Shown here: positions 1 to 64,000 of the stretch, piece by piece
Layout: each line of letters begins with the position of its first letter
Numbering within the stretch: position 1 is the stretch's first letter
The notes under the pieces: model-generated
The model's input: only the letters and a program-made list of their open reading frames with translations
Told to the model about the DNA's origin: nothing
The model's database searches: none
Translations under genes and position numbers: made by a program
Assembly: GCF_030028105.1 (NCBI RefSeq)
Contig: NC_092384.1
Location: 12,674,316-12,738,315, forward strand
Reading direction: 5' to 3'
Length of the DNA: 64,000 nucleotides
Source: Mobula birostris
Lineage: Eukaryota

Positions 1-70
1 GAGTTCGTGAAACACAGCAAATGCCGTCGTCTAATTTGAATCTGGATCGTGAATTACAAGCTGATATAGT

Positions 71-104
71 TAATAATAATAATAATAATAATAACAACAA
101 CAAC
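71..104. repeat. (AAT)n/(AAC)n microsatellite
   Basis: taataataat...aataacaacaacaac read directly. Confidence 0.9.
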
Positions 105-1044
105 ATTTCTTCAAATTTTACCATCTTAATTAATGGACCCGAGGTTAATTTAATGAAAATCATTTAACATTTTTCCCATTTTCTGTTCCGTAGCTGCTCC
201 AACTCCATTGGATATTTTCGCAACAAATACTACAGCTGCAACTTTCATTCTCGTGTCATTCCGGCGTAGTATTTGTCGAGACTTGGACACAGCAACGCTT
301 CGTTGCCTGCTTGTATTCCGCCTTTCTTGAGAAATTGAGCTGTCGAGTCAACAGACTCTGAAGACTACCCGTATGCTTTTATTCTTAGTTTTTCTTTTCA
401 GCCACAGTGTAGGCTTCGCTTTCCATTTGAGAGATTTAGTTAACGGTCCTGCTTGGCCAAGCGTTTATTATTTTCTTTTCCTTTTAACACTGTTTGCATG
501 AAAGTCTGTGAACTATCGACCTGCTTCAGTGTCTCTCACTCCACACTTGCGCCTTATCCGAACCTGGTGACAGTATCAGTCTATGAAATTACAGATAAGA
601 TTATAAATGGTAGCAACATTTAAGGTGTATATATTTAGCTATTTTTGTTCGTCTACCAGCTTTAACGAAGTTGAACAGTTTATTTGTGTAACGTGTGGAA
701 TGTGGCCCCGTCATGCTCTGAAATACCAAAATTTAGGATGTATATTGCAACAGCCTAAAAAGTTCTAGTGTTGAACACCAAAGGTCACTTCAAAGCTTGA
801 AGGGTGCAATCAACAGAAAATCTATATTTTTAAAAATTTGCGTAGTGTTCCCTACATCTGCGTTTTGTGCAATGAAACTAGGTAAATGCTTGTTTGGAAA
901 TGATTATTTAACTTTTTTGTTTCTATTATATATTGCAACACGTGTTTTCCTAAATGCTACATGTTTCCTTTTGTTTGTTTGTGGGTTATCTAAAGAAATC
1001 CAGTCAAATCAAGGAAGAAATTTTATGCCTGGATTATTCTAGCA

Positions 1045-2568
1045 GGTAGTTTATTAACTGGGAGCCAAGCAGATTACCTCGCCTGCGTACGATCCAGAAT
1101 CACAAGGAGCCTTAGAAAGGTTCCATTCTACCCTCAGAACCATGATTAGGACGTGTTGTGTTGAAAATGAGAAGGATTGGGATGAGGGAGTTCATTTGCT
1201 TTTATTTACATTACGGGAGTCAGTGCAGGAGTCCCTAGGCTTTAGTCCCTTTGAACCTGTGTTAGGGCACAGAGTCCGAGGACCTTTGGCATTGTTAAAA
1301 GAACAGTGGGTTAACGCAACACTACATAGTAATTTGCTGGATTGTGTCTTAAAATCTAAGGAAATATTGCAAAAAGCTTGCAGCTTAGCAAGGGAAAATT
1401 TAAAATTTGCTCAGGAAAGAAGGAAAACTTAGTATGAAAAGGAAGCTAGAATGAGGTCATTCAAGCCGGGAGATAAGATGCTGGCTCTTTTCCCTGTGTA
1501 AGCGAACCCTTTTCAAGCTAAATTTCATGGTTCTTAAGAGATAATATCTAAAGTTAATAATGTGGACTAGTTGGTAAAAATACCAGATCGACAAAGGCCA
1601 AAGCAGCTTTGTCATGTAAACATGATAAAACTATCTTATGAAAAACAATCCGCCGCTATGACTGTTGGTCTCAATAACAATGAGTCTGACCTCCCTGGGA
1701 ACTTGGTAGTTGGTCCATCTGAGGCTGATTTTAAACCAAACATTATTTCTGCCAGTCTAACAAATTCGTCAATTTTGGAAAATATTGTTGAGAAATTGGC
1801 TCATTTGCAGCCACAGCAGCGGCAGCAAATAAAGCAGTTAATTATGAAATTTAGGGATTTATTTCCATACCTTCCAAAAAAAAACACTGTAGCCTCACAT
1901 GATGTAGATGTTGGAAACGCCAAACCCATAAGGCACCATCCATATCGAATGAACGTGGAAAAATGTACTCTTGCCGAGCAAGAAATTAAGTATATGTTAG
2001 AAAATGATTTTATTATGCCTTCTACCTCGGAGTGAAGTTCACCTTCTGTCATGGTGCCTAAACCAGATGTTTTGTACTGATTACAGAAAGGTAAGTGCTC
2101 TAACAAAAGCCTAGGGTAGATGATTGTGTGGATAAGGTTGGAAAAGCTAAGTTTCTTACAAAGACTGATCTGTTAAAAGTGTATTGGTGTGTTCCATTGA
2201 CGGATAAAGGTAGAGAAATTTCTGCATTTGTAACGCCATCTGGGTATATGAATACAATGTTCTGCAATTTGGAGTGAAGAATGCTCCAGGAACTTTCCAG
2301 AGAATGATTAATTATGTAATTAAAAGGTTAAAACACACAGATGCCTATATTGATGACTTAGTCACAGGGAAGTACATAACTCTGCAGTGGAAAAGCTGTT
2401 TGAAAGGCTCTGAAAAGCCAACCTTACCGTTAACTTAGCTAAAAGTGAATGTGGCCATGCCACTGTGACCTATCTTGGTTACGTTTTGGGTCAAGGTAGG
2501 TTGGCTCCTGTTCAGGCAAAAATTCAGGCAATTTTGGAGGTTTCTACTCCCACCAGTAAAGAGGTTCC
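1045..2568 (+). mobile_element. Decayed Ty3/Gypsy LTR retrotransposon pol fragment, integrase upstream of RT (Gmr1-like order)
   Basis: ORF 1142-1432 has integrase C-terminal motifs (KDWDEGVHLLLF...ESLGFSPFE..LGHRVRGPL). Then come RSFKPGD/CHVNMIK, then RT N-terminus (HDVDVGNAKPIRHHPYR, YMLENDFIMPSTSE*SSP). Stops and frameshifts present. Confidence 0.85.
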
Positions 2569-2569
2569 T

Positions 2570-3200
2570 CTTCAGTGGAGAAAGTGAAGAGTACAATATT
2601 CCTCGGCTGCACACGACGGAGGAACTAACCTGAACCCATAACACCTTCTCATTATTCAAGAAGACACAAAAAGACTGAGGCTTTCAAGTCTCCACGCCCC
2701 TATTCAAACAACTTTCTCCAAGACCACCAATGAGACTGTCCTTTCTGGTTGCATCATTGTATAGCACGGAAACTGTAAGGCATCGGGCCACAAGACCTTA
2801 CAGAGGATAATAAAACCCGCTGAGAGGATCACCGCGGTCCCCCCCCCCCCCACAATACACACACCCCAATTTATGGTAATTTATGGTATTTATCGGAGAC
2901 GTGGTACATGTAGAGCACGAAGCTATGCTGAGGATGTTATTCCACAATGTCTTTGACATATTGGCTTCACAATGCAGGTACAGGAGCGTCAGGCTAGACT
3001 GGGTACCAGCTTCTTTTCCAACGCTGTGAGGCTAATTAATACCCTGCCACAATCGAGGTCTCGTCACCAGGGTAGCGAATTGTTTACCGTTTACTTTTTA
3101 CGTATGTTGTGCAAATCAAATGCGTTTTGAATTACATTTTATCAACGTATTTGTGGTATGTGTTTTATGTGCTGTATATTACATGTGAATTGTGAGTGCA
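2570..3200 (+). mobile_element. Rex1/Babar-type LINE 3' fragment (decayed)
   Basis: gagactgtcctttctggttgcatcattgtatagcacggaaactgtaagg...cttcttttccaacgctgtgaggctaattaa encodes the SVLSGCI..YGNC / SFF..AVRLIN C-terminus typical of this clade; AT-rich tail follows. Confidence 0.65.
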
Positions 3201-3561
3201 CTGTGGTCCAGATGAAAGCTGCTTGTAAATATAAACAGTCGGATGATAATTAACTTGAAATTAACCATGAAATTAAGATAACTCTGACATTGTTCCTGAA
3301 TTATTTCGTTTTGTTTTGTGAATCCACGCATCAAATCCATTAACAACAGAAAGAAAATTATTTCAGCAGAGACGTTCAATAGGAAAACATATGAATTATT
3401 TCAGATTTGCAAACGGTGTTTGGAAAGACTCATTTAAAATGAAATATATATTCGTTGTTGCACAAACACAAAATTATTGCTCTTTTTAGATCTATTCTTG
3501 GAGACCATGGCTTATTTTCCCATTTCTATTGTCCTTAACAACATAGTCATTTTAACGCGCC

Positions 3562-5060
3562 CAAATGCTGGAGGAACACAACATCTCAGGCAGCATCTAT
3601 GGAAATGACTAAAGATTCGATATTTTGGGCCGAAACCCCTCATCAGGACTGGAAAGAAAGGGGACTGATTCCAGATTAAGAGGATGGGGACGGGGTGGAA
3701 TACAAGCGGCATGATGTCAGAAGAAATCACATATCAGTTTGGTCCCTAGCTGGAGGGAATATGAGGTGTTGATCCTCCAGACTGGGGTGGCCTCATCATG
3801 GCAGAAATGGAGGTCAATAACCGACATGTCTAAATAGGAAGTGGGACAGGAATTGAAATGGTTGGCCAGCGGGAAACCCTGCTTGTTTTGCGGATGGAGC
3901 TGATGGTCTTGGTCAAGCGGCTTCTCAATCTACGTCGGGTCTCAGCAATGTAGAGGAAGCCTCATCAAGAACACCCAATACTGTAGATGACCCAAACATA
4001 TTCACAGGTGAAGTGTTGCTGTGTGTTTGGTGGTAGGGTTGAAGAAATTTCAAGTTGCAGAGAATGATAGGTTGTATTCAGAGGCACTTGGGATGACTGG
4101 TGAGAATTCTATCCTTGTCACAGAACCAGGAAGGTGGGTTGAGCGCCGGCTGAGGAAAGGAAGAAGGTGTCAGAAATGGACAAAGTGAGTTTAAGGTCAG
4201 AGTTTGAAGCAAAGCTGATTGAATTGATATGTTCAGCATGGATGCATGAATCAATCAATCATCAAAACAGTCGTCAATGCAGCGTTGAAAGAATTGAGAA
4301 GCATTACAAGGGGATGTTTGGAACATGTAGCCACCGAAAAGGCAGGTACAGCAGGGGCACATTCGAGTGCCTATGGCTGCAACTTGAGTTTGGAGAAAGT
4401 GGGAGAGAAATTGTTGAGGCTTAGGAGCTGTTCTACCAGGCAGAGGAGGTAGTGATGACGGAAATAGTCGGGGCTGTTGTCAAGAAGTTGAGAATATATC
4501 TTGAAGGTAAGGGGTGGGAAGTTCAAGGGGGATATTAAAAGAAGGTTTTTTACTCAGAGAGTGGTTGGTGTGCGGAATGCACTGCCTGAGTCAGTGGTGG
4601 AGGCAGATACACTAGTGAAGTTTAAGAGACTACTATACAGGTATATGGAGGAATTTAATGTGGAGGGTTATATGAGAGGCAGGGTTTCAGGGTCGGCACA
4701 ACATTGTGGGCCGAAGGGCCTGCATTGTGCTGTACTATTCTATGTTCTATGTTTAAGGGCTTCTTAACGGTGAATAGAAATGTATAGGGATTGGAAATCC
4801 ATGGTGAAATGGGGCGATCAGGGCCAAAGCATTCAAAGTACTTGAGGATATCGAGAGCATGTGAAGTGGCTCGGATGTAGTGGGGTGGGGGGAGGGACTG
4901 ATCGAGGGGATGAGATGGAGTCAGGGTTGTGGACACATGTTCAATCTGACAGGAACACGCAGAAACAGTGGGCTCACCCGGAATTTTAGGTTTGTGGATG
5001 ATCGGTAGGAAATAGAAACGACATATTGATTGTACCATCGGTCTATCTGGTGAAAGCTAT
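3562..5060 (-). mobile_element. Penelope-like retroelement fragment (RT, GIY-YIG endonuclease, terminal repeat)
   Basis: ORF 4655-5038(-) FYFLPIIHKPKIPGEPTVSACSC...YIRATSHALD matches PLE RT. 3905-3992(-) reads VIYSIGCS**GFLYIAETRRRLRSRL (GIY-YIG). Hammerhead-like terminal sequence at 3614-3651. Interrupted by CR1 at about 4500-4755. Confidence 0.8.
4500..4755 (+). mobile_element. CR1 LINE 3' end nested in the Penelope-like element
   Basis: KVRGGKFKGDIKRRFFTQRVVGVRNALP (CR1 ORF2 C-terminus) and (TGTTCTA)n tail. Confidence 0.9.
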
Positions 5061-7006
5061 TCCAGAGTACAGTTCACTATTGTCTACAAGGACTTTCTCA
5101 ATATCATGACGAAATACCAGATATATAAGTGTACAGTATTCCGAAAACAGCGCCGTTTCTTTGCCACTACTGCCACTCTCCTCAGAGATAGTGGTCGCTG
5201 TTTTGCGGGACCGTGTTGAACTAGAATAAGCGAACGACTGTGGTGTGTATGCATAATATTATACACTACAGTCTACGTGCAAGTCTGGAAGAATAAATGC
5301 ATTGTTCCGTTCTTAGATGGTTATTTTATGCTGGTGATATCATGATTATTTTGGATTGTTGAAAATTTATTCAGCTGGACAATGGTATGTACAGTATATT
5401 GAGGTGGCCCAGAGGTGTTGAAATTTGAATTGAGCGGCGCAGAGACTCTGGCTTCCGCAGTCACAGTTTTTTTTTGACGTTTGGCTTAACTAATTAATTT
5501 TCCGGCCAGTGAGGACCTCCCGTATGCATATTGCTGGCATGAAATATCGCTTGTAGTTCTCATACTCACCTTTGTTCGAGACTGTCATTGTGTGACACTT
5601 TGAGGCGCGATTTTTTCCCCGCACTTTTCGAAAAAGGCCAGAATGCTATGGTGGTCTTTTTGCACGAAGATATAAAATACTTCATCAGTTGATCCGTTTA
5701 TTCCATGTGCTGAAACGCACGTTCAGCCGAATATAACCAACCCGATTGGTTTAGATTTAATTTATATGAAGACATCAAGGATAATGGTAACTTATTTCAG
5801 AGTTAATGTTAAAATCCTTGTTAGAAATACTAAACTGGTGAGGCAATATTTGCGAGGAACGATTCATTTTGATACCCTCCTTTCCTTAGAACTTGGTGAT
5901 AAACTTTGGTTATAAAAGCTTCTCCAGGCTCAACACATTAATTCTGCATCCATTGAAAAAAGTAATTTATAAACTGCCCATCGAAGTTCAGAATATACTC
6001 GACTATTATCACAACAGTGTGACAGTGAGATACGTAAAAAAAAAATTATACATGAAGGTGAATGCACTTCTGTTTTCTGATTCGAACGTTCCTTCTGCTT
6101 TCGAAACTGCGATACCTCGTACTGGAAAACACAGCCGGCGAGCATATCATCTTGACATTTACTTATTCAGGCTCCGAAAGCATAATTCAACGACATCGCC
6201 TTTCATTCTTTTGAAATTCTGAAGAGTGTAACCAAGCCCAATTAATCCCAATTCATAGAGAGCAATGCTTCATGTCAGTATTCAGTCAGACTTGAGCATA
6301 AAGTTCCAGTTGCAGTTCTGTAGGGTTCTACACCATTCTATGAATAAAATTAACTGAATAATCTATTTTTAAATTAAACAAGATGGCGCATGCAATATAC
6401 CCAACGTTTTGCACAGTTCAAAAATTACAAGAAATAAATTTTCTGAATTGCTGTCGTTTGCCATCTGCGATCTGCACGCTGCGATACATCAGAGGATGCA
6501 GAATACGTGACGGTTGTCACGGTCTTTATAAAGACACTCGGGGGCGAGTGTGCTCACAGAAAATCTTTCAGTGTCTTCCGCAACTAGAAGTCCTGGACGA
6601 GTCAAAGGAACCGCAATCTGCTGAGGTCTAGACCGGTGGCGTTAAGGTCTGGCAACTCTGGAAATTAGAAGAAGTCTAGATATGGCCTCCGAAAGCCACG
6701 TATAAAGGATAGGCACAGACTATGATGTTCATTATTGACTACTGCTCAATATTCAACATCATTCATTTGAACCTAATTATTAAGCTCCAAGACAAAAGTA
6801 TCGACGCCTCCTTGTGAAAGTGGATCCACGATTTCCTCACTTGTACTCCCCAGTCAATGCGGATTGGAAACAATAATTTAGATTACATTTCACTTTCTTA
6901 ATACTTTATAGGATTAGATAAAATTTTCTCTTTCAAGAAGTTTCGTTTGCATCCTGAAATTGTAGTCTCGAAAAGGCTCTCGGACAATTCAAACTGAGTA
7001 ATCCAA

Positions 7007-7207
7007 ACACGAGGAAATCTGCAGATGCTGGAATTTCAAGCAACACACATAAAAATTGCTGGTGAATGCAGCAAGCCAGGCAGCATCTCTAGGAAGAGGT
7101 ACAGTCGACGTTTTGGGCCGAGACACTTCGTCAGCCTTGACGAAGGGTCTCGGCCCGAAACGTCGACTGTACATCTTCCTAAAGATGCTGCCTGGCCTAC
7201 TGCGTTC
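7007..7207. mobile_element. Penelope-derived short fold-back element with about 70 bp inverted arms and a 14 bp flanking direct repeat
   Basis: Arms about 7064-7133 and 7138-7207 are reverse complements with few mismatches. ACTGAGTAATCCAA occurs at 6993-7006 and 7208-7221. Same terminal repeat family as 3562-3652. Confidence 0.85.
7132..7169 (+). ncRNA. Minimal type I hammerhead-ribozyme-like motif (one core substitution)
   Basis: CAGCC-TTGACGA-AGGG-TCTCGG-CCC-GAA-ACGT-C-GACTG. Core CUGANGA appears as UUGACGA, GAAA is intact, helix III is the palindromic ACGU, stem I is CAGCC/GACTG. Confidence 0.55.
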
Positions 7208-8419
7208 ACTGAGTAATCCAATCTTTCCTGCGAGCGTTACCTAAGAATATATAAGGTTATCATTGGATGACAATTCAAACACCTTTGGCACTTCAGGTAA
7301 TACCATTCTGATACACCCACATAAACCAAAATCTATTTCATTTCATTTAAACTACAATTACACTAATGCCAGCGCATTTCAGTGGAATACAATTATAGCT
7401 ACAGAACAATATCTTGTCGTAAATGTTACTCTGTTGATTGGAATTAGGAATGAAAGAATAGCACTTCGTTAAAATCAGACTACAGGCTTTCAATTAATGT
7501 TTTCCCCTCATTTGATAATGCTTAGCACATTATTAGACTTGCACAAAAGACATGATCTGAAATTCCCAAGCTGCTGTTCCAGTATAAAACTGCACTGTAA
7601 TTAGAGAAAATATTTATGTGTACTAATCAAATATGATTCAATCTGTAATCATTATTTTGCTTGAATATATCCATCTTTTCCTGCAAAATATCGTATTACT
7701 CATTAAGCACAACTTGTTGTTACTGAATACCTTGGAATTTGGTTCAGTAATCGACTATGAATAATGAGCTCTTAAATAACGCGTAACTGAAAGGACGCTA
7801 TCTGCTTCAGGGAATAAAGCAATATTCTGGCATTGTTTATATAGTGCACATAATTTTTAAAAAGATTAGCAACGAAAGAAAATGGCAAACTGGGAGCCAC
7901 CTGAATCTCCGATAGGTTGTTGCTGATGTTTCACTTTGCAGGGATATATACCAGATAGTGCGCTCTTGAGTACAGGACAGCAAACGGCACCCGGGAATTT
8001 GTTCTCTGCAGTCTGGTTCTATGGATGCTTCCCCTGTCGATCCATAAATATTTGGAGGAGCTTTCGTTATAGTGGGTATACTCTAGAAGAGTTTGTTGTC
8101 TTCAATGCCATAGATCTTACTGTGTTATCATGATTCGTCCCCAGTCACAATTGAGTACTGATGAAGAAACAATGCTGCATTAATCGTGGTAGTTAATAGA
8201 GGTGATTGATGGAAGCGACAATGGCCGAAGGTCATGAGAGGAAGTAGAGCATAGAGTGATGTCCGGGTCGTGGGTGAAGATAGATAGGATGAGGAAATGG
8301 AGCCATTCAATAAAGTGAATGGAAAAAGGAATGCGTAAAGGAGGAGAAGGAAATAGATTAGTGAGGTTTGAGTGAGTGTAGGAATAACTGTGTATATCGG
8401 AAAGGAGAGAAAGTGTTTT

Positions 8420-8640
8420 GTTTCTCCAAATTCTAATAAATCGTGTGCCTAAGAATCCTCTCCAATGCTTTTCCCACCACTCAAATAAGACTCACCGATC
8501 TATAATCACAGGAGTGTTCCTATTACCTTTCTTGAACAACGCAACAACTTATTCTATGCCACCTTCCAATTCTCTGCTAGGAATCTGAACTTCACAACCC
8601 CGGGGACGCATCTATCCTAACGTTTCTCTTTAGTTCCAAC
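8420..8640 (-). mobile_element. Old CR1 ORF2 fragment
   Basis: cttttcccaccact...ctcaccgatctataatcacaggagtgttcctattacctttcttgaacaa resembles the antisense of the PGNYRPVSLTSVVGK region seen in younger copies. Confidence 0.5.
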
Positions 8641-9169
8641 AATCCTTCTTTTCAAACTCGATGTGGTCCAGAAAAATTGTCTGTTCAACCCTGACCACAC
8701 ATTCATGATCGCCGACTGAGTCGCTCGGCTTAAGAACCAGCATTTTCAGTATTTGTTTACTCGTCAATGCACCCTAAATATTCACTATTAATATTCAAAA
8801 TTATTATAAAAGTCCTTAAATATGCAAAGGTTGTGAAAATTTGGTATTGTAGATCCATAAAGTCATGCTAAAATAACGATTAAAGAAGTTTCAAAACCTT
8901 GTGACATTTACACTATCTATTTCTAGATCTAACATCATCAGTGAAACAACATGTGTGCTAGTAAAGAGAGTAGCAACAAAAAATCGAATTATTACATGTA
9001 TTATTACCCGTACTCTGGTAAGTCACTGACTTACGAATCGATCGTTGTAACTACACCACCCCATTCAACGACAGGATATGAATCATCCTTTATAGAATGC
9101 AAACCACTCCCTCACTCTCCGATTGAAGTCGTGCATCTACAGACTCATTAGCTTGATCTGTTCGGCAGG

Positions 9170-9218
9170 ATGTCAAGTATGCTGCTCCTCCTGGCAGTCA
9201 GTTGGAACATTTACATAG
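9170..9218 (+). CDS. Exon 1: signal peptide MSSMLLLLAVSWNIYI
   Basis: ATG in context GCAGGATGT, hydrophobic run, phase-1 donor ATAG|gtatag, typical of Ig-superfamily leader exons. Confidence 0.75.
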
Positions 9219-12200
9219 GTATAGCTTTATTCATTTTCTGCGTTCCATAATTTATAAATCAATCTCTGGTTAGCTTCCATGATATTGAGTCTAACTGTGA
9301 TTCAGGTGTACAGTCGGTCACATTTATTAAAAAATTCATTTCATTGTTAACTTAACCAACCTAACTTTTCCTTCACAGCTGCGGATCAGATTACGTTCAG
9401 TGTAACTCAATTGCCCAAAGAAGCGGTTGTATCCAAAGGAGGGAACGTCACGTTCTACTGCTTATTTCCCATTTCTCAGGATCAATCCTGGACGAAAGTG
9501 CATTGGTGGAAACAGGGCGAGAATAATTACCAACGGACAGGCATCGGCAACAGAAAAAGTTCTGGTCTGAGAGGTACAAGAACTTGGTACTTTGAGTTGC
9601 AACAAGTAATGATCCAAGATTCTGGACTGTATTTCTGTTCAGTGACCCGCAAAGGACTGTCTGCAAGAAATGGAACTGGTTCACTTCTAAAAGTGAATGG
9701 TAAGTTAAATTAATAGGCGAATAAATTATCCATTAACTATAAAGAATATATGCCAAGAAACAGACGCTTATGAAGATGTCCTTTATCATTCATTCTCCAT
9801 CGCTCGATCCACTCTTTGCGAATACGAGAGGGTCTGAAGGGTTGCAAGGAATCACCAGATCCACAAAATATGCCATAATCTGCAGTCTGTTCTCTATTAT
9901 TAGCAACCAGAGATGTCACGTTACTTAGAACATAGAATATAGAACATAGAATAGTACAGCATAGTACAGGGCCTTCGGCCCACAATGTTGTGCCGACCCT
10001 CAAACCCTGCCTCCCATATAAGCCCCCACCTTAGATTCTTCCATATACCTGTCTAGTAGTCTCTTAAACTTCACTAGTGTATCTGCCTCCACCACTGACT
10101 CAGGCAGTGCATTCCACGCACCAACCACTCTCTGAGTAAAAAACCTTCCTCTATTATCCTCCTTGAACTTCCCAACCCTTACCTTAAAGCCATGTCCTCT
10201 TGTATTGAGCAGTGGTGCCCTGGGGAAGAGGCGCTGGCTTTCCACTCTATCTATTCCTCTTATTATCGTGTACACCTCTATCATGTCTCCTCTCATCCTC
10301 CTTCTCTCCAAAGAGTAAAGTCATAGCTCCCTAAACCAGGCAGCATCCTGGTAAATCTCCTCTGTACCCTTTTCAATGCTTCCATATCCTTCCTATAGTG
10401 ATGTGACCAGAACTGGACACGATACTCCAAGTGTGGCCTAACCAGAGTTTTATACAGCTGCATCATTACATCGCGACTCTTAAACTCTATCCCTCGACTT
10501 ATGAAAGCTAACACACCATAAGCTTTCTTAACTACCCTATCCACCTGTGAGGCAACTTTCAGGGATCTGTGGACATGTACCCCGAGATCCCTCTGCTCCT
10601 CTACACTACCAAATATCCTGCCATTTACTTTGTACTGTTACTGTTTTAATCCTTATTCCTCTATGCCTTTCCATGGATCTGTGATACAGAAATATCTGTC
10701 TGTAAATTCCAAAGAATGATGCTATATGGAGAATCATTGGATTATAGTAGATCAAATGGTAAAGGGTTGCCAAATAAGGATATAATCCTTCCAATAGTAG
10801 TGGCGGCAACGAAGGGTAATCAAGCATGAAAACTTTGCAATTCCTTACTGAAATCTCTCAGCACCTCCATTTTTTGAAGACAGTGCTTCAAAATATCACA
10901 AATTTCAAAATTTGTTTAGCCTCTGATCGGTTCCCTTGTGGCACTTTATTTCTCCCTCCGCTGTTTGTTTTTTGAAAGGGCTTATGTGAAACGCAATGGA
11001 TATAATTTCCTGAATAAATTAGTTACACGATAAACGTTCCTGTTTTTTGGAACTTGAAATTAGGCAATGATAAACACGAGCGTAGGATGTTATAAAATCA
11101 AATCATAAATCCTAAAGTTAATTAGACAGTCTACTTGCTTAATTCCGGAAAGATGTATTCAAAAATGACATGTTTCAAAATCTTACTCTTCGTGATTTTT
11201 ATAAATGACCTGGATGAAGAAGTGGAGGGATGGGTTAGTACGTTTGCTGATGACACAAAGGTTGGAGGTGTTGTGGATAGTGTGGAGGGTGGTTACAGGC
11301 TACAGCAGGATATTGACAGCAAGCAAAACTGGGCTGAGAAGTGGCAGATGGAGTTCAACCCAGATAAGTGTGAACTGGTGCATTTTGGTAGGTCAATATG
11401 ATGGCAGAATATAGTATTAATGGTAAGACTCTTGGCAGTTTGGAGGATCAGATGGATCTTGGGGTCCGAGTCCATAGGACGCTCAAATCAGCTGGGCAGG
11501 TTGACTCTGTGGTTAAGATTGGCTTTCATCAATTGTGGAATGGAATTTTGGAGCCGAGAGGTAATGTTGCAGCTATATAGGACCCTGGTCAGACCCCACT
11601 TGGAGTACTGAGCTCAGTTCTGGTTGCCTTACTATAGGAAGGATGTGGAAACCATACAAAGGGTGCAGAGGAGATTTACAAGGATGTTGCCTGGATTGGG
11701 GAGCATGCCTTATGAGAATAGGTTGAGTGAACTCGGCCTTTTCTCCTTGGAGCGACGGAGGATGAGAGATGACCTGACAGAGTGTATAAGATGACGAGAG
11801 GCATTGATCGTGTGGATAGTCAAAGGCTTTTTCCCAAGGCTGAAATGGTTGCCACAAGAGGACACAGGTTTAGGGTGCTGGGAAGTAGGTACAGCGGAGA
11901 TGTCAGGGGTAAGGATTTTACGCAGAGAGTCGTGAGTGCGTGGAATAGGCTGCCGGCATCGGTGGTGGAGGCGGATACGATAGGGTCTTTTAAGGGACTT
12001 TTGGATAGAGCTTAGAAAAATAGAGGGCTATAGGTAAGCCTTGTAATTTCTAAGGTCGGGACATGTTCGGCACAATTTTGTGGGCCGAAGGGCCCGTATT
12101 GTTCTGTAGGTTTTCTATCTTTCTATATTTCAAAAACACGGTTTGAAATGACCTCATCTGACCTCAGAACAATATTCCTCCCCATTCAAGAAAAAAACTG

Positions 12201-15200
12201 CGAGTGTTCCCCACTCCCTCCGGCAAAGTGCATAGTTCTTGTATTATGCAAACCAGACTGTTGTCGAATAATCCGAATGTTGTTTAACCGGTCTGAGATA
12301 ATATTTCATACACTATTACATATTTTATATTCTACCTGCTTACCTATAAAAGTAAACTTCCTGCGCCATCCTCTGTTGCCACTTTACAGGAACTTGAGTC
12401 TAAAGGTTTGACCGTTGAAAACATTTCTTAGCACCCCAGCATTTATTGTATGTTTCCTGCCCCCTTATGACTTCCCAATAGGCATTACATGAAACTTGTC
12501 TGGATTAAGGCCCAAGTTCCAAAGCCTCTACCACTGTAATCGAATCTCTTACTGATTAATGTATTATTTATTGATGAGAAGTCGTTGAGAAGTATAGATT
12601 AAATGTAACGGATTTGAAAGGGAATTACTCGGCATGGTGAACTGGAGCGTGTAAAACTCAAAACTAAAGCGAGCATACTTTCAACAAATTTCATAGTTTG
12701 CAAATGGTATGATGCTGCTAGCCGACGTAGTTGGAAACAATATATCATTTTCACCCACTTCTGTACCACGACAGGGAATTTTATGATGTAGCAGCTGACT
12801 TACTCATTTTCACATCATTGTACTGCAGTTCAGTGTTCACTGTCCGTGAGAATCAAATTCTGTTTCGTCGAGCTATTGACTCTTTGAGGGTTTTCTTCGG
12901 AAAACCACAATATGAATATCCGAAGTGGCGTCATTATCGCTGAGATAGTGAGAAACAGCAAATGCTGTCGTGTAGTATGAACATGAATTGGGCATTAATA
13001 ACTGATATAGAATCTATTAATATCATTCCTTCAAATGCAACCTTCAGAATTAATAGACTTGTGCTTAATTAACGGGAAGTATTTCACTATCGCAACATCA
13101 TTTAATATGTTTTCCACTATCTGTTCCGCAGCAGTTCCAACTCCACTGAAGATTTCCGCGAAAAGAAATTCAGCTACAACTTTCATTATCGTGTGTGAAA
13201 CATCTGCCTTTTATCCCAAGAATTTCTCGCTTACTTGGTATAAAAATGGCATTGAAATAGCATTAGGCATACACACCAAGGTAAGGAAGGGCAACGACGG
13301 ACTTTATGTGGTTTCGAGCAACTTGAAGGAGACACAGCCGGTCCAGAACGACACAAATTATACCTGTTCGGTGTCTCATGTCTCCCTCAATATTTCAGCG
13401 GTGGCAGTCTATTCTATTTCCAAATCTAACCAAGGTACGAGGCCATTTCTTGTTAATATATCAAATATACATACAATATACTATCACTATTTGTTACTGG
13501 TCGCGAGGAAAATTCAGCTTAATTGAATTGAAAATGTTAAGTACAACGTAGTATTGAAGGCTTTTATTTAATATCGAATTCCATGTGTTGCAAGGCAGTA
13601 AACAATGAGCGCATTGTCCCGTGACTGTCATTTACATTCAAACTCTTTTCTATATTTTACAACTTAGAGAAACAAGTGCATCTATTTTAATAATTTGCGT
13701 TTCCACCCATGTTATTTGATGTTTTTTTTTTCTGTGCACTGGTTGATGACCAGAATTCCATCCTACACCAGTAATTCCGTTCCTTTCAGTTGCAGTGTTT
13801 GAAGAAGTTTCGGTTTGACCTCGAACTTCCATCATGTTTCACAGACATACACACACACACACACACACACAGAGGCAGGAAGATTCCCACTGTTGCTCGG
13901 GTTATTAGTACTATCACTTGCTGAAATTTCCAATACATATTTCTTAATTTCTATCCGTTCAAAATGAAAGGCGGGTTTGCCATCTTCGATATGATTGTGT
14001 CGCAGTGGTGTGTGTGTGGGGAGGGGGGGAGTGGCTGGGTTTATAACATAACAAGATATGATTTAATATATTATCAATCTCTGAATGGGAAAATTGTTTC
14101 AGACTCTTCCCAACCCCACCCACAATACTCCTATCATGTTTGTTGAGCAGCCTTGAGTTACAGGGAGTCTCAGGTCAATTCAACATAATTCAGCTGTCCG
14201 ATGGAAGAACAATCTCTGGGTTTATTTTGCTAAAAAAAAATGTCGCCATGCATTTTATTTACTTTTTCTCTCTTATTTCTTCCCTAATCTGTGCTGCGGG
14301 TTTATCCGCTTATTCACACACCCCAACGCCGTCCCAGCACAAGCACCAGCAGCCATCCTTCACCTACTCCCAAAAACGTGAATTATGTAATTACTTCGCA
14401 GCTTCCACAACGTATATTCTTACAATCTCCAGGTTCCTCTGGAAAAACCCTTTCCTCTTGGGTTCCCGGTTGTGCGGTGGGTGGACTGGCGTTTCTACTA
14501 CTGATAATCATCATTGGGACGTGGTACCGAAAGCAGGAAAATAAGGGTAAGTTTTAAAGAACATCTTTCAAATCTACAGTCAGGACAAAAAAAAAAACAA
14601 CAAACAAGAGGAAAAACATTTCAGCGATTTCAATGGAGCTTCAGTACTCTTTTTCACCTCCAAAGTCTGTATCACGTATTTCAGACATTTAATAGAAGCC
14701 AGTCATTCTATTCTCCGCCAGAAATTGAAAAGAGAACATTAACTGGTACTGTTTCGAAGCCACCGAAATAACAACCAGAAATTCAGCATGAGCTCCGACG
14801 GACTGCGGAAACAATGGAAGATTCTGTAAGGATTATATCAAAGATAGTAAAACCCATTTACTCTTTCAGCCAAGGGATTTGGTGCAACCTGCGGCGGAGT
14901 GTTTGGAACCCACGTTATTTATGAGATACCTGATAAAATGCTCAACCAAAATACTCAGTCGTGCATGCAAGACTGTGACATGAAATAGCTGTTCCATTCT
15001 CTACCCTTGTATTCCATTGGTATCCCGAGCGATTACTTTCATTTCCGGATTGGAGTAAGCAAGATCTGCAGATACACATATAGGTAGCGAATCTTCGGTC
15101 CGTTGTGTTTTCCGCCTCCCCTCGCAAGATTCCTATTGATCCGACGCTCCAATTTATTTTCCTGTAACGTTATGCTCACTATGTCCTGCGAAATGCACAC

Positions 15201-18200
15201 ACTTCAGGAAATTTAAAGTCGCCTAACCTGTATGAGTATGGATGCGGGAGGACTGTGGTGCATCTTAGAGAAACACATGTCATTACTTGGATGACGTGGT
15301 AGCATCTGATATTACAGGTCCACTGTAATTCATCCCTACAATCACCAAGATCCTATTCTGTAGTGAATACTGAACCGATCGCCGGAATTCTAGGCACTTC
15401 CTATTGCGCCACTGTGACATGTTTCATAAATATAATTATCCTTATCACAAGATTCCACAGATGCTGAAATTAGTGTATTACTATAAATATCTTTGTAATC
15501 ACTGAGGTAACAACTCGAGTCAATGGTGCTACATTTTCATGTCATATTTCGTTTCAGGTAAAGAGGAATGCGGTCCGGAAGCGAATCGACGTGAGGTTCG
15601 TTCATGCATTCATTTAGTACCGTATATTGTGGCCGTTCAATGGATGATGTGATAGGGACAGAATTAACGATATTCACATTATAACCAATAGTTATTAATC
15701 CAGTCAAGATGAAAAGAAAAGCTTACAAAAGATTCAAAAAATACTAAGTAATGATAGAGATCTAGAAGATTATAAGGCTAGCAGGAAGAGCTTAAGAATG
15801 AAATTCAGAGAGCCAGAACGGGCCATGGATAAAAGAAAACCACAAGGCATTCTACAAGTATGTGAAGAGCAAGAGGATAAAATGTGAGAGAATAAGACCA
15901 ATCAAGTGTGATAGTGGAAAAGTGTATATGGAACCGGAGGAGATAGCTGAGGTACTTAATAAATACTTTCTTCGGTATTCCCTACGGAAGGGATCTTGGT
16001 AATTATAGGGATGACTTAGAGCAGATTGTAAAGCTTGAACATATAGAAATTAAGAAAGAAAATGTGCTGGAGCTGTTGGAAAGCATCAAGTTTGATAAGT
16101 CTCCGGGACCGGACGAGATGTACCCCAGACTACTGTGGGAGGCGAGGGAGGGGATTGCTGAATCTCTGGCAATGATCTTTGCATCATCAGTGGGAATGGG
16201 AAAGGTTCCGCAGGATTGGGGGGTTGCAGATGGTGTTCTCTTATTCAAGAAAGGAGGTAGAGATAGACCAGGAAATTATAGACCAGTGAATCTTTATCAT
16301 AATCCGGTCCGTGAAGTCAGTATTCCGGTTCATGGTCTGGTCCGTGGGCTCCGGACTCCGGGTCTTTCGGCTGTCCCTTGTACCAGTTGGGCTTAATCAT
16401 AGGCACCTGATACTCGTCTTGAGGTTGGGAATATAAGTGGCCCTGGGTTCGAGTGTGGTTGCTGGTTTATCTCGTCAGTATCCCGTCCTCACCTCCGTGG
16501 GGTAAGTCAGGCTGTCTTTGCCGTTACCCTGCAGCTGGATCTGTTCCTTGCCTCCGTTGGGTAAACCAAGCCGTCTTTGGCATTACCCTGAGGCTGAACT
16601 GTTCCCTTCCCTTCCTCTTCCTTCTGAAGCCTTGCTTGCAACCTGTGTCTGGAGCCTTGCCTGCAACCTTATCAAATTCAACCATCGGAGTGAGACCGGA
16701 GCCTTGCTGTGTCAAGATAAAGAACTGTCTATCGTTGGGCTGGAGCTGTCTCTGTATCCACGCCTACGCTAGGTAGGTCCGGCCGTTTACTGCTACCTAA
16801 TATTGGGAACCGTCTCGTCGTGTTCAGCATTCTGTGTGTGAGTCCTGGCCCTATGTCCTGTTCCCATGGAGGGGTCCCGGCTCTGTGTTCCATGTCCTTG
16901 TGTTCCTGTCTCTCAAGTCCAAGGCTCCATGTTCCCGTGCTCTAGACCAAGGCTCTGTGTTCCTGTCCTCCCTAAGACCACGACTCTGTGGTCTGCGTTC
17001 CTGTCGTTGCAAATCCAGGGTTCCGAGGTTCCTGTCGTCCCAAGACCAAGGCTCAGCTGTTCCTGAGTACCAAGTCAAGGCTTCGTGTTCTCGTCCTGTC
17101 CATGTGCTTCATCCTGTGCTGGAGATCCCTCGTTCTGAACTGGAGTTCCTTCGTCTTGTCTAGGAGTCTCTCGTTCTGTCCTGTAGCTTCACCTAGTCCT
17201 GTCTCCCAAGACCACGTCATGTCTTCGCTTAGTTCTGGAGTCCGAGCCCGAGTCAAGACCCAGGTTCTGGGTCATTGTCTTGTCTCTGGCTCGGATTCCG
17301 AACTGAAGCCTCGTCATGTACTCGCCTCGAAGAACCCAAGCCTCAAAATGTCCTTGCCTCGAAGAACCCAGGCCATGAAGAACCTAAGACATGTCCAGTC
17401 CTGTAGCCACGTCATGTCTTTCCCTACTTCTGAGGTCCGAGCCCGAGTCAAGACCCAGGTTCTGGATCCTTGTCCAGTCTCCGGCTTGGGGTCCAAGCCC
17501 AGGCTCCTAGTTCCCAGTTCCTTGTCCTGGTCCCGCTTGCCTAGCCAATGTCCTAGCCCAAGTTGGTGTTCTTGTCCCAGCTCGCTTGTCAAGTCCTGTT
17601 CCTGTTCCTATCTACAGTAGATAATATTGTGAAAAGATTCAGAGAATTCAGAGACATCTCAGTGCGTAAAGGGCAAGGTCGGAAACCACTGTTGAATGTG
17701 CGTGATCTTCGAGCGCTCACGCGGCACTGCCTAAGAAACCGTCATGCTACTGTGACAATTATAGTCACCTGGGCTCGGAAGTACTTCGGAAAACCATTGT
17801 CACTCAACACAGTCCGTCGCTGCATCCAGAAATGCAACTTGAAACTGTATTACGCAAGGAGGAAGCCATACATCAACTCTATGCAGAAACGCCAGTGAGT
17901 TCTCTGTGCCGGAGCTCATCTCAGACGGACCGAAAGACTGTGGAACCGTGTGCTGTGGTCAGATGAGTCCACATTTCAGCTAGTTTTCGGAAAAAACAGA
18001 CTTCGAGTTATCCGTGCCAAAGATGAAAACGACCATCCAGATTGTTATGAGCGAAAGGTGCAAAAGCCAGCATTTGTGATGGTATGGGGGTGCATCAGTG
18101 CCCATGGCATGGGTGAGATGCATGTATGTGAAGGTACCATTGACTTTGAGGCGTATATTAGGATTTTAGAGAGACATATGTTGCCATCAAGGCGACGCCT

Positions 18201-19455
18201 CTTCCCGGACGTCCATGCTTATTTCAGCAGGACAATGCCAGACCACATTCTGCACGGGCTACAACAGCGTGGCTTTGTAGAAACAGAGTGCGTGTGCTTG
18301 ACTGGTCTGCTGCCAGTCCAGATCTATCTCCTATTGAAAATGTATGGCGCATCATGAAAAGGAGAATCAGACAACGGAGACCACGGACTTTTGAGCAGCT
18401 GAAGTCTTATATCAAGCAAGAATGGACAAAATTTCCAATTGCAAATCTACTACAATTAGTATCCTTAGTTCCAAAACGATTAAAAAGTGTTATTAGAAGG
18501 AAAGGTGATGTAACATAATGGTAAACATGCCTCTGTCCCAACTTTTGTTGAGTGTGTTGCAGCCATCAAATTCTAAATCTGTGTATGTTTACAAAATACA
18601 ATTAACTTGGTCAGTAAAACTATTGAAAATCTTTTTTTGTACTTTTTTCAGTTAAATAAAGGTTCACGTGAATTAACATATCACAGATTTTTGTTTTTAT
18701 TGCATTTTGGAAAATATCTCAACTTTTCTGGAAATACATTTCACCCAATGGACTTAAATGGTGTAAGCTAAGTTATTTCTTATTTTGTCAATGTACCTTG
18801 ATAACTGTTGTCATTTTTTTTTGAATTTAGTAGAATAATTTTATTTTTTTTATGTATTTGAAGCTGTCCAGCTTTTAAAACCTTTCATTGAAGGCCAATA
18901 GTCACATGTTTAATTTAATAGCTACAATGCCTTCACATTCGTAGTTTTATGCGTATAAATACGTATATTAATCTATCTCAAATTTAGGTAAATCTATTTA
19001 ACATTTGAAAATAATACTGAACAAATTAAGCTAAATAGCCAAATAACAATTGTTCGTCCCAAACTGTGCAGAAAACGGAATCTCCGATAGCTTGTTACTC
19101 CGCCGTAGACTTCAGGAGATTTAAGAATCCAGGACGAAAAGGCGATCGTGAAAAAATCGCATTTGGTCAGGTGAGGCTATGTAATAAGTCAGCGAAAGCG
19201 ATAGTGATTGAAACGGCAGAAGAAATGATTGTCATGGAAGGCGAGCAGAAACATACACAGAGCGTAAACAACTATCTAACATTATTTTTGTTATGTTTAC
19301 AGACAGTACAAGAAAATTCAAATGACGAGTTGTCTTATGCGACCTTGACATTGACTGGAAGTAAGAACCGGTGGAATACAGAATATGCTGGGCTGCAGAC
19401 ACACAAACAAATGGGAGAAACTGAGGTTGTTTATTCTAAAGTAAGGTCAAGCTAG
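9170..19455 (+). CDS. Spliced Ig-superfamily inhibitory receptor gene (leader-V-C1-TM-ITIM; SIRP/VJ-C1-like). Model A exons 9170-9218, 9379-9699, 13132-13434, 14433-14546, 15558-15595, 19303-19455; 978 nt, 325 aa
   Basis: All introns are GT-AG and exon phases are compatible (1,1,1,1,0). Canonical V and C1 cysteine/tryptophan motifs, a hydrophobic TM segment and ITIM motifs occur in the expected order. Confidence 0.8.
9379..9699 (+). CDS. Exon 2: Ig V-set domain with germline-joined J-like strand
   Basis: Acceptor ctaacttttccttcacag, donor AATG|gtaagt. Reads ADQITFSVTQLPKEAVVSKGGNVTFYC...VHWWKQG...DSGLYFCSVTRKGLSARNGTGSLLKVN. Confidence 0.92.
9926..10636 (-). mobile_element. CR1 3' fragment in intron 2, with 6 bp TSD
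   Basis: CR1 ORF2 C-terminal ORFs 10000-10311 and 10293-10544; (TAGAACA)n tail; GTTACT at 9920-9925 and 10637-10642. Confidence 0.9.
11181..12131 (+). mobile_element. CR1 3' fragment in intron 2
   Basis: LLFVIFINDLDEEVEGWVSTFADDTK RT motif (FADD), ORF2 C-terminus, (TATGTTTC)-like tail. Confidence 0.9.
13132..13434 (+). CDS. Exon 3: Ig C1-set domain
   Basis: Acceptor ttccgcag (tandem NAGNAG, alternative start 13135), donor CAAG|gtacga. Reads VCETSAFYPKNFSLTWYKNG...DGLYVVSSNL...YTCSVSHVSL (FYP..W..NG and YxCxVxH C1 motifs). Confidence 0.92.
13849..13871. repeat. (AC)n microsatellite in intron 3
   Basis: acacacac... read directly. Confidence 0.9.
14433..14546 (+). CDS. Exon 4: stalk, uncharged transmembrane segment, basic stop-transfer
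   Basis: Acceptor tacaatctccag, donor AAGG|gtaagt. Reads GSSGKTLSSWVPGCAVGGLAFLLLIIIIGTWYRKQENK. Confidence 0.88.
14722..14825 (+). other. Candidate cytoplasmic exon (phase 1 to 0) containing an in-frame TAA at 14769-14771
   Basis: Acceptor tcattctattctccgccag, donor TCT|gtaagg. Reads EIEKRTLTGTVSKPPK*QPEIQHELRRTAETMEDS. Confidence 0.45.
15558..15595 (+). CDS. Short cytoplasmic exon (GKEECGPEANRRE using donor at 15596, or VKRNAVRKRID using donor at 15591)
   Basis: Acceptor catatttcgtttcag; two adjacent donors GAC|gtgagg and GAG|gttcgt, each in frame with the terminal exon under one splice model. Confidence 0.55.
15695..16294 (+). mobile_element. CR1 ORF2 internal fragment (intronic)
   Basis: LELLESIKFDKSPGPDEMYPRLLWEARE...LLFKKGGRDRPGNYRPV. 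Confidence 0.88.
16295..17610 (+). mobile_element. LTR-like element with internal short tandem repeats (intronic)
   Basis: Begins tatcataatccggtcc, where an LTR would usually start TG. Shares motifs (ctccgtggggtaagtcagg; gtccgagcccgagtcaagacccagg) with 39840-41210, which ends in TGTGACA. Confidence 0.55.
17611..18735 (+). mobile_element. Tc1 transposon, 5'-truncated, disrupted transposase (intronic)
   Basis: IVKRFRE...GQGRKPLL, LWSDESTF, VWGCISAHG, DLSPIENVW motifs. Right end tttattgcattttggaaaatatctcaacttttctggaaat matches the ends of the 30.3-31.9 kb copy. Confidence 0.92.
19303..19455 (+). CDS. Terminal exon: cytoplasmic tail with LSYATL (ITIM), TEYAGL (ITSM-like) and VVYSKV (ITIM)
   Basis: Acceptor tttttgttatgtttacag (phase 0). 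Reads TVQENSNDELSYATLTLTGSKNRWNTEYAGLQTHKQMGETEVVYSKVRSS*. Confidence 0.85.
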   Translation, partial: TVQENSNDELSYATLTLTGSKNRWNTEYAGLQTHKQMGETEVVYSKVRSS

Positions 19456-19840
19456 CCACAGAATTATAGCTGCAGACAGTCCGTTTTTGATAAGCACTTA
19501 GAACACGCCAATAACAAGTCAACTCAGAAATATACGTGACAGGAAGCGCAATCGGTAATTTTTGTTCTTGTCTACTCCTCCAATCAATGAAGTTCTATTT
19601 CACTACTAAGGAAAACCTCACTTTATTACTCTGGATGTAAAATTGCGTCGTCCTCTGCAGTTCCTATACTCAATTGCTCTGCTCGATTAATATCATGGAT
19701 TCACTGTCCACTAGATGACAGCAATATTGTTCTCGTTTCTGTTCTGAATGGCTAGCTTCATATATTTGAACTGTGAATTCGAGTTCCACGTGCTAACTCC
19801 CCTAGGTTCTAAAAAGTTTCCACTGTATTCTGCTCATGTG

Positions 19841-19846
19841 AATAAA
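19841..19846 (+). terminator. Candidate polyadenylation signal of the receptor gene
   Basis: AATAAA about 390 nt after the stop codon; not verified. Confidence 0.35.
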
Positions 19847-20824
19847 ACCAATTCTCATTATTGCAAACTCAAGAGACGACAGGCATAGTCTGCTCGATCT
19901 CCCCCGTATCTCCATACTCGACAATCCTGCATATCCGTGAATTGAGCGAACTTTCACTTCTCTCCTTGTACGGCAAGAGTATCGTTCTTTTCGAGCTATC
20001 GGACGTGCTCGGCAAATGTGGTTATTTACAATGTCACTAAAACAGTTTTAGAATATTTAAGGTTATGTGTGTACGAATAATGACATTAATTTACTCTTTC
20101 AGTCCTGCCATATTACTAGTATCGCTGCAGTCAAATATCTTCAAATTGAACACTTAAAAAAAAAACTCTTTATTTACAGTATCATACAAATTATTCATAC
20201 CTACTCATTTTTAACCTGTGGAGTTTGAATCTCTTACCATCGTTCAGAACTTGCGGTGATACCAACACGGAGTGGGATAACTCTACTTGACACTTTAACC
20301 TGGCAAATGATTGGAGATTCCAGTTGTATTATGACTTCGAAGTATCATATCTCCCCGCGGCGTATGTAGAATCATGAAGCCTGTAATGCTGCAGGAAGCT
20401 TCATGACTCAGTTTGGTACTTTGAATCAACTGCTGACCACCCCCAACCCGCCCCAAGCCAAGTATATCTCGTTTTCATGCATGTATTCGAAAACTTACTG
20501 AATGATGCTCTTGTTTAGAAGAGTAAGAACTTGACTAATATTGTCCTTTTCTCGTTTAATGCATACACACAACAGTCAGTTATGCATTATGTTTACGAAG
20601 AGCTTCAAAGTTCTTGAGGAGAAACCAGTCAGCTTCTGTGTTTCCAAAATTCGGTTTGACTTGAATGCTGAGTCCCCAAACCCAACACCAATTTCCGACC
20701 TCATCACCAAAGAAAAATTCAAAATGAAAAAAAAACTGGTCGTGAATATTGCCTTACTGTTTATCTGCTGCTGTGTTTTTTTATTTACTTCAGTAATGCT
20801 TTAGTAATGGCAAGATGAACTATA

Positions 20825-21143
20825 CGAGGTGTGATTGATAAGTTCTGGCCTAGGGTAGAAGGAGATAATAATTATTAACTTCAAACTTTCTGCATAATCA
20901 CTCAAAGAATAGAAATGCATGTGCATGTACCGGGAGTTGAAAAACTCATTTTCTACCTTAGGCCATGGACTTAGCAATCACTGCTGCTGTTGAAACTTTC
21001 TGGAGGTCTAAGATCCGTATGCTCCACGACTGCTGGACTAAGCGTGTAAATATAGAAGGGGACTATGTTGAAAAATAAAAGTGCTACATTTACTAAAACT
21101 GACTCCTTCTACCTTAGGCCATGAACTTATAAATCACCCCTCG
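20825..21143 (+). mobile_element. Mariner-derived MITE with about 40 bp TIRs and TA duplication
   Basis: TA-CGAGGTGTGATTGATAAGTTCTGGCCTAGGGTAGAAGGAG ... CTCCTTCTACCTTAGGCCATGAACTTATAAATCACCCCTCG-TA. The internal remnant resembles the mariner C-terminus (LHDxWTK...GDYVEK*). Confidence 0.88.
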
Positions 21144-21659
21144 TATAGACAAAGAGATGCATATGGTTTGAGTAGCTGAAATGTCAGTACAGATAAAATA
21201 TAAATGGTTAGTAGAATTTAAGGTGGATAGTCAGCTAAATTTGTTTGAAACCAATTTAACGAAGCCGAGCTAACGTGCAGGATGTGGTCCTGTCACACAG
21301 TTCAAAACACCAATGCATTAAGTTCAAATTTAGCATTTACATTGTAACAGACGAAAACGTTCTAGCGTTGAACAGCAAAGATCACTTCAATGTATTGACG
21401 CATATGAACTTACAACAAAACCTGAATGGTAAAATAAACAGAAAATAGTTTTTTTTTTTAAATTTTGTGTACTATTTCCTAAATCCGGGTTTCAAGCGAT
21501 GTATATATTTGTTTGTAATGTTTATTTCACTTTGGTTTTCATTATAAATTGCCACAAGTGCTTTCCTAAATGCCGCAACTTGGATGAAATGGGGTGAAAT
21601 TTATTTGTGGGATTACTAGAGATCTGGATCTTTTATGAAGAAAATATAAAGAACACAAA

Positions 21660-22070
21660 ATACAATGGAAACAAGTGATTAGGGAAGTCAAAAGGGACCA
21701 GCAAATGTCCTTGGCGAGCAGGATTTTAGGGATTTTAAGGTGTTATACACATATCAAAATGTACATTGTAAACAAGAACCTAACTAGAAAGGGGATACGA
21801 TTGTGGAAATAAGAAGTGAGAAAACTAGGCTTAGAGTCATAGTGTGAGCGAGTCATTAAACGAATATTTGCACAAGTAAGTATATAGGCTGCAGGCGATT
21901 CATGGCCTTCTGCAGGGATCGATGCTAAATCCGCTACTTTTCACATTATATGTTAATGATATCGATGGTAGATGATGGTTTCGAAGCAAAGTCTGCATAT
22001 GATACAAATACAGGTGGAGAGGTAGGTATTGTTGAGGAAGCAGGAGGTATGCAGAAGGAATTTTCAAATT
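21660..22070 (+). mobile_element. Old CR1 fragments
   Basis: Degenerate cagggatcgatgctaaatccgctacttttcacattatatgttaatgat and gcaaagtctgcatatgatacaaa (PQGSVLGP / FADDTK region). Confidence 0.5.
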
Positions 22071-22439
22071 CCATCTCTGAAATACAGCTTCTCACTCCAA
22101 AAATTCGGCCATAATCCGTCAAGAATATTGCTGTACCGTTACAACGGTCCAGTTACTATTATGCAACACAGTTGGCAGACATAAACCCTTTTTGTATCCA
22201 TGGAACTTTCTTTTGCCTCTTCGCCACTTAAAGACAAAGTTTCTCAAATAGCTGAATTAGCTAATTGAGTTAAGATTTATTATGGCACACAATAGCGACT
22301 CGAGTTCATATCCGAAAACAACTTAAGTTCTATCTTTCAGGTCTCTCCTTTTCCTTCTCTGGGTGGATGGGGTTCGGTTGAAGACCCTGACCTAGAGTTA
22401 CGCTTAGACATTAGTTCTTTTCAACAGTAGGACCCGCTT

Positions 22440-22640
22440 CCCATGGCCCACAACCGGCCGTTTTTCTTTATCCTAAGGATGCGGACCAGAAAACTAGCGC
22501 TCCTTTGGAGTTCCGAGGTTTCGCGGGCCTGTGGACGTCTGATTCTAAGCCGGTGCCGCCGGCAGTAGCGTCACGTCAAAAAACGGAACATTGGGAACAG
22601 CGGATCAGCTGTCAGAGGCTCTGTACTGGGCGAATCTCGA
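22440..22640. promoter_or_regulatory. CpG-rich promoter-like segment with tandem CRE half-sites
   Basis: Dense CpGs compared with the flanks; CGTCACGTCA at 22569-22578 (two TGACG half-sites on the - strand). Confidence 0.4.
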
Positions 22641-22760
22641 TCTCCCTCTCCCTATTCCTCCTCTCTCCCTTCTCTTCTCCTTCCCCTCCTCCTCTTCCAC
22701 CCCATCCCTTCCTCCCCTTCCTGCTCCTTCTTCTCCTCCTCCTCCCACCTCTCTCTCTCT
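22640..22760. repeat. Low-complexity polypyrimidine/polypurine tract
   Basis: About 120 nt almost entirely C/T on the + strand, ending in (CT)n. Confidence 0.85.
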
Positions 22761-22904
22761 CGCACAACCCCCACATCCAGAGTTTTAACACCGTAAATCT
22801 GCGAGTTGCTTTGCTGTGTCTCCTTCTCGCTGTGAAAGGAGACATATCTTTTACTCTTTATTAGGGAGAGAGATCCTGTGCATGTCGAATTGTCCAATGG
22901 GGTA

Positions 22905-23150
22905 TTTTCTACTGAATTGAACTGAATTGCCTTTATTTCTTACATCCTTCACATACATGAGGAGTAAAAACCTTTACATTACGTCTCCGTCTGAATGTGT
23001 ATAATTATAGTAATTGTGTAAATAATATGTGCAACAAGACAGTCAACGAGGCATAAAAATACAGTTGTATCAGGGTGACTTAATCAGTCGGATGGCCTGG
23101 TGGAAGAAGCTGTCCCGGAGCCTTTTGGTCCTGGATTTAATGCTGGCAGG
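22905..23150 (-). mobile_element. Rex1/Babar-like LINE 3' end
   Basis: ggcctggtggaagaagctgtcccggagcc is antisense to an LRDSFFHQAI-type C-terminus; tail aactgaattg. Confidence 0.5.
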
Positions 23151-23889
23151 GAAGAGCTGGGGGCTTTGTGTTGCAACGTTTTAAATGACACTCATTCTTT
23201 GGGGCATTCTTCTGTTCTATGCATGTCTGCGAAGAACAAGAATATCAGGATGTATATTACATATATTTCTCTGATATTAAATTTAACTATTGAAGTAATT
23301 CTACAATTTATTAAGGTACTCATCAAACATGGTTGCAGATCCTTGTTTGGTACTACCTTAAAGTGGAATAGTAATTACATTCTACAAAGGCAGCAGGTAA
23401 AATAATGTCAAATATGGTGCTACAGTGTGTTTCTTTTTATGACTCCGTTCTGATATTCAAAGCTGATTAGCTCGACCTCTCTACCAAAATACCAGCGTGG
23501 CCCTTTCAAGATTTCTGTGTCTGCATTTCAGGCTCTCTCTGCTACCCACTGTTTCAATGGAAACAATAACTGTTTCATTCACTGTTGTTACTCATACAAA
23601 ATTTCATTAGACGTTAATTTGCCATTTTGCAACCGCCAACTATCAGTTCACAAGTCCCTATCAAAGTTCATGTTCAAGATTTCTCAATATTCCAGATCCT
23701 CAATCCCCATTTCATAGATTTGAACATTAATTCCAGAATTTCCATTGAATAGAAATTCAGTTATACGGCTATGAAATTATGTTCCTAAATATTTTCTTTC
23801 CAATACATTTTATTCAATGTTTACTTTTGTAATTTATTTTCATCACTTTAATCACAGTTCTACGCTCTATTTGATCACCCATAAAATGT

Positions 23890-24005
23890 GAGACCTGCTG
23901 AAGGGTCTTGAACCGAAACATGAACCGGGTCATGGTCTGCTGATTTCCTTCAACATTTTGTGTGTGTTGCTTTGATTTGCAACATCTGCAGATTTTCTCT
24001 TGCTT
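23890..24005 (+). mobile_element. Degenerate Penelope-derived terminal repeat
   Basis: ctgctgaagggtcttgaaccgaaac...cattttgtgtgtgttgctttgatttgcaacatctgcagattttctc is the same family as 7007-7207. Confidence 0.65.
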
Positions 24006-24114
24006 TTGATATCAGATTACAAAATTAGGTTAGACAGCAGTACAGCAGTAAGATACCTAAGCAAAGCTGGAATCTGTGCCAAACTGCCTGCTAACATCTG
24101 TCTTTAAAAATTAT

Positions 24115-24570
24115 AGAGCATAGAACATAGAACGTAGAATTGTACAGCACAGTACAGGCCCTTCGGCCCACAATGTTGTGACGATCCTTAAACCCTGCCT
24201 CCCATATAACCCCCAACTTAAATTCCTCCATATACCTATCTAGTAGTCTCTTAAACTTCATTAGTGTATCTGCCTCCATCACTGACTCAGGCAGTGCATT
24301 CCACGCACCAACCACTCTCTGAGTAAAAAAAACTTCCTCTAATACCCCCCTTGAACTTTCCACCCCCTTACCTTAAAGCCATGTCCTCTTGGACCGAGTA
24401 GTGGTGCCCTGGGGAAGAGGCGCTGGCTATCCACTCTATCTATTACTCTTAATATCTTGTATATATCTGCCATGTCTCCTCTCATCCTCCTTCTCGCCAA
24501 AGAATAAAGCTCTAGCGCCCTTAATCTCTGATCATAATGCATACTCTCTAAACCAGGCAGCATCCTGGTG
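24115..24570 (-). mobile_element. CR1 3' fragment
   Basis: ORFs 24091-24363 and 24339-24587 (CR1 ORF2 C-terminus); (TAGAACA)n tail. Confidence 0.9.
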
Positions 24571-24698
24571 TAGTTACCAAGTTGCATATTTACAATATCG
24601 TTCTCAATTGGGTATACATTAAACTAAAATATTGGCATCCGTATCCAGGATCCTCTCCATCCTCTGCCGTGCCAACTGGTCACAGAAGACTTCCAGAG

Positions 24699-27600
24699 AC
24701 ATAGAAACATAGAAACACAGAAAACCTACAGCACAATACATGCCCTTCGAACCACAAAGTTGTGCCGAACATGTCTCTAACTTAGAAATTACTAGGTTTA
24801 CCCATAGCCCCCTATTTTTCTAAGCTCCATGGACCTACTGAATAGTCTCTTAAAAATCCCTATCGTATCCACTTCCACCACGGTTGCCGGCAGCGCTTTT
24901 CACGCACTCATCACTCTCTAAGTAAAAAACGTACCCCTGACATCTCCTTTGTGCCTGCTCCCCAGCACCTTAAACCTATGTCCTCTCATGGCAGCCATTT
25001 CAGCCCTTGGAAAAAGCCTCTAACTATCTACATGATCAATGCCTCTCATCATCTTATACGCCTCTATCAGGTCACCTCTCATCCTACGCCGCTCCAAGGA
25101 GAAAAGGCCGAGTTCACTCAACCTATTCTCATAAGGGATGCTTCCCAATCCAGGCAACATCCTTCTAAATCTCCTCTGCACCCTTTCTATAGCTTCCACA
25201 TTCTTCCTGCAGTGAGGCGACCAGAACTGAGCACAGTACACCAACTGGGGTCTGACGAGGGTCCTATATATCTGCAACATTACCTCTCGGCTCCTAAATT
25301 CAATTCCACGTTTAATGAAGGTCAACACACCGTGCCCCTTCTTATCCAGAGAATCAACCTGCGCAGCTGCTTTGAGCATCCTATGGACTCGAACTCCAAG
25401 TTCCCAGTGATCCTCCACACTGCTAAGAGTGTAACCATTAATACTATATTCTGCCATCATATCTGACCTACCAAAATGAACCACTTCACACTAACCTGGT
25501 TTGAACTCCATCTGCCACTTCTCAGCCCAGTTTTGCATTCTATCAATGTCCCTTTGGAAAGTTTGAGAACCCTCTACACTATCCACAACACCTTCAAACT
25601 TTGTAGCATCAGCAAACTTACTAACGCATCCCTCCACCCCCTCATCTACGTCATAAAAACCAGGAAGAGTAATCGTCCCAGAACATATCCCTGAAGCACA
25701 CCACTGGAAACCGACCTCCATGCAGAATATGACCCGTCTACAACCACTCTTTGCCTTCTGTGGGCAAGCAAACTCTGGATCCACAAATAAATGTCCCCTT
25801 GGATTCCGTTCCTTCTTACTTTCTCAATAAGCCTTCCATGGTGTACCTTATCAAATGCCTTGCTGAAATCCATATACTCTACACCTACTGCTCTACCTTC
25901 ATTAATGTGTTTATTCCCATCCTCAAAAATTCAATCAGGATCCTAAGGCACGACCTACCCTTGACAAAGTCATGCTGAATATTCCTACTCATATTATACC
26001 TCTCCAAAAGTTCATAAATCCTGCCTCTCAGGATCTTCTCCATCAACTTCTCAACCACTGAGTTACGACTCACTGGTCTATAATTTCCTGGGCTATCTCT
26101 ACTCCCTTTTTTGAATAAAGGAAGAAAATCTGCAGCCCTCCAGTCCTCCGGAACCTCTCCCGTCCCCATTGATGATGCAAAGATCATCATCACCAGAGAC
26201 TAAGCAATCTTCTCCCTCGCCTCCCGCAGTAGCCTGAGGTACACCTCATCCGGTCCTGGCGACTTATCCAACTTGATGCTTTCCAAAAGCTCCAGCACAT
26301 CCTCTTTCTTAATATCTACATGCTCAAGCTTTGCAGTCACTACAATCACCGACATTCTTTTCCACAGTGAATACTGAATTAAAGTATTCATTAATTACCT
26401 CTGCTATTTCCTCCGGTTCCATGCACACTTTCCCACTGTCACACTTGATAGGTCCTATTCTTCACAACTTATCCTCTTGCTCTTCACATACTTGTAGAAT
26501 GCCTTGAGGATTTCCTTAATCCTGCCCTCTGAGCTTTCGCATGGCCCCTTCTGGCACTCCAAATTTCTTTCTTAAGCTCCTTCCTGTTAGCCTTATAATC
26601 TTCTGGATCTCTAACATTACCTAGCTCACTGAACCTTTTGTAAGCTTTTCCTTTCTTCTTGACTGGATTTACTACAGCCTTTGTAGACCACGATTTCTGT
26701 ACACTACCATAACTTCCCTGTCTCATTAGAACGTACCGATGTAGAACTCCACACAAATATCTCCTGAACATTGGCTACATTTCTTCTGTACTGTCCTCTG
26801 AGAACACTTGTTTCCAATTTAAGCTTCCAATTTCTTGCGTGATAGCCTCATAATTCCCCTTACACTAATTAAATGCTTTTCTAACTTGTTTGTTCCTATC
26901 TCTCGCCAATGCTATTGTAAATAAGATAGAATTATGATCACTATCTCCAAAATGCTCTCCCACTGAGAGATCTGACACCTGACCAGGTTAATTTCCCAAT
27001 ACCAAATCAAGTTCAGCCTCTCCTCTTTTGGGTTTATCTACATACTGTGTCAAGAAACCTTCTTGAACACACCTAACAGTCTCCATCCCATCTACACCCC
27101 TTGCTCCAGGGAGATGCCATTCAATATTTGGGAAATTAAAATCTCCCATCACGACAACCCTGCTATTATTACACCTTTCCGGGACTTGGCTCCCTACCTG
27201 CTCCTCGGTATCCCTGTTACTATTGGGCGGCCTGTAAGAACACCCAGCAAAGTTATTGACCCCTTTCTGTTCCTAACCTGCACCTACAGAGACTCCGCAG
27301 ACAATCCCTCCATGGCATCCACCTTTTCTGCAGCCGTGACACTATCTCTGATCAACACTGCCACGTCCCACCTCTTTTGCCTCCTTACCCGTCCTTTATG
27401 AAACATCTAAAACCCGGCACTTAAACTAACCATTCCTGTCCCTGAGCCATCCAAGTCTCTGTAATGGCCACCACATCATAGCTCCAAGTACTGATCCACG
27501 CTCTAAGCTCATCCGCTTTGTTGAGAATACTCCTTGCGTTAAAATGGACACATCTCAATCGTTCAGTCTGAGCGCGTCCCTTCTGTATCACCTGCCTATC

Positions 27601-27977
27601 CTCTCTCTCGCACTGTTTACAAGCTTTCTCTATTTGTGAGCAAACCTCCTCTCCCCAGTCTATTCCGTTTGGTTCCCACACCCCCCAAAATTCTAGTTTA
27701 AACTCTCCCCAGTAGCCTTAGCAAGCATCCCCGCCAGGATGTTTGTCCCCTTGCGATTCAAGTGCAACCTGTCCTTTTTGTACAGGTCACACCTACCCTA
27801 AAAAAGGTCCCAATGATCCAGAAATCTGAATCCCTGCCCCCTGCTCCAAACCCTCGGCCACGCATTTATCCTCCACCTCATTCTAATCCTATACTCACTG
27901 TCACATGGCACAGGCAGTAATCCCGAGATTACTACCTTTGCGGTCCTGCTTCTCAACTTACTTCCTTACTCCCTGTA
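24699..27977 (-). mobile_element. CR1 LINE of about 3.3 kb: ORF1 esterase end, APE, RT, 3' tail; decayed
   Basis: CVHFNARSILNKADELRAW (APE start), MDFSKAFDKV, SKFADATK, (ACATAGAA)n tail. Confidence 0.92.
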
Positions 27978-28089
27978 GTAGACACATGGAAACCATGAAT
28001 AAGTCAAAGTCAAGTTCTTAATAAAACACACCCATGTAGCTATCAGCAGGATTCGTAAGAGAAACATAAATGATACCAAATGTATAAAA

Positions 28090-28712
28090 AAAACACACAA
28101 AAATGAATTAGTGGATAAGGAATGGATTCTCACCTCTTCATCACGAAGGATGATTGCATTTCTTACTTTAATAGCTAGAAGGTCCATCTTGTTGAATTGG
28201 AAAGAGGTCAACCCTCCTACAGTATTTCATTGGTTTTCACAAACTATGGTGTGTCTGAATTTGGAGAAAATTAGAAGTGCAGTTTTTGACCCTTCTATTA
28301 AGTTTGAAAAAATTTGGAGGCCATTTATTCAGCATTTTCATTTGATGTAATTTGATCATTTCCAAACTGGTTTTATTTCTCTGTACTGTTGTTGGAGGGG
28401 AGTGGCGGCGTCGACGCTGAGGTTTTCTTCTTTTCCATTTTTAAGTTGTTAGTTTTGCCCAAGTCTTTTAGTTTAGTTTAGTTTTTTTTTCTTTTAAGAT
28501 GGGGTTTTTTTTTCTTTTTTTTGTCTTTTTCCTTTTTTTTTGCTTTATATTATCCGTGATCAGTTCTACATGTATGGGAGTTTTGGTAATTTCCACTATT
28601 TGGTTTTGCAATTACTCTTTTTTTAAATGTAACAATACATCTCATATTATTTGTATTATTGCTATGTTTTGTTTCTATATTTTGAAATTAATAAAAAGAT
28701 TGAAAAAGAAAG
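28090..28712 (+). mobile_element. L1/Tx1-type LINE 3' end
   Basis: ORF 28111-28350 (MIAFLTLIARRSILLNWKEVNPPTVFHW...LNLEKIR...FEKIWRPFI) resembles a fish L1 ORF2 C-terminus; T-rich 3' UTR; aataaaaagattgaaaaagaaag tail. Confidence 0.75.
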
Positions 28713-31700
28713 GAATGGATTCTCAATATTCCTGGATTTCAGTGCTTTAAAAGGGATAGAGAGGGCGGAAAAAAGGGGAGGAGGGGTGACATTACTGGTC
28801 ATGGATACTATTACAGCTATAGAAAGGGTGGGTAATGTGGCAGGATCCTCTTTTGAGTCAATATGGGTGGAAGTCAGGAACAGCAAGGGAGCAGTTACTC
28901 TATTGGGGGTATTCTATAGGGCCCCTGGTAGCAGCAGAGATACAGAGGAGCAGATTGGGAGGCAGATTTTGGAAAGGTGCAAAAACAACAGGGTTGTTAT
29001 CATGGGTGACTTTAACTTCCCCAATATTGATTGGCACCTGATTAGTTCCAAGGGTTTAGATGGGGCAGAGTTTGTTAAGTGTGTCGAGGACGCATTCCTG
29101 TCACAGTATGTGGACAGGCCGACTAGGGGGAATGCCATACTAGATCTAGCACTAGGTAATGAACTGGGTAATGCTCAGTGGGTGAGCATCTGGGGGATAG
29201 TGACCACCGGTCCCTGGCCTTTAGCATTATCATGGAAAAGGATAGAATCAGAGAGGACAGGAAAATTTTTAATTGGGTAAGGGCAAATTATTATGCTACA
29301 AGGCTAGAACTTGCGGGTGTGAATTGGGATGATGTTTTTGCAGGGAAATGTACTATGGACGTGTGCTCCATGTTTAGAGATCTTTTGCAGGATGTTAGGG
29401 ATAAATTTGTCCTGGTGAGGAAGATAAAGAATGGCAGGGTGAATGAACCATGGGTGACAAGTGAGGTGGAAAATCTAGTCAGGTGCAAGAAGGCAGCATA
29501 CATGAGGTTTAGGAAGCAAGGATCAGATGGGTCTATTGAGGAATATAGGGAAGCAAGAAAGGAGCTTAAGAAGGGGCTGAGAAGAGCAAGAAAGGGGCAT
29601 GAGAAGGCCATGGTGAGTAGGGTAAAGGAAAACCCCAAGGCATTCTTCAACTATGTGAAGAAAAAAAGGATGACAGGAGTGAAGGTAGGACTGATTAGAG
29701 ATAAAGGTGGGAAGATGTATCTGGAGGCTGTGGAAGTGAGAGAGGTCCTCAATGAATACTTCTCTTCGGTATTCACTAATGAGAGGGAACTTGATGATGG
29801 TGAGAACAATATGAGTGAGGTTGATGTTCTGCAGCATGTTGATATTAAGGGAGAGGAGGTGTTGGAGTTGTTAAAATACATTAGGATGGATAAGTCCGCG
29901 GGGCCTAACGGAATATTCCCCCGGCTGCTCCACCAGGTGAGGGAAGAGATTGCTGAGCCTCTGGCTAGTATCTTTATGTCCTCGTTGTCCACAGGAATGG
30001 TACCGGAGGATTGGAAGGAGGCGAATGTTGTCCCCTTGTTCAAAAAAGGTAGTAGGGATAGTCCGGGTAATTATATACCAGTGAGCCTTACGTAAGTGGT
30101 GGGAAAGCTGTAGGAAAAGATTCTTAGAGATAGGATCTAGAGGCATTTAGAGAATCATGGTCTGATCAGGGACAGTCAGCATGGCTTTGCGAAGGGCAGA
30201 TCCTGTCAAACGAGCCTGATAGAGTTCTTTGAGTAGATGACCAGGCATATAGAGGAGGGTAGTGCAGTGGATGTGATCTACAAACTCCATTTCCAGAAGA
30301 GTTGGGATATTTTCCAAAATGCAATACAAACAAAAATCTGTGATATGTTAATTCACGTGAACCTTTACTTAACTGAAAAAAGTACAAAAAAAAAAGATTT
30401 TCAATAGTTTTACTGACCAAGTTAATTGTATTTTGTAAACATACACAAATTTAGAATTTGATGGCTGCAACACACTCAACAGAAGTTGGGACAGAGGCAT
30501 GTTTACCATTATGTTTAATCACCTTTCCTTTTAATAACACTTTTTAATCGTTTTGGAACTGAGGATACTAATTGTAGTAGATTTGCAATTGGAAATTTTG
30601 TCCGTTCTTGCTTGATATAAGACTTCAGCTGCTCAACAGTCCGTGGTCTCTGTTGTCTGATTCTCCTCTTCATGATGTGCCATACACTTTCAATAGGAGA
30701 TAGATCTGGCCTGGCAGCAGACCAGTCAAGCACACGCACTCTGTTTCTACAAAGCCACGCTGTTGTAGCCCGTGCAGAATGTGGTCTGGCATTGTCCTGC
30801 TGAAATAAGCATGGACGTCCGGGAAGAGACGTCGCCTTGATGGCAACATATCTGTCTTCTAAAATCCTAATATACGCCTCAAAGTCAATGGTACCTTCAC
30901 ATACATGAAACTCACCCATGCCGTGGGCACTGAAACACCCCCATACCACCACAAATGCTGGCTTTTGCACCTTTCGTTCATAACAATCTGGATGGTCATT
31001 TTCATCTTTGGCACGGATAACTCGACGCCTGTTTTTCCCGAAAACTAGCTGAAATGTGGACTCATCTGACCACAGCACACGGTTCCACAGTCTTTTGGTC
31101 CATCTGAGATGAGCTCGGGCACAGAGAACTCACCGGCGTTTCTGCATAGAGTTGATGTATGACTTCCTCCTTGCGTAATACAGTTTCAAGTTGCATTTCT
31201 GGATGCACCGACAGACTGTGTTGAGTGACAATGGTTTTCCGAAGTACTCCCGAGCCCAAGTGCCTATAATTGTCACAGTAGCATGACGGTTTCATAGGCA
31301 GTGCCGCATGAGAGCTCGAAGATCATGCGCATCCAACAGTGGTTTCCGACCTTGCCCTTTACGCACTGAGATGTCTCTGAATTCTCTGAATCTTTTCACA
31401 ATATTATCTACTGTAGATGTTGAAAGACCTAAATTCTCTGCAATCTTGTGTTGAGAAATGTTCCTTTTAAACTGACTAACAATTCTCTCACGAATTTTGG
31501 CACAAAGGTGTGAGCCACGACCCATCCTTGCTTGCAAAGACTGAGCCTTTGATGGACGCTACTTTTATACCCAGTCACGATACCTCACCTGCTACCAATT
31601 AGCCTGCTTAATGTGGAGTCTTCTAATCCGGTGTTACTTGAATATTCTGTGAACTTTTCAATCGTATTTTAACTCTGTCCCAACTTTTGTTGAGTGTGTT

Positions 31701-32960
31701 GCAGCCATCAAATTCTAAATTTGTGTATGTTTACAAAATACAATTAAGTTGGTCAGTAAAACTATTGAAAATCTTTTCTTTGTACTTTTGTCAGTTAAAT
31801 AAAGGTTCACGTGAATTAACATATCACGGATTTTTGTTTTTATTGCAATTTGGAAAATATCCCAACTTTTCTGGAAATGTGGATTGAATATGGATTTTAG
31901 TAAGGCATTTGACAAGGTTCCACATGGTAGGGTCGTGGTGGAGGGAGTGCATTCAGATTGGAGGATTGTGACTAGTGGTGTCCCACAAGGATCTGTTCTG
32001 TGACCTCTACTTTTCGTGATTTTTATTAACGACCTGGATGTGGGGGTAGAAGGGTGGGTTGTCAAGTTTGCAGACGACACAAAGGTTGGTGCTGTTGTAG
32101 ATACTGTAGAGGATTGTCAAAGATTGCAGAGAGACATTGATAGGATGCAGAAGTGGGCTGAGAAGTGGCAGATGTAGTTCAACCGGGAGAAGTGTGAGGT
32201 GGTACACTTTGGAAGCACAAACTCCAAGGCAGAGTACAAATTAAATGGCAGGATACTTGGTAGTGTGGAGGAGCAGAGGGATCTGGGGGTACATGTCCAC
32301 AGATCCCTGAAAGTTGCCTCACAGGTGCATTCGGTAGTTAAGACAGCTTATCGAGTGTTAGCTTTCATAAGTCGAGGGATAGAGTTTAAGAGTTGCGATG
32401 TAATGATGCAGCTCTATAAAACTCTGATTCGGCCACACTTGGAGTACTGTGTGCAGTTGTGATCACATCACTGTAGGAAGGATGGGGAAGCACTGGAAGG
32501 GGTGCAGAGGAGATTTACCAGGATGCTGCCTGGTTCAGAGAGTATGAATTATGATCAAAGATTAAGGGAGCTAGGGCTTTACTCTTTGGAGAGAAGGAGG
32601 ATGAGAGGAGACATGATAGAGGAGTACAAGATATCAAGAGGAATAGATAGAGTGGATAGCCAGCATCTCTTCCCCAGGGCACCACTGCTCAATAGAAGAG
32701 GACATGGCTTTAAGGTAAGGGGTGGGAAGTTCAAGGGGGATATTAGAGGAAGGTGTTTTACTCACAGAGTGGTTGGTGCGTGGAATGCACTGCCTGAGTC
32801 AGTGGTGGAGGCAGATACACTAGTGAAGTTTAAGAGACTACTGGACAGTTATATGGAGGAATTTAAGTTGGGGGCTTATATGGGAGGCAGAGCTTGAGGG
32901 TCGGCACAACATCGTAGGCCGAATGGCCTGTATTGTGCTGTACTATTCTATGTTCTATTT
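28713..32960 (+). mobile_element. CR1 LINE (APE-RT-3' end) split by a Tc1 insertion
   Basis: GGGVTLLV, VVIMGDFNFPNIDW, DSDHRSL, ORF 29178-30095. The RT motif AVDVI|YMDFSKAFDKV is interrupted at 30280/31887. (TGTTCTA)n tail. Confidence 0.92.
30281..31886 (-). mobile_element. Near full-length Tc1 transposon (about 1.6 kb) with DD34E transposase pseudogene
   Basis: TIRs caaactccatttccagaagagttggg / cccaacttttctggaaatgtggattg. TA at 30279-30280 (right copy reads AA). MGRGSHL start, WSDE, QQDN, 34 residues to SPIE. In-frame stop near 31292. Confidence 0.95.
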
Positions 32961-32969
32961 AAAGTAATA

Positions 32970-33040
32970 ACACAAAAACGAGAAAATCTGCAGATGGTGA
33001 AAAGCCAAAGCAACAGACATAAAATGCTGTAGAAACTCAA
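32970..33040 (-). mobile_element. Short Penelope-derived terminal repeat fragment
   Basis: aacgagaaaatctgcagatggtgaaaagccaaagcaacagacataaaatgctg matches 7007-7065. Confidence 0.6.
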
Positions 33041-33391
33041 AAGTTTGCTTTTTTTAATAGAGTCCTGGGTGCGAGGTATGTGCTTCTATTGGTGGCGATA
33101 GAGGCGGAAACATTAGGGGCATTTAGGAAACTCTCAGGCACATGGATGATAGAGATATAATGAGCTATATAGGAGAGGAGGATTAAATAGATCTGAGGCT
33201 AATACTGTGTTGTAATGTCCAATGTTCTTAATGTCTATTGCAATGCAAACTGGTCACCGCGTTGGTATGCTAAGGTAGGGTTGGGGTGAGCAGCACTGTT
33301 CAAGAAATGAATGGCTGAAAGGAAGTAGCCGTTCTTGAGCCTGGTGGTGTGGTCATCATGCTTTTGTACCTCCTGCCCGATGGAATAATAT

Positions 33392-34000
33392 ACTTTATAC
33401 TTTATTGTTGCCAAACAATTGGTACTAGAACGTACAATCATCACAGCGATATTTGATTCTGCGCTTCACACTCCCTGAATTACAAATACTAAATATCATA
33501 AGTATTAAAAAATAGTTAAAATTAGTAAATATTAAAAATTTAAATTATAAATCATAAATAGAAAATAGAAAAATGGGAAGTAAGGTAGTGCAAAATAAAT
33601 GAGAGGCAGGTCCGGATATTTGGAGGGTACGGCCCAGATCCGGGTCAGGATCTGTTCAGCAGTCTTATCACAGTTGGAAAGAAGCTGTTCCCAAATCTGG
33701 CCGCACGAGTCTTCAAGCTCCTGAGCCTTCTCCCGGAGGGAAGAGGGACGAAAAGTCTGTTGGCTGGGTATTTGCGACATAACCACCTGACTTTCGAACT
33801 CAGTGCCTCGACTAATAAAAACAAGCATTCCATAAAGCTTTGTAACCATCTTATCGACCTGTAGCACTGCTCCGACAGCGTGCGGTGTAAAGTCAGTCCG
33901 CGGACTGAAGATTGTGAAGTGCTGCGCCGTGTTCACGATCTTCTGCAGCTTCTTTTGGTCTTAGACAGGACAACTTCCATACCAGGTTGTGATGCACCCT
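33392..34000 (-). mobile_element. Rex1/Babar LINE 3' fragment containing a foreign 96 bp insert
   Basis: LFVPLPSGRRLRSLKTRAARFGNSFFPTVIRLLN* (ORF 33645-33833); insert at 33768-33863. Confidence 0.75.
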
Positions 34001-37000
34001 AGAAACCATAGAAACCATAGAAACTGCAGCACAGAAACAGGCCTTTTGGCCCTTCTTGGCTGTGCCGAACCATTTTCTACCTAGTCCCACTGACCTGCAC
34101 ACGGACCATATCCCTCCATACACCTCCCATCCATGTATCTGTCCAATTTATTCTTAAATGTTAAAAAAGAACCCGCATTTACCACCTTGTCTGGCAGTTC
34201 ATTCCATACTCCCACCACTCTCTATGTGAAGAAGCCCCCCTTAATGTTCCCTTTAAACTTTTCCCCCCTCACCCTTAACCCATGTCCTCTGGTTTTTTTC
34301 TCCCCTTGCCTCAGTGGTTTTTTTCTCCCCTTGCCTCAGTGCCTGCTTGCATTCATTCTATCTATACCCATCATAATTTTATATTCCTCTATCAAATCTC
34401 CCCTCATTCTTCTACGCTCCAGGGAATAAAGTCCTAACCTATTCAAACTTTCTCTGTAACTGAGTTTCTCAAGTCCCAGCAACATCCTTGTAAACCTTCT
34501 CTGCACTCTTTCAACCTTATTTATGTCCTTCCTGTAATTTGGTGACCAAAACTGAACACAATACTCCAGATTCGGCCTCACCAATGCCTATACAACCTCA
34601 TCATAACATTCCAGCTCTTATACTCAATACTTTGATTAATAAAGGCCAATGTACCAAAAGCTCTCTTTACCACCCTATCTACCTGTGACGCCACTTTTAG
34701 GGAATTTTGTATCTGTATTCCCAGATCCCTCTGTTCCACTGCACTCCTCAGTGCCTTACCATTGACCCTGTATGTTCTACCTTGGTTTGTCCTTCCAACG
34801 TGAAATACCTCACACTTGTCTGCATTAAACTCCATCTGCCATTTTGCAGCCCATTTTTCCAGCTGGTCCAAGTCCCTCTGCAGGCTCTGAAAACCTTCCT
34901 CGCTGTCTACTACACCTCCAATCTTTGTATCATCAGCAAATTTTCTGATCCAATTTCCCACATTATCATCCAGATCATTGATATAGATGACAAATAACAA
35001 TGGACCCAGCACTGATCCCTGTGGCACACCACTAGTCACAGGCCTCCACTCGGAGAAGCAATTCTCTACTACCACACTTTGGCTTCTTCCATTGAGCCAA
35101 TGTCTGATCCAATTTACCACTTCTCCATGTATACCTAGTGACTGAATTTTCCTAACTAACCTCCCATGCGGGACCTTGTTAAAGGCCTTACTGAAGTCCA
35201 TGTAGACAATATCCACTGCCTTCCCTTCATCCACTTTCCTGGTAACCTCCTCGAAAAACTCCAACAGATTGGTCAAACATGACCTACCACGCACAAAGCC
35301 ATGTTGACTCTCCCTAATAAGTCCCTGTCTATCCAAATGCTTGTAGATTCTGTCTCTTAGTACTCCCTCCAATAATTTACCTACTACCGATGTTAAACTT
35401 ACCGGCCTATAATTTCCCGGATTATTTTTCGATCCTTTTTTAAACAACAGAACAACATGAGCCACTCTCCAATCCTCCGGCACCTCACCTGTAGACAGCG
35501 ACATTTTAAATATTTCTGCCAGGGCCCCTGCAATTTCAACACTAGTCTCCTTCAAGGTCTGAGGGAACACCCTGTCAGGTCCCAGGGATTTATCCACTTT
35601 AATATTCCTCAAGATACCAAGGACCTCCTCCTTTTCGATCTGCACAGTTTCCATGAACTCACTACTTGTTTCCCCTAATTCCATAGACTTCATGCCAGTT
35701 TCCTTAGTAAATACATATGCAAAAAACCTAATTAAGATCTCCCCCATTTCCTTTGGTTCTGGACATAGCCGACCACTCTGATCTTCAAGAGGACCAATTT
35801 TATCCCTTACAATCCTTTTGCTCTTAATATAACTGTAAAAGCTCTTTCGATTATCCTTCACTTTGACTGCCAAGGCAACCTCATGTCTTCTTTTAGCCCT
35901 CCTGATTTTTTTCTTAAGTATTTTCTTGCACTTCTTATACTCCACAAGCACCTTATTTACTCCCTGCTTCCTATACATGTCATACAACTCCCTCTTCTTC
36001 TTTATCAGAGTTGCAATATCCCTTGAGAACCAAGTTCTTTATTCCTATTCACTTTGCCCTTAATCCTGACAGGAACATGCAAATTCTGCACTCTCAAAAT
36101 TTCTCCTTTGAAGGCTTCCCACCTACCGATCACATCTTTGTCAGAGAACAACCTGTCCCAATCCAAGCTTTTTAGATCCTTTCTCATTTCTTCAAATTTG
36201 GCCTTTTCCAGTTAAAAACCTCAACCCTAGGACCAGATCTATCCTTGTCCATGATCAAGTTGAAACCAATGGTGTTATGATCACTGGAACCAAAGTGCTC
36301 CCCTACACAGACTTCCGTCACTTGTCCTAACTCGTTTCCTAACAGGAGATCCAATATTGCATCCCCTCTAGTTGGTCCCTCTATATATTGATTTAGAAAA
36401 CTTTCCTGAACACATTTTACAAACTCTAAACCATCTAGACCCCTAACAGTATAGGAGTCCCAATCAAGATATGGAAAATTAAAATCCCCTACCACCACAA
36501 CTTTATGTTTCCTGCAGTTGCCTGCTATCTCCCTGCAGATTTGCTCTTCCAATTCTTGTTGACTATTGGGTAGTCTGTAATACAATCCCACTAATGTGGC
36601 CATACCTTTCCTGTTTCTCAGCTCCACCCATAAGGACTCAGTAGACAAGCCCTCTAATCTGTCCTGCCTGAGCACTGCTGTAATATTTTCCCTAACAAGC
36701 AATGCTACTCCCCCACCTTTCATTCCTCTGCCTCAATTACATCTGAAACATCGGAACCCTGGAATATTAAGCTGCCAGTCCTGCCCCTCCTGTAGCCAAG
36801 TTTCACTAATTGCTATAACGTCATAATTCCACGTGTCAATCCATGCCCTCATCTCATCCGCCTTCCCCGCAATACTCCTAGCATTGAAATATATACACCT
36901 CAGAAGATTTTTACCACCACTCACAACCTTTCTATTAGCGGATTTGCTTGAACTTTTAACAGCATTTATTTTCACCCCAGCCACACTGTCTGCTCTGGCA

Positions 37001-37410
37001 CTCTGGTTCCCATCCCCCTGCAAATCTAGTTTAAAGCCTCCCCAATAGCACTAACAAACCTCCCTGAAAGGATATTGGTCCCCCTGTTGTTCATGTGTAA
37101 CCCGTCTCTCTTGTACAGGTTCCACCTGCCCCAGAAGAGGTCCCAATTATGCTGAAATCTGAAACCCTGCCCCCTACACCAGTTCCTCAGCCACTTGTTC
37201 ATCCTCCAGAGCATCCTATTCCTACCCTCACTGGCACGTAGCACAGGTAGCAATCTACTGTGTGTCTTTAAAAATTAGTGAGGGTTTTAGGGGACAGGGA
37301 AAATTTTTTAGTGAAAATTTTGAGCTTCCACGTCCCCTTACGTGCCTGCCGGTTTCAGCCCTCTTCTGCCTTGATCAGAGCTGTTGATCACGGTCTCTCC
37401 CCGACCAGGT
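34001..37410 (-). mobile_element. CR1 LINE, best-preserved ORF2 in the window (469 aa uninterrupted segment)
   Basis: ORF 34578-35987 with PGNYRPVSLTSVVGK, YMDFSKAF, PQGSVLGP, FADDTK; APE ORF 36184-36723; ORF1 esterase end 37026-37253; (AGAAACCAT)n tail. Confidence 0.95.
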
Positions 37411-37427
37411 TCGAATATATAGAATAG

Positions 37428-39690
37428 ACCATAAGACCATAAGACAAAGGAGGAGAAGTCGACCATTCGGCCCATCGAGTCTGCTTCTCCATTTTATCAT
37501 GAGCTGATCCATTCTCCCATTTAGCCCCACTCCCCCACCTTCTCACCATAACCTTTGATGCCCTGGCTACTCAGATAAATCTTTGCTTTAAATACACCGA
37601 ATGATTTGGCCTCCACTGCTGCCCATGGCAGCAAATTCTATAGAGTCACCACCCTCTGACTAAAATAATTTCTTCACAAGTCATGCCCTCTGGTACTAGA
37701 CACCCCATCATGGGAAACAACTTTGCCACATCCACTCTGTCCATGCCTTTCAACATTCGAAATCATATAACATCAGACAGTATAACACAAAAACAGGCCA
37801 TTTGGTCCACACTGTTATGCTGAACCAGCTAAAAAGCAAATCAAATACCACTAAACACCAATCCCTACATCATGTCTATATCTCTCTGTCTTCCTTACAT
37901 GCATGTGCCTATCCAAATATTTCTTAAAAACATCTAATATAGTTGGCTCTACCAGACAGCGCATTCCAATCATCCATCACGCTCTGAGTAAAAAAAAAAA
38001 CACTTCGCCCTCATATCACCCGTCAATTTACCACTTTTCAGCTTCATGTATGCCCTCTGGCATTAGACATTTCAACCACTGGAAAGAGATAATCTGTCCA
38101 CGCCATCTAGTCTTTCATAAACTCGTGAACCTCTATTAGTTTTCTCCTCAGCATCAGGCGCTCCAGAGAAAACATATCAAGTTTATCCAGCCTCTCGTGA
38201 TAGCACATACCCTCTAAACCAGGCAGCATTCTGGTAAACCTTTTCAGCACTCTATCCAGTGCCTCAACCTTTGCTATAGTGGGGCGACCAGAACTGTATG
38301 CAATACTCCTGAAGTGGCCTAAACAGATTTTATGTAGTATTTGTGACATAACCACCTGCCTTTCGAACTCAGTGCCTCGACTAATAAAAACAAGCATTCC
38401 ATAAAGCTTCGTAACCATCTTATCGACCTGTATAGCCACTTTCAATGAGCTACGAACTTGCATACAGAGATCGTTTTGATCAGCAACACTATACTGTCTC
38501 TTGCATTTGTCCCAACGCGGTGCAGCAACTCACATTTATCTGCATTAAACTCTATCTGCACACATCTGCAACTGATCTATATCGCGCTGTTTCAGTTGTA
38601 GTCTTCTACACAACCTACAACTCCTCCAATATTGGTATAATCCGCAATATTATTAAGCCATCATCTACATTTTCATGCAGGCAATTTATATACATTACAA
38701 ACAGCAGAGGTCCCAGTACAGTTCCCTGCGAAACTCCACTAATTACAGACGTTCAGCTCGAATAAGCCTCTTCAACCAATACACTCTGTCTCCCGTGCGT
38801 AAGCCAGTTCTGAAGCCAAACAGCTAATTCGGCTCGGACCCCGTGTATCTTGATTTTCTAAATTAGGCTATCATGTGGGAGTTTGTCAAACACATTACTA
38901 AAATCTCAGTACTAAAATCCATGTAGACTATCTCCACTCCCCTACCGACATCAATCTCGCTCGTCACCTTGTCAAAAACTCAATCAAGTTGGTAAGGCCC
39001 GACCTAACACGTACAAAGCCTCTTCCTAATCAGGGCATAGGTTTCAAAATACTCACACTTCCTGCCGCTAAGAATTTTCTCCAGCAATTTCCCTACTACT
39101 GACATGACATTCACCGGTCTATAGTTCCTAGAATTTTCCCTTTTTCCCTTCTTAAACAGAGGTACAACACTAGCCACTAGTCAGTCCTCTGGGACCTCGC
39201 CTATGGTTAGAGAAGACACCAAGATACTGGTCAAAGACTCAGCGATCTCACCTCTTGTCTACTTCAATAACCTGTGGTAAGTCCCATCGGGCCCTGGGGA
39301 CTTAGTTACCTTAATATTTATTAGGATGCCTAACACCTTCTCCTCCTTGACCTCTAAACCACTAGGGTATTTATACAGTCAGTATTGACCGCCTGGAGTT
39401 CAATATCCTTTTCTTTGGTAAATACTGAAGCACAGTTCTCTTTAAGTACCTCACTGACATTCTCTGCGTCCAAGCAAATATTCCCCCATTTCTACCTCAC
39501 CCTCGTTATCCTTTTGCTCTTGAGGTGTGTATACAATGTCTTGCGATTCACCTTAATTCTACTTGCAAATTACTTTTCATGGCCCATCCTAGCCTTCCTA
39601 TTTCCTTTCTTTAGTTCTTTTCAGGCTTCTTTAAACTCCTCGTGTGCTTTATTTGATTCCAACTTCCGAAGATTTGCATAATAGTGTAGA
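37428..39690 (-). mobile_element. Older, diverged CR1 fragments
   Basis: ORF 38107-38463 (RFTRMLPGLEGMCYHERLDKL) plus degenerate RT/APE-linker sequence; (AGACCATA)n tail at 37428. Confidence 0.75.
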
Positions 39691-39859
39691 GGATCTGAGA
39701 GATCTTGAAGTCAGTGTCCATTGGACACTCAAAGTTGCTGTGCAGGTTGACAGTGTTGTTAAGAAACCATAAGGCGCGTTGGCATTCATTAACCATGGGA
39801 TTGAGTTCAAGAGCCATGAGGTACAGTTACAGCTATAACCTTGGTCAGGCTCCGGGGGC

Positions 39860-40410
39860 TTTCAAGTACCAAGTCAAGTCCTGACTCCAGGGGCAGTCAA
39901 GTACCAAGTCAAGTCCTGGTCCTGGCGGCATTCAAGTACCAAGTCAAGTGCTGGCCCTGGCGGCGTTCAAGTACCAAGTCAAGTCCTGGTCCTAGCAGCA
40001 CTCAAGTACCAAGTCAAGTCCTTGTCCTGGCCGCATTCAAGTACTGAGTCAAGTCCTGGCACCGGGGGCATTCAAGTACCAAGTCAAGTCCTGGCTCTGG
40101 GGGCAGTCAAGTGCCAAGTCAAGTCCTGGTCCTGGCGTCATTCAAGTACCAGGTCAAGTCCTGGACCTGGCGGCATTGAAGTACCAAGTCAAGTCCCGGT
40201 CCTGGCGGCATTCAAGTACCAAGTCAAGTCCTGGTCCTGGCGTCATTCAAGTACCAGGTCAAGTCCTTGCCCTGGCAGCATTCAAGTACCAAGTCAAGTC
40301 CTGGCCCTGGCGGCATTCAAGTACCGAGTCAAGTCCTGGCCCTGGCGGCATTCAAGTACTGAGTCAAGTCCTGACCCTGGCGGCTTCCCAGTTCCGAGTC
40401 AAGTCCTGGC
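39860..40410 (+). repeat. 35 bp minisatellite, about 16 copies (CAAGTCAAGTCCTGGCCCTGGCGGCATTCAAGTAC)
   Basis: Head-to-tail units read directly, with point variants and no spacers. Confidence 0.92.
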
Positions 40411-40544
40411 CCTGGCAGTCTGTGATTCCTGTCCTACCCCCCTGTCTGTATCTGTTCTCTGCCCCTCTCGCCTCTCGCCCTCGTCTGCAGCCCTCACCTG
40501 CATTTCGGTCTAGTTCTATCACTGGAGCTAGATAGGTACTGTCT

Positions 40545-40770
40545 TGTGTGCTTTCGTGTTGGTCTTGTCTTGTCCTCGCCTCCGTGGGGTAAGTCAGGCC
40601 GTCTTGCCGTTGCCTTGCGGGGGGTCATGTCTTGTCTTGTCTTGTCCTCGCCTCCATGAGGTAGGTCTGGCCGTCTTGCCGTTGCCCCGCAGGGGGTCAT
40701 GTCTTGTCTTGTCTTGTCCTCGCCTCCGTGTGCTAAGTCAGGCCGTCTTGCCATTGCCCCGCGAAGGGTC
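40545..40770 (+). repeat. About 60 bp tandem repeat, 3-4 copies
   Basis: gtcttgtcttgtcctcgcctcc(g/a)tg...caggccgtcttgcc(g/a)ttgcc...ggtcat is repeated. Confidence 0.85.
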
Positions 40771-41214
40771 ATGAGTCCCAGCCCTATGTCCTGTACCGAA
40801 AGAGGGGTCCCGACTCTGTGTTCTGTGTATGTGTCCATGGTTCCGTGTACCTGCTCTCCTGAGACCTGTTTTCCATGTTCCTCCTCTCCCTGGCCCATGT
40901 CATGTCCATGCCTGGTTCTGGGGTCCGAGCCCGAGGCAAGACCCAGGTACTGGGTCCTTGCCCAGTCTCTGGCTCGGAGTCCATACCCTAGCCTCTTCAT
41001 GTCTCCTCTAGTTCTGGGAGCCGATTCCGCGTCCAAGCCCAGACCCTTGGTCCCAGCCTAGTCGTAGTCCCGAGTCCTTACCCTGTTCGCTATTCCTGCT
41101 TCTGCTTTGCTCTCCTGGTATCGAACAATAAACTAAATTTTAATTAACCTCACAAGATGTGTCTTGCATTTGGGTCCACCCTTGCTCCCAAAGCCCCCGC
41201 CATTGTGACAATAG

Positions 41215-42300
41215 CTATCCTGAAAGTTAAGGAGTTATTTTAATTGTGCCTTTCCTATTGACCCACTGAATGGTCCCCATGACAACAACGCTATTATTTT
41301 TACAAGTTTCCTTAATCTGATTGCATATCTGCTCCTCAATGCTCCAGTGGCTATTATGAGATCTGTAGTACAATCCCATCAGTGTGATTGCACCCTCCTA
41401 TTCATGAATTGCACCCAATGGACTCAATATCTGACCACCCTTCCATTGGGCTTCCCATGAGTGTAGTTGTTTTATTGTCCCTGATTAGTAATGCAACGCC
41501 CCCCAACTCGCGCTCTTTGAACTCCTCCTCTATCTTTTCTAAAACTTCGAAAACCTGGTGGGTTAGTCACCCATTCTTGCCCCTCTCTCAACCAAGTTTC
41601 AGTAATGACAACAACATCGGAGGTCCATCCTCTAAGTTTACCGGTATAAGACTCCAATACTTACCCATAATACTCCAAGCATTAAAATATACACACTTCT
41701 AACTATCCGACTAATCATAACTATTATTTCACTTTTGCCTTTCAATACTTTCCCTGACACCTACCTTCTGTTCAGAGCTTTCTCTTCCTGACCTGGGGCT
41801 CCGCTTTCAAATCCCCGGCTGGGAGATTTATTCCGTTCCAAATCAGGTGCTACCCGACCCGACCCTCTACTACAGGTCATCGCTTCCCCAGAAAAGATTT
41901 CAACGACCCTAGAACTTGAAATCCTGCCCCCTGCACCATCTCGGCAGCCACTCATTCATCCAAGTTATCAACACTTTCCTACTTGCAGAAGCCCGTGGCA
42001 CAGAGAGTACTCCGGAGATTACAACTTTGGAGGACATTCTCTTCAACCTCTGTATTAACTCTATATCTCATTGCGTAGGACCTCACATCCCCTCTCTTCT
42101 CTGCCTATAAACACCACAACATCTGGCTGTTCCCCCTCCCCCTTGAGAATATACAGCAGCCGCTCCAATACATCATTGACCCAAGAACCCGGGAGGGAAC
42201 AGACCATCCTTGTGTCTCTTTTGCGGCCACAAAATATCCTTACCGTACCGCTAACTGTCGAGTGCCCTATAGCCACGGCAACTATCATGCAGAAGCAAAT
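41215..42300 (-). mobile_element. Old CR1 ORF1/APE fragment
   Basis: SDVVVITETWLREGQEW (ORF 41472-41657); VCSLPGSWVNDV...EGEQPDVVV (ORF 42061-42288). Confidence 0.75.
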
Positions 42301-42409
42301 CTTCTAGTTGAAAATTGTAAGAAATTTCTAGGTGGGAAATATTAACCAAGGGACTTGTCTGCTAAATCATAAGATTTTTCTTGCAACAATTAAGATGTTG
42401 CTGATAACC

Positions 42410-42870
42410 ATATAACCATAAGTTACAGAGGAAGGTTGAACAGATTAGGTCTTTATTCTTTGGAGCATAGAAGGTTGAGGGGGGACTTGATAGAGGTGTT
42501 TAAAATTATGAGGGGGATTGATAGAGTTGACGTGGATAGGTTTTTTCCATTGAGAGTGGGGGGAGATTCGAACAAGAGGAAATGAGTTGAGAGGTAAAGG
42601 ACAAAAGTTTAGGAGTAACATGAGGGAGAACTTCTTTACTCAGAGAGTGGTAGCTGTGTGGAATGAGCTTCCAGCAGAAGTAGTTGAGGCAGGTTCGATG
42701 TTGTCGTTTAAAGTTAAATTGGATAGCTATAAGGACAGGAAAGGAATGGAGGGTTATGGGCTGAGTGCAGGTCGGTGGGACTAGATGAGAGTAAGATTTC
42801 GGCACGGACTAGATGGGCCGAGATGGCCTGTTTCTGTGCTGCAATTGTTATCTGGTTACATGGTTATATG
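42410..42870 (+). mobile_element. CR1 3' fragment
   Basis: FRSNMRENFFTQRVVAVWNELP; (ATGGTT)-type tail. Confidence 0.88.
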
Positions 42871-44679
42871 CTGATGTTGCTAACCACGTGTCCTTCAATA
42901 TTGCTTTCAAATCATTGTAAGTCAGTCAACGTTCTGCCGATGTTCTACCTTAGCCTGGGGCCGTTAAGGTCAAGTAGTTCTCGGGGACAATGAATCACAG
43001 TGAGTTTGAAAACGGGTCTTAGTCCTACAGGAAGCTACAGAAAGATGGATGCTACATTTGTACATATGCCTACTCAGAACTTTGATATAGAGTGGAATTT
43101 GAAATGTAAGAAATGCACGAACCTTTAGACCAGGAGTTCTCAACCGGGGCTCCGCAGTTCTGCGACAGGTCGTGATTAAGGAAAAAAAACATTGTTATCC
43201 GAACTTCACACGACGCACGATGCGAGCGTTCGCAGTGATGGACAGCGACCGAGCAGCCCCAAGGGCAGTCTCCGGAGAGGCCTCTCAGCCCAATATGGTA
43301 GTGCGTGTTTATTTAATTGAGTCCATTCTTCGTGTTTGATGCGAGATAGGGGAGCCGTTGATAATTGGTGAGCTTGGAGGGGAGGACGTTAGGTTGATGA
43401 GGAGGGTGAAGTGCGTTCTCCTGAGCATTGGATAGACTCGCCCCATTTAAGGTGTGATGTAAGCCCTTTCTTCCCGGATTACCTCCCCCAACTTCCACTT
43501 ATGCGCCGCCGACTGATTTGGGGAGGGAAAAAACTCAACCGGTGCAGTAGAAAATTGGAGGAAAATATTCATTCTAAAGAAGTAATTTTTACGCGCCAGG
43601 ACTCAACTGTTGGCCTGCCGCTTCCCTGGTGTTGTAAATGTTATTTAGTCGCAGAGCTTAATACCCAGAACAGTTAAAGTAACACAGTTGGTGAGAACCC
43701 AATAATGCTAGCATGTAAAATTATGGTGGTCAAAATGCAGTATGAGAAATTGGAAAAGGTTTCACTCTCAAGTACGATAAGTCGACGTATTGATGAAATG
43801 CCACAAGATAGTGAAGTTGTCTTGTGTGACAGACTGAAAAAACAGCTCCTCCATCCGGGTTGATGAGCCAATAGATTTAAGCAATAAATGCCATGTGTAG
43901 CATTTGTAAGACTTGTATATCATGGTGAAATTCAAGAAAACTTTTGTGTTGCATAGAGCTGTCCGAAAGAAGTAAATATCAAGATAAATTATTTTTTTGT
44001 CCTCATGTCTGGAAACAAAAGGTCTATCATGGAGGAACTGTGTTGGCATCTGTACTGATGGTACCCCACTGGTGAAAGACCCTTTCTCGAAATCTTATGC
44101 TGAACCTGAGAACTTACCTTTGAGAGAAGAAGAAGAACCTTTTGAGCTACCTTTCGTGCACTCAAGATGAGGTTTATTGACCTGTCCCTGGACCAGTTCT
44201 GGATTTCTGTGAAAGAACAGTATACTGCCATTCGCAGGAAATCAATGCGAATTTTGCTGCACTTTTTAACTTCTTACATATGCCAGCAAGATTGTCCAAG
44301 TTTAACAAGCATCAGGAGCAAGGATAGAGATAATTTCATTTCAGTTAAAGGTGAAATCCGTGTGCTGATCTCAAGTTCGACCCAGAATTGAGTATCTGAG
44401 CAGGGGAAAAAAAAACAATAAGCCTGATAATGGTACTTTCAAACTCTTGTATAAAATTGTACCTGAGGCTATATTTTTTATTTATATTGCATTGGCTTAT
44501 GATTTTTAGTAATTTTACTATTCAACATTGTCAATAAATTTTCATGCTGTGAATAGGATTCATTAAAATCAATTTACAACCTTTATTTAAATAAAATCTA
44601 CTAGAACTACCTTTAGAAAAATTAAATCCAATTTTAACTTAAGCCAGTTACTTAACAGAAATTTATTACGTTTGCCTTA

Positions 44680-44940
44680 TGAAACATAGAAACATAGAAA
44701 ACCTACAGCGCATACAGGCGCTTCGGCCCACAAAGCTGTGCCAAACATGCCCTTAGCTTAGGGTTACCCATAGCCCTTTATTTTTCTGAGCTTCATGTAC
44801 CTGTCCAGGCGTCTCGTAAAAGTCCCTATCATATCCGCCTCCACCACCGTTGTCGACAGCCCATTCCACGCACTCTCTGCGTAAAAAACTTATCCTTGAC
44901 ATCTCCCGAAGAAAAAACTTACCCCTGACATCTCCATGAG
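44680..44940 (-). mobile_element. CR1 3' fragment nested in hAT
   Basis: (ACATAGAA)n tail followed by the CR1 3' UTR and ORF2 end. Confidence 0.85.
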
Positions 44941-45004
44941 TTATTAAAATTTATGATTAACAGATTAAGAAATTAATTTTAAGAAAGTTAAATTAAACTT
45001 AACG

Positions 45005-48000
45005 ATCAAAGTGATAGGGGATTCTATAGTTAGGGGATTAGAGAGTCGATTCTCTGGATGCAGGAAAGAAACTCGGATGGTAGTTTGACTCCCAGGTGCC
45101 AGCGTCCGGGATGTTTCAGATCGTGTCCAAGATACCCTGCAGTGGGAGGGAGAACAGCCAGAGGTCGTGGTACATATTGGTACCAATGACACAGGTACGA
45201 AAAGGGAAGACGTCCTAAAAAAAAAAGACTACAGGGAGTTAGGAAGGAAGTTGAGAAGCAGGACCGCAAAGGTAGTAATCTCGGGATTACTTCCTGTGCC
45301 ACGAGACAGTGACTATAGGAATAGGTGGAGGATAAATGCGTGGGTGAGGGTTTGGAGCGGGGGCAGGGATTGAGATTTCTCGATCATTGGGACCTCTTTT
45401 CGGGCAGGTGTGACCTGTACAAAAAGCACGGGTTGCACTTTAATCCCAGGGGGACCAATATCCTGGCGGGGAGGTTTGCTAAGGCTACTGAGGAGAGTTG
45501 AAACTAGAATTGTTGTGGGGTGGGAACCGAACTGGAGAGACTGGGGAAGAGGTGGTTTGCTCATAAATAGAAAAATCTTGGAGACAGTGTGTTAGCGAGG
45601 ATAGGCAGGTGATAGAGAAGGGACGCACTCAGACTGACGGTTTGAGATGTGTCTACTTTAACGCAAGGAGTATTGTGAACAAAGCGGATGAGCTTAGAGC
45701 GTGGATCAGTACTTGGAGCTATGATGTGGTGGCCATTACAGGGACTTGGATGGCTCAGGGACAGAAATGGTTACTTCAAGTGCCGGGTTTTAGATGTTTC
45801 AGAAAGGACGGGTAGGGAGGCACATGAGGAGGGACGTGGCACTGTTGAATAGAGATAGTGTCACGGCTGCAGGACAGGTGGACGCCATGGACAGATAATC
45901 TCTGTGGGTGGAGGTTAGGAACAGGAAGGGGTCAAAACTTTACAGGGTGTTTTTTATAGGCCGCCCAATAGTAACGGGAATACCGAGGAGCAGATAGGGA
46001 AACAGGTCCTGGAAAGGTGTAATAATAACAGAGTTCTCGTGATGGGAGATTTTAATTTCCCAAATATCGATTGGCATTTCCGTAGAGCTAGGGGTTCAGA
46101 CGGGGTGGAGTTTGTTAGGTATGTTCAGGAAGGTTCTTTGACACAATGTGTAGATAAGCCTACGAGAGGAGAGACTGTACCTGATTTGGTATTGGGAAAT
46201 GAACCTGGTCAGGTGTCAGATCTCTCAGTGGGAGAGCATCTTGGAGACAGTGATCATAATTCTATCTCCTTTACAATAGTATTGGAGAGAAATAGGAACA
46301 GACAAGTTGAAAAAGCGTTTAATTGGAGTAAGGGGAATTATGAGGCTATCAGGCAGGAAATTGAATCTTAAATTGGGAACAGGTGTTCTCGGAGAAAAGT
46401 ACGGAAGACATGTGGCAAATGTTAGGGGATATTTGTGTGGAGTTCTACATAGGTACGTTCCAATGAGACAGGGAAGTTATGGTAGGGTACAGGAACCATG
46501 GTATACAAAGGTTGTAGTAAATCTAGTCACGAGGAAAAGAAAAGCTTACGGAAGGTTCAGGGAGCTAAGTAAAGTTAGAGATCTAGAAGATTATAAGGCT
46601 AAAAAAGGAGTTTAAGAAGGAAATTAGGAGAGCCAGAAGGAGCCTTGGCGGGCAGGATTAAGGAAACCCCCAGGGCATTCTACAAGTATGTGAAGAGCAA
46701 GAGTATAAGTCGTGAAAGAATACGACCTATCAATTGTGACAGTGGGAAAGTATGTATGGAACCGGAGGAAATAGCAGAGGCACTTAATGAACACTTTACT
46801 TAGTATTCACTATGGAAAAGGATCTTGGTGATTGTAGTAATGACTTGCAGCGAACTGAAAAGCTTGAGCATATAGATATCAAGAAAGAGGATGTGCTGGA
46901 GCTTTTGGAAAGCATCAAGTTGGATAAGTCGCCGGGTGTCTACTGTGGGAGGCGAGGGACGAGATTGCTAAGCCTCCGGTGATGATCTTTCATCATCAAT
47001 ATGGACGGGTGAGGTTCGGAGGATTGTAGGGTTGCGAATGTTGCTCTTTTATTCAAGAAAGCCTCTGGAGATAGTCCAGGAAATTATAGACCAGTGAGAC
47101 TTTCTTCAGTTGTTGGTAAATTTATGGAGAAGATCCTGAGAGGCAAGATTTATGAACATTTATAGAGGTACATTATGAATAGGAATTGTCAACATGGCTT
47201 TTACAAGGGCAGTTCGTGCCTTAAGAGCCTGATTGAATTTTTTGAGGATGTGACTGAAGACATTGATGAAGGAAGAGCAGTAGGTGTAGTGTACATGGTT
47301 TTCAGCAAGTCTTTTGATAAGGTAACCCTTGTAAGGCTTATTGAGAAAGTAAGGAGGCATGGGATCCAAGGCGACTTTGCTTTGTGGATCCAGAACTGGC
47401 TAGCTCACAAAAGGGAAAGAGTGATTGTAGACGGGTCATATTCTGCATGGAGGTCGGTGAACAGTGCTGTGCCTCAGGGATCCGTTCTGGGACTCTTACT
47501 CTTCGTGATTTTTATAAATGACCTCGATGAGGATGTAGATGGATGGGTTAGTAAGTTTGCTGATTACACTAATGTTGGAGATATTGTGGATAGTGTAGAA
47601 GGCTGTCAGAGGTTACAGTGGGACATTGATAGAATGCAAAACTGGACTGAGAAGTGGCAGATGGAGTTCAACCCAGGTAAGTGTGAAGTGGTGCGTTTTG
47701 GTGGATCAATTATGATGGTAGAATATAGTATTAGTGGTAAGACTCTTGGCAGTGTGGAGGATCAGAGGGATCTTGGGGTCCGAGTCCATTGGACGTTTGA
47801 AGCAGCTGCGCAGGTTGACTCTGTGGTTAAGAAGGCCAACGGTGTATTGGTCTTCATCAACTGTGGAAGTGGATTTAGGAGCCTACAGGTAATGTTGCCG
47901 CTATATAGGACTCTGGTCCGGCCTTACTTGGAGTACTGTGCTCTGTTCTGGTTGCCTCACTACAGGAAGGATGTGGAAACTGTAGAAAGGGCACAGAGGA

Positions 48001-48445
48001 GAAATACAAGAAGTTGCCTGGATTGGAGAGCATGCCTTATAAAAACAGGTTGCGGGTACTCGGCCTTTTCTCTTTGGAGCGACGGAAGATGACAGGTGAC
48101 CTGATAGAGGTGTATATGATGAGAGGCTTTGATCGTGTGGATAGTCAGAGGCTCTTTCCTAGGGCTGAAATGGTTGCCAGAAGTGGACACAGGTTTATGG
48201 TGCTGGGGAGTAGGTACACAGGAGATGTCAGGGGTATGTTTTTTACCCAGAAAATGGTGAGTGTGTGGTATGGGCTGCCGGCAACGGCGGTGGAGGCAGA
48301 TACGACAAGGTCTTTTAAGAGACTTTTGGATAGGTACATGGAGTTTAGATAAATGGTAGGCCTAGTAATTGCTAATTTAGGGACATATTCGGCACAACTT
48401 TGTGGGCTGAAGGGCCTGTATTATGCTATAGGTTTTCTATGTTTT
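45005..48445 (+). mobile_element. CR1 LINE (ORF1 esterase, APE, RT, tail) nested in hAT; decayed
   Basis: VHIGTND...VVISGLLPVP; CVYFNARSIVNK; GDFNFPNIDW; ORF 47175-48092 RT; tail near 48440. Confidence 0.92.
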
Positions 48446-49295
48446 TACCTGTTTCTTTTCAGGGAAGGTTGGCTAAAAATTTATTCTTTACTCAAAAGTG
48501 ATTTGACAATTATTTCTGGATTATTATACCTGCAACTTACTGATATAGTAACAACCCATAAGCTTTAAGTATAATAATTTTTATACAGGGGTTTCCTAAG
48601 ACTTGAAAATTATTTCAAGGGTTCCTCCAGCACAAAAAGGTTGAGAAGTGCTGCTATAGACTGTGTTGAGCAAAACCCTACTAACTGCAATAACTGATCT
48701 ACTTTAATTATGTTAATTCAAAAATAATATTGGCCAGGCCACTAGTGGGAAGACTCACAGCCAAATCATAGAGAGTAGAAAATTAAACCATTTGGCCTAT
48801 CGACTGTGTGTTGACAATCAAAACATATTTATTCTAATCCTGCATTTTACATTTTCTCTTCTCCCAGATTTCCATCAACTCCTCATCAACATTAGATCCT
48901 GCCTGTCACCTACCTACTAGGAGCATTAACAGTGGCTAATTAACTTATGACCCCACACATCCTTGGGATGTGGGAGAAAACTGGATCACTCAGAGGAAAT
49001 ACTAGACGGTCACAGGAAGAAATTGCAAAATCCACATGGGCTGTCCTCCAAGCAGACTACAACCTTGTCAGAGGGTTTGGAGGTTTGTGTGTCTCAATGA
49101 CTCGCAGAGCTATGTTGGCTGAAGTCAGAGTTTTACGCTTTTGCTCTTGGTAGGGTCACGCATGCCAAACAGGTGATTGCCACTGCTATACTGTGAAGTC
49201 TTTCATTTTAGCAGTTTTCTGTAAAACAATGCATTCTTCTGGTAGAATGTTTCGTTTATCCTAAAGATAAGGAGCCATATTCTTCAACTTAAGAA

Positions 49296-49640
49296 TGTTG
49301 TGTCAGCCAATCAAGATGGTGGATTCGGGAGAAAGTTCTAGACAGTGCTGGGTGGAGAAGGATTTGTGACCAACAGTGGTCGAGTTCGTAGTCTTTCGGC
49401 GGGAGATCCGGAAAGGAGAGGATCTGGGAGGAAGCCTGGAGGATCCGATCCGAAGGGAAGACCCTAATGTAAGGAGTGCTTCCCGAGGACAAGGAATCCA
49501 TGAAAAGAACTTTTTTCTATGATTGGCAATGAGAATTCAGCGTTTTGAGTGAAGCAGGACAACCCACCATTACAGACACGATAGGAACTCCAGCGTTTTT
49601 CATTTTAGTTTGCCTGATAAACTAATGAACTGTTAGGTAA
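49296..49640 (+). mobile_element. Probable LTR fragment
   Basis: Starts TGTTGTG, contains a CCAAT box and short internal repeats (ggatc motifs); family not identified. Confidence 0.3.
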
Positions 49641-49644
49641 TACT

Positions 49645-52320
49645 ATGAATCCAGAAAATTATAAGGCTAGCAGGAAGGAGCTTAAGAATGAAATTGGGAG
49701 AGCCAGAAGGGGCCATGAGAAGCCCTTGGCGGACAGGATTAAGGAACGCCCCAAGGCATTCTACAAGTACGTGAAGAGGAAGAGGATAAGACGTGAGAGA
49801 ATAGAACGAATTCAGTGTGACAATGCAAAAGTGTGTATGAAACCGGAGGAAATAGCGAAGGTACTTAATGAATACTTCTCTTCAGAATTCACTATGGAAA
49901 AGGATCTTCACAATTATGGGGATAACTTTTAGTGCAGGGGTCCCCAACCTTTTTCGCACTGCGGACCGGTTTCATATTGACAATATTCTTGCGGACCGGC
50001 CGACTGAGGGGTGGGGGGTGTTGGTAGGGTTGCCAACGAACAAGAGTAGCAGTCAAATATGTTGGGTTTACCCCGAAAAAGACTACAATGACCATTAAGC
50101 CTTGCGCAGGCACCAGTGCGAATGCGTGATGTGCGCATGTGTGTACGTGCCGATTTTTTTCTATAATTCGTTATTGGCGATTCTGGTCAGGGGTGGGGTA
50201 TTAATCACAAACGCAATATAGGTGATAAGTGGCTAATACGCTCAATTTCGTTTCTAAAAGGGTTTACCTAACGAATTTAATGTTAAACACACAGCACATT
50301 TTTTCCTCTCACGAATATAGTGATAAGTCAATTATCAGGGGAGGACAGGGAGCTTGAAGTAAGTGTTGAACGAACTTCTAGTACAAGTGGTAGAGGCAGG
50401 TTCGGTATTATCATTTAAAGAAAAATTGGACAGCTGTATGGGCAGGAAAGCAATGGAGGGTTATGGGCTGAGTGCAGGTCGGTGGGACGAGGTGAGAGTA
50501 GCGTTCGGCACGGACTAGAAGGACAGAGATCGCCTGTTTCCTTGCTGTAATTGTTATATGGTTATATAAGTCAATAGCATCATAACATTTTAAGTAACAT
50601 TTGGATATTAAACACACAGCACATATTTTCCCCGTATGAACATATAAAATCATTGCAACACACCAGTATCGCTGAATCAGTGGGAGCCCTGGGCTTGTTT
50701 TCCTGCAACAAGACGTTCCTATCGAGGGGTGATGGGAGACAGCGATACTCGAACGGGGTTCCTTGTGTCCAGTCTATTCCACAATTTAGTTTTCGTTGCA
50801 TGCATTGCAGAGATATGTTGGATATGGAAGCAACGTTTTCAGTGCTTTCGTGGCTATCTCAGGATATTTAGCCTTGACTTTGATCCGGAATGCCGGCAGA
50901 GATGTTATGTCCAACATACTTTTCAGCCCGCCGTCATTTGCAAGCTCGGGGAGCTGATCTTCTTCCCGCGCTGACATGGATAACGTGTGCGTTCAAGCTC
51001 AACAGTGGGCGTGACGGGGAATGAGGAAAGGTGCAGCTGACCCCTATCACCAAATCATATCGTTTCCTCACGGCACGGTAGCACATGCTTTGTGGCCCGG
51101 CACCGGTCCGCGGCCCGGTGGTTGGGGGCCGCTGTTTTAGTGGACTGAAATGCTTGAGAATTTTGATACAAGAAAAAGGATTTGGTGGAGCTTTTGGAAA
51201 GCACACAGTTGGAAACATCACCGGAACCGGATGAGATGCACCCCAGGCTACTGTGGGAAGTGAGGGAGGAGATTGCTCATCTCTGGCAATGATCTTTGCA
51301 TCATCAATGAGGATGGGAGAGGTTCCGGAGGACTGGGGGGTTGCGGATGTTTTTCCCTTATTCAAGAAAGGGAGTAGGGATTGCCCAGGAAATTATCGGC
51401 CAGTGAGTCTTACTTCAGTAGTGGTAAGTTGATGGAGAAGATCCTGTGATTTATGAACATTTGGAGAGGCATTATATGACTAGGAATAGTCAGCATGGCT
51501 TTGTCAAAGGCAAGCCTGATCGAATTTTCTGAGGATGTGACTAAGTACATTGATGAAAGAAGAGCAGTAGATGCAGTGTATATGGATTTCAGCAAGGCAT
51601 TCTATAAGGTACCCCATGCAAGGCTTGTTCAGAAATCAAGTAGGCACGGGATCCAAGGGGCCATTGCTTTGTGGATCCAGAACTGTATCGCACAGTGGTT
51701 GTAGACGGGTCATATTCTGTATGGAGGCCGGTGACCAGGGGTGTTTCTGAGGGATCTGATCTGGGACCCAGATTCTTTGTGATTTTTATAAATGACCTGG
51801 ATAAGGAAGTGGAGGGATGGGTTAGTAAATTTGCTGATGACAGAAAGGTTGGGTGTGTTCTTGATAGTGTGGAGAGCTGTCAGATGATACAACGGTACAT
51901 TGACAAGATGCAAAACTGGGCTGAGAAGAGGAAGATGGAGTTCAACCCAGTTAAGTTTCAGGATGTTCATTTTGGAAGGTCAAGTATGATGGCAGAATAT
52001 AGCATTAATGGAAAGACTCTTGGCATTGTGGAGAATCAGAGGGATCGTGGGGTCCATGTCTATAGGATACTCAAGGGTGCTACGCAGGTTCACTCTGTGA
52101 TTAAGAAGGCATATGTTGCATTGGACTTCATCAATTGTGAGATTGAGTTTAAGAGCTGAGAGTTAATGTTGCACCTATATAGGACACTGGTCAGTCCTCA
52201 CGTGGAGAACTGTGCTCAATTCTGGTCCCCCCAGTATAGGAATGACGTGGAAACCAAAAAAAAGGTGCAGAGGAGATCTACAAGGATGTTGCCTGGATTA
52301 GGGAGCATGCCTTATGAGAA
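49645..52320 (+). mobile_element. CR1 ORF2 fragment interrupted by a hAT MITE
   Basis: ORF 49645-49932 continues after 51142 (gactgaaatgcttgag); RT motifs in ORFs 51495-51704 and 51671-52159. Confidence 0.88.
49935..51134 (-). mobile_element. 1.2 kb non-autonomous hAT (Buster/Charlie-type) element
   Basis: TIRs CAGGGGTCCCCAACC / GGTTGGGGGCCGCTG; perfect 8 bp TSD TTTTAGTG (49927-49934, 51135-51142); C-terminal remnant LPAFRIKVKAKYPEIATKALKTLLPYPTYLC (50786-50977, -). Confidence 0.92.
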
Positions 52321-55300
52321 TAGAACATAGAGCATAGAACATCGAACAGTACAGCACAGTACAGGCCCTTCGGCCCACAATGTTGTGCCGACCCTCAAAC
52401 CCTGCCTCCCATATAACCCCCCCCCCACCTTAAATTCTTCCATATACCTGTCTAGTAGTCTCTTGAACTTCACTTGTGTATCTGCCTCCACCACTGACTC
52501 AGGCAGTGCATTCTACGCACTAACCACTCTCTGAGTGAAAAATCTTCCTCTAATATCCCCCTTGAACTTCTCACCACTTACCTTAAAGCCATGTCCTCTT
52601 GTATTCAGCAGTGGTGCCCTGGAGAAGAGGCGTTGGCTATCCACTCTATCTATTCCTCTTATTATCTTGTACACCTCTATCATGTCTCCTCTCATCCTCC
52701 TTCTCTCCAAAGAGTAAAGCCCTAGCTCCTTTAAACTCTGATCATAATGCATACTCTCTAAACCAGGCAGCATCCTGGTAAATCTGCTCTGTACCCTTTC
52801 CAATGCTTCCATATCCTTCCTATAGTGAAGCGATCAGAACTGGACACAGTACTCCAAGTGTGGCCTAACCAGAATTTTATACAGCTGCATCATTACATCG
52901 CGACTCTTAAACTCTATCCCTCGACTTATGAAAGCTAACACACCATAAGCTGTCTTAACTACCGAATGTACCTGTGAGGCAACTTTCAGGGATCTGTGGA
53001 CATGTACCCCCAGATCCCTCTACTCCTCCACACTACCAAGTATCCTGCCATTTACTTTGTACTCTGCCTTGGAGTTTGTCCTTCCAAAGTGTACCACCTC
53101 ACACTTCTCCGGTTTGAACTCCATCTGCCACTTCTCAGCCCGCTTCTGCATCCTATCAATGTCTCTCTGCAATCTTTGACAATCCTCTACACTATCTACA
53201 ACACCACCAACCTTTGTGGCATCTGAAAATTTGCCAACCCACCCCTCTACCCCGACATCCAGGTCGTTAATGAAAATCACGAAAAGTAGAGGTCCCAGAA
53301 CAGATCCTTGTGGGACACCACTAGTCACAATCCTCCAATCTGAATGTAATCCCTCCACCACGACCCTCTGCCTTCTTCAGGCAAGCCAATTCTGAATCTA
53401 CCTGGCCAAACTTCCCTGGATCCTATACCTTCTGACTTTGTGAATAAGCCTACCGTGTGGAACCTTGTCAAATGCCTTACTAAAATCCATCGACTGCACT
53501 ACCCTCATCTATATGCCTGGTCACCTCCTCAAAGAACTCTCTCAGGCTTGTTAGACACGAGCTGCCCTCCACAAAGCCATGCTGACTGACCCTGATCAGA
53601 CCATGATTTTCTGAATGCCCATAGATCCTATCTGTAAGAATCTTTTGCAACAGCTTTCCTACCACAGACGCACGGCTCTCTGGTCTATAATTACCCGGAC
53701 TATCCCTACTACCTTTTTTGAACAAGGGGACAACATTCGCATCTCTCCAATCCTCCGGTACCATTCCCCTGGAGAACGAGGACATAAAGATCCTAGCCAG
53801 AGGCTCAGCAATCTCTTCCCTCGCCTCGTGGAGCAGCCTGGGGAATATTTCGTCAGGGCCCGGGGACTCATCCGTCCTAATGTATTTTAACAACTCCAAC
53901 ACCTCCTCTCCCTTAATATCAATATGTTCCAGAACATCAACCTCGCTCATAGTGTCTTCACCATCAACAATTTCCCTCTCGTTGGTAAATACCGAAGATA
54001 GGTATTCATTGAGGACCTCATTCACTTCCACAGCCTCCTGGCACATCTTCCCATTTTTATCTCTAATCGGTCCTATCTTCACTCCTGTCATCCTTGTGGT
54101 CTTCACGTAATTGATGAATGCCTTGTGGTTTTCCTTTACCCTACTCACCATGGCCTTCTCATGCCCCCTTCTTGGTCTGCTCAGTTCCTTGTTCAGCTCC
54201 TTTCTTGCTATCCTATATTCCTCAATAGACCCATCGGATCCTTGTTTCCTAAACCTCATGTATGCTGCCTTCTTCCACCTGACTAGATTCTCCAACTCAC
54301 TTGTCACCCATGGTTCCTTCACCCTACCATTCTTTTCCTCAGCGGGACAAATTTATCCCTAACATCCTGCAAGAGATCCCGAAACATCGACGAAATATCC
54401 ATAGTACATTTCCCTGCAAAAACATCATCCCAATTCACACCCGCAAGTTCTAGCCTTATAGCCTCATAATTTGCCCTTCCCCAAATAAAAATTTTCCTGT
54501 CCTCTCTGATCATATCCTTTTCGATGTTAAAGGCCAGGAAGCGGTGGTTACTATCCCTCAGATACTCACCCACTGAGAGACCTGTGACCTGACCCGATTC
54601 ATTACCTAATACTAGATCGAGTATGGCATTTCCCCTAGTCGGCCTGTCAACATAGTGTGACAGGAATCCGTCGTGGACACACTTAACAAACTCTGCCCCG
54701 TCTAAACCATTGCAACTAATCAGGTGCCAATCAATATTCGGGAAGTTAAAGTCACCCACTTTGCCAAAATCTGACTCCCAATCTGCTCCTCGGCATCTCT
54801 ACGGCTACCAGGGGGCCTATAGAATACTCCCAATAGAGTAACCGCTCCCTTCCTGTTCCTTATTTCCACCTATACTGACTCAAAACGGATCCTGCTACAT
54901 TACCCACCCTTTCTGTAGTTGTAGCAATATCCCTGACCAGTAATGCCACCCTCCTCCCCTCCCCCTGCTCTCTATCCCTTCTAAAGCACTGACATCCAGG
55001 AATATTGAAAATCCATTCCTGCCCTGGTGCCAGCCAAGTCTCTGTAATGGCCACTACACCATAATTCCATGTATGTATCCAAGCTCTCAGTTCATCTCTT
55101 TTGTTCCTGATGCTTCTTGCATTGAAGTACACGCACTTTAGCCCTTCTACCTTACTAACGTTACACCCTTAATTGTGTTTCTTTTTCCTCAAATCCTCTT
55201 TATAGGTTAAATCTGGCTTTACTCCATGCACTATACCTGCAGTTCTCGCACGACCTTTATCCTCCTCCACCTTACTATCTGCTCTAGCACTCTGGTTTCC

Positions 55301-56480
55301 ATCCCCCTGCAAATCTAGTTTAAACCCCCCGGGGCAGCACTAGCAGATCTTCCCGTAAGGATGTTAGTCCCGCTCCAGTTCAGGTGCTACCCATCCCTTC
55401 GGAACAGGTGCCACCTTCCCTGTAACCAAGCCCAATTGTCCAGAAAACATGAAGTCCTCCCTCCTGCACCAACTCCTTAGCCACGTATTTAACTGCATTA
55501 TCTTCCTAATTCTTGCCTCACTAGCACGTGGCACTGGTAGCAATCCTGAGATTGCAACCCTGGAAGTCCTGTCCTTCAACTTTGCACCTAACTCCCTAAA
55601 TTCTCTTTGCAGGACCTCCTCCTTCTTCCTGTCCACCGCATTGGTCCCTACATGGATCACGACATCCGGTTGCTCACCTTCCCTCTGGAGAATACCTAGA
55701 ACTCAATGCGAGATATCGCGGACCCTGGCACCAGGGAGGCAACAGACCATCCGGGATTCTCGGTTTCTTCCACAGAACCTCTTATCTGTCTCCCTAACTA
55801 TCGAATCCCCTATCACTACTGCTCTCCTCTTTTCCTTTCTTCCCTTCTGAGCTGAGGGTCCATTCTCGGTGCCAGAGACGCAACCACTGCAACTTGTCCC
55901 TGGTTGGTCTTCCGCACCAACTGTATCCAAAATGGTATACTTATTATTGATGGGAACGGCTCATTCTGTCTATTCCCATTTCCTCTCCTGATAGTCACCC
56001 AGCTACCTGTCTCCTGACTTTTAGGGGTGACTATCTCCCTGTAAATCTTGTTTATTTCTGTCTCTGCCTCACGAATAATCCGGACTTCATCCAGCTTCAG
56101 CTCCAGTTCCCTAACTCTGTTTGTGAGGAGCTGCAGTTAGATGCACCTTTTTACAGTTGTAGTCAACAGGGAAAATTGCGCTCGCCCTGACGTCCCACAT
56201 ACTGCAAACAGTGCACTCGACTGCCCTAACTGCTGCTTCCATTACCTACTCCGATGTTAATTCGCGTAATTAAAGGAACTTACCCGGCCTTATCTCACTG
56301 GGAGTAGGCTCGTCCTCAGCCTCTGATCGCCGAACCCTATCGAGGCAAAGCCTTCCTACTCTGTCTCCCACTTCTACGTCGCCCGCTCCGTTATCTGCTC
56401 GTTTTTTAAACTCTCCCGCTGTTTCATGAGCCGACTTTCATGCGCTTGCGCAGTCGTGCCCCGTTCAAACTGCCGAAGAA
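52320..56480 (-). mobile_element. Near full-length CR1 (5' UTR, ORF1 with Zn-finger/coiled coil and esterase, ORF2, tail) with an internal RT deletion
   Basis: RAVVIGDSIVRETD...CCLPGARVRDI, IHVGTNAV...RVAISGLLPVP, YFNARSIRNK, GDFNFPNIDW, ORF 53480-54322, (TAGAACA)n tail at 52320. Confidence 0.92.
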
Positions 56481-56567
56481 TAGGTTGATTGAACTCGGTT
56501 TTTTCTCATTGGAGCGACGGAGGATGAGGGGTGTGCAAGATAATGAGAGACATTGATCGTGGGATAA

Positions 56568-58226
56568 ACATGGAAACATAGAAACATAGAAAACCTACAG
56601 CACAATACGAGCCCTTCGGCCCGCAAAGATGTGCCGAACATGTCCCTATCTTAGAAATTACTGGTGTTACCCATTGCCCTCTATGTTTCTAAGCTCCACG
56701 TACCTATCCAAAAGTCTCTTAAAAGACCCTATCGTATCCGCATCTACCACCGTTGCCAGCAGCCCATTCCACACACTCACGTCTCTCTGCATAAAACATA
56801 TCTCCTCTGTACCTATTCTCCAGTACCTTAAACCTGTGCCTTCTTGTGGCAGCCACTTGAGCCCTGGGAGATAGCCTCTGACTATCCAGACGATCAATTC
56901 CTTTCATCACCTTTTACACCTCTATCACGGCACTTCTCATCCTCCGTCGCTCCAAGGAGAAAAGCCGAGCTCATTTAACCTGCTTTCATAAGGTATGCTC
57001 CCCAATCCAGAGAACAACCTTGTAAATCACTTCTGCACCCTTTCTATGGTTTCCATATCCTTCCTGTCGTGAGGCAACCAGAACTGAACTCATTATTCCA
57101 GCTGGGGTTTGACCAGGGTTGTATATAGTTACACTGTATACCTTCTTAACCACGGAGTCAACCTGCGCAGCAGCTTTGAGCTTCCTGTGGAGATCCCTCT
57201 GATCCTCCACACTGCCAAGAATCTTACCATTAATACTATTTTCTGCCATCATATTTGACCTACCAAAATGAACCAGTTCACACTTACCTGAGTTGAACTC
57301 CATCTGCCCCTTCTCAGCCCAGTTGTGCATCCTATCAATGTCCTGCTGTAACCTCTGACGGCCCTCCACACTATCTACAACATCCCTAACCTTTGTGACA
57401 TCAGCAAACTTACTAACCCATCCCTCCACTTCCTCATCCAGGTCATTTATAAAAATCACGAAGAGTAAGGGTCCCGGAACAAATCCCTGAGACACACCAT
57501 GGTCATCGACCTCCATGCAGAATATGACCCGTCAACAACCACTCTTTGTCTTCTGTGGGCAAGCCAGTTCTGGATCCACAAAGCAATGTCCCTTTGGATC
57601 CCATGCCTCCTTACTTTCTCAATGAGCCTTGCATGGGATACCTTATCAAATGTCTTGCTGAAATTCATATACACTACATCTACTGCTCCTCCTTTATCAA
57701 TGTCTTCAAAAATTCAATCAGGCTCGTAAGGCACGACCTGCCCTTGACAAAGCCATGCTGAATATTCCTATTCATATTATACCTCTCCAAATGTTCATAA
57801 ATCTTGCCTGTCAGGATTTTCTCCATCAACTTACCAACCACTGAAGTAAAACTCACTGTTCTATAATTTCCGGGGCTATCTCAACTCCCTTTCTTGAATA
57901 AGGGAACAACGTCCGCAACCCTCCAATCCTCCGGAACCTCTCCCATCCCCATTGATGATGCAAAGATCATCGCCGGAGGCTGAGCGATCTCCTCCCTCGC
58001 CTCCCACAGTAGCCTGTGGTACATCTCATCAGGTCCCAACGAGTTATCCAATCTGATGCTTTTCAAAAGCTGCAGCACATCCTCTTTCTTAATATCTACA
58101 TGCTCAAGATCTTCAGTCCGCTGCAAGTCATCACAACATCACCAATATCCTTTTGCATAGTGAATACTGAAGTAAAGTATTCATTAAGTACCTTTGCTAT
58201 TTCCTCCGGTTCCACACACGCATTCT
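56568..58226 (-). mobile_element. CR1 RT and 3' end
   Basis: ORFs 56986-57516, 57456-57674 and 57881-58126; (ACATAGAA)n tail. Confidence 0.9.
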
Positions 58227-58540
58227 CACTGTCAGAGGCTTTTCCCTCAGGGCTGAAATGGTTAGTATCAGAAGGCACAGTTTTAAGGTGGTTTGAAGTT
58301 GATACAGAGGAGATGTCAGGGGTAATTTTTATACGCAGAGAGTGTTGAATGCAAGGAATGGGCTGCCGGCGGCAGTGGTGGAGGTGGAAATTATAGGGTT
58401 TTTTTTTAACAGACTCATGCAGCTTAGAAGAATAGAGGGCTATGGGTAAAGCCTAGGTAGTTCTAAAGTTGGGACATGCTTGGCACAGCTTTGTGGGCCG
58501 AAGGGCCTGTATTGTGCTGTATGTTTTCTATGTTTCTAAA
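58227..58540 (+). mobile_element. CR1 3' end, abutting the previous copy in opposite orientation
   Basis: gtcagaggctttttccctcagggctgaaatgg...gttttctatgtttcta. Confidence 0.85.
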
Positions 58541-58799
58541 GCCGAAATTGGTAAATATACTTTCTTCATGATTTTATACAGTTTAAGATCTGTTATCTCT
58601 TGCCAAATGATAATTGTGCATGGGCAGTATTCGCTCAAATTGAGATTCATTTAATCAGAATTCTCACTGCTCCTGTGTGGTTGAACCCCAAACCATACTG
58701 ACGCTGGATGTACATAATTCATGAAAGATGGCCACTGGGTCACGTGGCTGCTAGCAGTGTTAGCTTACTGTCCGAGTATGTGTACGAATAGTGGTGAGA

Positions 58800-59080
58800 G
58801 TTACACACGTAGAGGCCAGACTAAGAGTGGTCTAGCGGTCCTCCAGGTTTGGGGCCTCAGCTCAGGAATAACGACACTGACTGCTAAAACAAAACTGTTA
58901 CAGAAACAGTATTGAAGAATCTTTCTACATCTATGTATGATGGAATTCTTGAGTCTCCATCTGGAACTTGCGTGACCAGTGCTAGTGAAAACCGACATGA
59001 TGAAGGAAATCACTAACACCCGCAGAGATGGAAGACATTTTTGCTGCCTTGCATACCAGTGACATAACGGCCAGAAAAGA
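58800..59080 (+). mobile_element. Probable RTE-derived non-autonomous element
   Basis: ggtcctccaggtttggggcctcagctcagg and cgcagagatggaagacatttttgctgcc (xRWKTFLLP-like end) resemble RTE termini from memory; not verified. Confidence 0.4.
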
Positions 59081-59280
59081 GAGAAACAAAGACTGTGCTC
59101 AAGATTAGGCTTTACCCAGGCGTTTGGTGCCTTGAGGCATCTTCTCTTCATACTGTACCACTCCGTTGCCCTTGAGATTTGTACACTATATCCTGCGTGA
59201 GACGGATCAATAGGCTGTTGATTCATCTGAGAAATAGCACCCTTCTTTCTTCAGAACAAACTCTGTCATATAATTTACAT

Positions 59281-59878
59281 TAATCGAAGTATTGAGTATA
59301 AGAGCTGGAATGTTATGATGAGGTTGTATAAGGCATTGGTGAGGCCGAATCTGGGGTACTGTGTTCAGTTTTGGTCACCAAATTACAGGAAGGATATAAA
59401 TAAGGTTGAAAGAGTGCAGAGAAGGTTTACAAGGATGTTGCCGGGACTTGAGAAACTCAGTTACAGAGAAAGGTTGAATAGGTTAGGACTTTATTCTCTG
59501 GAGCGTAGAAGAATGAGGGGAGATTTGATAGAGGTATATAAAATTATGATGGGTATAGATAGAGTGAATACAAGCAGGCTTTTTCCACTGAGGCAGGGGA
59601 GAAAAAAACCAGAGGACATGGGTTAAGGGTGAGGGGGGAAAAGTTTAAAGGGAACATTAGGGGGGGCTTCTTCACACAGAGAGTGGTGGGAGTATGGAAT
59701 GAGCTGCCAGACGAGGTGGTAAATGTGGGTTCTTTTGTAACATTTAAGAATAAATTGGACAGATACATGGTTGGGAGGTGTATGGAGGGATATGGTCCGT
59801 GTGCAGGTCAGTGGGACTAGGCAGAAAATGGTTCGGCACAGCCAAGAAGGGCCAAAAGGCCTGTTTCTGTGTTGTAGT
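59281..59878 (+). mobile_element. CR1 3' fragment, same subfamily as 34001-37410
   Basis: ORFs 59315-59626 and 59629-59820 closely resemble the antisense of 34030-34600. Confidence 0.92.
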
Positions 59879-60420
59879 TTACATAGAAACATAGAAACAT
59901 AGAAAATAGGTACAGGAGTAGGCCATTCGGCCCTTCGAGCCTGCACCGCCATTTACTATGATCATGGCTGATCATCCAACTCAGAACCCCGCCCCAGCCT
60001 TCCCTCCATACCCCCGACCCCCGTAGCCACAAGGGCCATATCTAACTCCCTCTTAAATATAGCCAATGAACTGGCCTCAACTGTTTCCTGTGGCAGAGAA
60101 TTCCACAGATTCACCACTCTCTGTGTGAAGAAGTTTTTCCTAATCTCGGTCCTAAAAGGCTTCCCCTCTATCCTCAAACTGTGGCCCCTCGTTCTGGACT
60201 TCCCCAACATCGGGAACAATCTTCCTGCATCTAGCCTGTCCAATCCCTTTAGGATCTTATACGTTTCAATCAGATCCCCCCTCAATCTTCTAAATTCCAA
60301 CGAGTACAAGCCCAGTTCATCCAATCTTTCTTCATATGAAAGTCCTGCCATCCCAGGAATCAATCTGGTGAACCTTCTTTGTACTCCCTCTATGGCAAGG
60401 ATGTCTTTCCTCAGATTAGG
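59879..60420 (-). mobile_element. CR1 3' fragment of a distinct subfamily, tail-to-tail with the previous copy
   Basis: LRKDILAIEGVQRRFTRLIPGMAGLSYEERL...FFTQRVVNLWNSLP uninterrupted; (ACATAGAA)n tail. Confidence 0.92.
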
Positions 60421-60889
60421 GGAGTTTCTATGGTTTTCTATGGTTATGTTATCACATACACGGAAGCCAAATGTTAAATTCTGTACCTGTGAGGTTATCA
60501 AACCTGTCAACATATTGCAGCATAGAATCAGGTCATTCACTCCCAAGTTCAAAATCAAGGTTATTTTCAAGTATACACAAGTGCATGTGTGCACAGGTGC
60601 AATGAAAAAGTTGATTGCATACACTATCATATAGAACATAGAACACAGAGTATAGACATTACAACATACTAAACGCTTTTCAGCCCACGATGATGTGCTG
60701 GCCCCATTACGTACTCTAAGATCCATCTAATCCCTCTCTGCTACATAATCCTCCATTTTGCGATCTACGTGCGTATCCAAGGGGTTCTGAAATACCCCTA
60801 ATATATTTACCTCTACAAATGCCTAGGCAGTATGTTCAACACACCTACCATAATCTGTGCAAAGAGCTGGCCTCGGGTTATATCTTCAG

Positions 60890-61370
60890 CGGTTTCAACG
60901 GGGGACGACTCCACAAGTGCGTGGAGGTCTGCCAGTGAGAACAGCGAGAAGAGTTTAAGAAGAAGATAGATTTATACAGCGGGCGTCGGAGTAGAAGGAG
61001 ACAGAGTTGGAAGACTTTGGCTCAACGGGGATTCGGCGACAAAGGGTCGAGGCGAAGTAGCTTATCTGTGTAGAATACAGACAAAAAGGATGCGTGTGAG
61101 GCAGGTTTTCTGTGCTCTGTGTCAGATGTGGGAGGTTCTGGAGACTCCCAGCCTCCCGGCTGGCCACAGCTGCACCAGGTGTGTCGAGCTGCAACTCCTC
61201 AGGGACTGTGTTAGGGAACTCGAGATGCAGCTCGTTGACCTTCATCTGGTCAGGGAGAGTGAGGAGGTGATGGAGAGGAGCTATAGGCAGGTAGTTACGC
61301 CGGGGTCTGGGAAGACAAATAGTGGGTAACAGTCAAGAGAGGGAATGGCAAGAGACAGATGCTAGAGAGT
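60890..61370 (+). mobile_element. CR1 5' region and ORF1 N-terminus (CxxC...CxxC plus coiled coil)
   Basis: FCALCQMWEV...HSCTRCVELQLLRDCVRELEMQL (ORF 61090-61329). Confidence 0.75.
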
Positions 61371-61559
61371 AGCTAGTAACATTCCAAGCAACTAGTCATC
61401 AGTGAATATTACATGGCCTATATGACTCTGAGGAAAGGAAATCAATTATAATATGTTTACATCCAAATATATACTTAGGCTTGCCCGATATTCAATTACA
61501 TGGTGAGGGCATAATTGAGGAACTGTAAAACACAATAATGACTGTTATGGATGTCAACA

Positions 61560-62005
61560 GAGGAGAAGCGGTAGAGACGCCAGCCAAAGGTTACCAGAGA
61601 TGAACATCCCACTGTATTTGCATCGGGTATATGGACTGTATTCCAAAGGGTGTATGGAACAGCATTAGAGCGGGACCATCCAGGACCAGAAGTTTCAAAC
61701 TGTGATATCCTACTGTACCAGTGAATCCCAAAAAGGCATCGGAAATGTTTGAAACTCTAAACCCACTCATGCTGAGGCATGCGTACTAAGGAAAATGAGT
61801 AGGGCAAGGGAAAAAGAAATACAAAGGCCAACAATCTGATCTGGTCCATGTGTTGGGTAGTGCCTCGCTCTAGGAGCTGGATCCCGACATAGCGACATAC
61901 TGGGGCCGCACAGCCCACAACCCTTCCCGATCGCATTAAATCGGCTTGGTGCATACAGCAAAGAAAACTCGCACCCGGGGTAGGTGGACAGGTGTCCAAA
62001 CCTAG
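61560..62005 (+). mobile_element. Possible highly decayed Gypsy integrase fragment
   Basis: ccagtgaatcccaaaaaggc...catgctgagg...gaaaatgagtagg aligns loosely by eye with ccagaatcacaagg...catgattagg...gaaaatgagaagg at about 1095-1175. Confidence 0.3.
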
Positions 62006-62009
62006 GGTA

Positions 62010-63865
62010 GAAAGAAAGAAGCTTAAAAAGAGGCTGAGGAGAGCAAGAAGGGGGCATGAGAAGACTTTAGCGAGTAGGGTCATGGAAAATCCCAAGACAT
62101 TCTTCAATTATGTGAAGAACAAAAGTGAAGATAGGACAGATAAGAGATAAAGATGGGAAGATGTGCCTGGAAGCTGTGGAAGTGAGCGAGATCCTCAATT
62201 AATACTTCTCTTCGGCATTCACAAATGAGAGGGAACTTGATGACGGTGAGGACAATATGAGTGAAGTTGATGTTCTGGAGCATGTTGATATTAAGGGAGA
62301 GGAGGTGTTGGAGTTGTTAAAATACTTTAGGACGGATAAGTCCCCGGGAACTGACGGAATATTCCCCAGGCTGCTCCACGAGGCGAGGGAAGAGATTTCT
62401 GCGCCTATGGCTAGGATCTTTATGTCCTCGTTGTCCATGGGAATGGTACCGGAGGATTGGAGGGAGGCGAATGCCGTCCCCTTGTTCAAAAAAGTTAGTA
62501 GGAATAGTCCGGGTAATTATAGACCAGTGATCCTTACGTCTGTGGTGGGAAAACTGTTGGAGAAGATTCTTACAGATAGGATCTATGGGCATTTAGAGAA
62601 TCATGGTCTGACCGGGGACAGTCAGCATGGCTTTGTGAAGGGCAGATCGTGTCTAACAAGCCTGACAGAGTTCTTTGAGGAGGTGACCAGGCATATAGAT
62701 GAGGGTAGTGCAGTGGATGTGACGTACATGGATTTTTGTAAGGCATTTGAAAAGGTTCTACACGGTACGCTCATTCAGAAAGTCAGAAGGCATGGGGTCC
62801 AGGGAAGTTTGGCCAGGTGGTTTCAGAATTGTCATGGTGGAGGGAGTACATTCGGATTGGAGGTTTGTGACTAGTGGTGTCCCACAACGATCGGTTCTGG
62901 GACCTCTACTTTTCGTGATTTTTATTAACTATCTGGATGTGGGGGTAGAAGGGTGGGTTGGCAAATTTCCAGACGACACAAAGGTTGGTGGTGCAGTGAA
63001 TAGTGTAGAGAATTGTCAAAGCTTGCAGAGAGGCATTGATAGGATGCAGAGGTGGGCTCAGAAGAGGCAGATGTAGATCGACCCAGAGAATTGTGAGTTT
63101 GTACACTTTGGAAGGGCAAACTCCAAGGCAGAGTACAAAGTAAATGGCAGGATACTTGGAAGAGCGGAGGAGGAGAGGGATCTGGGGGTACATATCCACA
63201 GATCCCTGAAAGTTGCCTCACAGGTAGATAGAATAGTTAAGAAAGCTTATGGAGTGTTAGCTTTCATAAGTCAAGGGATAGAGTTTAAGAGTAGCGGGGT
63301 AATTATGCAGGTCTATAAAACTTTGGTTAGGGCACACTTGGAGTGCAGTGTCCAGTTGTTGTCGCTTCACTATAGGAAGGATGTGCGAGCGTTGGAAAGG
63401 GTACAGAGGATATTTACCAGGATACTGCCCGGTTTCGAGAGTATGTATTATGATCGGATATTAAGGGAGCTAGGGCTTTACTCTCTGGATAGAAGAAGGA
63501 TGAGAGTAGACATGATAGAGTTATACAAGATATTAAGAGGAATAGATAGAGTGGACAGCCAGTGCCTCTTCCCCAGGGCACCACTGCTCAATACTAGAGG
63601 ACATGGCTTTAAGGTAAGGGGTGGGAAGTTCAAGAGGGATATTAAAGGAAGCTATTTTACTCAGAGAGTGTTTGGTGCTTGAAATGCACTGCCTGAGTCA
63701 GTGGTGGCCGCAGATACACTAGTGAAATTTAAGAGACTACGAGACAGGAATATGGAGGAATTTAAATGGGGGGGTTATAGGGGAGGCAGGGTTTACGGGG
63801 CGGCACACATTGTGGGCCGAAGGGCCTGTAGTGTGCTATACTGTTCTATGTTCTATGTTCTGTGA
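62010..63865 (+). mobile_element. CR1 ORF2 and 3' end, same subfamily as 28713-32960 and 52320-56480
   Basis: ORFs 62257-62874, 62747-63076 and 63254-63682; (TGTTCTA)n tail. Confidence 0.92.
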
Positions 63866-64000
63866 AACACTTCTGCATGGACTCCTCTCCAAATCATTCA
63901 GTTCAACATCGGCAGCGACATGTCTTGAACACATTGCCCCTTGGCTGTGCGATGCACCAGCACGGTCCATCGTTCGAATCAGTTTCGCCTCCGCTTGCCC

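Follow-up and report, generated by a model that had tools for sequence, protein, structure and literature searches.

A seven-exon gene for a V(J)-C1 membrane protein

The window, by which we mean the whole 64 kb stretch of Mobula birostris DNA analysed here, contains one gene, and the remainder of its content is transposons. The gene spans positions 9170-19455 of the forward (+) strand, where seven exons, all on this strand, encode a type I membrane protein of 358 aa. Exon 1 (9170..9218) begins with the ATG at 9170, supplies the first part of a split leader in 16 codons plus 1 nt (phase 1) and ends at the GT donor at 9219. The end of the leader and the whole V domain, including a J-like G strand, are encoded by exon 2 (9379..9699; 321 nt, phase 1), the C1-set constant domain by exon 3 (13132..13434; 303 nt, phase 1), and a short stalk, an uncharged transmembrane (TM) helix and the start of the tail by exon 4 (14433..14546; 114 nt, phase 1). 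The first cytoplasmic exon, exon 5 (15558..15595; 38 nt, GKEECGPEANRRE), shifts the phase from 1 to 0, and the second, exon 6 (19072..19170; 99 nt, 33 codons, phase 0), encodes the degenerate ITIM-like site ACYSAV. Exons 2 to 6 are each bounded by AG and GT. Exon 7 (19303..19455), with its AG acceptor at 19301-19302, encodes the end of the tail with the motifs LSYATL, TEYAGL and VVYSKV and closes with a stop codon at 19453-19455. A first-pass annotation of this DNA had proposed a protein of 325 aa; its 38-nt exon at 15558-15595 was present, and addition of the 99-nt exon at 19072-19170, which it had missed, gave the 358-aa model.

Predicted proteins of related species match this model. Sixteen of the 17 N-terminal residues are the same as in the Hypanus proteins P0005 and P0173, the sole mismatch being W12 versus G. 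Exon 5 is also found in P0075, P0150, P0001, P0005 and P0173 and exon 6 in P0075 and P0150, and the product of exon 7 differs from P0075 at one residue. P0075 (XP_062923447.1) is a RefSeq model of Mobula hypostoma that is partial and goes by the name "SIRP-alpha-like"; over all 266 of its residues it is 97.4% identical to the 358-aa model. The 358-aa model also aligns from end to end with the full-length paralogue P0150, at 69% identity. The consistent exon phases, the strong E-values of the domains (below) and the near-identical protein in the sister species show that the gene is no product of chance. We consider it very probable that the locus holds an intact gene for an inhibitory V(J)-C1-TM-ITIM surface receptor, one copy of a large shark, ray and chimaera family.

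The surroundings of the gene, a cluster rich in transposons, might suggest that this copy is unexpressed or decaying and is a recent pseudogene whose reading frame merely happens to be open still. LINE and Tc1 copies crowd the introns, the start of the window has a truncated paralogous C1 exon, and the protein collections searched contained no own-species protein for the gene. This explanation appears improbable, given that the reading frame is open in each of the seven exons and the splice sites are canonical, that the frame is undisrupted in two Mobula species whose proteins are 97.4% identical, and that the family-invariant residues are all retained. The predicted proteins of related species are the source from which expression and splicing of the exons may be supposed.

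The V domain carries a germline-joined J-like strand

The V domain scored 30 bits against Pfam V-set (cut-off 26), and its predicted structure (pLDDT 88) was nearest to the folds of shark VNAR, Ig V-kappa and TCR V-alpha, with no C'' strand predicted in the model. As the first-pass annotation had claimed, the V domain and its J-like G strand (RNGTGSLLKV) lie in a single exon, at 9379-9699. The family G-strand motif, G-N-G-T-G-S-x-L-x-V, is represented by the NGTGSLLKV that ends the window V exon. Among 43 family members the pattern G-x-G-x-x-L-x-V was nearly invariant (G98 invariant; G100, L103 and V105 at least 90% conserved), and in 33 of the 43 an N-glycosylation sequon (Asn-Gly-Thr) stands in place of the J-motif Phe/Trp. 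A sequon at this position would argue against V-V pairing of the antigen-receptor kind. A search of both strands for RSS-like heptamers and nonamers found no site at window positions 8800-13600, and the whole 64 kb gave only six loose matches. The V and J segments are thus joined in the germline and recombination signals are absent around them, in agreement with the earlier description.

A single C1-set domain follows the V domain

The exon after the V exon had been assigned to the C1 set, and the assignment held: it scored 46.2 bits against Pfam C1-set (E 5.8e-12; cut-off 21), it contains the motifs FYPKNFSLTWYKNG and YTCSVSH, and it matches the family C1 consensus LVCxTAxFYP....LTWYKNG ... 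YTCxVSH. Identity to 42 family members ranged from 32 to 72%, and the invariant residues C21, W35, C78 and H82 were all kept. The predicted structure of the domain (pLDDT 90) adopts a C1-set fold, with a TM-score of 0.8-0.88 and Z of 13-14.6 to other C1-set domains, and its structural matches were MHC II beta2, Ig CL, IgNAR C, UrIg2, SIRP-gamma d3 and the C domain of B7-H6. Antigen receptors, MHC and a small number of associated proteins are the only places where C1-set domains occur. The V and TM exons have just this one C1 exon between them, and tblastn found no further Ig-like exon in the window.

The tail carries two canonical ITIMs

The earlier reading of an uncharged TM followed by an ITIM tail was also confirmed. 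The TM helix, GCAVGGLAFLLLIIIIG, is uncharged, with a hydropathy peak at residues 234-254; the position that aligns to an Arg in Hypanus P0173, P0005 and P0001 is Gly here and is followed by Cys. The tail of about 105 aa contains two canonical ITIMs, LSYATL (Y320) and VVYSKV (Y352), and an ITSM-like TEYAGL (Y336). The first ITIM-like site is the degenerate ACYSAV of exon 6. The tail of the shark homologue P0145 has a canonical ITIM, VHYAAL, upstream of LTYATL, and this motif may be equivalent to the ACYSAV site. Read-through of the exon 5 donor would yield a tail-less product resembling a Hypanus isoform, and therefore the ITIM-bearing form may not be the sole product of the gene.

In the mechanism that we propose, the V domain would bind a ligand, Src-family kinases would then phosphorylate the tail tyrosines, and phosphatases of the SHP-1/SHP-2 type would be recruited and would damp activation of the cell. 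Relatives that bear the TM Arg would be expected to signal in the opposite sense through an ITAM adaptor.

The gene belongs to a cartilaginous-fish family of interspersed inhibitory and activating types

The V domain, used as query in an exhaustive search, returned 136 relatives at E<=1e-3, among which about 75 cluster representatives had both V and C1 domains; this family size counts clusters at 50% identity. All the named relatives were from sharks, rays or chimaeras, so that the family, as far as seen, appears restricted to cartilaginous fish. It is large and tandemly expanded. RefSeq already predicts its members under inconsistent automatic names, mostly SIRP-alpha-like and also SIRP-beta-1-like and tapasin-related-like, and a literature search found no publications on this V-C1 family. 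The window gene is a further copy of this database-predicted, unstudied family and not a unique relic.

In a maximum-likelihood tree of 59 V-C1 units, all of them from this family, the window gene fell in a ray clade of five with support of 100/100, nested inside starred clades of 12 and 34. This clade includes two short-tail forms with a TM Arg, and the ectodomain relatives of the window gene include such Arg-TM, short-tail (activating-type) forms. With TM-charge and ITIM classes assigned automatically and crudely across the tree, at least 9-10 changes between inhibitory and activating labels were needed, and the labels clustered no more than shuffled ones. Judged by these sequence features, the family is a paired inhibitory/activating one with the types interspersed over the tree, and the window gene is of the inhibitory type. 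Hence, of the first-pass proposal of a poorly characterised cartilaginous-fish inhibitory family, the cartilaginous-fish family without a paper stands and the purely inhibitory character does not, given the Arg-TM, short-tail relatives interspersed in the tree.

Ig light chains and SIRP-alpha are equally close to the family

Several comparisons place the family near SIRPs. For the paralogue P0150, the best solved relative was human SIRP-alpha (70.9 bits), with SIRP-gamma at 62.6, UrIg2 at 62.4 and Ig chains at 52 bits or below. SIRP-alpha clusters ranked first by language-model features (0.96), and the top single C1 score against the V+C1 family profile was that of SIRP-alpha d3 (48.0 bits). 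The ITIM ... TEY ... layout of the tail, together with the activating partners, recalls SIRP-alpha and SIRP-beta, and one skate member, P0022, has a V-C1-C1 arrangement. On this basis the gene might be a true SIRP-alpha orthologue or co-orthologue, that is, a CD47-binding 'don't-eat-me' receptor that expanded in cartilaginous fish and whose third domain was lost or never gained. We regard this as rather unlikely. The window gene has one C1 domain, whereas SIRPs have two, and the activating relatives have Arg in the TM where SIRP-beta has Lys. SIRP d1 was absent from the best 60 PDB sequences and from the top Foldseek matches for the V domain, where VNAR, Ig V-kappa and TCR V came first. The window C1 domain was equidistant from several families, scoring 27.0 bits with UrIg2 C3, 25.6 with MR1 alpha3, 24.0 with Ig lambda C and 20-23 with SIRP d2/d3. 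Against the V-C1 family profile, Ig lambda V-C (72.3 bits) and Ig kappa (69.3 bits) scored alongside SIRP-alpha d1-d2 (71.6 bits), and firm grouping within a well-described orthologue group was not found. Tails with an ITIM plus TEY occur in Siglecs too, and the SIRP-like tail could therefore be convergent. SIRPs are thus the best functional analogy, with membership unproven for a gene that has one C1 domain and not two.

The same data bear on the idea that the gene is a relic from near the pre-rearrangement precursor of antigen receptors, of the UrIg/PRARP type, and not a paired innate receptor of the ordinary kind. The arrangement of a split leader, one VJ exon and then C1 matches the description of UrIg2 (PMC12227049), which was also the top whole-chain PDB match for the C1 exon; the closest matches to the V domain are VNAR, Ig V-kappa and TCR V; and the fit of the family profile to Ig light chains is as good as to any other group. 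This origin nevertheless seems very unlikely to us. UrIg2 V-C1 scored 59.1 bits against the family profile, below Ig light chains and SIRP-alpha, and UrIg proteins have at least three C1 domains (PMC12227049). UrIg is, on our own reading, single-copy and conserved; the shark, ray and chimaera V-C1 family has expanded into many fast-diverging genes with signalling tails, and 33 of 43 members have the sequon in place of the J-motif Phe/Trp. PRARP genes (Fu et al. 2019, J Immunol; chicken PRARPA/PRARPB) are cited in PMC10751288, and no named relative from our searches bears the name PRARP.

Discussion

The preferred reading of the locus is an inhibitory member of a paired-receptor family. There is a slim chance that this family is a surviving sister lineage of both SIRP and Ig, a non-rearranging, myeloid-type paired receptor that has kept the V(J)-C1-TM layout. 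V(J)-C1-TM is the layout proposed for the receptor into which the RAG transposon later moved, and if the sister-lineage view were true, members of the family would serve as living models of the antigen receptor as it was before rearrangement. This locus contributes an inhibitory member with a clean annotation and a gene model corrected to seven exons, which alone leaves the picture unchanged. The wider interest lies in the presence in sharks, rays and chimaeras of a large, fast-evolving, non-rearranging V(J)-C1 family that resembles Ig light chains and SIRP-alpha to the same degree; as a data set it has yet to be exploited for the origin of V-C1 receptors and the age of paired-receptor signalling.

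The window gene resembles SIRP-alpha, -beta and -gamma (human 2wng, 4i2x) in having a V domain with a J-like strand directly followed by a C1-set domain, in being a type I membrane protein with ITIM tyrosines, and in belonging to a set of inhibitory and activating members whose ectodomains are near-identical. In contrast to SIRPs, its family is far larger and has so far been seen only in cartilaginous fish. A link between SIRPs and antigen receptors has been discussed, and SIRPs have been argued to be close to the antigen-receptor precursor (PMC2785349). With Ig light and TCR chains the gene shares the V(J)-C1 layout, the split leader and the phase-1 exons; unlike them, it has V and J fused in the germline without RSS, an Asn-Gly-Thr sequon for the J-motif Phe/Trp, no predicted C'' strand, and its own TM and ITIM tail. 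The non-rearranging shark VJ-C1 genes UrIg and UrIg2 (PDB 9dmx) are likewise genes of cartilaginous fish in which a split leader and a single VJ exon are combined with C1-type domains. UrIg is secreted and has three C1 domains, and UrIg2 has at least nine C domains in nurse and epaulette sharks (PMC12227049), whereas the window gene combines a single C1 domain with a TM and ITIMs. In signalling logic the family is like KIR/LILR, PILR, CD300, teleost NITR and skate MDIR, in which ITIM-tailed members stand beside short-tail members with a charged TM and the types switch repeatedly. The domains of those receptors are of V, I or C2 type, without the V(J)-C1 unit that the window gene carries.

A seven-exon model of the receptor gene

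The features that the first-pass annotation had listed for the V(J)-C1-TM-ITIM receptor gene of Mobula birostris (9170-19455, +) fall in four open stretches of the plus strand, and all of its motifs were found there: RNGTGSLLKV, FYPKNFSLTWYKNG, YTCSVSH, the uncharged TM, LSYATL and VVYSKV. The leader, split by a 160-nt intron, begins in an exon at 9170-9218 (+) with AG/GT-type boundaries and phase 1. The V exon (9379-9699, +; Pfam V-set, 30 bits, cut-off 26), the C1 exon (13132-13434, +; Pfam C1-set, 46.2 bits, E 5.8e-12, cut-off 21) and the stalk/TM exon (14433-14546, +), which encodes the uncharged TM, are likewise bounded by AG/GT and in phase 1, as is usual for Ig-superfamily domain exons. 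Of the first 17 residues, all but one match the Hypanus sabinus homologues P0005 and P0173.

An exhaustive HMMER search with the V domain over 1.84 billion representatives returned P0075 (XP_062923447.1), a Mobula hypostoma protein named 'tyrosine-protein phosphatase non-receptor type substrate 1-like', which is an N-terminally truncated model and a near match to the M. birostris gene. In P0075 the TM exon is followed by two small cytoplasmic exons before the last one. Both have matches with canonical splice sites in the M. birostris gene, namely exon 5 (15558-15595, +) and exon 6 (19072-19170, +), and their placement fixed the start of the last exon, exon 7, at 19303 (+). The 325-aa model of the first-pass annotation already included exon 5; exon 6, revealed by P0075, had been missed. 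A 312-aa five-exon model, in which the TM exon was joined to an alternative acceptor at 19307, was dropped because P0075 and P0150, a full-length M. hypostoma paralogue, show the two extra cytoplasmic exons. The seven-exon model encodes 358 aa and is 97.4% identical to P0075 across all 266 residues of the latter, and 69% identical to P0150 from end to end. With its features, domains and motifs present at this site, the gene is real and the overall reading was a good one. It adds a new inhibitory member, with a clean gene model, to a known family that has been neither studied nor named.

The V domain is encoded in one exon and carries a sequon in its J-like motif

The V exon runs uninterrupted from the remainder of the leader through the F-strand YFC and the J-like G strand to the donor site. 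We scanned both strands for recombination signal sequences, using a CAC-anchored heptamer (at least 6/7), a spacer of 12±1 or 23±1 and a nonamer (at least 6/9). No RSS-like site was present between 8800 and 13600 on either strand, and the same scan gave only six in the whole 64-kb window. The unsplit V/J exon and the lack of such sites around it bear out the first-pass observation of no split V/J and no recombination signals at the exon.

In Ig and TCR J segments a Phe or Trp precedes the G-x-G motif. The M. birostris V exon has Asn at this place, creating an N-glycosylation sequon (Asn-Gly-Thr, 9667-9675), and an N-G-[ST] sequon before G-x-G is kept in 33 of 43 family representatives. A glycan at this position would be hard to square with canonical antigen-receptor V-V pairing; the V domain may instead be free, like those of VNAR and SIRP.

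Cytoplasmic tail and transmembrane segment

The tail contains four tyrosine contexts: a degenerate ITIM (ACYSAV), an ITIM at Y320 (LSYATL), an ITSM-like motif at Y336 (TEYAGL) and a further ITIM at Y352 (VVYSKV). Reading through the exon 5 donor (15596-15650, +) gives ...REVRSCIHLVPYIVAVQWMM and then a stop. Because this end resembles the C-terminus of the Hypanus isoform P0001 (...SEVCSCVHIAPYNLVIQ), it suggests either that intron retention yields a tail-less product that is conserved, or that both share a gene-prediction artefact.

In the TM exon (14466-14483), Gly (GGT) followed by Cys stands where activating-type relatives carry Arg. Alignment of WVPGCAVGG in the M. birostris gene with WVPRSAMGG in Hypanus P0173 and P0005 and with WILRCAMG in P0001 places the Gly exactly at the Arg position. 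A membrane-edge Cys immediately after the Arg/Gly position recurs in many family members.

Inhibitory and activating members are interspersed

We built a maximum-likelihood tree of 59 V-C1 units, after removing nine rows that were isoforms or near-duplicates and every row whose domains were incomplete or not adjacent. The M. birostris gene grouped, with 100/100 support, with four other ray sequences, P0173, P0150, P0001 and P0138; the Hypanus protein P0173 is 86% identical to it. Within this clade P0150 has an ITIM tail, and P0001 and P0138 have a TM Arg and a short tail. Over the whole tree, at least 9-10 changes are required to account for the inhibitory and activating labels, which cluster no more than shuffled labels do, and some pairs, such as P0020 and P0022, are almost alike in their ectodomains. 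Near-identical ectodomains with opposite signalling types are the defining pattern of paired immune receptors. As judged from signalling motifs, the family appears to follow this pattern.

A family of V-C1 receptors in cartilaginous fish

The V-domain search found 136 proteins at E<=1e-3 and 52 at E<=1e-10, and about 75 of those 50%-identity representatives bear an adjacent C1 domain like that of the M. birostris gene. All relatives with a retrieved name are from cartilaginous fish: rays and skates (Mobula, Hypanus, Hemitrygon, Pristis, Narcine, Amblyraja), sharks (Scyliorhinus, Mustelus, Heterodontus, Heptranchias, Stegostoma, Chiloscyllium, Hemiscyllium) and a chimaera (Callorhinchus). Three word-indexed protein searches were also performed, with the relative P0007 in full, with the C1 region of P0150 (39 candidates) and with P0150 in full at E<=10. 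Apart from cartilaginous-fish relatives, these returned only weak matches to turtle and lizard multi-V-domain proteins that aligned on their V domains only, and one weakly matching Coregonus protein annotated with both V-set and C1-set domains; no genuine SIRP, tapasin, PRARP or NKp30 sequence was among them.

The family is already predicted in databases, under inconsistent RefSeq names (SIRP-alpha-like, SIRP-beta-1-like, tapasin-related-like, CD276 homologue, MHC II beta-like, Ig lambda-like and NCR3LG1-like); a literature search found no paper on it. In each species, the members that were looked up share a single large contig and have closely spaced accession numbers, consistent with tandem clusters. 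Variant RefSeq models with V-C1-C1, C1-V-C1 or V-V-C1 order occur among P0022 (Amblyraja radiata), P0014 and P0147, and may be true architectural variants or predictor fusions of neighbouring tandem genes. The whole family, more than the single copy described here, merits phylogenetic and expression study.

A paralogue remnant and mobile elements surround the gene

A truncated paralogue remnant lies at the start of the window, where 1-69 and 156-256 (+) match the intron preceding the C1 exon, together with the first 63 nt of the exon itself, at 75-79% identity. An acceptor-like site (ttccgtag) is kept, and the similarity ends after about position 256. Most of the remaining sequence in the window is made up of fragments of LINE reverse transcriptase/endonuclease and of Tc1-type transposase, which fill the introns as well. 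Two copies of a Tc1/mariner-type element (17610-18735, +; 30289-31418, -) are 95.5% identical; one of them lies within the gene's last large intron and has an ORF that encodes a transposase HTH domain. The intronic LINE-type fragments at 9926-10636, 11181-12135 and 15697-16295 each have 5-10 more copies in the window at 65-92% identity, and a 469-aa reverse-transcriptase ORF lies at 34581-35987 (-).

Relationship to SIRPs and antigen receptors

AlphaFold models of the two domains, built on family alignments, were confident, with pLDDT values of 90.4 for C1 and 87.9 for V. In structure searches the C1 model matched classical C1-set domains at TM 0.8-0.88, and a non-redundant search gave Z scores from 14.6 to about 13 against HLA-DP beta2, Ig CL, IgNAR C3/C1, UrIg2, SIRP-gamma d3 and B7-H6. 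These scores form a plateau on which no one family is nearest. The V model, which is without a C'' strand, was nearest to shark VNARs, followed by Ig V-kappa/lambda, TCR V, CD79b and CD8-beta, at about 20-25% identity. At the level of the models, the searches confirm the C1-set and V-set folds and do not separate the families.

For comparison between families we used per-domain scores and set aside whole-chain PDB rankings, which were misleading because most top places went to multi-domain antibody heavy chains, titin and the like. The SIRPs are plausible distant relatives of the family. Human SIRP-alpha was the best solved relative of P0150, in a single alignment that spans the V domain and extends into d2 (70.9 bits), ahead of SIRP-gamma (62.6), UrIg2 (62.4), Ig chains (<=52) and TAPBPR (47.7 bits); SIRP-alpha clusters also ranked first by language-model features. 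The V+C1 family profile gave its best single C1 score to SIRP-alpha d3 (48.0 bits), but over both domains it scored Ig lambda V-C at 72.3 and SIRP-alpha d1-d2 at 71.6 bits, which is neutral or speaks against a SIRP assignment, with Ig kappa at 69.3, UrIg2 V-C1 at 59.1 and VH-CH1 at about 50 bits. The C1 domain of the M. birostris gene, taken alone, is equidistant from UrIg2 C3 (27.0), MR1 alpha3 (25.6), Ig lambda C (24.0), SIRP-alpha d3 (23.1), SIRP-gamma d2 (22.5) and SIRP-alpha d2 (21.9 bits). Nor does the V domain single out SIRP; among solved proteins its sequence comes closest to VNAR (E 4.9e-7), TCR-beta and PD-L1, and SIRP d1 is absent from its best 60 solved-structure matches. Two C1 domains are a defining feature of SIRPs, whereas the M. 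birostris gene has one. The V-C1-C1 layout of SIRPs is seen in one skate member, P0022, which may be a true variant or a predictor fusion of tandem genes. Likeness of the tail to that of SIRP-alpha is weak evidence, because Siglecs too carry ITIM-plus-TEY tails. Collectively, in these comparisons the family is 'antigen-receptor-like' and 'SIRP-like' to the same degree, and SIRP is its best functional analogy. This dual likeness fits the view that the SIRPs are themselves close to the precursor of antigen receptors (PMC2785349).
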